From positions 2,170,001 to 2,234,000 of the forward strand of contig BQFW01000015.1 of assembly GCA_020891255.1 (NCBI GenBank): a stretch of 64,000 nucleotides of DNA. The letters run 5' to 3'. The position numbers and the translations under genes are program-made. The stretch comes from Entomortierella parvispora E1425 (Eukaryota > Fungi > Mortierellomycota). Position 1 is the first letter of the stretch, and each line of letters opens with the position of its first letter. Shown piece by piece: positions 1-64,000 of the stretch. Under the pieces are notes generated by a model. That model did no database searches. It worked only from the letters and a program-made list of their open reading frames with translations, and was not told the origin of the DNA.

Positions 1-3000
1 CAACTGACTCGTGCCAACTTGTCAAAGTCAGTCATTCCTGGATCGCCTTTAAGCAGATTAACGGTAAGGGGTGAGCATCGTGTTACCAATCCGGTGTCTT
101 AATGATCATTCAACTGAATATGTTCAATCATTTATTGTTCAGGATCCATTGGTATTTTGCCGGTGGGAACCGTTGGTCGAATTCCACAGGATTTTCATCT
201 GCTGAGCGCACATGGCTCAGGCGTTTCTGAATGGGAGTTTAGCCCTTTCGATGCTAATTGCTTGATCACTGGTGCCGAGAATGGCGAGGTAGAGAAGGAT
301 ACAATCAGGTTCAACGACGTTCTCTTGGATGATTCTATCTTCTAATGCTAATACTCTATTTTAACTTGGTCAGATCAAAGTGTGGCGGATTATTTCTCGG
401 GATGATTCTGTATCTACAGAGCTGGTTCTCACTATCAACACAGGAACTGGGAAGGGCGTGGAGTCTATTGTTCACCATCCAACGTCCAGCGAGGTAATGC
501 CGGCCGCATTTGTCAAACCTCTAACGACATGAACTTGCAAGAAAATAACTCTATTTCTTGACCGACTAGATCTTTGCATCAGCGTCGGGCAATCTGGTTC
601 AAATTTGGGATATTTCTGGTAAGGCTCAAGGGACCTCCCTCACTTCCCCAGCTTACACGTTGACCCACCCAAACACTGTCAGCAGTGTCTCCTGGAAAGC
701 GGACGGAGCGCTCCTGGCCACGACCTGTAAGGACACCCGAATTAGAGTGTTTGATCCTCGCAAGCAAGAGACCTCGGTCCAGGTACCTGCGCAATATTCT
801 GAGACGAACAAATATATTGTTAAGTTGATCTAACAGCCCTCAACTTGAATATAGGATGGTGTTGGTCATGCTGGAAACCGTTCCTCTCGAGTGATTTGGT
901 TGGGTGAGAAGGATTTGTTGGCCACAGTCGGATTTAACAAGATGCGCGAGCGAGAGGTCGCAGTGTGGAATGCAGGAGACCTAAGCAAGTCACTGGATAT
1001 GAAACGCATGGATTCTTCCTCTGGACTCACGTTGCCGCTTTACGACGAGGATACGTCCATCCTATTCATCCCATCGAGAGGAGAGTCCATCATTCGTTGG
1101 ATCGAGATTTCAGACTCTGCACCTTTTATGACGGAGGGGGCGGCATTCTCTGCACAAGGGTCTGTTAATGGTGCGGCACTGGTGCCGAAGCAGCTTATGA
1201 ATGTCATGCAGACTGAGATTGTTCGGATCCTTACTGTCACACCTACGAGTCTCTGGCCCGTTAGCGTTAATATTCCTCGAAAGGTAGGTTGTCACTCACC
1301 TGCCACGGAGCCCGCGAGTTTGAGACTAATTCATGAAGATGCTAACAGGTTTGCAATGATGACTGTAGAGTTACTTGGATTTTCACGCAGACATTTTCCC
1401 AGACACAAAGTCCACTACTCCTGGCTCAACGGCATCCGAGTGGCTCTGCGGGAACAATGGGGTTGTTCCAAGGGTATCTCTTGATCCAGGAATGGCAGGC
1501 AAGCCAATTTGGATGCAAAACGGTATTAGCGACAGACCTGTTCCTTCCAAGTTTGTTTCCTCAGCCACTACTGTTGCTCCTATTCCTAAGGTGGTGAGTC
1601 AGCCATCGACTATACCATCGGTTCTGGCGCCAGCCCCAGTTCCAGATTCAACAGCAACCACAGTTCCAGTAGCAGCAGCTCCAGCAGCCGAACCAAAGTC
1701 CGTATCCACGCCAACCGCTGTTACTACAGCCAAAGAACCTACAACGGAAGCATCAGTCACTCAGGATAAGACAAATCCAAGAACCGCAAATCCAAGCACC
1801 GCAAGCCCTGCGGTAACCACACCTACAACTTCAAAGGCACCTACCGCCACAGCGACATCTGCTACACCTGTGGCACCTTCTTTATCTAAACCAAGCTCTG
1901 CGACAACATCGCCCTTGGTTTCACGTCTGGCTACCCAGAGGAGCTCAAAGTTCCGATTCCTCTCTTTTAAACCCTACCACACGAGCTCGCATTTTGAGAA
2001 TATCCAAGGATTGAGCATCAGCACGACGCCAGAGTGCAACTTAATTGAGGTACCCCCCTCCATCCCCGATTGCTGAAACAGAGTTATGTAATCTGTTCTA
2101 TTTTGTTCATGTCAAGTCTTTTCTATTTATCGTTCATAGGTCAACTCCAAATTTTTAGCCTTGCCTCTTCATGGAACTGGAGGTCGCGTTGGTATTCTGA
2201 AAATATCAGAGCCAGGTCGTGTGGGAGCCGCGGTGCCCTATCTTGTCTGCTCATCTGATCTTTCCGGCTTCAAGTTTGATCCTTTCAATCCCAATCTTCT
2301 GGTGACCGCTTCAGATGATACCAAAATCAAAGGATGGATTCTGCCTGACGATGGTCTCGACAAGGAAAATCCTGTGACTAAGCCCAACTGGACTCTCGGT
2401 GCCCCTACCATGGAAAAGATCTCTCTTGTTCTTTTCCATCCTCGAGCCAAGGATGTGTTGCTCTCTGCTTCCATGGATCGGGATGATCCTACTATTCGCC
2501 TCTGGGACCTCAAGGCTCAGAAGGAGAAGTTGGCCATTAAAGGCCACAAGGCTACAGTATGTTGTGTTTGATGTGGAACTGGACCTGCTCTATGAGGACA
2601 AAGGAGAAGAGACCCGATTTTTTTTCTGACCTGATGTTGTTTTGTATTGCAATTTCAAAGATTTTTAGCTGCGCTTTCAATCACGACGGCACCAAAATTG
2701 TATCTGTATGCAAAGACAAGAAGGTTCGAGTCTGGAGTGCAACCACGGGCGAACTTTTGCAAGAGGGGCCAAACCATGATAGTCTTCGTTCATGCCGAGT
2801 ACTCTGGTTGGGAGATTCGGATGTAATTGCGAGTGTCGGCTTCGGAAGGTAAGAAGATTTGGGGGTTTTTTTTCTTTTTTTTTTTTTTTTTTTTTTTTTT
2901 TTGGAAAATCAATCATTTTTCAATGTAATTTACTCAAAACATTTTTTATGATCTACAGGGGAAGCCAACGTGAGATCCTGCTCTTTGATGCAAATGATTT

Positions 3001-3763
3001 GAAGCGCGGATCGATCGATTCCAAGAAGATGGACACTTCTCCAGGAATTCTTGTACCTCATTACGACGCTGACACGTCTGTGCTCGGAGTTTCGGCTCGC
3101 GGAGACCGCGTGATGCGTCACTTTGAGATCGTGCTTGAGAACAAAGACCACCTTGGACCAGGCAAAACCATGTTTGTGGATGTGGCCAGTCTGGAGCAAG
3201 GCTCGCTGCAGCAAGATGTTGCTTATCTTCCCAAGAAGTACTGTGATGTTCGGGAGGTTGAGCTAGCCAAGATGTATCGATTGACTTATAACAGTGTTGA
3301 GGTCATCCGTGTTTCCGTACCTCGTCAAAAGAAGGAGCTCTTTCAAGACGATCTCTTCCCTGATACGATCGACATGGAAACGCCATCGATTGATGCTGAC
3401 GAGTTCTTCTCTGGCACCGGTTTAGCGGTGGCTCCACAAAAAATTAGCCTTCGCCCTGCGGATATGGAGTCATGTAAGTTCTCTAGGAAAACTCAATTGA
3501 CGGTCAACGCTTGCCTATTAACGGATGTGCTTGCCCTTTTTTCCCTCATAGTGACTCAGCATAGCAGTTTGACCCCAGTGACACCACAGCAGGGCGGTAA
3601 TTCTCTGGACAAATTCCTTTTAGGCAAGCAGCAGGTCGCAGAAGACGAGCGCAAGCGCCTGGCTATGGAGCGTATGTTTGAAAGTGCCAAGGAGTCAAAG
3701 GCAGATCGCGATACCCTTGTACCTGATACTGGCATTATTGATGACGACGAATGGGATGATTAG
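1..3763 (+). CDS. CORO7: Tandem coronin (coronin-7/POD-1 class), 5' end outside window; multi-exon
   Basis: Two coronin WD40 beta-propeller units: SAHGSGVSEWEFSPF, WNAGDLSK..LDSSSGLTLPLYDEDT, IPRK..FHADIFPDT, then a second unit with FKFDPFNPNLL and VPRQKKELFQDDLFPDT. They are joined by a T/A/P-rich linker and end in acidic IIDDDEWDD (stop TAG 3761-3763). GT-AG introns seen, e.g. 64-142, 289-372, 1285-1369, 2849-2958. Confidence 0.88.
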
Positions 3764-4127
3764 ACGCCCAGCAGCAATACGTATGTAATAAAAGTAGGCC
3801 ATGGTTGGTCTGCCATGATGATCGATTGCCACCACCACCACGTGATGACTTTGCTGCGGGGTCCATTCAGCCCCTTAACAAAGGCGGGAAGTGAGGTGAC
3901 CATTGGAGCGAAGGAGTCGTCCACTCGTGTGCCCAGACTGTCCCAGGAAGGGGAAGGAAGCAGCGAAAGAAAGGGATCCATCTCTCCATCAAGCGATCCT
4001 CTTTCTCTCTTCTTATTCTCCTGAACCCCTTCTCTTCCCGTGTCCTGCTGCCCGGCCCCCTCTTCGTATTTATCCCTGCCCCTTCCTCTTTGCCATACTC
4101 TCTCAAAGACTCCCCCGATCGCTCTCA

Positions 4128-6727
4128 ATGGACAAGTCGTTGCACGTTACTGGCATCCTCATCTACCGCCACCAAAGGAACTCCACCGAGGTTTTACTCG
4201 TCAACGACTCTTTCAACCACAAGCGACACTGGACCGCGCCCAAGGGCAGGGTCATTGGCGATGAAGACGAGCTCAAGTATGTTCCCATGCCCTTTTCCTT
4301 AATTTTCCATTGACGGATGCCGTTCCACTCAGCTTTACACGCGCTCAATGGAGCATGCCGGAAAGAAGACATATGGTCTGATCAGCTCGCCGATGGGGAA
4401 GATTGCACATTAACCAGACACTAACACTTTCTTGTATGTGAATAGATGCGCTCTCCGCGAGACTTTGGAGATCACTGGACTCTCGGTCAAGGACCTGAAG
4501 GTTGAGGATGGATTCCGCGCCGAGATCAAATACCTCTCTGGAACAAAGTATGGACTGGAACAGTGTTTTCATGCACATTCACTAAAGACTGGAGGAACAT
4601 CTTTTCCTAACTGGGTTGTCATTGATTGCTACTAATTCTCTTCCTTGCAATGTCCACACTAGGCCAAAGCGTGTGGTCTATTATCTAGCAGAGTTGACGG
4701 ATAGTTCCAGAGTACTTCCTTCAGGCGAGGGCGTTCAATTCTCTTGGTGCAACTTGCAGCAGGCGACCGACAAGGCCCTCTACAGGACTATGCAGGACGT
4801 CCTCCGTATGGCTTTTACTGCGGCAGAGGCCAGTCGGGCTAAGGCATTGGCCGCAGCCCCCCAAAAGATCCACCGTAGCTCCAACAACAACAGCGGCGAC
4901 AGCCTCGAGTCCAACATGAAGAACCTCAACATTGCTCTTCCACTAGACTCTCAGCGCCAGGCCCTCAACCGCGGTTACAATGGAGCCAATAGTGGCGGAG
5001 GTGGTCAAGGCCGCGAGCGTGACCAACGATATGGAGGTGACCGTGAACACACTGGACGCCAAGGCGGCAACGGTAGGATTTTTACTTGTGAAATGAATTC
5101 AGAATTGAATGCGATCCCATCTCTTGCGGCCAGCTAACGGTCTGTTTTGCATTATTCTAGGAGGTAACCCCGCGTCCTCTCATGCGGATAACCCCAATTA
5201 CAAGACACGCCTCTGTGAGCGGTTCGAAACGGAGCAGTTCTGCCCCTACTATGCAAAGTGCACCTTTGCCCATGGTGCTGCAGAGTTGCGCCAACGTCCC
5301 GTCACTGCAGATCAGGATAAGCCCATGTCGGCCGTACAAGCATCCTATCAGAATAGAGCCAAGCGTACTGAAGCCACTGAGAACGAGTTTCTCAAGACTC
5401 GCCTATGCGAGCGCTTCATGAACGATGGGGAGTGTCCCTTCGGATCCAAATGCACTTACGCTCATGGACGTGAAGAGCTCCGCCAGCGTGCAGGTTATCA
5501 GGGCAACAATGGCGGTAATGGAGGTGGCATGAACAATGGAGGTGTGGGCGGTCAAGGACGACCCTACAACCGTGATGGTTATGCCGAGGACCGTTTTAAC
5601 AGATCGGATGCTGCAGGACAAGATCGTCCTTATCGCCCACAGCACACTTATCAGTCTACTAACTCGGGAGCTGAAGACAGATCCTTCCGTCGCCCAGAGG
5701 CGCCCTTCCGATCGACCTTTTCTGAGAACGCCCGTGAAAACCGCGATGGCCCTTATAGACCACCTCAGGCTCTCGAGCAGGAGCGTTACCGTCCTCAGCC
5801 GGATACAACCAACACCACAGGAACTTACCGTGTTCCACAGGCTCGACTTGCACCCAACCAATCCCAGGAGGACTCTTCTGTAAGCCGCTCTGTCCTCGCC
5901 CCTAGGGCCACCATTCCTTCAACTTCAACCTTGACGGCGGCTCCACCTGTTGCTTCGCCTGTGACAAACATCTCGCCTGCTACTACGCCTGTTCTTGGTA
6001 GCGAAAAGACCATGAATGGTCGTCGCCGTGTGCAAGATCTTAATGTATGGAGCCTTTATGTTTTTGATTAGCAATTTGCACCCTCTATTTGCACTGTAGA
6101 GCTAACATGTTTTATCACGGTTAATGATATTAGGACAAGCCTCGCGCCAAGGTAGTAGAGATGTCGAGTGAAGACATGGAGAAGTTTCAGCTTCGCAGAC
6201 CCGACACCCCTGTGGCTGCCAAGCCGGACTCGAAGCAGGCTCAGCGGGACCAATTGATCCAAGATCTTCAAAAGTTTTTCCAGAATGGACACCAGTTGGC
6301 AGTAGGCCAGGACAAGAAGCAGCAGCAGCAGCAACTTCAAGAAGAGATCAAGGAAGTGACGCGAGTCGAGATGCGCAACGGACTGACCAAGGCACAACTG
6401 TATTATATTTTGGTTGCCAGTTTGTTCACGGAGACGTCGATCGAAACATGGAAGAGGGTCTTGGCCGACAAGGAAAAGTTGCTGGCCAACTTTGTGCGTT
6501 CCAGCGAGGATCAGTTGACTTTGATGCGTGCTTGGGAGCAATTGTTTGTTAAGCACCGACCCAACATGATGGCCAGGGCGCCGATCGTGATGAAGGGTCT
6601 GTATGACAGCGAGTTGGTTGAGGAGGATGTGATGTTGTCTTGGTATGACTTGCCTACGACGGATGCAGAGCTCAAGAAGAAGTGCGTGGTCTTTGTAGAT
6701 TGGCTCCGTTCAGCGGAGGAGGAGTAG
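4128..6727 (+). CDS. Multidomain protein: NUDT2/Ap4A-hydrolase-like Nudix domain + 2 CCCH zinc fingers + low-complexity region + C-terminal W2 (eIF5/eIF2B-epsilon/eIF4G-type) domain, 712 aa
   Basis: Exons 4128-4276, 4446-4547, 4663-5072, 5161-6044 and 6134-6727 sum to 2139 nt in frame with canonical GT-AG sites. Motifs: HWTAPKGRVIGDEDELKCALRETLEITGL and KPKRVVYYLAEL (NUDT2-like); YKTRLC-X8-C-X5-C-X3-H and LKTRLC-X8-C-X5-C-X3-H; LYDSELVEEDVMLSWY and FVDWLRSAEEE (W2 acidic-aromatic boxes). Confidence 0.85.
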
Positions 6728-7439
6728 ATGCCGTAGTTTGTTCTTTTCAGATGTTGTTCCTCGACATTTTTCCCCTTCCGTTTTGATTGACCCTTTATCA
6801 TTATTCATTTTTATCGCGCTCTTGAACCATTGCCCTTTTTTTTTTGTTGGCGAACCCTCTCTCGTTTTTTCTGCTCACGTTGGCGAACAGAGGCGACACC
6901 ATACCGGAAATCTTTATTTGTCTACCTCGCACTCATTTTTTTTTGTATTGTACCAACAACAATGAAAGAATATTATCCAAAAAAAATGGGTGTTGGGTCG
7001 TTGGGAGGTTGGGAAGTTTGGACTTTGGATCCAACACGACACCAAGCCAGGAACGGACAAAATGAAAGGCAAAGACAGAGACAGAAACAGAGACAGGAGG
7101 ACAGCAGGAACCCAGAAAGCCGAGCAGCCTTGTTCGAGATGGGGTAAGGGACTGATTGGCCCGCGATAACTGAATTTAAAGATCCATTGGGTCAGTTTCG
7201 CCCCCCTCCACTCTTCCCAAGTCCCAACAAAAGACCAAGCGACAAGAGAAAGATCGTCGTTTGAATCGAGCCTCTGTACGTGATTCGAGACGCTTTCACC
7301 AAACATCCTTCCTAAGAAGTCCCTCTTCTTGCCCCCCAGCAAACAAAGGCAGGCGGCAAACAGGGTCCCACGTACACCCACACCCACACCCACCACACAG
7401 TCACTCTGGGCCAGTTGGCCAATGCCGTCGATGGGGAGT

Positions 7440-7807
7440 AGAGTTGAGTTGAGTTTGTGTTCGCGTCTCTCCCCCATCGTCCGCTTACTCTCCCACACTT
7501 TTTTACTTTTCTCAAGGTCGTCCTCTGGTCGCTTTCTTTCTCTTCTCTCTTCTCTCTTCTTCTCCTCCCTTCTTGTTTCCCCACTCTTCCCCTTCTCTTC
7601 ATCCCCTGTGCTGCCTGTTCCCTTCACGCTTGCACTCCCCACCCCCACCCCCACCTCACTCTCGCATCCATTCCAGATCCCTCTCCGAATTCCCCATCTC
7701 GCATTCGCATTCCTCCCTGCACAATCTCACTTTTTTTTATCCTCCTGCACGTTTCTGTTAATTTTTATTCCCCTACTTCCCCCCTACCCACTCTCGTTTA
7801 ACCCATC
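7440..7807 (+). promoter_or_regulatory. Pyrimidine-rich proximal promoter/5' UTR of ACC1, with CCAAT elements just upstream (~7155, ~7420)
   Basis: Long CT-rich tract immediately before the ATG at 7808, as is typical of highly expressed fungal genes. ATTGG and CCAAT are visible upstream. Confidence 0.45.
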
Positions 7808-10800
7808 ATGAGCTCCACCTTAGAAGGATTCATCGGTAAGAGAAAAGCAAGCAAAAAAATAAGCCAAAGAAGGATCTTTTGATCTTTGTTTCTCTCATTT
7901 CCTGCAACTAACGGATCGTACTCATGGGACTGTATATCTTATTCCGGAATCGATTATAGGAGGCAACGCATTAGAAAAGGCCCCAGCTGGCGCTGTCCGC
8001 GACTTTGTCAGCCAACATGGAGGTCACAGTGTCATCACAAAGATCCTGATCGCCAACAACGGTATTGCAGCTGTGAAGGAGATCCGTTCGATTCGCAAAT
8101 GGGCTTACGAGACCTTTGGAGATGAGCATGCCATCCAGTTCACTGTCATGGCAACGCCAGAGGATTTGAAGGTCAACGCTGAATATATCCGCATGGCCGA
8201 TCAGTATGTCGAAGTTCCAGGAGGATCCAACAACAACAACTATGCCAACGTTGACTTGATTGTCGATATCGCTGAGCGCACCGGTGTTCACGCGGTCTGG
8301 GCTGGATGGTAAGTCTTTTTTTTTATCTACTTTGGTTCTTTTGTTGCATTCTTCATTTTTGTTTTTTTTTCACTTGGTTGATCTTTCATGGAGGGGCTGA
8401 GAAGTGGGGTCAAGGCGACGTTTCTTTCCCTGAATTCCATGCGCTCTCAAGAACGAGGCGTTTTCAAAAAAAAAACCAGGAAATCGGACTCGGATATAGA
8501 GAGGGCCGGAGAAGGATAAATGTTGCGAGTCAGAGTGCAGGCGAAAGAAGGAGCTGCCAGGCAAGAAAAAAAAAGAGGGATTGGCACTATCTTCAGTACG
8601 CCAACAGGGGCGGGAGGGGGGAGAGGAGGGGGATCCGTGCCCAGCCGTTAAAATCATTATCACTCTGAAGTATTGAGCACGAGCGCGAGCATGCAAATGC
8701 ACCAGCCAACCAAGCCGATCTACGGAATCGGATGTGTATCTCAGGGTGCAAGCGAGGATGGTGGCAAGCCCCAAAGGAGATAAAAAAATTGTTGCATCCC
8801 AACATCCCCACCAAAAAAAAAAAAAAAAGAATATTTCGGGGACAGTCACGTCGGCCTTGCAACTTTGTCTCCCTTTTTTTTTTATTAAATGCAATTGTGG
8901 GAAAGAGACTTGATGGGGGTGCAATTAGAGAGGGGGTAAAGAAGGGGACACTCCTAGGAATGGCGATCATGAAAAGAAAAGAGAGATAGCCTGGGAGTCC
9001 TTCCTGTGTTCAAGATCACTCTTGGCCAAGAAAGGAGTGATGGCCGGCACAAGATAAGGACCCAATGCGGTTCTTTTCCGGAATTCATCTTGCTAATTGC
9101 CATTGTCACCGTCCGTGCGTCGTCTTTTCACATCACTAATCACCATCCGTCATCGCTCTATCATCTTTGCAGGGGTCATGCCTCCGAGAACCCCAAGCTG
9201 CCCGAGGCCCTTCGCGACAGCCCTCAGAAGATCATCTTCATTGGACCCCCTGGCTCCGCCATGCGTTCGCTCGGAGACAAGATCTCTTCGACCATTGTCG
9301 CCCAGTCTGCCGATGTCCCCACCATGGGCTGGTCCGGTACCGGTATCAAGGACACCGTCATGGATCCCAACGGCTTTGTCACCGTTCCCGAGGATGCCTA
9401 CATGAACGCCTGTGTGTCCGATGCTGAGGATGGTTTGAAGAAGGCCCACATCATTGGCTTCCCTGTCATGATCAAGGCCTCCGAGGGAGGTGGAGGAAAG
9501 GGTATTCGTAAGGTCGAGGATCCCGAGAAGTTTGCTCAAGCTTTCCAGCAGGTCCTTGGTGAGGTCCCCGGCTCTCCCGTTTTCATCATGAAGCTCGCTG
9601 GTAACGCTCGCCATTTGGAGGTCCAATTGCTTGCTGATCAGTATGGCCATGCCATCTCCCTCTTCGGTCGTGATTGTTCCGTCCAGCGTCGCCATCAAAA
9701 GATTATTGAGGAGGCTCCTGTCACCATCGCCAAGCAGGATACCTTTGAGCAGATGGAGAAGGCTGCTGTCCGTTTGGCCAAGCTTGTCGGTTACGTCTCT
9801 GCCGGTACAGTCGAGTACCTTTACTCTCATTCGACTGATACCTTCTTCTTCCTCGAGCTTAACCCCAGATTGCAGGTCGAGCATCCCACCACCGAGATTG
9901 TCTCGGGCGTTAACTTGCCCGCTGCCCAGCTCCAGATTGCTATGGGTCTGCCCTTGAACCGTATCAAGGATATCCGTGTCCTCTATGGTCTCCAGCCCAC
10001 CGGCACTTCTGAAATCGACTTTGAGTTTGCTCAGCAATCCTCTTTCCAGACTCAGCGCAAGCCTGCCCCCAAGGGTCACGTTATTGCTGTCCGTATCACC
10101 GCCGAGAACCCCGATGCCGGATTCAAGCCCTCGAGCGGAATGATGCAGGAACTTAACTTCCGATCCTCGACCAACGTCTGGGGTTACTTCTCTGTCAGCT
10201 CCGCTGGTGGTCTTCACGAGTTTGCTGACTCGCAGTTCGGACATATTTTTGCCTACGGTCAGGATCGTGGACAGTCCAGGAAGAACATGGTCGTTGCCCT
10301 CAAGGAGCTCTCCATTCGTGGTGACTTCCGTACCACTGTTGAGTATCTCATTCGTCTTTTGGAGACCCAGGAGTTCGAGGAAAACACCATCAACACTGGC
10401 TGGCTCGATACCCTCATCTCCAACAACTTGACCGCTGAGCGCCCAGAGACCATGCTCGCTGTCATGTGCGGTGCTGTCAACCGTGCTCACTCCATCTCTG
10501 AGAGCTGCCTCAAGGAGTACAAGAAGTCTTTGGAGAAGGGTCAGGTTCCCAGCAAGGATGTCCTTCGCTCAGTTAACCAACTCGACTTTATCTATGACGG
10601 TGTTCGCTACAACTTCACCGCCACCCGCTCCGGCCCCAACTCTTATACCTTGTACCTTAACGGCTCCATGATCTCGATCTCTGTTCGCCCCTTGACTGAC
10701 GGTGGACTTTTGGTCTTGTTGGACGGAAAGGCTCACACCACCTACTCGCTTGAGGAGGTCCAAGCCACCCGTCTTATGGTTGATGGCAAGACCTGCTTGC

Positions 10801-13800
10801 TCGAGAAGGAGAACGACCCTACTCAGCTTCGCTCGCCCTCCCCCGGAAAGCTTGTTCGCTACCTTGTCGAGTCTGGGGATCATGTCACTTCAGGACAGGC
10901 CTATGCTGAGATTGAGGTCATGAAGATGTACATGCCCTTGATCGCCGCTGAGGACGGTATTGTCCAGTTTATTAAGCAGCCTGGTACTACTTTGGAGGCT
11001 GGTGATATCATTGGTATCCTTAGCTTGGATGATCCTTCCCGTGTCAAGCACGCCAAGCCCTTTGAGGGTCAGCTCCCTCCCATGGGCCAGCCCACCATTC
11101 ACGGAGCCAAGCCTCACCAGCGTTACCGCGAGTTGCGCCTGATCCTTGACAATGCCATGGATGGATATGACAACCAGGCCTTGGTTCAGCCCACTTTGAA
11201 GGAGATCTTTGAGGTCCTCCAGGCCCCTGAGCTTCCTTACCTCGAGTTCCATGAGGTCTTTGCTGCATTGAGCGGAAGGTATGTCCAAAGAGCAGATATG
11301 TTTTCATGATTGTTCAAGCCAGGCAAGACTTACTCATCAATTTTTCATTCCATTTATTTTAGAATTCCCCCCAAGCTGGAGATCGCTCTCCACCAGGAGG
11401 TTGAGCAGTCGAGCAAGAACCAGGAGCATTTCCCTGCCCGTACTCTCCAGGCTTTGATCGATTCGTATGTCCGCGCCAACTTCACCAAGGCTGCCGACAT
11501 CTCTGCCTTCCTTGCCTCGGTTGCCCCTATTGTCAACATTATTCAGGAATACCAGGCTGGTCTCAAGACCCACTCTTGGAGTTTCATTGCGCACTACTTG
11601 AACAAGTACCACGAGGTCGAGTCTTTGTTCGATGACTCTGCTCGCGAGGAGGAGATCTTCTTGGCTCTCCGTGACCAGAACAAGGATGATGTCGAGAAGG
11701 TCATCCGCATTGCCCTCTCGCACTCCCGTGTCACTGCCAAGAACAACCTGGTCTTGACTCTCTTGGACCAGATCAAGCCTACATCTGCTGGTGGTGCCCT
11801 TGACAAGTTCTTCTCACCCGTCCTCAAGAAGTTGGCCGAGTTGACTGGTCGCTTGACCTCCAAGGTCTCCTTGAAGGCCAGAGAGTTGTTGATCCACGTT
11901 CAGCTCCCCAGCTTCGAGGAGCGTCAACTTCAGATGGAGAAGATCCTCCGCTCCAGTGTCACTGAGGAGGTCTATGGTGGCGAGCACGAGGCCCGCATGC
12001 CCAACTATGAGAACCTCAAGGAGTTGGTCGACACCACTTACACTGTCTTTGATGTCTTGCCCAACTTCTTCTACCACGAGTCGCTCCATCTCCGTCTTGC
12101 TGCTTTTGAGGTCTACTGCCGTCGTGCCTACCACGCGTACGAGATCTTGGACATCAACTACCACATGGAGCACAACCCCTTGTTGGTTACCTGGAAGTTC
12201 CTCCTTAACACCCCCAACAGATCTTCAGAGTCTGGCCCCAACCGTGTTGCCAGTGTCAGTGATATGAGCTACTTGATCAACAAGGCTGATCCCGAACCCG
12301 TCCGCACTGGAGGTATCCTTGCTGTTCGTGATGTGCAAGAGTTGGAGGGCCGCTTCGAGAGCGTCCTCAACTTCTTCCCCTCTCACCGCTCCAACAAGCA
12401 CTTGAGCAATGTTGCTACTCCCAGCGTCCACAACAACGTGTTGAACGTTGTTGTCAAGTCAGAGTCGGTCCACCCCAACGACGATGATTACTGGCTCAAC
12501 CTCCTCGGACCCATTGTCAAGGCCCAGTCTGAGCGTCTTCGCTCCCACGGAATCCGTCGCATGACCTTCTTGATCTTCCGTCAGGGCAACTACCCCTCGT
12601 ACTTCACTTTCCGTGAGCGTAACAACTACGCCGAGGACCAGACCATCCGTCACATTGAACCTGCTATGGCTTACCGTCTGGAGTTGTCTCGTCTCTCCAA
12701 CTTTGACATCAAGCCCTGCTTCATTGACAACCGTCAGGTCCATGTCTACTATGCTGTCGGCAAGGAGAACATCTCGGACTGCCGCTTCTTTGTTTGCGCT
12801 CTTGTCCGCCCTGGTCGCCTTCGCTCCAGTGTCCGTACTGCTGATTACTTGATCTCTGAGACTGATCGTCTGTTGAACGACATTTTGGATGCCCTCGAGA
12901 TTGTCGGTGCTACCTACAAGCAGAGTGACTGCAACCACTTGTTCATCAACTTCATCCCCACCTTCCAACTGGATGCCACTGAGGTCGAGACTGCCCTCAA
13001 GGGATTCATTGACCGTCACGGCAAGCGTCTCTGGCGCCTTCGCGTCACTGGAGCTGAGATCCGTTTCAACGTCCAGTCCAAGTCCGCCAACGGTCTTGAG
13101 GCCTCCGACCCCATCCCCTTGCGCTTCATCATCTCGAACGTTTCCGGCTATGTCTTGAACGTCGACACCTACCGCGAGATCCAGACCGAGAAGGGTGCTA
13201 TCTTCAAGTCTGTTGGCCCCACTGGTCCCTTCCACTTGTTGCCTGTGAACCAGCCCTACCCTACCAAGGAATGGCTCCAGCCCAGACGTTACAAGGCTCA
13301 CTTGATGGGTACCACCTACGTCTATGACTTTGGCGAGCTCTTCCGTCAGGCCGTCCGTGCTCAATGGAACCACGCCATCAAGGAGAACTCGTCCCTCAAG
13401 GCTCCTTCTCAGGTTTTGGAAATGCACGAGTTGGTCTTGGATGACAAGCAGCAGCTCCAGCAGGTCATCCGTGATGCTGGTTCCAACACCTGCGGTATGG
13501 TTGCCTGGATCTTCACTTTGCGCACTCCCGAGTACCCCGAGGGTCGCCAGATCATCGTGATTGCCAACGATATCACCTTCAACATTGGTTCTTTCGGACC
13601 CGAGGAGGACTTGCTCTTCTTCAAGGCTTCCGAGATGGCCCGTAAAATGGGTATCCCCCGTGTCTACCTTTCTGCCAACTCTGGTGCTCGTATTGGTCTT
13701 GCCAGCGAAGTCATTGGCTTGTTCAACTCTTGCTGGAACGACGCCTCGAACCCCGCCAAGGGTTTCAAGTACATCTACTTGACCGATGCTGGCCTCAAGC

Positions 13801-15658
13801 AGTTGCAGGCCCAGGAGGAGCGCTCTGGCAAGAAGAGTGTCATCACCGAAACTGTTGTCGAGGATGGTGAGACCCGCCACAAGATTACAGATGTCATTGG
13901 TGCCGTCGATGGTCTTGGAGTTGAGAACTTGCGTGGATCTGGTTTGATTGCCGGAGAGACTTCCCGTGCCTACGACGACATCTTCACCATCACTTTGGTT
14001 ACTTGCCGCTCTGTTGGTATGTATTTTATTTTGTTTCTCTGTTTCATTTAAGAATGTTGATGTTGGGACGTGTTTTTAAAACTGAATTCCTTTTTTCAAT
14101 AGGTATCGGTGCTTACTTGGTTCGCTTGGGTCAGCGTACCATTCAGAATGAGGGCCAGCCCATCATTTTGACTGGTGCCCCTGCGTTGAACAAGTTGTTG
14201 GGCCGTGATGTCTACACCTCCAACTTGCAGCTCGGAGGAACCCAGATCATGTACAAGAACGGTGTCTCTCACTTGACTGCCCAGAACGACTATGAAGGTA
14301 TCGGCAAGATTGTCAACTGGCTCTCGTACGTGCCTGAGCGTAAGAACGCCCCCGTCCCCATCACCGTCAGCAGCGATCCTTGGGACCGTAACATCGACTT
14401 CATGCCTCCCAAGGGTGCCGTTTACGATCCCCGCTGGTTGATTGCCGGTAAGGAAGTCGAGGAAGAGGAGGGCGGTTTCCAGTCTGGATTCTTCGATAAG
14501 GGCTCCTTCACTGAGACCTTGACTGGCTGGGCTCGCACTGTTGTCGTCGGTCGCGCTCGTCTGGGAGGTGTTCCCATGGGTGTTATCGCCGTCGAGACCC
14601 GCTCTGTCGAGCACATCATCCCCGCTGATCCTGCCAACGGCGACTCTGTCGAGCAAGTTTTGATGGAGGCTGGTAACGTCTGGTACCCTAACTCTGCCTA
14701 CAAGACTGCTCAGGCCATCAACGATTTCAACAAGGGAGAGCAGTTGCCTTTGATGATCTTTGCCAACTGGCGTGGATTCTCTGGTGGTCAGCGTGACATG
14801 TACAACGAGATCCTCAAGTACGGATCTTTCATTGTCGATGCTCTCAGCTCCTACAAGCAGCCCGTCTTTGTCTATGTCGTGCCCAACGGAGAGCTTCGTG
14901 GAGGTGCTTGGGTCGTTGTGGACCCCACCATTAACGAGAACATGATGGAGATGTACGCTGATAAGCGTGCCAGAGCTGGTGTTCTCGAGCCCGAGGGTCT
15001 TGTTGAGATCAAGTTCCGTAAGGCCCAGCTTTTGGCCACGATGGAGCGCTTGGATGAGAAATACAAGGCTTTGAAGGCCCAGTACGAGGATCCTGCCTTG
15101 ACAGGAGCTGACCGTGAGCAGATCAAGGTCAAGTTGACTGAGCGCGAACAAGAGTTGCTCCCCGTTTACCAGCAGCTCGCTATCCAGTTTGCTGATCTCC
15201 ACGATACCGCTGGTCGTATGAAGGCCAAGGGTACCATTCGCGAGGCCTTGGACTGGACTAACGCTCGTCGCTACTTCTACTGGCGTGTGCGCAGAAGATT
15301 GGCCGAGGAGTACGCCCGTCGCCGCATGACCATTGCCAACAAGAGCTTGACGCGCGAGGAGCAGACCAAGACTCTCGTCGGCTGGTTCGGTCGCGACACT
15401 GTCCACGGCTCTGAGAGCGATTTGAACCAGATCTGGGAGTCTGAGGACCGTGTTGTGTTGGAGTGGTTCGAGGGCCATGACCGCAAGCTCGATGGACTTA
15501 TCCAGGAGTTGAGCACTGTTGGAACCGCCAACGAGATCTTGAGAATGTATACCTCTAACCGCGCCGGTGTCGTCGAGGGCTTTGACCGTATCCTGCAGAG
15601 CCTTTCGGATCAGGAGAAGCAGGACATCTTGGCCAAGTTTGCCACCATGTCTGTGTAA
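7808..15658 (+). CDS. ACC1: Acetyl-CoA carboxylase (BC-BCCP-central-CT), 5 exons
   Basis: Exons 7808-7835, 7960-8308, 9173-11278, 11363-14016, 14103-15658. Motifs: [54 protein letters not shown], biotinylation motif [29 protein letters not shown]. Confidence 0.99.
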
Positions 15659-15737
15659 ATTGTCAGTCTTTTTCTTATTTTGTTTTGTCAGTTTTATTCC
15701 TTTTCTATTCTCAATTTTTTTTGTTACCACCATCAAC

Positions 15738-15739
<2 letters not shown>

Positions 15740-15825
<86 letters not shown>

Positions 15826-15843
15826 ACCACCACCACCACCACC
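15740..15843 (+). repeat. (CA)n microsatellite of about 40 units followed by (CAC)n, in the ACC1 3' region
   Basis: Directly visible perfect AC run 15740-15823, then CAC repeats. Confidence 0.98.
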
Positions 15844-16358
15844 AATATGAACCTTTTCGAAAGATAGGAAGAAGGGGAAATAAGGGAACAACCTTTTTCT
15901 TGTCCTAGAACAGGAGCATTGTAAAATTATATAATAAATTGTAAGTGTTGCCAAAGATTCTTTGTTGAAAATGTGGGACATGGTGTGAGGACGGACTAGG
16001 TTCATCATCAGTCCTCTCAACTTTGGTTCATCTTTCACATCAATGAAGCCGTGGATACCAAATGTCTAGATCCCCCCAACGTTGAGCCTCTATTGCGTTG
16101 CAATCTGTGATGACCGTCAGAGATGGAAATATGGTTCATCTCCAAGAAAGGTGACACCTCACTCTCCCCTTGTTCTGCCATTGCCACACGCGCGCCGTCA
16201 ATTTTGCATGATTTTTGCGCATCAAAGAACCGTAACCGCGACAAGCTTCGACACTGTCGTTCTTGGGCCGTGGTTGCCGCAGTCTGTTCGTTCAGGAAAT
16301 AAAAAGCCCCTCCCCCCCACGCTCTCTGCTTCTTTTCTTCTGTCAATCATCCACCACC

Positions 16359-17489
16359 ATGCCCGTCACCACGTACCCTTGCAACAACACTGTTGAAACT
16401 TTCAAAAGCAAATACGACCCTATCCGGTCGGCCGAGTTCTATGCCAAGAACCCATTCGAGATTGTCCGAGGCAGGTTCAAGGAAAACGGCGAGGTCTTCC
16501 AGTCTTCGTTCCCTCTGCCCAGCAAGAACTGTTCCGAGAACGATGACATAGTACCGTCCGGAAACTACAATGGATTCGTGGACACGGCCATGCGAGCGTA
16601 CAACCAACATTATCACCTTGTGATTCGCCCGGACGATGTCTGGATCGCTATCCTGTCCCAATTCAACTTCTTTGTAAACGCTAACGCAGAGCAGCTTCGA
16701 CATCTCTTTGTGGCCCATAAAGGCAAAAAGGAGCTGTCCATCTCGGCGTCAGGCACCCGATACACGGTCGACTTTGGACACATGGCTAAACAAATGGGAG
16801 AATTGATCCAAAAGAACGTGGTCGATCCCAGTCTTCGAGAATGGCTCATGCCCGAGTTCACGACCACAACCCAGAATGATATCATCATCTCGAGCGTGAT
16901 TATGATGTCGACCCTCAAGAAGTATTTCAGCTACCGCTTCTTTTGCTTCTGTGGTCTTCCCGCGGTCACGTTGCTGGGCGAAAAGGAAGACTGGGAGAAG
17001 ATGCTGGACAAGGTTGAGAAGCTCAAGGACTATGGAACAGAGACTACTCAATGGTATAACGTTCTCAGGCCGGTGCTCTCTGGATTCGTCAACACCTTCA
17101 ACAAGCCCGAGGCAGACAGTACCAAGGACTTTTGGCAAAATATTGCGGACCACCGAAAAGGCGGTAGCGGTCCCAGTTACCTTTCTGGATGGATTACCGC
17201 ATTCTGTTACTTTGACTCGGATGGTAAGCCCAATGGGACCCGCGGTGAGGGTCCCGTTCTGGTCTTGGATGGTGTCAGATTCTACCAGGTAGATACTGAA
17301 GACATTCCCTCGGCTTTTGCTGAAGTGCCGGTGGCCTTGAATGACAACGGCGTAGAGATCAAGACGGTGATGATTGCTGGATTGCTTGGAATGAGAGTGA
17401 GTGGAGCCAACAAAGGCACAGTGCAGCCGCAATCTGCTTGGTGGATCGCCCAGGAGATCAGGACAGAGACCGATGACAAGGAGACGTAA
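16359..17489 (+). CDS. DUF4419-family protein, tandem copy A (intronless)
   Basis: ATG at 16359 in CCACCACCATG context, TATA-like AATAAAAAG ~16297. Motifs NGFVDTA..AY..H.HLVIRPDDVWIAI, FTTTT, CGLPAVTLLGEKEDW, GSGPSYLSGWITAFC recognised as DUF4419-like from memory. Confidence 0.8.
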   Translation: MPVTTYPCNNTVETFKSKYDPIRSAEFYAKNPFEIVRGRFKENGEVFQSSFPLPSKNCSENDDIVPSGNYNGFVDTAMRAYNQHYHLVIRPDDVWIAILSQFNFFVNANAEQLRHLFVAHKGKKELSISASGTRYTVDFGHMAKQMGELIQKNVVDPSLREWLMPEFTTTTQNDIIISSVIMMSTLKKYFSYRFFCFCGLPAVTLLGEKEDWEKMLDKVEKLKDYGTETTQWYNVLRPVLSGFVNTFNKPEADSTKDFWQNIADHRKGGSGPSYLSGWITAFCYFDSDGKPNGTRGEGPVLVLDGVRFYQVDTEDIPSAFAEVPVALNDNGVEIKTVMIAGLLGMRVSGANKGTVQPQSAWWIAQEIRTETDDKET

Positions 17490-18134
17490 CCTAGCTTTCT
17501 AGGCCTCTCTTTTCCCTTTCTTTTTCCCTCTTTATTTTCTTGACAAGAAGCCGAATGTGGTTCCGCACCCATGTCAGTTTTCCAGAATAAATCCAGTGAG
17601 TTTCACGCTCTCTCCCCGCCAGTCTATTTATATTTTATGACGACCTCAGTTCACCGCGATGGCGAGGCTTTATCGGACAATCAAGTAATCAACAGAACTT
17701 TCTTTATTAGAGTGAACAAGTGTGTTCGATTGTTATCGATGGATGCCAAGTTCTGACAGTGAGGTTTGGGGGCAGTGGTCACCTTGTTGTCGCCATCGTT
17801 GTTGTCAGATAATCGGTCCTGGTGAATCCTCTTTGAACTAGATGAGGGAGGCGAGATGAGGGAGGCGAGATGGCCTTGGAGCTCTGTGTGACCAAGCGCC
17901 AAACATCGCGCACGCGCTGGGGCCATGCACAGGAGATGACGTGTGTACGCTGCGGGGTCTCAAGAAAGAGCTTCGTCCTCCTTGGGGACCGCGGTGCATC
18001 ATATTTTCGTGCTAGCCGTGCAATGCAATCGTGGAGCAATCTCCCAAAAAATCTTTAAGTATAAAAAATGAGGTCGTTTCCCCTCTTTTTTTTTTTTTTA
18101 CCTTTTTTCACACTCAACCACTCAACCCATCGCC

Positions 18135-19280
18135 ATGCCAATCACCGTTCACCCCAGCAACAACGCTCTCGAGACCGTCGCCACCAACCCCGAGTGGAAT
18201 CCTGCATGGTCGACCGACTTCCTGACAAAGAACCCCTTCGAGACTGTTCGATCGCAGTTCAAGGAGAATGGTGAGATCTTCCAGTCCTCGTTTCCCACGC
18301 CGTCCAAGGATTGCTCCGACGACGACTTCATTATGCAAACAGACAACCAGAACGGATTCGTGGACACGGCTTTGTGCGCGTACAACAAGCATCATCACCT
18401 TGTACTCCGTCCGGACGATATCTGGATTGCCATCATTGCCCAGTTCAACCTCTTTGTGAACGCCAACGCGGAGCAGCTTCGACATCTCTTTGTTGCCCAT
18501 GAAGGCAAAAAGGAGTTGACAGTGGTGGCAGCTGGCAACCGATACACGCCCAACAACGGAGACATGGCTGTCCAGATGGGAGAGCTCATCCAGAAGAATG
18601 TGGTCGATCCCAGTCTTCGAGAGTGGATTATACCCGGATTCACCACCACCACTGAGAGCGATACCATCATCTCAAGTGTTATCATGATGTCGACCCTCAA
18701 GAAGTACTTCAGCTTCCGCTTCACAAAGATGTGTGGACTTCCTGCGGTCACGTTGCTGGGCGAGAAAGAGGACTGGGACAAGATTTTGGACAAGATTGAG
18801 AAGCTGAAGGAGTATGGCGAGGTCACTACGCAATGGCACGGTCTTCTCAAGCCAGTCCTCACTGGATTCGTCAACACCTTTGACCAACCCGAGGCAGACA
18901 GCACCAAGGACTTTTGGCAAAAGATTGCGGACCACCGAAGCGGCGGCAGCGGTCCCAGCTACCTTTCCGGATGGATCACTGCATTCTGCTTCTTCGACAC
19001 GGATGGACAGTCGCTTTACCGCCCACCCACGGAGCGCAGCGGCCAAGTGCTGATTATGGATGGTGCCACCTACCACCACGTGGATACCAATGATATCCCT
19101 CCTGCCTTTGCAGAGGTACCCGTATTGCTGAATGACAACGGTGTCGAGTTCAAGACGGTGATGATTGCTGGACTGCTTGGCATGAGGGTCTCTGGAGGTA
19201 ACAAGGACACAGTGCGGCCTCAGCCTGCATGGTGGATCGCCCAGGAGATCAGGACAGAGGACGACAACAAGGATGCCTAA
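18135..19280 (+). CDS. DUF4419-family protein, tandem copy B (intronless)
   Basis: Clear paralog of copy A across its full length; TATAAAAA at ~18060 upstream; open 381-aa ORF. Confidence 0.82.
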   Translation: MPITVHPSNNALETVATNPEWNPAWSTDFLTKNPFETVRSQFKENGEIFQSSFPTPSKDCSDDDFIMQTDNQNGFVDTALCAYNKHHHLVLRPDDIWIAIIAQFNLFVNANAEQLRHLFVAHEGKKELTVVAAGNRYTPNNGDMAVQMGELIQKNVVDPSLREWIIPGFTTTTESDTIISSVIMMSTLKKYFSFRFTKMCGLPAVTLLGEKEDWDKILDKIEKLKEYGEVTTQWHGLLKPVLTGFVNTFDQPEADSTKDFWQKIADHRSGGSGPSYLSGWITAFCFFDTDGQSLYRPPTERSGQVLIMDGATYHHVDTNDIPPAFAEVPVLLNDNGVEFKTVMIAGLLGMRVSGGNKDTVRPQPAWWIAQEIRTEDDNKDA

Positions 19281-19776
19281 TTTAGCCCCCTATACCATTT
19301 TTTATCCTCGACAGGAGGCAGAGGCACCATGCCAACATCAGCCGCGTCTTCTCCAATAAATATGGCCAGTTTTGGTACTCCACGCCCTCAGACTTAATCC
19401 TCTTGCTCAAGGACACGATGGAGACCTGGTATTTTTGGCCGTCTAAGTGTTTCCTGAACCCCTATCAATAAAAGTGCCCCGAAATAAAGTTGCCTCTTCA
19501 GTTCTTGACTAGAAGTTCGCGCTGCCGACGCGCTGAGAGGCGCGGAACAATGTGGAGCAAAAGATCGAAGGCGAATGAAAAATCAGCGCAGCAGTTAACC
19601 ACGATGAGTGAATGGAGAACAACACGACCTTGGGCCTAGGCTGTCGGTGTGGCAGTGAAAACTGCTTCATAAATGCTAAGTCTGTATTCAATTTTAGTTT
19701 TCCTTTTTTCTTTCTTTTTCTTTTTCGTTTCTCTGCCACCAACAACCCTTTTACAACCACCACTATCTTCATCACC

Positions 19777-20916
19777 ATGCCCATCACCGTTCATCCCGGC
19801 AATAAAGCTGCAGCAGTCGTCGACACTGACTATGAATCTCCAAGGACAGCCAGTTCCTTCACAAAGAATCCATTCGAGATTGTCCGACAGAGATTCAAAG
19901 AGAACGGCGAGGTCTTCCAGGCCTCGTTCCCGACACCGTCCAACAATGGCTCTAGCAAAGATCTTATTTTGGGCACAAAGAATTACAATGGGTTCGTGGA
20001 CACGGCCGTGAGAGCCTATAGTGATCACCATCATCTTGTGATTCGCCCGGACGATGTCTGGATCGCCATTTTGTCCCAATTCAACTTCTTTGTCAACGCC
20101 AACGCGGAACAGCTCCGACATCTCTTTGTGGCTCATGAAGGCAAAAAGGAGCTGACGATCGTGGCGGCAGGCACTCGATACACGGTGGATTTTGGCAACC
20201 TGGCCAAGCAGATGGGAGAGCTCATCCAGCAGAATGTGGTCGACCCTAGTTTACGAGAGTGGATCATGCCCGAGTTTACAACTACGACCGAGAACGATAC
20301 CATTGTCTCGAGCGTCATCATGATGTCGACGCTGAAAAAGTATTTCAGCTACCGGATTGTCCTTCGGTGCGGTCTCCCTTCCGTCACTTTGCTGGGTGAA
20401 AGAGAAGACTGGGAAAAGATGCTGGAGAGGATCGAGAAACTCAAGGAGTATGGTGAGGAGACCACGCTGTGGTACAGTCTTCTCAAGCCCGTTCTGACTG
20501 GATTCGTCAACACCTTCAACCATCCCGAGGCCAAAGCCACAAAGGACTTTTGGCAAAAGATTGCTCATCACAAAAGTGGCGGCAGTGGTCCAAGCTACCT
20601 TTCGGGATGGATCACAGCATTCTGTTTTTTTGACAATGACGGAGTCTCCCTTTACCGCCCGCCTTCAGCCTCCAAAGCTGGCACGCTGACGTTGGATGGC
20701 GTTGCGTTCCATCGAGTAGACACCAACGATATTCCTTCAGGCTTTGCCGAGGTGCCGGTCTTGCTCAATGACAATGGCGAGATTTTCAACACCGTCATGA
20801 TGGCTGGACTCCTTGGAATGAGGGTATCGGGACCTAAAAAGAACACATTGCAGCCACAGTTGGCATGGTGGATCGCCAATGAGATCAGGACAGGTCTGGA
20901 CGGCAAGGAGAAGTAG
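19777..20916 (+). CDS. DUF4419-family protein, tandem copy C (intronless)
   Basis: ATG at 19777 (MPITVHPG) aligns with the starts of A and B, and the same conserved motifs are present; CATAAAT upstream. Confidence 0.82.
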   Translation: MPITVHPGNKAAAVVDTDYESPRTASSFTKNPFEIVRQRFKENGEVFQASFPTPSNNGSSKDLILGTKNYNGFVDTAVRAYSDHHHLVIRPDDVWIAILSQFNFFVNANAEQLRHLFVAHEGKKELTIVAAGTRYTVDFGNLAKQMGELIQQNVVDPSLREWIMPEFTTTTENDTIVSSVIMMSTLKKYFSYRIVLRCGLPSVTLLGEREDWEKMLERIEKLKEYGEETTLWYSLLKPVLTGFVNTFNHPEAKATKDFWQKIAHHKSGGSGPSYLSGWITAFCFFDNDGVSLYRPPSASKAGTLTLDGVAFHRVDTNDIPSGFAEVPVLLNDNGEIFNTVMMAGLLGMRVSGPKKNTLQPQLAWWIANEIRTGLDGKEK

Positions 20917-21134
20917 CCTCATTCACAATGTCTCTGGATTGTTCAACAAAAAAAACTTGATGCTCGTAAGGAGGTATAGTGAGTAGTTCAATTGGATGGC
21001 AAGGAGGCAGGATTGGCCTATTTTCGAGCATGTACGACAGGGCAGGAGAATATACCATGCATGCTTCACAGACACAATCTACCAATACCAGTCGTTTACA
21101 AAACTTGAAATACATTTTTTTTTATATCTATCTC

Positions 21135-21761
21135 CTACAATGATTCTTGTATTACCATCATATGTTGTGGTAGTTGCTGGACACCCAGTCCATCCACCCA
21201 TCCACCGTAATGATCCAGGCAGTGGCATCCACAACCTGTTGGACAAACATTGTTTTTCTCTTGGACAAACCATTCATACAAATGATCCGCATGCCCTCCA
21301 TGGGCACATTTAAGACAGACAGTCGTTCGTCCCCGACCTTGCAAATGACAGATAGAACACTTGATCCCAATTCGCGTTTTTCGACAGAAATCGCACATCG
21401 TCCCCGGTTTGATCGGTGTCTCGCACTCAAAACATTTGTTGAGGATCTGAGGCCCCAATCGATCGATCCCAAGTACCTGTTCCAGTGCAGAAGGCTGATC
21501 CTCCTTGGCCAGCATGGAGGTCGAAGAAATGGAAGAGTGGCTCGATTTCTCTTGGTTTTGTTGCGCTCGCAACTCGCGGGAACTGGCGGCAGTAGGTCGG
21601 GTGCTGCTGCTCTTCTTCAGCGTCAAAAACTTGAGGAGCTCTGCTCGAGCCTCAAAAAGACCCCAGCTGAACATCATCTCAGCATAGAGCAAACGCCAAG
21701 TGTCATGCTGAGATTCCTTACTCGGATCCAAAAGTGGTATATTCATGGGCCTGGTGATGTT

Positions 21762-21793
<32 letters not shown>

Positions 21794-24700
21794 GTCAGAA
21801 AACTGGAGTTCCTTCAATGATTTTTCATAATACCGGGATCCATCAAAACAAAACTTACGTCTCATCTGAATCGAAAAGGCCGACATTCACGCGCGTCATC
21901 TTGAATCCACCGCCCCAAACAGTAAACCTCTCGTTCTTGTCAGCGCCGTAGTTGGGAGACGAGCTTGACTCACGACGATGAAGTTTTGACAACATGGTAG
22001 GACTGTGGCCTTGCACCATTGTGGTCGTTGACGCGTATGAGTCGCGCTTGTTGTGGGTGTAGGGCAGTCCTTCCTGGGAAATGTTCCCCTGAATAGTCGC
22101 ATACGTCGCACTGTTGGAAATCATTGGGGGCGCATGACCGTTGGCTGTGTTGTATGCGCCACCAGGGTTCATATCTGAATAAATCTCTCTCTGCGACGAA
22201 GGCGTTGTCAACGGAGATGTCATACCGCCAGGGTAGAATCGATTCGGTGTACGTCGTATTGAGGAGGCGTATGAGCTACCAAAAGTCGCTATTGTGGGTG
22301 AGACACGGTTGAGATAGGGTGATATCCTGGTGGCCGGAGTTCGGGGTCGGGCCGCGTTTGGCTCCAAGGACATGGGTGTCGTGTTGACAGGAAGACCACT
22401 CAGTGATCGCGTGGCCTGTCGACTGTTGAAGTAATCGGGGGTATCCGTCATGGGGGACTCCAAACTATGGAAGTGAGCTTGAGGCTATATTTTTCGGGGT
22501 TGAGGTGTGTCAGATAGTCTCGATTCCTGCTCAAGTCTTGCAAAAGAAAATACCACTTACTGGGGTAATGCCGGTAACAGCAATGGCGTTTTTGAATGGG
22601 TCTCTGAAGACACAAGTGAGAAGAGCCAACATCTGAATGTCGCCATGGTTCTCCAAGTAAGCAAACCTAGAAGAGATAGTTTCCAATTGTCAGTTCAACA
22701 TTCTGACTGGCAAGACTCAGTTCGACGGTCGCTATCATACTATACTTACAGTACATCAACCAGCTTCCGTCCCAAAGGATGAGTTCCCCATCGAACCTTC
22801 TGGTAGAATGTGTCCTCCAGAACAGGCACAAAAGCCAATCCACTATCCCGGCGCTGCTTTGCGTTATTGGATCGATTCATAAGATCCAACAGCTTGTCAG
22901 GGTTGGTTTGAGAGTTCATCTTTGAGATTTCTGTCCGGGTGATTTCAAAAGTCACTGGATCCATAGGTACAGACAGAGTGAGGATCAGGGCCGCCAGTTT
23001 CCAAATCTTGTAGAGATCCATCCTTCCAAGATACCGCGCCTGCATTGCGTTTTGTTCACAAATCTCTGATACATTGTCGCCATTAAGTCTATTTGTTGAA
23101 ATATACAAGAGTTAGTCACTGCAGGCGTATGAGTATAATGATTGTATGTCCTAGAGAGCATCGCGCTTACGTATAAACGGCTGCAAGACGTGGCGAAACA
23201 GGCAGCAGGTGAGTGATATCCTTGAGGTGAAGGGTGCTTCTTGACTGTGGTTGAGGTTTGAAATAAACTGGCTGATCCTTGGGTTTCCTGGTGACTCGTA
23301 CCAATTCCTGCTTAGGCTTTGCCTTGGAGAAGGCATTTGGCATTGGCCACAGGTCATCCTGATCATCGACATCCTCAACAAAACTGGATACTGCTCCCGC
23401 TAGTCCCTCGGCTCCGCTGGGCAGACGTGAGAATGCCTTGTATTCTCCCATAGAGGCGTATGTTCGAGGGTGGGTATATGTGTAGGGGGATTTGATCAAT
23501 GTACTAGTACGTCCATTGATGGGGATAGTTGAAGATGACGCATGGGGTGTCCGCAGTTTGGAGAAGAAAGCGACCAGTTTTCCTAGAATCGGACAAAAAG
23601 AAGGTCAGTCTATCAGCATCTGGTCCAGTTACAAATTTCATCCGCCGGAATTTCGTCTTACCATTCGTGGCAAACACAGCTCCACAAAGACAGGGGAATG
23701 GAACTTGTTGGTCTTTCTTGTCAGCCGCGCCACTATCACGACCACGCGCCTTGCGAAGAGGGTTGACAATGGTATCATCCTCATCTGAGTCATCTAGGCC
23801 TTTGTCCAAGACCTCATCTCGTTTATCTTCTCCGAGAAGACAGCGTATAATCGCCTCCAGACAGGGAAGATCACGCGCGGCGTGGGTTGCAGCGATATGA
23901 TCCAAATTTGCAGCAATCTGTGCTCGTGTCGCCATCGAGAGCATTCCTGATTTCTGAATCTCAAAGGTAGGAGGCGCATGCTTGGGATAAAACTGAGGAA
24001 AAGAGATGTTGACTCGCAAAAACGAAACGCCTTCGTTTTGGCGTAAACTGTTGAGACTGATCGTACAAGTCCGTCCTGTAACATTGACCTTTTCAAACTT
24101 GACGTTCTGGAATTTTTGACCCACGGCCGCGATCTCTGTAGCGACGGTGTGAGGAGAGGACTGGTTGGGAAGGCCGAGGTCACCACTAGGCTTTACCATG
24201 CGGACACCCTGCATCCATACCAGCGGCGAAGGGGCCTTTCTATCCCGGTAAAATCCAGCTTGATTGCCCAAGGGCCCTATAGATCTTGTTGACATGGAGG
24301 TGCGGAGAGGACTCATCGTTGACAACCTGTTGCCCGCCAATACACGCAAGGTTGATACTGCCCGTGAAGGTGTGGCTGTCGTGTTGATTGGCGCAGGGTC
24401 CCGGAAAGATTGATTTTCGTGTGATGGAGGATAAGGCGCCAGTTCTGCTGCCGCGGTTGCCTTGTGATCCATTGCGTCCAACATCTGTGTGCTGATCGGC
24501 CAAAGTCGTAAATGTTGGTCCTTGGACCAAGTCACAAGTTGGAATAAACGTTGATCGGGGTCATCTCCTACATCACGAACTCTCCAGACAAACTCCTTGA
24601 CAGTATCGGTGTGGCCTTCAAATTTACAGACGGGTTCAGAAGATCGGTCCCGATTCCACAATGAGAGGGCAGTTTCTGTTCGTTGAGGCATTGTCAATAT

Positions 24701-25997
24701 TCCATGGCCGAATGGTGTATGTCGAGCTCTCCAGACTGGGGATTTGGTGACAATTTCGTTGTTGGGTCGACTTGGGTCATCAATGTCCCAAAATTTGACC
24801 ATCTTGTCCAAACTGCAGGTTACGATATGGTTCTTGTGCTTCCGACTCCAGTCGATTCCATTAATCTTTTGCTTGTGCGCCTGAATACTGATAAAGGGCG
24901 ATGATCCTTTTCGCATATCCCAGACTTCCACTTTGGTATCGTGCGCCGATGCGAGCGTATATTCGTCCTTACGGTTGAATTTTACCACAGTGGCAGCAGC
25001 TAAAATATCAGGCATATGCTGTCAGTTTGTGCAGAGTCACAATAGGCCTGCTAGTCGCTGAATTAATTCTCACCTGTCCATGCACAGAAAGAGTTGGCGG
25101 GCTTCTTTGGTGTCCTCAAATCCCAAAGGTGAACAAATGTGTCCACAGAGCAAGTCGCCAAGAGATCTGAATGAAAAGGCGACCAGTTAATGTCGCTGAT
25201 AGCACGACTATGGGCGTGGAGAATGAGTTCAACAGCACGAGGGGCAGAGTGGGCAAGGTTCCAGATCAGTGCCTTTTGGTTCGACTACATGACGATGATG
25301 GAGAGCGATGGTCAATATTGGTCTTTCACTCTGTATCTCGTTGTTGATGCGTCCATTGTACTTACTGTCGATGCAATCCAGTTCTCTCGACTGTAATGGG
25401 GATTCCATTGGACGTCAGCTACCTCCCATTTTGTCAGGTGGTGAAGAACACGAGGCGGCTCGTACGGGTTTTCGAGATCGATAATGAAAAGTCCCTTCCT
25501 CCTGTGAAATGTTGATTGAGACATGTTAATGTCGGCTTTCTGGTTAACTATGGCCCCTCCAGGCCAGTCTTTATCTTGAAGACAGGATCGAAAACTTACG
25601 CTGCCAAGACGACATCGCGGCTGCTGGGCGATATACTCATGCTCCCCACAGGTTGTTCAACGTGAATGGAGAGCTGCTGTGTCATCGTATCCACAAAGGA
25701 GCCATTATTGAAAGCAGGCGCCTTTGGTAAAATTGAGGATCCAGGATTACCGTTGATGGTAAATTGGGATCCAAGAGAGGTCGAGAGAGGCGGAAGAGGA
25801 TTGGCTCCTCCATGGCGTGCACCAGACAATCGTCCACTGTGCTTTCTTTCGAGACCATTCCTCCGCGTTTTGTCATCCGTCTGGTCGACGACTTCTGCTG
25901 GAGAGAGGCGATTCTGCAGATCCTCTCCTTCCTCTGGGTCTGGCTCCTCTCCTTTGTCGTTTATGCTGTTGATGTTCCCTGTCCTGTCCGTGTTCAT
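21135..25997 (-). CDS. WDR59: GATOR2/SEACAT subunit WDR59 (Sea3/Mtc5): WD40 propeller, RWD domain, C-terminal RING-like zinc domain; multi-exon
   Basis: GLFIIDLENPYEPPRVLHHLTKWEVADVQWNPH; AHKQKINGIDWS; FEGHTDTVKEFVWR..QLVTWSKDQHLRLW; RWD-like FPQFYPKHAPPTF; VPFPCLCGAVF; C-terminal CSICH..C..CAHGGHADH..EWF..CPTGCGCHC. Splice junctions verified at 25599 and 23661/23583. Confidence 0.93.
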
Positions 25998-26527
25998 TGT
26001 AATGGAAGCACAAGTGGCATCATCGGCGGTTGGGAATGAGGTTGGAACAGGCGCAATTCAAGAAAGCGGCAACTTTGGTTCACTGATCACGGGATTTATT
26101 TAGAGATCATGTGACTATTTGAGAGTCCAGTGGGGTTTCCTTGCAACCTTGGATCCTGAAATGACTCCTGGAGGTAACAACAGATCATAACAGTCCGCGG
26201 TATCGTTTTTTACACAGAATGTCCTGTTTCAACAGAAAGTCCTGATAAACTCCGGCTCCCAAGCGTCCTTTCCAGCTGGATCTTTCCTTGTTCCGTGCAC
26301 ACGCTGTCCCTTTCACAAGTTCGTCCTGATCTTGGTCCACGTTACAAATACAAACGACTGTTTTCGTCCCGATGGTTAACTCCTCCTAATCTTGGTCTCT
26401 TCCTGAGAAATATCCCAATTGATCCAGTGTTGTTGATAAAAAAAATAAAAATAAAAAAAAAAAAGTCTGGTCGACGATCCTGCCCTTGAACGCCCATCCT
26501 GATTTCCAATCGCCCATGTGGGTTGGA

Positions 26528-28437
26528 TTAAGAAGCGTGGGAGAAATGATACTGACTGAGACCAATGTTACCCTGCGCATCTCGGATAATGACACCACGA
26601 ATAGTGCCAAGGACTTCGTGTGGTTCGGGCATGGAGAGCCTTGGTGCCTCGCTGGGTCCTGCCATAAAATCGGTGGGCAAAGGAACGGCCTTATGACGTC
26701 CGTGTTGACCTGAACTGAAGGGCTGAAGTTGAAGTGCAGTCCCCACATGCTGAGCAGCTGCTGACGACATATCCCAGGCCCCAGTGGCAGATCCTCCATA
26801 GGCGTAAGCAGCGGCAGCAGCAGCGGCGGCGGGGTCTTGAGCGTACGCTGCATATGGATAGCCAGAATAGTCTGCCTGTCCAGCAACGGGGTATCCCTGG
26901 ACCTGACCATATGCTCCATATGCCGCATGGGCCGCTTGCATATCGGCCTGTGGTTGTTGGCCAGGATAGTGCTGGGCGTAAGCAGGGTTGGAGCTGTGAG
27001 CTGTGAGTTGTGATGATGCGTCATAGGCTGGCTTGGGAGGAAGTGAAGGGTGAGCTGTGAGAGGTGAAGCACCAGGTCCAGCATGCCTGACATCGCGGGC
27101 AGGATCACGTCTTCTGTCATCGTAGCGAGAGCTGCCTGCTGGTGGTGGTGGAAGGCCACGTTCTCTGTACTCTCTGGGATCGCGCATGTCACGAACATCC
27201 CTCATATCGGGGCGACCTGAGGGTGGGGGTCCAGGAGGACCTCTCATGTCGCGGGGGTCTCGGCGATCATAATCGCCTCGATGGTAATCGCCACGTCTCT
27301 CACCGTAGTAGTCATCTCGATAGGGTCCCCTTTCATAGTCGCGGTAGGTTCTATGGTCGCGGAAACCAGGTGCTGCAGCACCAGGTGGTCCATAAGCCGG
27401 GCTGCCTGACGAAGGCCGACTTGGGGCATATGGGTGAGAGCGAGCGCCAGGAGGTCCTGTGGGACGTCCACTGCGTCCTGGGAATGGTGCCTGTGTTGCC
27501 CTTCCTGCTCTCCTTGGCTCAACCTCAGCGCGTTTGTATAACGTATCCCAGACACGAAGTACAGAGTTCAGTTCCTCATTCCTGGCTGTCGTCTCTGGGT
27601 TCTCTTCTTCAGCCTCTTGAGCCCGGGGTTTGATGCTATCCAGGTACAAGTCAACTCTAATGTCATGAACGGCGTCATCATAGCTCTTGAATACAGAAGA
27701 CTCGTCTTCAAACCGTTGCTTGATGATCTACGGGGAAGAACAAGGAAAATATTGTAACATTAGAGGTGCTCGGTTTGGAAGGTATCAGCATCCAATCAAC
27801 CATAGTCATAGCCCATACATCTCTCTCTGGATCGACGTCCTTGAGGAGCTCTTTGCCTTCTTCATCCAATTCATCGACCACGCGATCGCGGGCAGAAGTC
27901 AATACGAACTCATTTGAGAACGTGCGAAGATCAGCCGCAAGAGCCTTCTTGTCGCTTAATACCGCATGAATCTCCTCTGATGCCTTTTTACTCAAGCTCC
28001 CGTAGATGTGCTAGTTGAGTTGAAAGGCAATAGAAAAGGAGATCAGAAATCGCCATGACAGACATCCATGTCGTCGTCGCAAAATTTGTACCTACCTGTT
28101 TACTGCAGTCCTGGAGGAGCAAATGAAGTGGCTGTCCTGTCCGGCGGGGTCGTCGCCTCAGTTGAGGGGCAGGTGCAGCGGGTCTAGGTGGGTATGACGA
28201 AGATCTCTCTTGCTCTGATGACTGAGCCTCATGAAGTTCCTCGGTTTGCTCCTCTTCCTTAATAGAGGGGGGTGCGGACATGCTCTGGGTATCCTCAGCA
28301 GGGGTGGTGGGCGAGTTTTCTTCGGTAGTAATCGGAGTGGGAATGGACGATTCGACAATGTCGGCAGAGACGGGGGCGACGACTTCCTCCATGGGCTGAC
28401 TTTCTTGCTCCGACTTGACTTGTTCGTGGTTCTCCAT
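26528..28437 (-). CDS. Hypothetical protein, 577 aa: acidic N-terminus, putative helical domain, RD/RG mixed-charge tract, Y/Q/A-rich tail
   Basis: Exons 28437-28096, 28010-27819 and 27727-26528 joined by canonical phase-0 introns (GTAGGT..CTAG, GTATGG..GTAG) into one open frame. No family recognised. Confidence 0.75.
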
Positions 28438-28758
28438 GGCGGGCAAGGGATATGAAGCTGCTTGTGCGAGGGTGAGTGAAGTGAAGAGAGATGCACTTTC
28501 TTTTTTTTCTGTTTGTTCAAAGGCGAGCCACAAAAAAAAAAAAAAAAAAAAAAAAAGAAAGCAGCGAGTCACATGACCATGACTGTTGCAGCACACAACC
28601 CCTTAATTAATTTAACACTCACACACACACGAGGCGCGTCCAGCGAGGCCTTGTTTATCTTCTCATCGCGTCCTGTTCTGTTTTCCCGCCCTCAAGGGAA
28701 TCTCATTCATCTTGCGCATCCCCTTTTCCCCGCTCATCCCTATCCGACAGCCAACTTC

Positions 28759-31517
28759 ATGAGCCAGGAAATCGCTCTGCACCAGGTCTTCGGGCCTGCC
28801 CTTGCCAACAACCCAACTGCAACAAGAGAATGTAAAGTCCTTTCAACACATTCGTCTCCCGGGGCACCACGGCACTTTTTTACTCAACTACCTCTTCGCT
28901 GCTTTTTCTTTTGCTCTCCTCTCCATACCCTTTTCATGATCCTAGGCTTAAACCTGCTTCACATCTTTCATCTGGAGCCTGAAACTCTTCACTCAAAATG
29001 GGAAGCTTACATCATGAACAAAACCAACGCTGGAGGTGACGAAGACGAGTCCTTGTCCTCAGCAAATCTAGAAGGGTTCAAGAGTCATCTTCGCAGAACA
29101 TTGGAGCAGCAGGCAAACATGCACCTGCAGCAAGGTTACAGCGCCCAACCCTCCTCCTCCACTTTTGCTGCAACAAAGAAGGCCACGATCAAATCCAGAT
29201 ATAACCAGGGACCAAGCGTGTCCGCTACTAGAATGAACTATGACATCGACATGGATCGCCCGAATATGTAAAGACCTACAGCCGCCTTTTTTCCTTCTTG
29301 ATTCATACAAGACATATCTATCAGTTCATACTCATAATCGCCTCCCTTGAATCACAGGCCGTCCCCGGAACGAAAGACTGGTGTTGGCATGCCTGCATCC
29401 CCCGTTAGGAACAGGACGACAAGCGGTCCAGTCGGAAGCTATTCTTCTCCAACAGAGTAAGGGCAGCGAGCAGGATCATATGATTACGAGTGAAATATTC
29501 TGTCGCGCTATTGACACGCGTCTGCTTTAACCCCTCCCACTAGACCAACACAGTCATCCATGCAGTTTGCTCAAAGGAAGAATACATCGGAAGCTGAGGA
29601 GACCTTAAACGGGAACCTTACTCTGCGAACAGAGGCACCAAAGGTCGCTGCAGACTACCGTAATTCGGTCAGTCTAGTTGTCGGTGTGAAGCCATATCGG
29701 TATATGTCTGAGAGAATTACAGAAAAGGGCAGAGGTAAGGCCTCGCATAGGCACCATGCTATTTCTCAATCGAAAATTGATCCGATTTTGGAAAGCAAAT
29801 GACTAACTTCTTCCTTTCTCACGATATACAGCTCTGGACAGCATGATCGACAACTTTGCCGAAATTTACACAAAAGCATACCCCAACACAGAGTTCGGAA
29901 ATCCAGCTTACCAATATCCAGCCCCTGTCACGGTCATTGGACGTATTTGTGCCGACACGGACGAAGGAAAGGCAAACGAGCAGTCTTTGGTCCTGGAGAC
30001 AAGTCGCTCTCTAGGCTATGGTGATCGGGTGAGGTTGGATGTGACTGAGATCCAAGGCTTTAGTTTCTTCCCGGGACAGATTGTTGTCCTGACTGGAATC
30101 AATTCTAATGGACATGCGTTTGCTGTGACAACCGTACACGAGGTATGTACTGAACTAGGATAGATCAAATATGCCAAAGTACTTTGCAGACATTTAACCA
30201 CCAATATCAAATCAAATATAGATGCCCGCCTTGCCAATGGCTGCCGCTAGCCCTCTCGAGCTCGAAGAGTTCCAATACAAAAAGCTGGGCGGACAACCTC
30301 TCAAGATGATTACTGCCGCCGGTCCTTACACGTTGAATGACAATCTTTTGTTTGAGCCTTTTGCTGCACTGATGGACCGTGTTAACAAGGAGCGACCCGA
30401 TGTATTACTGTTGGTATGTAGTCTTTGGCACTTGGGGACTATTCACCAAATGAAACTGGAAACTCAACTTTGTTGTCTGTGTTAGATCGGCCCATTTATA
30501 TCCTCTCAACACCCAGCCATCCTTTCAGGAAATGTCGACATGACGCCAGAAGAATACTTTGCAACCTACATCTCGTCTAGACTCAGTCAACATCAGGAGC
30601 GGTACCCCAAAGAGATGCAAATTCTTTTGGTGCCAAGTTTGCAGGACATTATCCACGAGACCATTGTCATGCCACAGCCCGAGTTTGAACAGAAACGCTC
30701 ATTGCGCTTGCCTGCTGTACGTCAAAGAGGCCACCCTTGTTCAATGGCCAAAAGTCTTGCTGTGGGTGTATGGGTGTACTAACGCAAACGCTTCTTTCAA
30801 TAGGGCACATACTGTTTGCCAAACCCAGCTCAGTTCACCATCAACGAAATGGTTTTTGCAGTTAATTCCACCGACATCTTGACACACCTGAGCGGTGGTG
30901 ACATCTCTAGGAACCCTCTTAGATCAGACAGAATGGGTCGACTCTCAAAGAGTATTATCGAGCAGCGCAAGTAAGTATCCACCAGGATGCAAAGAAGATG
31001 GGTCTGCCCTACGTCTTTCTCCACCAGTTCCTTAACCCAGCCTTGTATCATGAAAAATTAGCCTGCACCCCGTGTTCCCAGGGCTTGCCTCAGAACTGGA
31101 GAGCGGTATTGATTATGATCAATACGACCTAATGGACCTCAGAGTTTGCCCAGACATTGTAATCCTTCCAAGCAGATTGAGACACTTTGCCAAGGTATGA
31201 AGAGGTCGTGTTCCTACCACACAAAGAAGGACAGCACTTTCTTGTTTTTTATTTATTTTTCGCTGCCATGTTTCCAAATATTAACTCTTTCATCAAAACA
31301 ATTATCACCATAGACGGTCGACAATGTTATCATGATCAACCCGAACCAGCTTTGCAAGGGACAAACTGGGGGCACTTTTGCTGTGCTGACAATCCATCCA
31401 ATCCCACGTGAGGAATTAGAAGATGCCGCGATGATGATGGACGAAGAGGATGAGCAAAGTATGTCGACCTATCATCGCGTGTATGATCGCTGTCGTGTCG
31501 ATTTAGTCCGCGTGTAA
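28759..31517 (+). CDS. POL12: DNA polymerase alpha-primase subunit B; about 10 exons
   Basis: VTVIGRICAD..LVLETSR..G.RVRLD..FFPGQIVVL.GIN; AAGPYT..DNL.FEP; PDVLLL|IGPF; ILLVPSLQD; PNPAQFTINE; INPNQLCKG; RCRVDLVRV stop. Confidence 0.93.
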
Positions 31518-31615
31518 CAAGTACAATACAATAAATGAAAAAATGAAATAGAATACAATTTTCTCGTCTCCCTATATTCTACACATCATAACAGAGCGAT
31601 GTTAAACGGGGGGCT

Positions 31616-34600
31616 CTATGGAAGTTTTTGATCCGCAATGAATCGATCTGCAGGACCATCCGAGCGGTGATCAACAGATCGCCGAGGGGTAGTGGTGGGG
31701 CTGTTGACGATGGTGGAGGCGGGTTCTGCCTCTACAACCGGAGAGCCGTTGGCAGAGGACAACTCTTTGTCTGCATTCTGATCCTGTTGCTCCTCTGGCG
31801 CCAATGGGTCCTGCTCTGAGTGAGTCTGGCTATCTGACGGAGCCTGGGAATTCGTCTGCTGTATTTGTGTCTGTGCTGGTGCCTGAGACTCCGCATCATC
31901 CGCTTGGGCCTGGGCCTGTGCCTGAGCCCTTGCCTGCTGCAAATCTTCCTCATGGGAGGCTGGATCCAGTTCGATGCGAATGGTGGGCACTGGTGTTGTC
32001 CGGGTCGTGGTGTTCTCGGAGGGCGTGGTCGCATCATCATCTACATCGGGCGATTTGGACTCGTCCGAGTCATTCGAGCTACTCGTGTTGGAAGGATCCA
32101 AGGAATCGATATGGGCCTCCGAGTTCCTTCTTGGTGCAGCCAACGAGGGCATGACACCCACAACACTCTCATCTGGTACATCTTCCAAGATATCTTGGAT
32201 ACCCGAAACCGTCTCCAGATGGCTCGAGATCTCGCTCCAGATCTTGGACAACGCTTCCTTGTCGTAACACACCGCCTCAAACTTGGCCAAAAGATTGTCT
32301 GGAGATGGCAGACCGCTGCTTGAACTCTTGTTGTTGGAAGAGCCTGCCCCACTCAAAGAGTCTTGTCCACTACCACCGGCCTTTGTTCTATCCCATTCAC
32401 TCCGAGGATGCTCATTTGGTGCAGAATGAGAAGTCAAGAGTCGATTGGTCACCCAAAGGAATTCGCTCGGGCCATTGTACGCGATCTGGATGAAAGCAAC
32501 TCCTGTCCGATGAACATACTGTATGTTCTTGAAGGCTGCTTTACGGTACGAGTAGTTGAGCTGCTCTGCTGGAGGGTAAAGTTCATCCGACTCCGTATCC
32601 AAAATAAACCCGTGCTGCTTCACCAACTCTGTGAAAAAGTGCAACTGTGGGACCTGAACAGGCTCAGTCTGAGGATCCAGAGGTGATGCTGGTTTGTAGA
32701 ATCCTTTGGTCAGAGGGGGTCGAAGAGCCAACTTGATGGGAACGGGGCTCTCGAATGGATTGAAGGCTCTGCCTTGAGAGTCCTGCTCAATAGGGGCCTC
32801 GACCAGTCGAAGGCCACATCGCTCGGCGGTACGGCCCCAACTTTGAAGAAGATCTTCAATCAGTCTGGCCGTGCACCCTAGCCAGTGGAGGTGGAAATGG
32901 TAACAGTGCTTGATATTGTGCGCCAAGTCATAGTGCAAAATGGCGGTTTCCCGTCGAGAGCTTTTCTTGCTAGGATCCACATCAATCGTCATCCGCTTTG
33001 ACATGTCAACCTTCTTGGGCGCCATCTTACGCAGCATCTCCATCCTCTCTCGGAAAGGCGGCGGTGCCCCATTCGTTGACGGTTGAGATGTGCCTCCAGG
33101 AGCGGTCGACTGAGTGACACCACTGCCTCCGAGGACAGAGCCCAAAGTCGTGGTCGAGCCACTAGTTGAGCTGGCGGCTGCTTTGAGAGAGGGTCTTGAC
33201 TGCCTCTCTGCTGACTGGTCATGGTTCTCCCGAAGCTTTTCCAGATCAACATCCCGCCGGGTCAATGACTGTGTCGTGTTCCTGAACCAGCCTCTGGCCT
33301 GCTTTCCAGATGGAGCGTATTCACCAGAGAATTGGTAGAAATAGTGTCCATCCAAGAAATGGTGCTTGCCAAGACAATGAATGAACAACCCTTTGTCAAA
33401 GAGTTTCTTTCCAAATTCCGTCGCTTCCTCGCGCGTATCCAGGTCAACAAAGTTATGGATCAGCCAGTCCACAACCTCATTACCCAGGAACACGCTGTTG
33501 TACACTCGCAAGTGCCACCGCCTATCTTGCAGCTTGACACCAGTAAGTGGGTTCTGAATAGCCGTGGCGATGGCCTGGATCTTGGAATTGCGGTTGAGCT
33601 TTTCGGGTTCGGCTGTCGAGAGACTCTGAGACCCAAGTGAAGGACTGGCGTCCAATTCCTTTTTGTTGAGTTCTGTTTGCGCCCATGCTGCGAAACTACA
33701 GGTGATCGGCAGCACCTTCACGGACGTGTCTTGCTTCTTGGACGCCGAGCCTGGATCTTGAGGATCCACGAACCGCGCCTTTTGGAAGAGCTCGAGAAAA
33801 CGCTGGAATCCCGAGAGACGCATCTCCTCCTCGTCCAAATGTTCTCCTGCGACTGCTGTCATGTTGGTTAGAGTAATCGTCTCTAATGGGATCAGAATAA
33901 ATCTAGCACGCCAATAAAGCAGATCCTCGGTCAGCTCTTCTTGGTAGCCAGATACCAGATGGTCCAAATAGTTCCATTGGTAGTGGGAGAGGAGCGGATA
34001 GCTGAAGGTCAGATCCCTTGGCAAGTAGCCAGGCAATTTCTTGGCCCAAATAACACACTGGTATTTGACGGATTCTGGCTTATATCCGAGACGTCGCTCA
34101 TATCGCTTGACTTCTACATTGCCATGGGCCACGTCGATGGAAAGTCGATGCACCTGTTGCCCCATACTGAGGAAACAGGCTCTGTCCTTAGAGCTTCCAG
34201 GACCGTTGGTACATTCCCCGGTGTCCTTGCACGGGAACTCGTGAGCGTAAGCCTCTTCTTCAGCGTCCACAGCCCGCTTTCCAGAGCTACCGCCCGTTGT
34301 TTCTACACCAGACGTGATCAGATCAAGTTTTTGGGTCTTTGAGCTAGAGTCCACAATGAGTTGAAATCCTTGGGCTAGACGGTGGTATATGAGTTCACTC
34401 ATGAGATTCGTGGCCTTGATTCTTCGAGCTTTATCGTTCTCTGCATAGCCATCCTCACTCGGCGAAATGGTGTGAATGTATTCCGAATACAAATCCTGCA
34501 GTTCCTCTTTAGATGGGAAGTAGTCTGTCGTCAAAGGCAACGATGCCGGTGACATCAGGCCGCGCCATGCCTCAGTATTCGAAAGACCATCCGTATAAAC

Positions 34601-37600
34601 CTCGCTTCGGATCAAATTGACAGAAGCACTGCGTTCACGTGCCCTTGGAAAGGCATGCTGCCACCTTCTGAGATGAGATGTCATGCGGATGACTGTTTTG
34701 GGAGGGTTGCAGGGGTTGATGTCCGTTTGCTTGGATCTCTGGCGCGTTTGAATGATTCTGCCTCCAGGGCCTGAGGGATTGGAGACAAATGTGCGATGGC
34801 CCTTTTCGCTCGAAAACGACCCTGTGTTAACAGAGTCGGCGCCCGAGACCTCGGAGGTGGTTTCATCCTGCAGGGCTCGATAATTCCTGATGTAGATAGG
34901 CTTGACAGTGCTTGAGCTCAAAAATCCGGGGTCATCATCAGTGCTCGCTCGAATATGTCCCGATTTTGGTTTGATATCGATGTTGGCTTGGGAAGTCCTG
35001 CCGTAGTTGCCGTCATCCCCAGCGCCATCGTCAGTTCCTTTCTGTCCATTTCCGTTCTGACCATCGTAGTCGTCCGAGGGTGATTTCTCAACTTGCTTTG
35101 CAGCACGACTCTCTTCCAAAAAGCCATTGGCGCTTTTAAGTGAGAACGAGACCCTGTTTGGTGCAGTGGCAAGATCCCTCAGCGTCGGATTCTCAGGAAT
35201 GACGCTCGTGGCCATTACCATGGATGTGTTCCAAGCACGCGGCAAACTTCGGGAGAGCTCGCTAGTCACCTTGTGGCCAGAAACAGTATGATAATTCGGC
35301 TTTTCCAAGTATCCCTCCATTCGACGGCCTGCGTTGGCGTTCTTTCCTCCCGACTCCAGATTATCCAACGAGACTGCATCTCTGATCATTCCCCGAGAGG
35401 TGGTTGACATGCTGAGCTGTCGAATTTCTGCCGCCAATTGCGAATTCTTGTCGGCAAAGACATCATCGTCATGCTTTTCAAAATCGGTTGTCGAGGCCGA
35501 TTGTCCCCTAGAGCCCAGAGCATCAGATGAATGTAGCCGTTTGCCAAAATTGGAAGGATACTGCGAGTTGTAACTTTCGTTGAGATATGGAATAGATATA
35601 CTGGATATCTCGTGCTCCATAATGCCCATCATCTGGAGTTCGTACATCTTGCACCGGGTATAGAATTTTTGAGGATTTGGCTTCCGGGAACCGACGTAGA
35701 ACATGCAGTCGACCCAATGTGGCATCATATAGTATGTTTTGCAGGCGGACGATGGAAACATTGGAGGCGCATCGTAGTAAAGCGGGTCCGACATGTCGAG
35801 CTGCACTTCTGGCAAGGGGTTGGATGTAGATGATTTGAAGGCTCTGGTCCAAGGTGTGGTCGGCCTTGTATCAGCGGACGATTCTTTGATGGAGGGTGGC
35901 CTGGATGTTGGGCGGGCAAAGGCGCTTGAAGAACGATTCATAGAAGTCGGTCCACTGTTGTTCCCAAAACTCATGTTCGATGGCGAGGGTCCTGAGCCGT
36001 TGTTCACAGATGTCAGACCACTTGAGTCTGCCAGCGGGCCTTTCCAGCGGAAAAGAGGGACAATGTGGGCGGGTATTTTGGACAGACAAACCATATCCAG
36101 TCCGATTCCTCCACTAATCATACGCTCAGTCGTCAAACGCAGCAGCTTCTTGTCAACATCAAACATGCCTGAACCAGGAGTAATCATCACAATAGACAGT
36201 CCCGTCCTCTCCAGATCCCGGTCGACATAGTGCTTGTCGAGGGAATTGAGCGCCAGGTTGATTGATTCCAGGACGTTTCCTTCAAAAGCGAACGAGTTCT
36301 CTCCAGAAAGGATCTCGTATTTTCCGGAGGGCCGCAGCAGAATATCCCGCTGGTATCGCATGACTTCTTCCTTGAGGGGAACAATAGCTGACGTCCAATC
36401 CATGCGCGCTTCCCAATCAACAACGACCTTGTAAAAGTCTTGGTAGAACCTCCCTTCTTCATCCTTCTGTAGTCCTGACTGTCCTCCTGGGTATCCGTCA
36501 ATTTTGAAGCGAGCCTCTTCCTCCTCCTGATAAAAGATCCTTGAGAACAAGACAATTGATACTACATGGTTTGCAGGTGTCTCATGCTCTGACTTTCCGT
36601 CTCTCTTTCCTCGCCAGCGAGCAAAAAGATTTGGCAGAAATCCAAAAATGACCCTTTCAAAGAAGATCTCGCCATCCTCGTCAAACTCCCACATCTCTCT
36701 GGACATCTGGATGAAAATAAAGTACTTGGCGGATTCTGACCGGAAGATTATCCTAGTGTCTGCTGTAATGTATCCACTAGGAACCTACATGTGGATAAAG
36801 AGTTAGCGTAAGATCTGAACATCTGCCGAGCGTTCCATGCATGACAATTCGTGACGAGTTCTTACAGACTGATTTCCAACATATATCTCCTTGACTTGAA
36901 CGCGTATGCAGCCTAGATACAGGATCTTTTTGGCCTCATAGACGCAAGTGCCCACCAGACTTGTCCTAAGGCGCCACATGTCGCTTCGACCCACATACTG
37001 ATCGCGGAACGTGACCTCGACATATTTTGCAGCATATCGGTTTGGGTCCGCCTAGCAAATGATATTTGAAACACGATTAAGAGCTGTCAAGATGAGCTAC
37101 CATTGATCCTCAGGAAACAAGACAATTCTTACCTTTTGGATGATAACATCTTGTCTTGATGAGATTCCAAAAATCTTTGCGATGTTGGTCGCAAGAGAGA
37201 CCTAGTATATCAAATGAATATGCTACCATAAGCGCAGGTTCTGGTTCCTGTGGCCACATGATCACGAAGAACCCAGTGTACTGAGCCGTTACCTGGACTG
37301 GCGTTCTGCTTGGTGTATCCTTGTCTGGTCCCGCCCATTGAATGATTAGCTTTTTGGTCGAGTCCTTGGGCAGGGTTGGGTCATAAATCTCGAATAGATC
37401 GCCAGGTTTGACATTGGGGAGCAATTTTGGATCGAGGACGAGGTCCTGCTTGGAAAAATGCTCGTTGTGGACATGGATCTTTGTCAGGCTGAAGGCTGGT
37501 GCTGCAGTGGCGTTTGAGTGGGGGCCATCATTTGGTTGATTTGAACTGTTTGTTCCAAGAGCGCCAGTCCCGGCTTGTAGAGTTTGTTGGGACGTGGTCA

Positions 37601-37661
37601 TGCCACGCTGCGCAGACCCTGCTCCAAGATTGGATCCTGCTCCTGCGACAGAGTTGTACAT
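31616..37661 (-). CDS. IML1: GATOR1/SEACIT subunit DEPDC5/Iml1 (~1930 aa): SABA/DUF3608, SHEN, DEP and C-terminal domains
   Basis: Exons 37661-37293, 37201-37133, 37051-36866, 36784-31616. Motifs: FRDQYVGRSDMWR, IFRSESAKYFIFIQMSREMWEFDEDGE, GNVLESINLALN, YVDRDLERTG, PASLPLTTDYFP, RLAQGFQL, DEP domain LQDRRWHLRVYNSVFLGNEVVDWL..FLDGHYFY. Confidence 0.97.
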
Positions 37662-37980
37662 GCTTGCCAGCTTATAGCTTGTTCTCCAGGGTGGTAAATG
37701 AAAGGCGTTGGCTGTTCAAGGCGTCCAAAACACGGTTCCCTCGTTCACTCTTCAACACGAGTCTGATTGCGGTCTTCAGAAATGGAAGCTGTCCAGGTGA
37801 GCGCTTGAGCGTTATTCCAGCTATTCGATTCCTTGTCTTGATCTCCGAGTCTCCTGGCAGCTGGATGGATGGACGGAGGTGTGGACGGAGTGATGGATGG
37901 AGTGAATGGATGATGGGTGAAAATGACAAAGAGACGTGCTTGTCGGTGTCGGACAAGGTGTGAGAAAGGCAAGCGGGAAC

Positions 37981-38014
<34 letters not shown>

Positions 38015-38223
38015 GGTGGTCTGTCTGGGCTGAGCTTGTCCTTCCTTCCCTGCCCCTTCTCTGTCCCTCTCACTCGCCACTCACTTCTTTTTCCCCTGCT
38101 CTTCCTCTTTTCCCTTCTTCTTCTTCTTCTTCTTTGTCCTTCCTCTCATCCAATCCCGTTCCATCCTCCGTCAACTCTCCTCCTTTTCCCTCACCTTCAC
38201 CTTCACCTACCACATCCACCACC

Positions 38224-39977
<1,754 letters not shown>

Positions 39978-40331
39978 GTACAAGGGTATCTACTTCCCAG
40001 CAATGGATCCATAATACTCCTATCCCGCTCCTCTTTCTATCATCCTGCCGCCTTTTGCCAGATTCCCCTTTCTTTTCTTTTCAAGCGATTAAAATAAATA
40101 AAAGATTTCCTTAATGCTTTTCTCTCGGTCTATCAAGTCCAGTACCGATCCCTGCCTGCCAATGTGTCCACGCAAAATTTGGCCATCGGCTTTGGACAAA
40201 CGAAGACAAAATCCAAGGTCAAAAATGATGTCGAAAATAAAAAGAATTTTCATTTATAGGCACATTGAAGTGTTTTTTTTTTTTTTTTGAGCGGAGGGGT
40301 GTGTATGTATTTGAGATGAAACCGAACATGC

Positions 40332-40965
40332 TTAAACGGAAGCAACGCGGGTGTTCAAGGTGTTCTTCTACTCGTCCAACAATCGGAAAAAAAAAAGAGG
40401 GAGGAAAAGATATATGAGTACGACAAGGTCTAAATATCTCGACATAAATCATCTTGCATGTAAACATGCACCCAATGAAAACTCTGGAAGGAAAAAGATG
40501 GGTCCCTGCTCCGGCCACATCTCCCTTCCATTTGTTTCCGAAAAAAAGAGGGTTTACTTACGACCTCACCCTGCTTGCCGGCCTCCCACTTGGCGTACTT
40601 GAGACCCTGCTCATCGCGACGGACGGCAACGACGCGAGCCTCCTCCTTGAGGGAGTTGCGGACGGCGCGGGCGCAGACCTGAGCGTACTGAAGGTAGCTG
40701 TTGAAGTAAAGCAAATGAATGGAAAGGAAATGGAAGATTAGGTCGGGATGAACATGGAAAAGAGTTGATCAGGGGGGGTCATGATGGTCGATTTCAGGGC
40801 CATTAATCGAATGGATTCAAGGATGGATTGGAGGCAGGTCGGGTGTGTAGGTCGAGGGCACATTGCTGTGGGTTCAGTCGTAGGGCTATTGTATGATGAA
40901 GAGAGGGAACTGGGGGATCTCCGGATAATCTCTTACGTGAAGGTGGGCTTCCAGAATTGAGACAT
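40332..40965 (-). CDS. ATP15: Mitochondrial F1 ATP synthase epsilon subunit, 66 aa
   Basis: Exons 40965-40937, 40697-40562 and 40367-40332 give MSQFWKPTFTYLQYAQVCARAVRNSLKEEARVVAVRRDEQGLKYAKWEAGKQGEVKNTLNTRVASV. The last exon is less certain. Confidence 0.85.
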
Positions 40966-41528
40966 GGTGATGGATGGTGATGAGATTGGACGGATGGAGA
41001 GATGCGATTCATTCATCAATCCTTTCTGTTTGGGGGACAATTCGGGCTGCGAGCGGGAGGGACAGTGATTCGCTATCGCCTGTCAAAGATACAAGCCACC
41101 CACCAAACGAGGTGACGTAAAATTATGCAGGGAAGTAAGCATACAACTTTCGGTTTTCCCTGTTGTGGGGATATTCATTTCGTGTGGGTCGTGTGTCTAT
41201 GGGGAACGCTCTTTGGCCCTTTCTTTCATCTTTTTTTGTCTTTTTTTTCTTTTCGATCATGTTCCTTCTCTTCTTCCCTCTTTTTTCTCTCAATTTCTTG
41301 CACAGCTATATAATAAAATATCCACTTCAAGAGCCAGAGGGCAAGGGGTTTGAAGGGGTATCGGGCACTGTTTGCGGTGTGTATGGGGGGAAGGAATAAG
41401 GGGATGTTGACCATTCGCTCTTTTTTTTTTGTTCTGTCTCTCTTTGTTGGTGTTTTTCGATCTCATTCGCCCATCTCTAAAGAAGCGTATAATAAAAAAC
41501 AGAAGGGGGGGAGGGAAAAAAGAAAACA

Positions 41529-44500
41529 TTATTCCTGGTCGTTGTTGCCAGAGGACCGCTTCATGTCCAAGACCTCCTCCAAACTGCGATGACGAGAGAG
41601 CTCGTCCAGCACGGTCTCGTCCACTGGTATAATTGACTTTCTGCGGAACTGTTGATGGAACGCAGGTCCATTGTCGAACGTTTGCAAGTCGCCGCTGTAT
41701 AAATCTTGATCCGTTCCGTTTCCGTTCTCAAGATCCTCTTCAGGTTCTCCAATGATCTCATCTTGATCATATGATTCTAGTTGAGAAAAACGGACAAATG
41801 AAGGCAGTATCAGTACATCCGACGCTCCCTTCAAAATTTTCTATATCAACAAGGCTCTTGCTACAACACATCCTTGACAGAGTTATTACCAAGAGGAACA
41901 GGGACCGGTTCAACGGGGTGGGGTAAAGGAGCAGAGACGCCACCTTGAGCGGAAAGGCTCGCGTAGTTTTCGGCCGCCTGTTGCTCCAATCGTTGCCAGA
42001 CTTCTTCTCTGTCTTGGTGACGCTTCCGATCGCTAGTGATTGTCAGAATACACATCAGTAAACAAGATTGATGTGATCTCGAGTAACACATGTATGAAAC
42101 GTTAAACTTACTTTTGACGAGCTTGACGGTAATGGTTCGTACACTCATCAAACAGCTTTGGTGTGGCATCCATGAAAAGTTTGAGGGCATTAAAGACCAA
42201 TCCATGAATTGTCCTATAAAAGGAGACAGCCCTATTAGATGTTGTCCTGTACCTTTTTCATAAAGCGACTCGAAGAGGACAGCTCTGCTTACCTATTCCA
42301 GTGTGTCTTTGAGTTTTTATAAAGTGACTGGAAGACGATGGGAAGGATCTCATTTGCGTTGTCATGTATCAAGCTGACAATGTATTCGTTGTTCCAGTAG
42401 TAAAGAGCTCGTTCGGCCACCTAAAGGAAAGTAACGACGTGTGCGTGTGAGTGAATGTCAAGTCAAACAAGTACAAGTGGGCGACCCTCTTTTGAGCTGC
42501 CGTTCAATCATCTATATGGCATACTTGGAAATGTGGACTTGAAACGCATCGAGCAATCTGTGTGAACAATGGTCCTTCGATCTTCACAAATTCTGAAGGC
42601 TCAATGACGTCCAAAATTTCTTCAATTTCGTTCAGGAACATGACCTCCTTTGGACTGTTAACCTTGGGCCAGAAGCGCAAGAGACCGTGAACAACCTGGA
42701 GGATATGGGAGTTAGAAGAGTTAGTTCCAGCTCAGTATTTTTCACACAAGGGTAGTGACCAACAAAACAAGATGAGGTTACCTCTTCAGTCAACGTGGGG
42801 TCCTTCTCCAAGAATTGAACAACACAGTAGGCAAGCTGTGGGTGATACAAGGTCAATGATCGTGCCTTGTGGAGAGGCAAGAGCACTTTGGTCAAAAAGG
42901 TCTTGTGCTCCTCCTTCAAAGGAAGGGCAAACCCGTTGATGATACTGAAAGAAGAAGAGGAATGTCAGTACAAGCTCCAGCTGCCCAAATTTTTGTCAAG
43001 AATCTTGCGCTACCGTCAACTTACCTTCCAAGAATCTCCAAAAGCTCGGCAATACCATTGTGTCTTTCTTTCTCGTAAATGAACTGGAAAAAGACATTGT
43101 TGATCGATCGTCGAATGAAAGCTCTCAGGTTCAAGAACTTTCCATAGATACGATGGAGAGTCGTCTTCAGGAAATCACGCTCTCTTGGATCCTCGCTATC
43201 AAACAGTTCCAAGAGCTAATCATGTAGTAATATGAAGGGGAGAAACGTAAGGGGGTGTGAAGCGACAGAGAACAAGATATATGGCGCAGCTAACAGTCAA
43301 TCAAAAGGATGACGCCGAGAGTCGAAAATATATATATACCTGGAGGATAAAGTGATGGTCGATAAACTTCTTGGCCATGTTGGTGTTGAAGTCCTGCGAC
43401 TCGATGAACCGCAGGAAGAACTCGTAGACAATCTGCAGATGAGGCCACGCGAGCTCCAATACTGGCTCATCTTCCTCTGGATCAAAAGCCTCGCCAGTTG
43501 GGTTAACTTGAGGTGGGATCGTTCTAAACAAATTCGTGGCAAACTGTTCGGACCGCAGTCAATGTAAAAATAAACGAGTCAGCACGAGTAAACAAATTCC
43601 TTGGACCCAGGCAATCGACCGCCTGCATTCTGCATTCAGGAGTACGGATAGTCCAAGTGAGATCGTACCATGTTGACCACCTCGGGATACACAGGCTCGG
43701 TGATGACGCCCCTGTTATTGGTGATGTAGTCCAAGATCTCTGTCAAAGCTTGTCGCTTGATCTCCTTGCCCTTCAGCTCCGATGATGCGTCATTAAAGTC
43801 AAAAACAACAGCACATTGTCCAATCTTTCTCAAGAAAAGGTCCTGTCGGTCGATGTGCGCCACCTCTACAGAAATGGAGAGTATCTTTCGGTTAGTCCCA
43901 GATCAGTCACCCTGCCCTATCCCGACAGCCATCTGGGTTCCGAAAAGGGCAAGAGAGAGAGAGAGAGAAAGAAAAACAGACTTGCCATCCAGTCCTTGCA
44001 ATCTCTCCAGCGACACGCGTTCCGTGACATGGAACCGAGAAGAACGTTGGCGGCGAGGTGTCTTGCTGATAGGAATGGCGTCCTTTGGCGCATTCTTCAT
44101 CCTGTTGAGCGGCCCGCTTTTAGGAATCTCCTTCTCTCCTGTGGGTTTGCTGGAAGGCGAGGCTGGGTTGGGCGAGGAAGGCTGACCGACCAATAGATGA
44201 GAGGCTCCGGGCTGGTTCTGTTCCGTCTAGTCAGAACGCAAAGCAGAAGCAAAGCACGAGAAGAAACACAAGAGAGAGGGGCCAGTTAGTGGTTGATGAC
44301 AACAAAAAAGAAGAAAAAAAAGGGGGCAAAAAGAGGACACGAAGGGCGAGCACGCTTGTTTTTTTTTGAATGGGCAGCCCTGGTCTGCCCCTTGGTCTCG
44401 GCGATGGGAATTCGTCAGTTGCAAAGGTGAAGACATGCTATGCAACAAAAAGACAAGGCAAACTCTCATCGTCCGCGGCACTTACTGGGTCAGCATTCAT

Positions 44501-44944
44501 GATTACGATGGTGGGCGGACTGTTGCTGTTGCGCTGATCAAAAGTCATGTTGTTGGTGTGGTAGCTTGAGCCGTTGCTCAGGTTCTTGTTACTGTCAGAG
44601 CTGGCTGTTAGAGTCGCACTAGTGTGAACTTGGACAGGACTGTCGGTGCTGCCGTTGCTGATACCGTTCGTGACGGTGTCGGAGGCGAGAGGTGTGGGAG
44701 TGGGGTGGATAGCAATAGGAAGGACGTTCTGCTGGGTCATAGCCTCGTTTCCTTCGGTTGCAGCAATAGCCGTTGTGGGCAAAGACGCGGTGAAGACTGA
44801 GCCGTCGGTTCTGGCCGTGGTTGTGGAGGTATTGACGGTGGGGGCGGTGGTTGTGGTGGTAGTGGTGGTGGTGGTGCTGGGCGAGCTCGTGTTACTGCTA
44901 TTTTTCGACTTGTTCCTGCTCAAGACGCCCTTCAAGCCCTTCAT
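41529..44944 (-). CDS. RTS1: Protein phosphatase 2A regulatory subunit B56/B' (Rts1-like); multi-exon with S/T-rich N-terminal extension
   Basis: [94 protein letters not shown]|[22 protein letters not shown]. Confidence 0.96.
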
Positions 44945-46121
44945 TGGAGTCTGGGATACGTGGACAATGCGAGTGATTGGAGATGGAACAGTGCAATCCA
45001 CGCCGTGTTCAACGGGAGGCTTGAATGAGATGTTGTGAGCGTGAGTGTGAGCGGGTGGCGAAGGAGCGGAATGAAAGAGTTAAACCTAGGGATGGAGCAG
45101 AGAGGAAGGATGAGCCGGATGAGGGCAACAGTGACAGAAGCAGTCTCTGAATGAGGTGTACCAAGGAGAGAGAAAGGAGGACAGGGTGGCGGAAGGGAGG
45201 AGGAAGAGGAGAAAGAGAAAGGGAAGAGGAAAGAGAAGAGAGGAAAGAAAAAGGTGAAAAGCACCCACCCAAGGAGGGACAAATGATTGAAAGCGATACG
45301 AGAAATGAATTGGATGGACAGAAACCAAAAAAAGGGACCAAAGAAGGGAGACCACAGCCAGAGGAAGAGACGGACGGAAGTACGCAAAGCAAAAGAAACG
45401 GTAAAAAAAGTCTGCGAGAGCATGGTCGCTTGCTCGCCTGGGAACGAATATCGAACTTTGAAGACAGTTGTTGGTATGTCCCCATGGTGTCAATGGTTCC
45501 AATGGTCGCATCTCTGAGGCAGGGGCAAGCAGACAGAGAGGCAGGCAGACATCATGGAACAAAAGGGCATGGGTTTCCCTTGGTTGGTCGGGCTGGACCC
45601 AAGCCAGCGAACGGGGCACGATCTTGTGCTCCAGTCATCAATTATGTTTTCACAAATAAATAAAAGTGGCCAAGGGCTCATTTTATTCATTGCATTGCAG
45701 TCCCTTCTTTCAGTTCAATTGTGATACTTGGGTGTTGGACGGGGTTGTGGTCTGGAGACTTTCCACTCCAGGCGCTGCCACAGAAAGGGGCTCTCAATCT
45801 TTTCATTTTCTCTTTCTTCTTGACCTCCAGCTGCGATGCCAGAAAAAGAACAAGGTCTTGGCCGCCCTCCGAGGACAAGGCCCCCCATTGTGTACCTACC
45901 ACCAATCGTCGCCCCTCGTCATGATTATTTATGTATCTCGCAAAGAGGAAGGGAGGTGATAGTCCGCACTCAATGGTTTTGTCGAAGTGCCAGAAACAGG
46001 GGGCCGGAAGATTACATGACTACACCCTTAAGTGGGCCACACCTTGAAAAATCTCGTTTACCTGCTTTGACTTCATTCTCCACCTCTCTCCACTTCACAT
46101 CGCATTATATACGACCAGATC

Positions 46122-47790
46122 ATGGCAAAGAAGAACAAAAAGAAGGTTGTCAGGCCCTGGTGCTGGTAAGGAAATGATTTGGTGTTTGATTACTAGCTGA
46201 GGCGAAAATTACGTCCAAGGAAATCAGAAATCAAGACTGAAATGTTTGCTTTGTGCATGAAATAGGTACTGTGAGCGAGACTTCGAGGATGAAAAGGTCT
46301 TGATTTCCCATCAGAGAGCGAAACACTTCAAGTGTAATCACTGCAACAAGAAACTGAACACTGCCGGAGGTATGGCAGTCCACGTAATGCAGGTCCACAA
46401 GGAGACGATAAACACGTAAGATTCTATGTTTACCTGGTGTTTTCAACCTGATCACATACTGATTACCCATTGTATTTTTATGGTGATGTAGAGTTCCAAA
46501 TGCAATGCCTGGTCGACAGTCAGTGGATCTGGAAATTTATGGCATGGAGGGCATTCCGGAGGCAGATCAGATTGCGTATTTAGCAAAGCAGGAGGATGGA
46601 GACAACAACCCAGCAAGCAAGCGCCCCAAGTTTGACGGAGGCTCAGCCTCTGTGGAATTCTCGGCCGAGGATCTTCAGAACCAACTTGCCCAACATAAGG
46701 CCATGATGGCTGCTGCTGCAGCTCCAGCTCCAGCAGCAGCAGCGCCACCGCCAGGGATGCCCACCCCCCCAGGATTTCCTATGGCTCCTCCTGTTCCAGG
46801 AGCCCCAGGCGCCCACCCTCCAAACAGTGGACCGTACCCAGGTCAGTTCCAATATCCAGGTATGCCCCCAGCTGCTGCTTCAGTGATGCCTGCTGCGTAT
46901 AGTCAATTCTACCAGCCAAGACCACCACAGCCATTTGGCATGCCTCCACATCCAGGGTAAGTTCATATAGGCCAAGCATTCACGTATCTAGAATCGGTGT
47001 ATTGACGAGTCTGTATTCAAATAGGATGCCTCAAGGAGGTCCTCCTCCACAGTTCCCCCCATATGGCCAGGCACCATGGCCTCCTCATGGACCACCTCCT
47101 GGTGCCCCACATAACATGCCCCCACAACATCACCCTGGGTTTGCCCCCCCTAGGTTCATGAACGGACCGCCACCACCAGGATACCCTCTGCCTCCAGGAA
47201 TGCCTCCTCACATGCCATATGGCGCTCAAGGACTACCTGGAGGTCCTCCTCATCCAATGCACGGGCCTCCTGGACCAATGGCACAAAGACCACCCATGGC
47301 AGCAAGCCCCCACTTGCCACCCGGCTCAGGACCATTGACACCAACAGGTATTCCCAGCTCTCAGATGAATCATGGTTTGAGGCAGACTTCACACATCACT
47401 TCATCCCCCGATGCTACGACATTGGCGGCGGCAGCATCTACGGCGGTCGCCACTTCCTCAGCATCACCGGCCCCATCATCAGCCCCTGTAGCCCCCGCTT
47501 CGACCGCATCTCCTTCTGCACCTCCAACAGGAGCATCTGCCCCTGCTGATGCCGCTGTGAACAAGACACCTTTGACCAATGCAGCGGCCAAGAAGGAGAG
47601 CGTCCTCGTTTACTCCAACAACGATGTTTCTGTGGTAAGTATATCAGACCAAACAAATATTGCTGTTGTATCAAGAGTTATGACCCTAATCAAGCGTTCC
47701 TCCTGACATTTGTGATCTAATAACTACTAGGAGGAAGTCAGGGCAGCTTTAGAGCGATATCGATTCAAACCCAAGGTGGAGTCATCATAA
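46122..47790 (+). CDS. ZNF207: BUB3-interacting GLEBS-motif zinc finger protein (BuGZ/ZNF207)
   Basis: RPWCW|[46 protein letters not shown]; [10 protein letters not shown]; long Pro/Gly-rich IDR; GLEBS-like [10 protein letters not shown]|[10 protein letters not shown]; stop at 47788-47790. Confidence 0.92.
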
Positions 47791-47969
47791 GTTCATAAGT
47801 ATCATTTCCTTGCGCCCTTTTGCTTTGAGCGAATGTAAAATAAAAAAATCTGGCGAGAACTGAAAAACTGAAAAAGTGGCTTGGCTTGACAAGACATCAT
47901 ACATAGCGCAGAAAAGAGCTCAAATCTTCTCCATCCAACCAACACTCCACTCACACAGCAGCATTAACA

Positions 47970-48430
47970 ATGGGTAACGGACAAAAGGCACAGATGAAGC
48001 GTGAGCGCAACGCCAAGAACGCTGGCGGTGATGCTAAGAGTCAGCTTAAAGTCGTAAGTAGATCATGTTCATGGCAAATTTGGCAAATTTGGCAAACAAG
48101 CGTAAAAAAAAAAAAAGGGAGGCACAGCAACTCATTGTCACCACAACCAATTTCGTTTGCAGAACGAGGCTGCCAAGAACATTGTCTGCCAAACCTGCCG
48201 TCAGACCTTCTTGTGCACCATCCGCATCAAGGCGTAAGTGTTGAAAGACTTCTCCGACATTGATGACTGCTCCCTGATCTGCAGGGCAAAAAAAGAAGGG
48301 AAAAGGCGCTAACGAGGCAATTGTTTCTTAATTCTCGGTCAAATGTAGTCTCGAGGAGCATGCCACCAACAAGCACAGCAAAACCGTCCAGGATTGCTTC
48401 CCTGGCTTTGTTGAGACTCCCAAGAAGTAA
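47970..48430 (+). CDS. Small 4F5/ZNF706-like C2H2 zinc finger protein, 78 aa
   Basis: Exons 47970-48053, 48163-48233 and 48349-48430 give MGNGQKAQMKRERNAK..AKSQLKVNEAAKNIVCQTCRQTF..LEEHATNKH. Confidence 0.85.
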
Positions 48431-48808
48431 ACGTGTCTACACTGCATTCCACTCTATATTCATTCCGGTTCATTCAAAACATACACCCCCCTCTCGGAAG
48501 GCGATCCAAGCGATGGAACTTCCGACATATTTTCATTGATGAGCTGGACACCAGTCCTTTTTTAAAAATAAAAAATATCTCTACTTGAACTGTCCATGGA
48601 CTTTTGATATGGTGCTCAAGGTGGTCTGGAGGAGAAGCAACACCCTTTTCGTAAAGTACGGTATGTGTGGGCCGCAGGCACAGAACGAGGAGGCACTTTG
48701 GCCTTTCGATTCGTCACGTGATGGGAAGTGAAAAAAAAAGAATTTATAACTGGCGGCTCTTGACAACTGTTTGAACTTCCTTTTTCCCAACCCTACTAAA
48801 GATTCATC

Positions 48809-50102
48809 ATGAGTGCTAAAGGTAGTCACATCACCGCATTCTCGGGACTGAGGGCGCATCCATCCATCGACATCCTCGCTTGATTCAATCAATCGATCTA
48901 TCGCTACAACTGCCTGTCGATTATCCAACCCTGTATCCGCCATGGAAACTTCTCACCAGCACTGCCAATATTCTCAACAACTTGAGGCGACAGGATCGGG
49001 ATCACCATTCAGATTCATTGGGCGAGACCCAACACAGTTGACAAGAAGAACCCTTCTGCCTTCTGTTGCTGGTTGTTGCTCTGCAGTGAAGTCGGTTGAG
49101 GCATCTGGATTCGCAATTGTGATCGCTAGGTGTCAAACTGAATCAACACAGACAGCGGGCACTCATTTCTCTGACACAACCTTTGCAAAAGACAAACGAC
49201 GACTCTGCTACCTGACGACTCGCCTTGCTATTGTTCAAAGCATTCCACGGATGAAATCAACTCTTGCTCTCTCGTTCGACAATCATTTGGACAAACAAAA
49301 GGATTTTGAAAACATCATGGAGAGACAACGCACCCAGAGATCTAGACACCAACCTCTCTTTCTCTCTTTCTCTTGGAAATTTGACCTTGTCTAGGTGGAG
49401 CCGCTTCCGGAAACAAGTTCCGCATGACCTTGGGTCTTCCCGTTGGTGCTGTCATGAACTGCGCCGATAACTCTGGCGCCAAGAACTTGTACGTTATCTC
49501 CGTCAAGGGAATTCACGGTCGTCTTAACAAGTTGCCCGCCGGTGGTGTCGGTGACATGGTTATGGCCACTGTCAAGAAGGGAAAGCCCGAGTTGAGAAAG
49601 AAGGGTGAGTGACACAGACCAGGATGTCAGAATATTCTTTTTGCATTGATCAGCCGTTGTCGATTCGAGTCCAGTCTTTTGGTCATGAATGGATCTCGTT
49701 CATGCAAAAACAAATAGACTGGCTTGAATCTGACCAGTTTGCAATTGCGCTGGAAACAAGAAAAGCGAGCTTGAACTCACACTGGAACGACTCTTTTCTC
49801 CTCAAATTCTAGTTATGCCCGCTGTCATCATCCGTCAGCGCAAGGCCTGGCGCCGTCGCGATGGTGTCTTCATCTACTTTGAGGGTATGTAGTTCACTCT
49901 GCGAGAGATCTAGACTGCATTCATTCATGTTGGAGACCTGATACTTATCATTTGTCTTTTTCTCTTTCATTTCACAGACAACGCCGGTGTCATCGTCAAC
50001 CCCAAGGGTGAGATGAAGGGCTCTGCCATTACCGGCCCCGTCGGTAAGGAGTGCGCTGATTTGTGGCCCCGTATTGCCTCCTGCGCCGGTACCGTCGTTT
50101 AA
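48809..50102 (+). CDS. RPL23: 60S ribosomal protein L23 (uL14), 4 exons
   Basis: Exons 48809-48821, 49395-49604, 49813-49884 and 49978-50102 give [58 protein letters not shown]. Confidence 0.97.
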
Positions 50103-50604
50103 ATTTCTCCAATTACAAACAACGGAATCTATCAGCTCAAGAAGATGCAAAGAAAATAAAACATTGGTTTCTATCCACTCATCATCTCAAATGACTTTGA
50201 GCAGGGACCACCTGCTGATCGACGCCGAAGCTATGTGTCTATACTACTTAATTCATCTGCAGTACGCTTTTCGCTTCACCCCTGGATGTGTTATTGGCGG
50301 CAAAGCTCACAGCGTCCCTCATAACCGAAAGAGCCTGTACGACTAGGTATCCAATTGAACGTTCAGAGACAGACTACTTGACTCAATTGACCTCAACTAC
50401 TCTGTGCACTTCATTTGTGAGATGCCTCTACATCAAAAAATGATGTCCCTAATCTTCACTGTCTGTTTATATGAGGCTGAAAAGCTCCTTTCTTTTATTC
50501 TGGCAAAAATATCGAGTGGTCTGTCAAAGCTATCATGGCCATCACTGTGGTGCATCCTGAGAGTTCAGATCCCTGCGGTGTATTGTATCTGTTGAATCCT
50601 GAAA

Positions 50605-51438
50605 TTAAACAATGTTACGGAGAACTATTATGTAGGAGGAAAGGAAAGACGTTGGTTGAGTTTTAGTGAAAAAAGAAATCTGCAGAATAGATCCTCGATC
50701 ATTGCAAGTCCCAATCAATGAGACAGCTACATCGACATCAGCACATCATCAAAAGGCAGAGGCAAGGAACATGACCTACCAAGAATGACAGAGTCTCCAC
50801 GCAAGAACAATTTGCTGATGAAGCGTTCCTTGTTGACGGGCTTTGCCTTCTTTCCCTTGCTGTTCTTTGGTACTTCTGTCCACATCTATGATTCAGGAGT
50901 TTATCAAGACTGGTCAGCATCGATCATTGATAGTAACCTGGTCATGCAACCAAAGCGCTGGGTCAATCCACTCTAATTTTTTGTTGCACATCCATATCGC
51001 CTCCCTGCTTTCCCTCTCTTGTTTATGACCAGCTTGTCCTGGATGTGGTGCTTTACCTCCTTGACGTTCTCCAAGACCATGTTGCAGTGACGATCGAACG
51101 CCTTGACTCTGGCAAGGAGCTTCCTGTTGTTTCTGCAGCTGATAAGAATCTGAGTGTGGTTCTTGACGGACTGCTGAAGAACTGACAATGGACCAGTGTT
51201 GAACTCTTCTTCTTCCAGGATGCGGAGCTCCTCCTCGGTCATTTCACTCTTTGGCTTTGAACTGCTAATGGAATGGAAAGCAAGGTCCAGTATACGCGTA
51301 AGTGTGTAATCGACAACATCCTGCAGCTCTTCCTTTGTTATTGAATGCATGCATCCTATTGCATTGCCATCAGCAATGCAGAGCAGAAGCCGTGGGTCCA
51401 TGACAGACGGTGGCACTGGACCATGATCTGTACCTCAT
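50605..51438 (-). CDS. SMD2: Small nuclear ribonucleoprotein Sm D2, 4 exons (5-nt first coding exon)
   Basis: Exons 51438-51434, 51264-51057, 50885-50780 and 50624-50605. Motifs [63 protein letters not shown]. Confidence 0.96.
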
Positions 51439-51457
51439 GATGGATATATGTGAAAAG

Positions 51458-51492
51458 AGTGTGTGTGTGTTGTGTAGAGAGAGAGAGAGAGA
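51458..51492 (+). repeat. Compound (GT)n(GA)n microsatellite in the SMD2/DAD1 bidirectional promoter
   Basis: GTGTGTGTGTGTTGTGTAGAGAGAGAGAGAGAGG visible. Confidence 0.8.
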
Positions 51493-51728
51493 GGGGATGA
51501 CCTTCGATGGGATGCAATCACATGGATCTGTTTGCACCCACAGAGGGAGGCGCGGACTTGTTTCTTCCACACTCCGCCAAGCCACTTTCGCGGTCATTTC
51601 TGCAATTCATCCCTTTTTGTCCATCATCATCTTCGACGCGGACAACGAAAGACTCGCATTCGTCCTTGACTCTGTTCATCCTCTCATCTTCCGCCTACCT
51701 CATCTTCATTCACCTTCCTCTACTCGCC

Positions 51729-52463
51729 ATGGATGAAATTAAGAGTGCCTCCAACAGCCTGCTGGCATCCTACGTCAAGGGTAAAGGAAGCCTCCTCTGC
51801 TAGCTTCTCCCACATGCCTGCCGTTACGCGACTTGCAGTGGACTTCGTACATGCCTAAAGCAACCTCATGCTAACTGAATGTTACCTCTCCATACTTGCA
51901 TCTCGGTCACCATCAATAACGCCATTCTGTTAATGTCGCCATCCTCACATTGGACCTTGACTGACTCCTAAACAGACACTCCAAAGTCCTTGAAGTTGAT
52001 TGATGCCTACATGGTTTATATTCTTTTGACTGGCATCATCCAGTTTGTCTACGTGGTCATTGCTGGAACCTTCCCAAACAACGCCTTTTTGGCTGGATTC
52101 ATCTCGACCGTCGCTGGCTTTGTTCTCGCTGGTATGTGTCCCTGATGATGAAGACTTTATATTACAGGAAGGATCGTAACGTAGAACTGAGTGAGATGGC
52201 TGACTCTTCCTTGACCTGTTTTGCCATTGCAGCCAACCTTCGTATTCAGACCAACCCCAAGAACGCCTCTCAGTTCCCAACCACCAGCCCCGAAAGGTAA
52301 GATAAACGAATTGTTCATTAAAGGATGACCACAATTGCTCCAGCAGCCGAAAGGGGTTGATCTGACTCGATGAATTTCTGTGCTGCATGTCTTTAGGGCC
52401 TTTGCTGATTTCTTGGCCTGCAACATTGTTGTCCACTTTGCTGTTGCCAACTTCCTGGGTTAA
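51729..52463 (+). CDS. OST2: Oligosaccharyltransferase subunit DAD1/Ost2, 4 exons
   Basis: [49 protein letters not shown]|AFADF..HF..NFLG stop. Confidence 0.95.
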
Positions 52464-53243
52464 AGAAAAAAAGAAACAAGGACATGGATCAAGGATGCAC
52501 ATCACTTTCAACAGCAACGAGAACCTGGAAGCAAAAGATGGACGGCTTTACGAATTGTCTTCATCTTCTTTTACCCTTACTTCCCATATCTCGAGCCATT
52601 GAGATCCGCGTCCCTCCCCTCTTTCCCACCCCTCCCTGAACTGGGATCTTATCCCTGGAACATCTACCCATCCCTCTTACGTCGCTTGTAAAATAAAATT
52701 ATATACTCAGGTAACTTGTGGACCGTGCTTTTGCACACGTTGCAGCAAACAACTTTGATCTGGTGGCATCGATACATATTGGTACCCGAGAGGGCAAGAA
52801 CGTGTAATCCTACACCACGATGGTCCTATGCAGTGGCTTGATCGGCAAAATGTGAATGCAGGTCCCGGCAATTAGGCGCCACTTGCGCCGTTATATGAAA
52901 CGCGATGATGAGCTCCAGCTCAGATTATCCGCGCTAAGCTTCCAAGCTTTGAGGAACATGTTGACTATCCCGCACCCACAACGTCCAGCGGGCGGCGCGA
53001 GTGCGTGAAAAAGGGAGGAGAGACGATACGATGCGACACGATTGCGCAAAAGCAAATGAGGACAAAGTTGGGCCCTCCTTCTGATCCTTCCGATTTCCTC
53101 TTTCTCTCCTGCCTGGATCATCCTTGTGTTCTCACGCCTATCTATCTCTCTCTGTCTTTTTCTCTTGCTCTTTTTCCATCTCCCCCCTTGATTATACAAC
53201 CTATTCAGCTTACTCTGTCAACCCCGAAAAAGAAAGAAGCACC

Positions 53244-56200
53244 ATGCCTGCCAATGGAGACACCAGCCCATTGATCCCTCCTGATTCATCCGCCGAGATT
53301 CGACGACTGAATGATTCGACTGTTCACAAGAAGCATTGGATGAGGTAAGGACAGAAAAGGAATCCCCATGTAAAGAGCTCCGCGGGCAGTTTACTAACCC
53401 TGTTCGTCTTCGCTTGTGCCTCAAACTCCTTGACTCGTGTTGCTCGCAGATGGGGCCCCTATCTTTCTGAACGACAGTGGGTAAGTGGACGAAAGAGCCC
53501 TCGCCTTCCTTGACACGCTTGAGGCGACGCGCTTGTCCAACAAACGCGTTTCTCATCGCCAGTCTCTGTCTCCTTTTTTCATCCATCCTTAGGCAACTGT
53601 GCGCGAAGATTACAGCGCCGATGGCGATGCGTGGCGATCTTTCCCACACGAACAGGCTCGATCCAGGACGTATCGTTGGGGCGAGGACGGACTCGCAGGC
53701 ATCTCGGACAACCATCAACGACTCTGCTTCTCAGTGGCACTCTGGAACGGACAGGACAAGATCCTGAAAGAAAGACTCTATGGCTTGACAAACCATGAGG
53801 GCAACCATGGCGAGGATGTCAAAGAACTGTACTATTATATCGATAATACGCCTACTCACTCCTACATGAAGGTAGCATTCCTGCTTGGAAATGGAATCCA
53901 TGGTGCAGATCTGGCTCTCTTTTTGTTTTTGAACTTGACCAACTCGTTTTGTGTCAATAGTATCTGTACAAGTACCCTCAGGCTGCCTATCCTTACGAAC
54001 AACTCGTGGCAGATGGTTCAAAGCGCAGCCGAACGGAACCAGAGTACGAAATCTTGGAGACTGGGGTCTTCAACGAGAACAGGTACTTTGATGTCTTTGT
54101 CGAGTACGCCAAACATGGGGAGGATGTGGACGACGTCTTGATCAAGATCACGGCTCATAATCGAGGGCCACAGGATGCCCCTTTGCAGATCATCCCTCAG
54201 TTTTGGTTCAGGAACAACTGGAGCTGGTTCCCCGAAGGCGAAGTCCCTATCCCCTCTATTAAGAAGACTGGGGATCTGGTTATGGAGGCTCAGCACGAAT
54301 CTCTAGGACCTCGATGGATCCATTTTGGAAAGAACAGCGGAACCAACCAAGGAGTACCCGAGCTCATCTTTACCAACAACGAATCCAATCTCGAAAAGCT
54401 GTACAATGACAAGAACCATGCCCAGTATGTCAAGGATGGATTCCATGAATATGTGATCCGAGGCAACAACGAGGCAATCAACAAGAAGGACTTCCAGGGC
54501 ACAAAGGCCGCAGGTCTGTACAAGTTTGACAGGGTCCCTGCAGGAGGTTCGGTCGAGGTCCGCATTCGATTCAACAAGAACCAGAACTCGTCTGCATCAG
54601 AGCAAGCCTTGACCTCAGACTTTGAGGATATCTTCCAAAAACGTATTCAGGACATGGAGGAGTTTTACGGCAAGATGATGATCCCCAATCTGCCAGACGA
54701 CCTGCGGGGCGTTCAGCGTCAGGCACTTGCGGGAATGCTGTGGTCCAAACAATGGTATCATTTCGATCAACGGGCATGGCGCAAAGGTGACCCACAAGGA
54801 ATGCCTCCGCCTCCCGAGAGATACAACTTGCGGAACAAGGAATGGAAGCACATGTTCATCGACGATATTCTGTCGATGCCGGACAAGTGGGAGTACCCAT
54901 TCTTTGCGGCTTGGGACATGGCCTTCCATACAATTCCGTTGTCGATCGTGGACCCGACATTCGCCAAAAAGCAGTTGGATCTACTGACGCGTGAATGGTA
55001 CATGCATCCTTCTGGACAAATCCCTGCGTACGAATGGAACTTTTCAGATGTGAATCCCCGTAAGTGAAATAGGCATCGCAATCATAGAACTGCACTCTTC
55101 CCTTGGTTTTTTGTGACAGCGGTTGGATGCTAAAGTTTGCTTACGCGTTTTCTTTCATTTTTATAACATGTAGCTGTGCATGCATGGGCGACTCTCCAGG
55201 TGTTCAAGACTGAGTCGCGCATTTACGGTCGGCAGGACAAGTTGTTCTTGGAACGCGTCTTCCAAAAGCTTTTGCTCAACTTTACTTGGTAAGCGGGTCT
55301 CGATTGAAATGGGACTGGAGGGCCATAGTACGCAGTAGTGACTCAATACTAAGAGACCTTCGATGCTTTCTCTAGGTGGGTCAATCGCAAGGACACTGAG
55401 GGCAATAATGTGTTTGAGGGCGGATTTCTGGGACTGGATAACATTGGACTCTTCAACCGATCCGAACCTTTGCCCAATGGAGCAACACTCCGACAAGCCG
55501 ACGGGACCTCTTGGATGGCCTTTTTCTCTCTTTGCATGTAAAGCATGTCTTTGCCTTGAACGTGTGCCGTTCATCTACGATCTGAAGGGAAACATGGCAT
55601 CATTGAACTAATGACTGTCACCACCAAACCATTTACAGGTTACACATTGCCTTGGAGCTGGCCAAGACTAATATGGCCTATGAAGGTAAGCATGGATGCT
55701 CCTAGTAACAGTCAGATATGGGAGTAGTTACGAAAGGACTGACGAAGCGTACGTTCTCTTGGATTCGTGTTACAATAGATATCGCGTCCAAGTTCTTGGA
55801 GCACTTTTTCCTCATTTCGGATGCAATGACCTATCATTCAGGAGGACAAGAAAAGTCTCTTTGGGATACGACTGACAACTTCTTTTACGACTCGATCTCG
55901 TGGCCCGGTGGTGGAACTCAGCGTCTGAAGACGCGTAGTTTAGGTAAAACTCATGGTCTTGTTCTTGATTTAGCGTTTAGAAAGGACATCTCATTCTGAT
56001 TCATATTCTTTACTGCTATTCTAGTCGGTCTGATCCCTTTGTTCTCGTCTCTATCCTTGGACCCAGAGTACTTGGATCTCTTCCCCGGCTTCACCAAACG
56101 ACTCGACTGGTTGTTAGAGTACCGCGAAAAACATCGACCGGCGCGTGTCTTTAAAAAGGAAGACATCAAAGAGAACGGTTCCTATCTTTTAGCGCTCGTG

Positions 56201-56845
56201 GATCAGACTATGCTTCGGGCTGTCCTGTCTCGTCTTTTGGACGAGGGCGAGTTCCTGTCCCCTTTCGGTATCCGCTCCTTGTCCAAGTTCCACAAAGATC
56301 ACCCGCTCTCCATGTGGATGAATGGTCAAGAGTTCAGGGTCGATTACTTGCCTGCGGAATCCGATTCTGGCATGTTTGGCGGCAACTCGAACTGGCGAGG
56401 GCCGATCTGGTTGCCGACCAATTACCTGCTGGTGACGTCCCTGAAGCGATTCCATTACTTTTATGGTGACGATTTCAAGGTCGAATGCCCGACCGGCTCG
56501 GGTCAACTCAAGAACCTTTTGGAGATTGCCTGGGAGATCGAGGTGAGACTGGTCAAGTTGGTCCAGAGAAACGAACACGGTCAACGAGCTGCCAATGGAG
56601 GCGACGAACGATCGGACAAGGACCCATTCTTTAAGGACTGGGTCTTGTTTTACGAATATTTCGATGCAGAGACTGGGAAAGGATTGGGAGCCTCCCATCA
56701 GACAGGCTGGACTGGCCTTTTGGCCATGATTGTACACCAGGTCGGAGACAAGTGCTACGGTGGAAAATCCAGTGAACGAAAGCCGCTCAAGACAGCGGCA
56801 GCTGCAGGCGTGTCTTCTAAAAGGGCCAATGGTCGACATCATTAA
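53244..56845 (+). CDS. GH63/MGH1-like glycoside hydrolase (yeast YMR196W-like glucosidase); multi-exon
   Basis: [127 protein letters not shown]. Confidence 0.88.
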
Positions 56846-57179
56846 AATGGGAGCATCCAAAGAGGACGACCAAAGAGATACTGCCTTTTTGAAGAAAAGG
56901 ATGAGATTCTAATCACATAGCGAGGGGTATGAGACTGACAAGTGCCCTTCCTCCCCCCCATTAAAACACACCATCGACAGGATTTTTTGAACGAGAATAT
57001 ACATTTTACAAGATAAAAAAAAAAGAAAGAAAGGAAAAAATAAGTTCTCTAACGAAGCTACTGGCAAAGACAACAAAAAAGAAAAGGGCGGATGCAAATG
57101 TTGCAAAGAAAAAAAAAGTCGATATTCGAGCAAAGAGAGGAGAGAGGGGGGTATTTTTCTAAATCTTGCGGCGACCAGT

Positions 57180-60100
57180 CTAAAACTTCTGAAGACCGGC
57201 ACTGGCAATGTATTGATTCCACTCATCCCAGTCGATGGTGCTGGGGATTCCATAGAACGGGTTAGGAACCGCCATCAAGTTGGGATCTTGAACAATCTCC
57301 TGGTTGGGGAACAAGGCCAGGCTCGCATAGTCTTCTTGCCCCGAACTCGTTGTTGGTGGTGCTGAAGAAGTTGTGATGCCCATGCATGTTTGAGTTTGTT
57401 GGCCGTTGTTGATCTGGCCGTTGCTGATATTACAACTATGATTGCTGTCACCATTGTGTTTGGGCTCATTATTGGCTCGTTGCTGGTGCTGAAAGCCCCC
57501 CATTCCCATAGAAAACCCGGAAGGGTACAGGTTATCCTGGCCCAAGCCAGGCTCGTCCTTGCATCTCACATCATATTGCTGCTGGTATTGCTGCTGCTGT
57601 TGTTGCTGCTGTTGTTGCTGTTGTTGTTGCTGCTGCTGCTGCTGCTGTTGATGTTCTTGCTGTCGCTGCTGTCTTTGTTGTTCCTGCAATCTCATGTTCA
57701 GCTGATGTTGCTGCAGAAATTGCTGCTGCTGCAAATATTGCTGTTGTTGCTGTTCAAGCTGCTGCTGCTGGAACGGGTCTAACGGTTGACGCTGGTTCGT
57801 AGCCCCTTGAGAAAGTGATTGTTGTTGTTGAACACTGCGCTCCTGAAGAGCCAAGGGCGATGAGAACAATGGCGTCACCGAGAAGGGTTGGGCATGCAAT
57901 TGCGACTGTGCCTGTGACACCGTTGACGAATGTGTGGACGACACTGGTTGCTTGGGCAAATGTTCACCCTCCACTTGTCTGTAATCCACAAAGGCCTGAC
58001 CCTGAGTAAACATGCCAGGAGTGGACAGCGACGAGTAGGTGAACGCAGGTGCATCTCCTTGGGTAGGTGACGAAGTACTTGCTGCAGCAGAGGGCTGGAA
58101 GAGCAACGAGTTTCGCTGAGAAGTTCCTTTTCTGGACTTTTTGGGCTTGACAGGGGTGGATGCAGCGCCATTCAAGTGAGAAGTTGCCGAAGAGGGGGTG
58201 GTCGCATTATGATGGAGTAGCGAGTCCTCGGCGCCAGTCGGCTCCTGCTTGATCTCGTGCAAATCCGGGTTGTTGATCGACGTGGTCGAAGGCGAAGACG
58301 AAGGGGTGCTGCTGTCCGATGATGGAGTTTGGGGACCACCAACCTTGGGTGAGAACAACAGCGTACCTCCAGAGGGATGGTGTTGGTCCCGGAGAACGAT
58401 GGGATACGTGTTATCAGCGTCTCCTAGCTTGGCAATCATCAAAGGCTCCATCGATCGTCCCTGAGATTTGTACTCTTCAAAGTTCAAATGCGCACACATC
58501 AAATCCTCCAGGATGACAGAGAATCTTGCGGCATTGAACCATCGCATGCCTAAGCCCTTCATATAGCTGATTGTCTTGACCAGATTCTTGCGTGCCTGCG
58601 TTTGCAATCTCATGTCAAGCGACGCCGAGTTGGTGAGATGAATTAAGGATGCAGTGAAAATCTCGTAGGTAGTGAAGCTCCAAGTGTCACTGAGATTGTC
58701 ATCATGAGCCAGTCGCTCGGCCATATGAGTAATAGAGTTGGCAGCCGACACACAGATGTTCAGAGAGGGCATCGACTCTGACAGCTTTGCTTTTGTCATC
58801 GTGGAAGGAACCATGTAGGGTCGGTGCAGCAAGATCAGAACCGCATCTATTTTTTTTCCCACCAATTTTTTTTTTAAAAAAAAGAGTAAGTTGGCAATGT
58901 TTTCAAAAAAAAATAAACCCTTGATCAACAACATTGCATGAACTTACAATATGAGATATGAATAGTTGCAACCCAGCGGTTAACAGTCGTCGGGTTCTGC
59001 TTGTGATCATATTTGAGGTCCGGTGGGAGAGCCAAGAGCCACTTTGTAAGCATTGTATCAAGATCCGCGACCGTGGAGCTGACTTGTCCTGGGCCATAGC
59101 TTCTTGTACCGGCTGAATAGACGCGCTGAAGAATCTGGCCAAGAATCTGAGCAAGCTTGATCGTCTCCACGAAATACCGCAGCGCAAACGACGATTCTTC
59201 TTTCAGCTTCTCGCTCTCCTCACTCGGTGAGGATCCATTACTACCTTCAGGATCAGCCCAGTCCTGCTCCACTGCGGATGGATAGTCGACATCACAATCG
59301 ATGTCGTCAATCGCAACGGGTTTTCCCATACAGGCGCTCACCCATCGGTCCATAATATAGCAAGCCCACCAAAGTCGTTTCCTAATCTCAGTCTCCAGCG
59401 GCGGTAGGTGCCAACGAGCAGAGTTGCGATGCATCCCCAAGTCCTGAGCCATTCGAGTGGCCATACCCAACATAACCCAAACGCGACCTCCTGATTTCGC
59501 GCTAGTGAAGCGATAGGTGACCATGAGCAAAAGGGCTTGGATGGATGACTGTCTCGGCAACTCGTATTCAATATCAACAAGTCTCTTAGCTCGGTCAAAA
59601 TATTCGTCTCCGAAGCCCTCGGGATCGTGGCCAATGAGCTCTGGGTGAGTGGAGAAGCGGGATGCAATTGCGAACATGGCAAACAACAAGGCAAGAGGAG
59701 GTCTTTTGGCCGGGTCTGTGTTTTTGTACTGCCGCATGAAGGTGGGTTTGTGAAGAACAGGCATGTTGGGATGGACGAACTTGAAATAGCAGTCGATAAG
59801 ATGATCAGCGAGATCCCTTGGCGGCATGGTCATCTCATTCTCGAGTTGAACAATTAGGGCCTCCTTGTGCATCAGCCAGTCCCTATGCTCCTTGATTCGG
59901 AGGGGAACCATCAAATAACCGTTTTTGAGAAGCTGGTTTCGCTGAAGCATGTCGATGCCTGAGCTATTGCCAAGATATCGCATGAATCCACCGTCATCCA
60001 AGGTCATGGTTGTCAGGCCTTCCGAGATGGAATTGATCTTTTCTCTTGCATCCAAGTCAAAAGGCAGCACTTCTCCCTCATCCTCCTCAGTTGACTCGTT

Positions 60101-61247
60101 ATGGAACAGCCCTTGCCTATTGAACTCTCCTGGAGAAGAATCGTGGTGATGTCGGTTGGCGAAAGGCATATGGTGGAAATGAGGAGTGTCCGGTGATGGA
60201 GGCCAGGTAGTGTCTATGGATTCCAGATCGTCTTCGTTTTCTTCTCTCCAGCTGTCCAGATCAGCCTTGGAACGCTCTCCACTCTGGACAAGTCCTCCCA
60301 ACAGATTTTCCATGCGGTGCAGTCTGTTTTCAAGAGCTTCGATATAGCCCTTAGGAGGCCCTCTTTTCTTTGCGGAGTCATTGAACCTGTAGGTAGCAGA
60401 TATTAGAGATGGACACAATTAACAATCAGGAACGATGTCCAGAACGACTCTATCCGGCTGTTGTTGAAGGCCACTTACGTGCATTGAAAGCCAAACGTCG
60501 TGCAGTTCGTACATGAGGGCTGAATACCATCGCAGCGGACTTTCTTCCTTCTGCAGGTGTCACTATGAGATGGAAGTGTACAAAGACTATGAGTACTAGG
60601 GAACATGCCAGCACTGGTGGCGACTGCAATTCTTGCAGCGCCTTTAATATCAACCCGAGGGCGCTGTGGGTAGTTCCCGATCCAAAATCGAGGGGTGGAT
60701 GCATCCGCCCTCCTCTCCACCCTCTTTCAGACGTATTAATATAATGACCATCATGGTCCCAAGGAATAGGATGAGTCAAGTCGAGCGGTGTGGTTGGAAT
60801 CGGCTGAATCGGCTGATCAGTTTTCTCGAGAATGATTGCTCTCTCCCTCTGCCTCCCCCCCTCTCTCTCTCCCTCTCTCTCTCCCTCTCTCTCTCCCTCT
60901 CTGCTCTGCTTTGCAAAGTAGAGCAATAGCCTCACCCGCTGCACCCGGGTTTCCTAGTGCAGAGGTGTGGGGGAGAGGGATGATTCAAGGATGGTGTCTT
61001 TGTGCCTCCGCCCTCATTCCTCCACTGTAAGCTCCACATGGACAGGCGGCATCCAGATTACAATGTTTGACCCGATTTAGCCGGTTGGCAGCGGTTCGTC
61101 AAAGGCCCGAGGGTCAGCACCGTGCTCCTTTGGACAAGAGCAGTCCACAGGGACCAAAAAGTAAAATAAAAAAAATCGATTTCCTGACACTTACCACGCC
61201 CTCGAGACTCGTCGGCGTTTTGCATCCAGCTGCTCCTGAGTGGACAT
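57180..61247 (-). CDS. Zn(II)2Cys6 transcription factor with fungal-specific middle homology domain and polyQ C-terminal region
   Basis: Exons 61247-61195, 60562-60479, 60386-58948 and 58846-57180. Motifs KRRRVSRAC|DTCRRKKVRCDGIQPSCTNCTTFGFQCT, KRGPPKGYIEALENRL, YF..VHP..PVLHK..F, GMATRMAQDLGMHR, RKRLWWACYIMDR, LLHRP. Confidence 0.93.
57560..57775 (-). repeat. CAG/CAA trinucleotide repeat encoding the polyglutamine tract of the Zn2Cys6 TF
   Basis: Plus strand shows (TGC/TGT)n runs; translation gives QQQQ tracts. Confidence 0.93.
60838..60902 (+). repeat. CT-rich microsatellite-like tract within intron 1 of the Zn2Cys6 TF
   Basis: Repeated CTCTCTCTCC units visible. Confidence 0.8.
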
Positions 61248-63960
61248 GGTCGTGCTGTGTGCGGGTACGGATGTAGTGCTGTTTGTTGTTGTCGGATGGG
61301 GAGAAAGAGCCGACAGGGGGCGAATAGACAAGACGAAAGAACAGAGTGATGACAAAGAGGGGGTGAAAAAAAAGAGGTTCCAACTTCTTCAAAGTCTCTT
61401 GGTCTGTGGACAGAGCATATCAGGAAAAGGTTTTTCATCGGCATGGTATAGGGTGCGGATTGAACACGGAAGGCAAGGCCCGCAAAAAGAAGAGAAGCGG
61501 AAACTGAGGTTAGAAAACATGAAGCTACGCCCATAGTACCGAGAAGATATACGTCCGTTGGCAGGTTGACAAGAAGGATTAGGTTGCCACCACAGACATC
61601 CGACTGCTTGGAGGGAAGCAAACATCTGCCGTTGCAATGAACAGACACTGACACCATCGTTGTGAAACAGCCAAAGTCAAAAAGTGATGCGACCTCTCGG
61701 CGACAATTTAGCCAGTCGAGAGTCAATGGGAGAGACGCACCTCCAAGTTGGGGATTAAAGGTTCGACCTGAGTTGTGAACGTGAGGGGAGATGAATGAGG
61801 GTGGAGAGGGACAGGGGGGATATTAGAGGTAAAGAGGGGAAGAGAGGAGAGGAGAGAGGAGGAGAGGGAGGAGAGGGAGAAGTCGGAGGACTGGATCGAT
61901 GTCTTGTCTGAAAGAAGGAAGAGAGAAGAAAAAAGAAAGAGAGAAGAGAGGGCGAGACGAGAGGCTTCATGTTGTCAACAGGTCTGTCTCTTCTCTTTCG
62001 TCGTTTCTTTAATTGATCGTCCGATCCATCACACGCCCAAAGTCCAAACCACCACTGCCACTGCTGCCACTGTTGACCACCTCTCCCTTCGTCACCTCTG
62101 CGCAGCCTGCCTGTCTGCGCTATGCTCTTGCTTTTTTGTTTTCCCTCTAGTCGGCCTGCCCAATTGGACACTTGAACAAAGGGTTGAGCAACGACCTCAA
62201 TTGTCTTTGTCTCCCACCGGCCACCCCGGATCACCACCCCTCGGCTCCTGAGAAATGAACATCTTTTTGCTGAGTAAACACACGCCTTCTTCTCCTGGCC
62301 ACATAAAGTCCGCCCTGGTCTGCTTTATCAGCCAGCTTGTCTCGGCCTTTTTGTAAAGGGAGACTGCACTACACATCATAGGTCGATAATCCGTAGCGAT
62401 CGGTTACGCATCGTTGTCACCTCGTCTGCCTCCTGGTACAATTCAGATGCTGTTCATTTGTTTACTTCAACTAGAGGTGCTGCAATTCATGCTCTTGTTT
62501 GTTGGCGAAGAGGGTGGATGAGTAAGAACCGTCTGCCGTCCTCTCATGTTTTCATACCGCTCCTATCCCATCGCTGACTCTTTTGTGTGCCCTGCGCTAA
62601 TTTTGCAACCCAGGGTCTTTCTTGTTCCTCGGTTTCGTATCAGGAGATATAATAAAACAGCCCTACCTTGTCGGTTTCAAGGTATGGGCTGGGTTCTGGA
62701 TGCACATCTATTGCATGTAGGATTTCCAGTTGAATGTTCTTTTATGAACCGGACATTTGTTCCCATCAAGGCCACGCGTTCTTGCTGCTTTGTGTTTCGG
62801 GCCATTGGGCCCGATCAAATGGACAAACAGGCCTTTTTTTTGGGCTGAGTTGCAATTGCGTGAAAACGACAAAATCCAGCGGATCCTCGGCGAGAGTGGC
62901 CAGTTGTAGGAAAACTGGAAAAGCAAATTGGGGTCACCGCTGCTCCCGCCCAATACACAGCAGTCTTTATCTGGCCTTCTTGGGGGAGCGCTTGGTCTGT
63001 TCAATCTGTTGGGACCAAAAGGTTGCAAAAATGTTTCGCACCATATCCTCCCCATATCCTCCCCTTGCAATTGTCATGTAGCCCTCCCCTATGTTTATTT
63101 CCTACTCGGAGCGTTTGATATTCTCAAAACTCACGGCTACCGTATTTGGTGCCAAGAATCCTTTGAAGGTCATGTTAACATCCCTATTCCAAGATCATGA
63201 AAAGAGCCGATTTTGGACTCGATGGAAAGACCAGACGGCAAGATCGCTCTGCCAGTCTTTCCCCTTTCTCACTTTTGATAAAATTTCCTCCGTGTCCCTG
63301 AGATTGTGATCATAGAACACATGGCAAAATAGATCGTCTTTCTTCAGGTGCCACAACACACTCAGATGGGATTGGAGGCTGACTGGTCAAGCAGGTTACG
63401 TTGGGACAAAGCAAATCCAAGACGAATCATGCTCTTCGCGACTACACGTTCTCTGCCTAGGGTGTGCTCTTGTGTTGTCAGCCGCGCGTCGTTTGTCTGG
63501 AGTTGGGGTTTGAGCTTATGAGCTTCGAACAAAGACGGAGATAACGTGTGTCCGTCCGCAGACTCTGTTTGACGGCTTGGGAACCCTGAAGAAAAGGTCA
63601 CTAGCCAGTGACAGAGGGGCATTTGGCGGGGGATGCTGTCGACTTCACCACGAGAGAGAGGAACAAGATGAAAAGACTCAAAAAGACAGAGCAAACAGAC
63701 AAAAGTGGACAAAATAGTGAGCAAAATGGAAAGAGCCGTGTCCAACCAGCAAGTCAAACTAGCACGTGCGCCGTCCGTCCGCAACTGGTGGACTGAGACC
63801 AGGCCATTGCGCCACCATTTTTAACAAACTCATTTTTCGGCCCAAGCGCTTTGAACGCAATGCTGCTTCTTCTGCCTTCTTTCCCCATCTCTTTTCCATC
63901 TTCTCTTCTGCATCTCATTCCCCATCCCTCTTCTTCCCAAAAGAAAAAAATCATATCGAC

Positions 63961-64000
63961 ATGGATTCAAGCAAAGAGAACGACCAGAAACTCAACGAGC
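63961..64000 (+). CDS. Possible start of a gene running off the window end (MDSSKENDQKLNE...)
   Basis: ATG preceded by a CT-rich tract (63860-63945) and an A-rich leader like other gene starts here; only 13 codons visible. Confidence 0.3.
   Translation, partial: MDSSKENDQKLNE

Follow-up and report, generated by a model that had tools for sequence, protein, structure and literature searches.

A fungal protein family joining a degenerate Ap4A hydrolase-like Nudix domain, CCCH zinc fingers and an eIF5-type W2 domain: a possible mRNA-bound adaptor of eIF2

Could a single fungal gene encode modules from three different RNA and translation systems, and if so, what might the function of such a protein be? 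This question is raised by a locus in the window (the whole 64,000-nucleotide stretch of Entomortierella parvispora E1425 contig BQFW01000015.1 analyzed here), where a five-exon gene at 4128-6727 on the + strand, with four introns that are all GT..AG and a GTATGT donor of exon 1 at 4277, encodes a 712-aa protein (Table 1). The gene model is 100% identical, over 712 of 712 residues, to the NCBI protein P0199, annotated as 'bis(5'-nucleosidyl)-tetraphosphatase [Entomortierella parvispora]', and is colinear with the 76% identical ortholog from Mortierella claussenii. Furthermore, in run X10, which carries the same species label and shows ~90% nucleotide identity, one transcript-like contig joins the five exons with the four introns gone: intron 1 is skipped as 4276>4446 and intron 4 as 6044>6134, both GT..AG; at intron 2, 115 nt are missing, which is the predicted length, with the aligner's joint placed 6 nt leftward; and a net 88 nt are missing ahead of exon 4. 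Runs X6, X7 and X9, under the same species label, retain the introns. The sequencing-run listing, in which the 'any' kind covers DNA-like runs and, under the same species label, unlabelled ones, includes no RNA run for this particular strain, and this absence could be cited in favor of the fusion being a gene-model artifact that merges separate Nudix, CCCH and W2 genes. However, with the five exons joined in a single spliced contig from a sister strain, the same architecture recurring in ~90 proteins from several fungal phyla, the frame open and colinear with orthologs, and an identical protein deposited, the probability of such an artifact is negligible and we consider it effectively refuted. 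Thus, the spliced frame with three modules that the initial annotation had put forward is real, and the joining of its exons is borne out by the transcript-like contig of the sister strain.

Table 1. Coordinates of the gene's exons and encoded motifs within the window
Feature	Position	Strand	Content
Exon 1	4128..4276	+	ATG at 4128; aa 1-49 + 2 nt; N-terminal Nudix half and start of the Nudix box
Exon 2	4446..4547	+	aa 50-83; Nudix-box helix RETLEITGL and tyrosine Y79 (+17)
Exon 3	4663..5072	+	aa 84-220; remaining Nudix fold (to ~aa 150, nt 4861), then disordered Gly/Asn/Ser/Arg-rich linker
Exon 4	5161..6044	+	aa 221-515; two CX8CX5CX3H fingers and long disordered Arg/Pro/Gly-rich region
Exon 5	6134..6727	+	aa 516-712 + stop; conserved lead-in helix and all-helical W2 domain
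Nudix box	4245..4482	+	aa 40-62, GRVIGDEDELKCALRETLEITGL; split by intron 1 (4277-4445); fourth conserved Glu is Ile59
Zinc finger 1	5214..5273	+	C239-H258; lead-in NYKTRLC
Zinc finger 2	5406..5465	+	C303-H322; lead-in FLKTRLC; 44 aa past finger 1
Pfam W2 match	6509-6724	+	aa 641-712; 53.3 bits (exon-level Pfam)
AA-box 1	6599..6646	+	LYDSELVEEDVMLSWY, aa 671-686; aligned to human eIF5 MYDADLLEEEVIISW
AA-box 2 and acidic C-terminus	6692..6724	+	FVDWLRSAEEE, aa 702-712; aligned to eIF5 FIKWLKEAEEE

Judged by the curated Pfam cut-offs, the whole protein, scored as the identical deposited sequence, contains NUDIX (PF00293, 44.0 bits, cut-off 21.1), zf-CCCH (PF00642, 52.6 bits, cut-off 20.5; two fingers) and W2 (PF02020, 51.8 bits, cut-off 30). 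In exon 1 alone, NUDIX reaches only 15 bits, the single-exon search under-calling this domain because two introns split it, and the NCBIfam scan yields only sub-threshold Nudix matches. The original assignments to NUDT2-type Nudix, TTP-type CCCH fingers and eIF5-type W2 all hold, given that these profiles recognize both NUDIX and W2 above cut-off and that the sequence matches in the PDB and the fold matches agree. What has to be given up is the belief that the architecture was undescribed: not only has this very protein been deposited, but the same combination is listed as fungal NUDIX 'subfamily A' in a 2025 BMC Genomics survey, with 84 proteins, found in fungi only, most of which carry W2 and zf-CCCH, and which are distant kin of NUDT2 (PMC12210691). 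The E. parvispora protein is a member of this subfamily, from which it shows no structural difference. The family is therefore already catalogued rather than characterized: the survey treated its members as enzymes, with Ap3A and Ap4A favored as substrates by docking, and assigned no function beyond that (PMC12210691). Neither the loss of the fourth Nudix-box glutamate throughout the family nor the restriction to non-Dikarya fungi, both seen in the present analysis, is mentioned in the survey; as judged from the alignments, this loss, combined with the preservation of the ligand-contact positions, is what the present analysis adds.

Our homologue search recovered 96 relatives, for which the precomputed domain set is the same. 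In Pfam, all 32 family representatives contain zf-CCCH and W2, and 16 of the 32 contain NUDIX; judging by the N-terminal alignment, most of the NUDIX-negative ones appear to be gene models that are truncated at the N-terminus, and there are also full-length members whose diverged Nudix boxes score under the cut-off. The protein is laid out as a Nudix domain (aa 1-150), a disordered linker, two fingers 44 aa apart, ~200 aa of Arg/Pro/Gly-rich disorder and the W2 domain, and ~45% of it is disordered, with a basic composition and DRPYR-type repeats. The full-length AlphaFold model (pTM 0.40) shows no confident packing between the domains, which fits a flexible adaptor; with no confident inter-domain contact in this model, autoinhibition could not be argued for.

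So is the Nudix domain an active hydrolase? Over the full length of the enzyme, it is similar to human NUDT2 (3u53, E 3.3e-18) and to the Ap4A hydrolase of C. elegans (1kt9, E 1.2e-17), and in the AlphaFold model (pLDDT above 90 as far as aa 150 and below 50 beyond aa 159) the strands and helices follow the Nudix alpha/beta/alpha fold. With these two asymmetrical Ap4A hydrolases (E 1e-17 to 1e-18) it shares the HW..PKG motif, the +17 tyrosine, the PK and the aromatic ligand positions near the C-terminus; apart from a single weak match to a 138-aa Nudix protein, the search with this domain alone retrieved nothing but fragments from its own family. However, the box does not conform to the complete GX5EX7REUXEEXGU pattern with four glutamates, because Ile59 occupies the fourth position, as is apparent from the comparison of RETQEEAGI in NUDT2 with RETLEITGL in the fungal protein. 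This glutamate is absent in 85 of 85 members, with I, L, T, A, V or S in its place, and the 'RE' glutamate is also missing in 27 of the 85. In C. elegans Ap4A hydrolase, MutT and DCP2, no other box glutamate is as critical as the fourth. In DCP2, E148Q, which replaces the corresponding residue, is the standard catalytically dead mutant, and in NUDT2, the E58A substitution of the 'RE' glutamate yields an inactive enzyme. At the same time, the ligand positions (C. elegans numbering) are kept, namely H31 (18/21), K36 (20/21), the +17 tyrosine Y76 (21/21), K83 (21/21) and Y121 (Y/F, 21/21), the equivalent of E103 being variable across the family. Invariant in 21 of 21 sequences, Y79 lies exactly 17 positions past L62, the end of the box, and in Ap4A hydrolases the aromatic residue 17 aa past the box stacks on adenine (PMC2425470).

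A precedent for such a combination is provided by CFIm25 (NUDT21), which lacks the second and fourth glutamates and binds Ap4A (Kd 2.4 uM) without hydrolysis (PMC2425470). The likeness consists in a Nudix fold in an RNA-binding context and Ile for the fourth box glutamate, Ap4A being bound uncut in CFIm25 (PMC2425470); CFIm25 differs in belonging to another Nudix family (PF13869), in binding RNA (UGUA) via the Nudix fold itself, and in being a nuclear 3'-end processing factor that contains neither CCCH nor W2 domains. The similarity to NUDT2, in turn, is strong and extends over the full length, human NUDT2 strips 5' phosphates from PPP-RNA (PMC8616924), three box glutamates (E46, E55, equivalent to human E58, and E58) remain in the 712-aa protein, and both the databases and the survey (PMC12210691) label the family as hydrolases. 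All this would be compatible with an RNA-guided, active enzyme that hydrolyses Ap4A, Np4N-type caps or 5'-triphosphate RNA, with the fingers picking the RNA and W2 targeting the enzyme to initiating mRNAs. Nevertheless, the hydrophobic or small residue in place of the fourth glutamate in every member, the additional loss in many of them of the very glutamate whose mutation inactivates NUDT2, the variable E103 equivalent, the non-hydrolysing CFIm25 with its similar loss, and the dead DCP2 mutant, in which E148 is the fourth glutamate, make this an unlikely scenario. Judging by these residues, the Nudix domain is probably inactive as an Ap4A hydrolase, although with E46, E55 and E58 in place, residual or unconventional hydrolysis is possible. 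The naming of these proteins in databases as active bis(5'-nucleosyl)-tetraphosphatases is doubtful because the Nudix box is degenerate, and unlike NUDT2, the domain, of doubtful catalytic capacity, is fused to ~560 more residues.

The W2 domain is similar to the C-terminal domain (CTD) of human eIF5 (2iu1, E 2e-7), and the top fold matches of its predicted structure (pLDDT 88, pTM 0.77) are the eIF2B-epsilon CTD (3jui, TM 0.73, normalised to target) and the eIF5 CTD, the matches to 2iu1, 2ful and 9f79 having a probability of 1.0. Both acidic-aromatic boxes quoted in the initial annotation, LYDSELVEEDVMLSWY and FVDWLRSAEEE, are present and align to the two boxes of human eIF5. Across phyla, Y672, E679, W685 and W705 are invariant among 31 sequences, and L706, A709, E710 and E711 are found in at least 90% of them. 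The nearest sequence outgroup is genuine eIF5; the outgroup matches P0040, P0041, P0049 and P0057 carry the eIF-5_eIF-2B GAP domain (PF01873), which Pfam does not detect in the 712-aa protein. In common with the eIF5 CTD, 5MP/BZW and the eIF2B-epsilon CTD, the fungal domain has the W2 HEAT-like fold, two acidic/aromatic boxes and an acidic C-terminus, and AA-box 2 contains at S708 an S-x-x-E casein-kinase-2-type motif, a kind of site found in eIF5-type systems as well. The fungal protein differs from eIF5 in lacking the N-terminal GAP domain and from 5MP in lacking its N-terminal region, and unlike in all these proteins, its W2 shares one chain with a Nudix fold and with fingers of an RNA-binding type. 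In eIF5, eIF2B-epsilon and 5MP, it is through the AA boxes that the K-boxes of eIF2-beta are bound (PMC12439599). Since other W2 partners include eIF3c, eIF1, eIF1A and, in the case of eIF4G, Mnk, eIF2-beta is a putative partner of the fungal domain.

Might this W2 domain instead bind some other lysine-rich partner, in a role outside initiation such as RNA processing or decay in the nucleus? For most of its new subfamilies, the survey predicts a nuclear localisation (PMC12210691), which would ill suit a cytoplasmic role in initiation, CFIm25 is a nuclear RNA-binding factor with a Nudix fold, and the MIF4G-like repeats of the nuclear cap-binding complex are among the weaker structural neighbors of the domain. 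The best sequence and fold matches, however, are all W2 domains of eIF5, eIF2B-epsilon, eIF4G or DAP5, and the invariant residues are the ones that define eIF2-beta binding, so that a different lysine-rich partner together with a role outside initiation appears quite improbable.

The fingers have their best PDB sequence matches in tristetraprolin (TTP; 1m9o, E 3.6e-13) and TIS11d (1rgo, E 8.4e-13). Both are of the CX8CX5CX3H type with the (R/K)YKTELC-type lead-in of TTP, in the family consensus LYKTRLC; family members keep YKTRLC as the lead-in as well as FAHG..ELR, and the fingers, with this lead-in and the aromatic positions, rank among the best-conserved parts of the protein. The two fingers, the YKT.LC lead-in and FAHG..ELR are shared with the TTP family (TTP, TIS11d, yeast Cth1/Cth2, Zfs1), from which the fungal protein differs in its long and variable linker and in its C-terminus, which is W2 with AA-box 2 rather than a TTP-type tail. 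In the TTP family, the inter-finger spacing is fixed at 18 aa. A canonical TTP tandem domain is ruled out by the linker of 44 aa in the 712-aa protein; across the family the linker is anywhere between 26 and 114 aa long, and recognition of UAUUUAU in the manner of TTP is hence not to be assumed. This variable spacing, which speaks against one fixed bipartite RNA site, the disordered, basic nature of nearly half of the protein with its DRPYR-type repeats, and the proximity of W2 to eIF5 with both AA boxes present are also compatible with a general, 5MP-like competitor of eIF5 and eIF2B for eIF2 that is not specific to any mRNA and employs the fingers and the Arg/aromatic-rich disorder mainly for RNA granules. 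The high conservation of the fingers suggests specific RNA contacts over mere localisation, and we regard a general competitor, too, as rather improbable.

The possibility that we tentatively favor, without deeming it probable, is an mRNA-bound adaptor that contacts eIF2-beta and carries a non-hydrolytic nucleotide-binding module. The fingers would bind single-stranded, probably U/A-rich, elements of chosen mRNAs, and the AA boxes of W2 would grip the lysine-rich N-terminal tail of eIF2-beta, possibly along with other partners of the eIF5 CTD, such that the bound mRNA would either be linked to the eIF2 ternary complex or be kept away from it, and the protein would compete with eIF5 and eIF2B, much like the 5MP/BZW proteins. 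In the Nudix domain, canonical hydrolysis would be lost because the fourth box glutamate is gone, whereas the ligand pocket of Ap4A hydrolases would be kept; hence the domain might bind or sense Ap4A-like dinucleotides, a 5' polyphosphate or a cap-like RNA end. The earlier proposal, an eIF5 mimic tethered to mRNA and reading Ap4A or cap status, is consistent with this pattern of conservation and may be kept as a conjecture. A more elaborate and still less probable version is an alarmone-gated translational switch, in which sensing by the pseudo-NUDT2 domain of Ap4A-type dinucleotides or a non-canonical 5' end would control the capture of eIF2-beta by W2 of the mRNA-tethered protein. Ap4A-type dinucleotides are by-products of aminoacyl-tRNA synthetases.

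What Ap4A does in eukaryotes has long been asked, and its known direct effectors are few. By fusing an Ap4A hydrolase fold, its pocket seemingly kept and its chemistry lost, with an mRNA-binding module and an eIF2-holding domain, the family points to a testable physical connection of dinucleotide signalling with mRNA selection and the start-site machinery; should the switch exist, early-diverging fungi would possess an effector through which Ap4A acts directly, and in an mRNA-specific manner, on translation initiation. The named family members all come from fungi, namely Mortierello-, Mucoro-, Glomero-, Chytridio-, Blastocladio- and Olpidiomycota, Kickxellomycotina and Basidiobolus, with no Dikarya among the source-named relatives in the homologue listings; this conservation across early-diverging phyla without a named Dikarya relative may explain why the family is absent from yeast genetics. 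The last of the listed relatives, P0255 (E 4e-18), is a CCCH-only protein with a marine transcriptome-project identifier (CAMPEP/MMETSP) and is not evidently fungal.

Splicing five exons of the 4050-6800 interval at canonical GT..AG boundaries recovers the very frame proposed in the initial annotation, a CDS of 2139 nt that encodes 712 aa with zero internal stops. The deposited NCBI protein P0199, titled 'bis(5'-nucleosidyl)-tetraphosphatase [Entomortierella parvispora]', is 100% identical to this model over 712/712 residues, and the Mortierella claussenii orthologue (P0001) aligns with it end to end at 76% identity, colinear over every exon junction. RNA evidence comes from sequencing runs that share the species label, not the exact strain E1425. 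In one of these, X10, a single contig of 6042 nt spans window 4113-6729: introns 1 and 4 are absent from it (4276>4446 and 6044>6134 skipped, both GT..AG), intron 2 is gone at its predicted length of 115 nt with the aligner's joint 6 nt leftward, and at intron 3 a net 88 nt is gone, adjoining 17 diverged exon bases. A likely explanation for the leftward joint is that the relative, like the M. claussenii orthologue, probably has Thr-Arg codons at this point, which would match the intron's last six bases. Diverged introns are retained in X6 and X7, from the same sample as X10, and in X9; therefore, X10 behaves as the transcriptome of that strain, and its contig, with introns removed and all exons joined, places the Nudix, CCCH and W2 parts in one gene, as originally claimed, not in separate ones. 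Given this contig, the deposited protein and the colinear orthologue, an artefact of gene modelling is exceedingly improbable. Strains under the one species label differ far more in the Gly/Asn-rich low-complexity stretches and in the opening 17 nt of exon 4 (window 5508-5580, 5073-5178) than in the domains, and small in-frame indels occur, e.g. a CAG insertion after 5312.

Features of the fusion gene and its surroundings (Pfam curated thresholds applied to the whole 712-aa protein)
Feature	aa	Window	Strand	Evidence
Exons 1 to 5		4128-4276, 4446-4547, 4663-5072, 5161-6044, 6134-6727	+	GT..AG joins
NUDIX	9-125			Pfam, 44.0 bits (cut-off 21.1)
zf-CCCH, two fingers				Pfam, 52.6 bits (cut-off 20.5)
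Arg-aromatic disordered region	350-425	5220-5790 (as listed)		repeated units
Pre-W2 motif	516-535	6134-6190		alignment A2, columns 9-25
W2	641-712			Pfam, 51.8 bits (cut-off 30)
Upstream coronin-type gene		2792-3763	+	PF16300 WD40_4, 51 bits

NUDIX, zf-CCCH and W2 each score above the Pfam curated cut-off, and the full-length AlphaFold model comprises three folded units with long disordered segments between them and no confident inter-unit packing (pTM 0.40). Arg-aromatic units (GRPYN, DRPYR, DRSFR, DGPYR) recur along the long disordered region; it is basic (pI 9.9), with a composition typical of RNA-granule proteins. The initial interpretation of the parts as a NUDT2-type Nudix, TTP-type fingers and an eIF5-type W2 is borne out, but the accompanying claim that the architecture was undescribed is wrong because this combination already defines 'subfamily A' in an analysis of the NUDIX proteins of 183 fungal proteomes (PMC12210691, BMC Genomics 2025). 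That subfamily comprises 84 proteins, 100% fungal, of which 'most have W2 (PF02020) and zf-CCCH (PF00642)'; they are distant relatives of human NUDT2, highly disordered and without assigned function, and docking favoured Ap3A and Ap4A (PMC12210691). The 712-aa protein is thus a member of a published, functionally uncharacterised family rather than a new architecture.

A word-indexed search returned 96 relatives. Both zf-CCCH and W2 are found in 32/32 cluster representatives and NUDIX in 16/32 (E<=0.001); most of the NUDIX-negative ones look like N-terminally truncated gene models, and some full-length members with diverged Nudix boxes score under the Pfam cut-off. Named members belong to Mortierellomycota, Mucoromycota, Glomeromycota, Chytridiomycota, Blastocladiomycota, Olpidium, Basidiobolus and Kickxellomycotina, with no Ascomycota or Basidiomycota among the source-named members in the lists returned, which is not exhaustive proof of absence. 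The weakest relative, the CCCH-only P0255, carries a marine transcriptome-project identifier alone, with no evident sign of fungal origin. The 90%-identity cluster of a Coemansia member (P0038) also holds 330-aa quinone oxidoreductase-like proteins and one 824-aa protein, which suggests that unrelated proteins were drawn in by a gene model that, in one Coemansia assembly, was wrongly fused with its neighbour.

Among solved structures, the finger region best matches TTP (1m9o, E 3.6e-13) and TIS11d (1rgo, E 8.4e-13). Both fingers are CX8CX5CX3H with TTP-type lead-ins (NYKTRLC and FLKTRLC; LYKTRLCERF in the family), and they also keep the aromatic residues of CPYG and FAHG. However, whereas the TTP family has a fixed 18 aa between its fingers, the spacing here is 44 aa (26-114 aa over the family), and membership of the TTP tandem-zinc-finger family is rejected on this ground. 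Each finger probably makes its own contact with single-stranded U/A-rich RNA.

The N-terminal 150 residues of the M. claussenii orthologue match nearly the whole of human NUDT2 (3u53, E 3.3e-18) and of C. elegans Ap4A hydrolase (1kt9, E 1.2e-17), decapping enzymes being far weaker matches among solved structures. Yet in the Nudix box, GRVIGDEDELKCALRETLEITGL (consensus GX5EX7REUXEEXGU), Ile59 takes the place of the fourth conserved Glu, and none of the 85 family members with both a recognisable Nudix box and a CCCH finger has Glu there (I, L, T, A, V or S instead). Replacement of this Glu reportedly lowers kcat by a factor of about 10^5 in both C. elegans Ap4A hydrolase (E56Q) and MutT (E57Q), and DCP2 E148Q, presumably at the same box position, is in use as a standard dead mutant. 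The 21 full-length representatives largely retain the residues that align with the ligand contacts of Ap4A hydrolase: H34 in 18/21, K39 in 20/21, and Y79, K86 and Y124 (Y or F) in 21/21 each; the residue corresponding to C. elegans E103 varies in the family. Y79 lies exactly 17 residues past the end of the box, and an adenine-stacking aromatic at +17 is a signature common to Nudix Ap4A hydrolases (PMC2425470). The fourth Glu is likewise missing from CFIm25, in which the second and fourth are replaced by Leu and Ile and which binds Ap4A (Kd 2.4 uM) without hydrolysis (PMC2425470). The Glu loss, the kept ligand positions and the CFIm25 precedent argue for a nucleotide- or 5'-end-binding pseudo-hydrolase over residual activity, if only modestly, because three of the four box Glu are retained in the 712-aa protein; that it is an active, RNA-guided Nudix enzyme, as these three would allow, appears unlikely. 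With the fourth Glu missing family-wide, the public names 'bis(5'-nucleosyl)-tetraphosphatase' or 'nudix-type motif 2', borne by this protein and many orthologues, are probably over-annotations that wrongly present it as an active Ap4A hydrolase; one Rhizophagus record is titled 'Cth1p'. As many as 27/85 members also lack the 'RE' Glu, which is replaced by N in 18 of them and by V, S, Q or A in the other 9. Counted along the alignment, this Glu corresponds to E58 of human NUDT2, whose E58A form shows no activity on PPP-RNA (PMC8616924). The 18 R-N boxes include that of P0012 (Ambispora, Glomeromycota), and the remainder are suspected to be Glomeromycota as well; chytrid and kickxellid members have R-V, R-S or R-A. 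Thus, in some lineages the decay of catalytic residues went further, with the fold still conserved.

Exon 5 best matches the human eIF5 C-terminal domain (2iu1, E 2e-7), followed by eIF2B-epsilon and eIF4G, and its confident AlphaFold model (pLDDT 88, pTM 0.77, nine helices) retrieves the eIF2B-epsilon CTD 3jui (TM 0.73, target-normalised), the eIF5 CTD 2iu1, 6knd, 2ful, 9f79 and DAP5 as top Foldseek matches. In a library of 1.8 billion proteins, the nearest ones outside the family are genuine eIF5s with PF01873 and W2. An alignment of 31 C-terminal regions drawn from several phyla has Y672, E679 and W685 of acidic/aromatic box 1 (aa 671-686) and W705 of box 2 (aa 702-712) among its invariant residues, and L706 and A709-E711 reach at least 90% conservation; the boxes align to MYDADLLEEEVIISW and FIKWLKEAEEE of human eIF5. 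Such boxes in eIF5, eIF2B-epsilon and 5MP bind the K-boxes of eIF2-beta, and CK2 sites in box 2 raise the affinity (PMC12439599). The family ending [ST]AEEE forms an S/T-x-x-E motif, so that CK2-like regulation is conceivable. Unlike eIF5, with which it shares a W2 bearing both boxes, the protein lacks the GAP domain; it could hold or compete for eIF2 but could not act as eIF5.

From the anatomy, homologies and conservation documented here we infer, tentatively and at somewhat less than even chance, an mRNA-bound adaptor: the fingers would select RNA, W2 would compete with eIF5/eIF2B for binding to eIF2-beta, in the manner of 5MP, and the non-hydrolytic NUDT2-like module would bind Ap4A-type ligands or a 5' end, perhaps modulating the other parts of the protein. 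The eIF5-like W2 might instead belong to a general, non-specific eIF5 competitor or granule scaffold, or serve a non-eIF2 partner, e.g. a nuclear one; both appear quite unlikely. The fusion physically links a predicted Ap4A-binding fold with predicted eIF2-binding and mRNA-binding modules, which makes the protein a worthwhile experimental lead.

Directly before W2 lies a short motif conserved from chytrids to Mucorales, (D/E)K.WMKVVEL..EE, which reads DKPRAKV(V/M)EM, with the Trp lost, in the 712-aa protein and the M. claussenii orthologue; eIF5 has its CTD-contacting linker motif at this position (PMC12439599). The gene directly upstream ends in a coronin-type WD40 repeat, and its ORF opens with a spurious poly-Phe stretch read from a T-run, which puts the gene's true 5' exons farther upstream.
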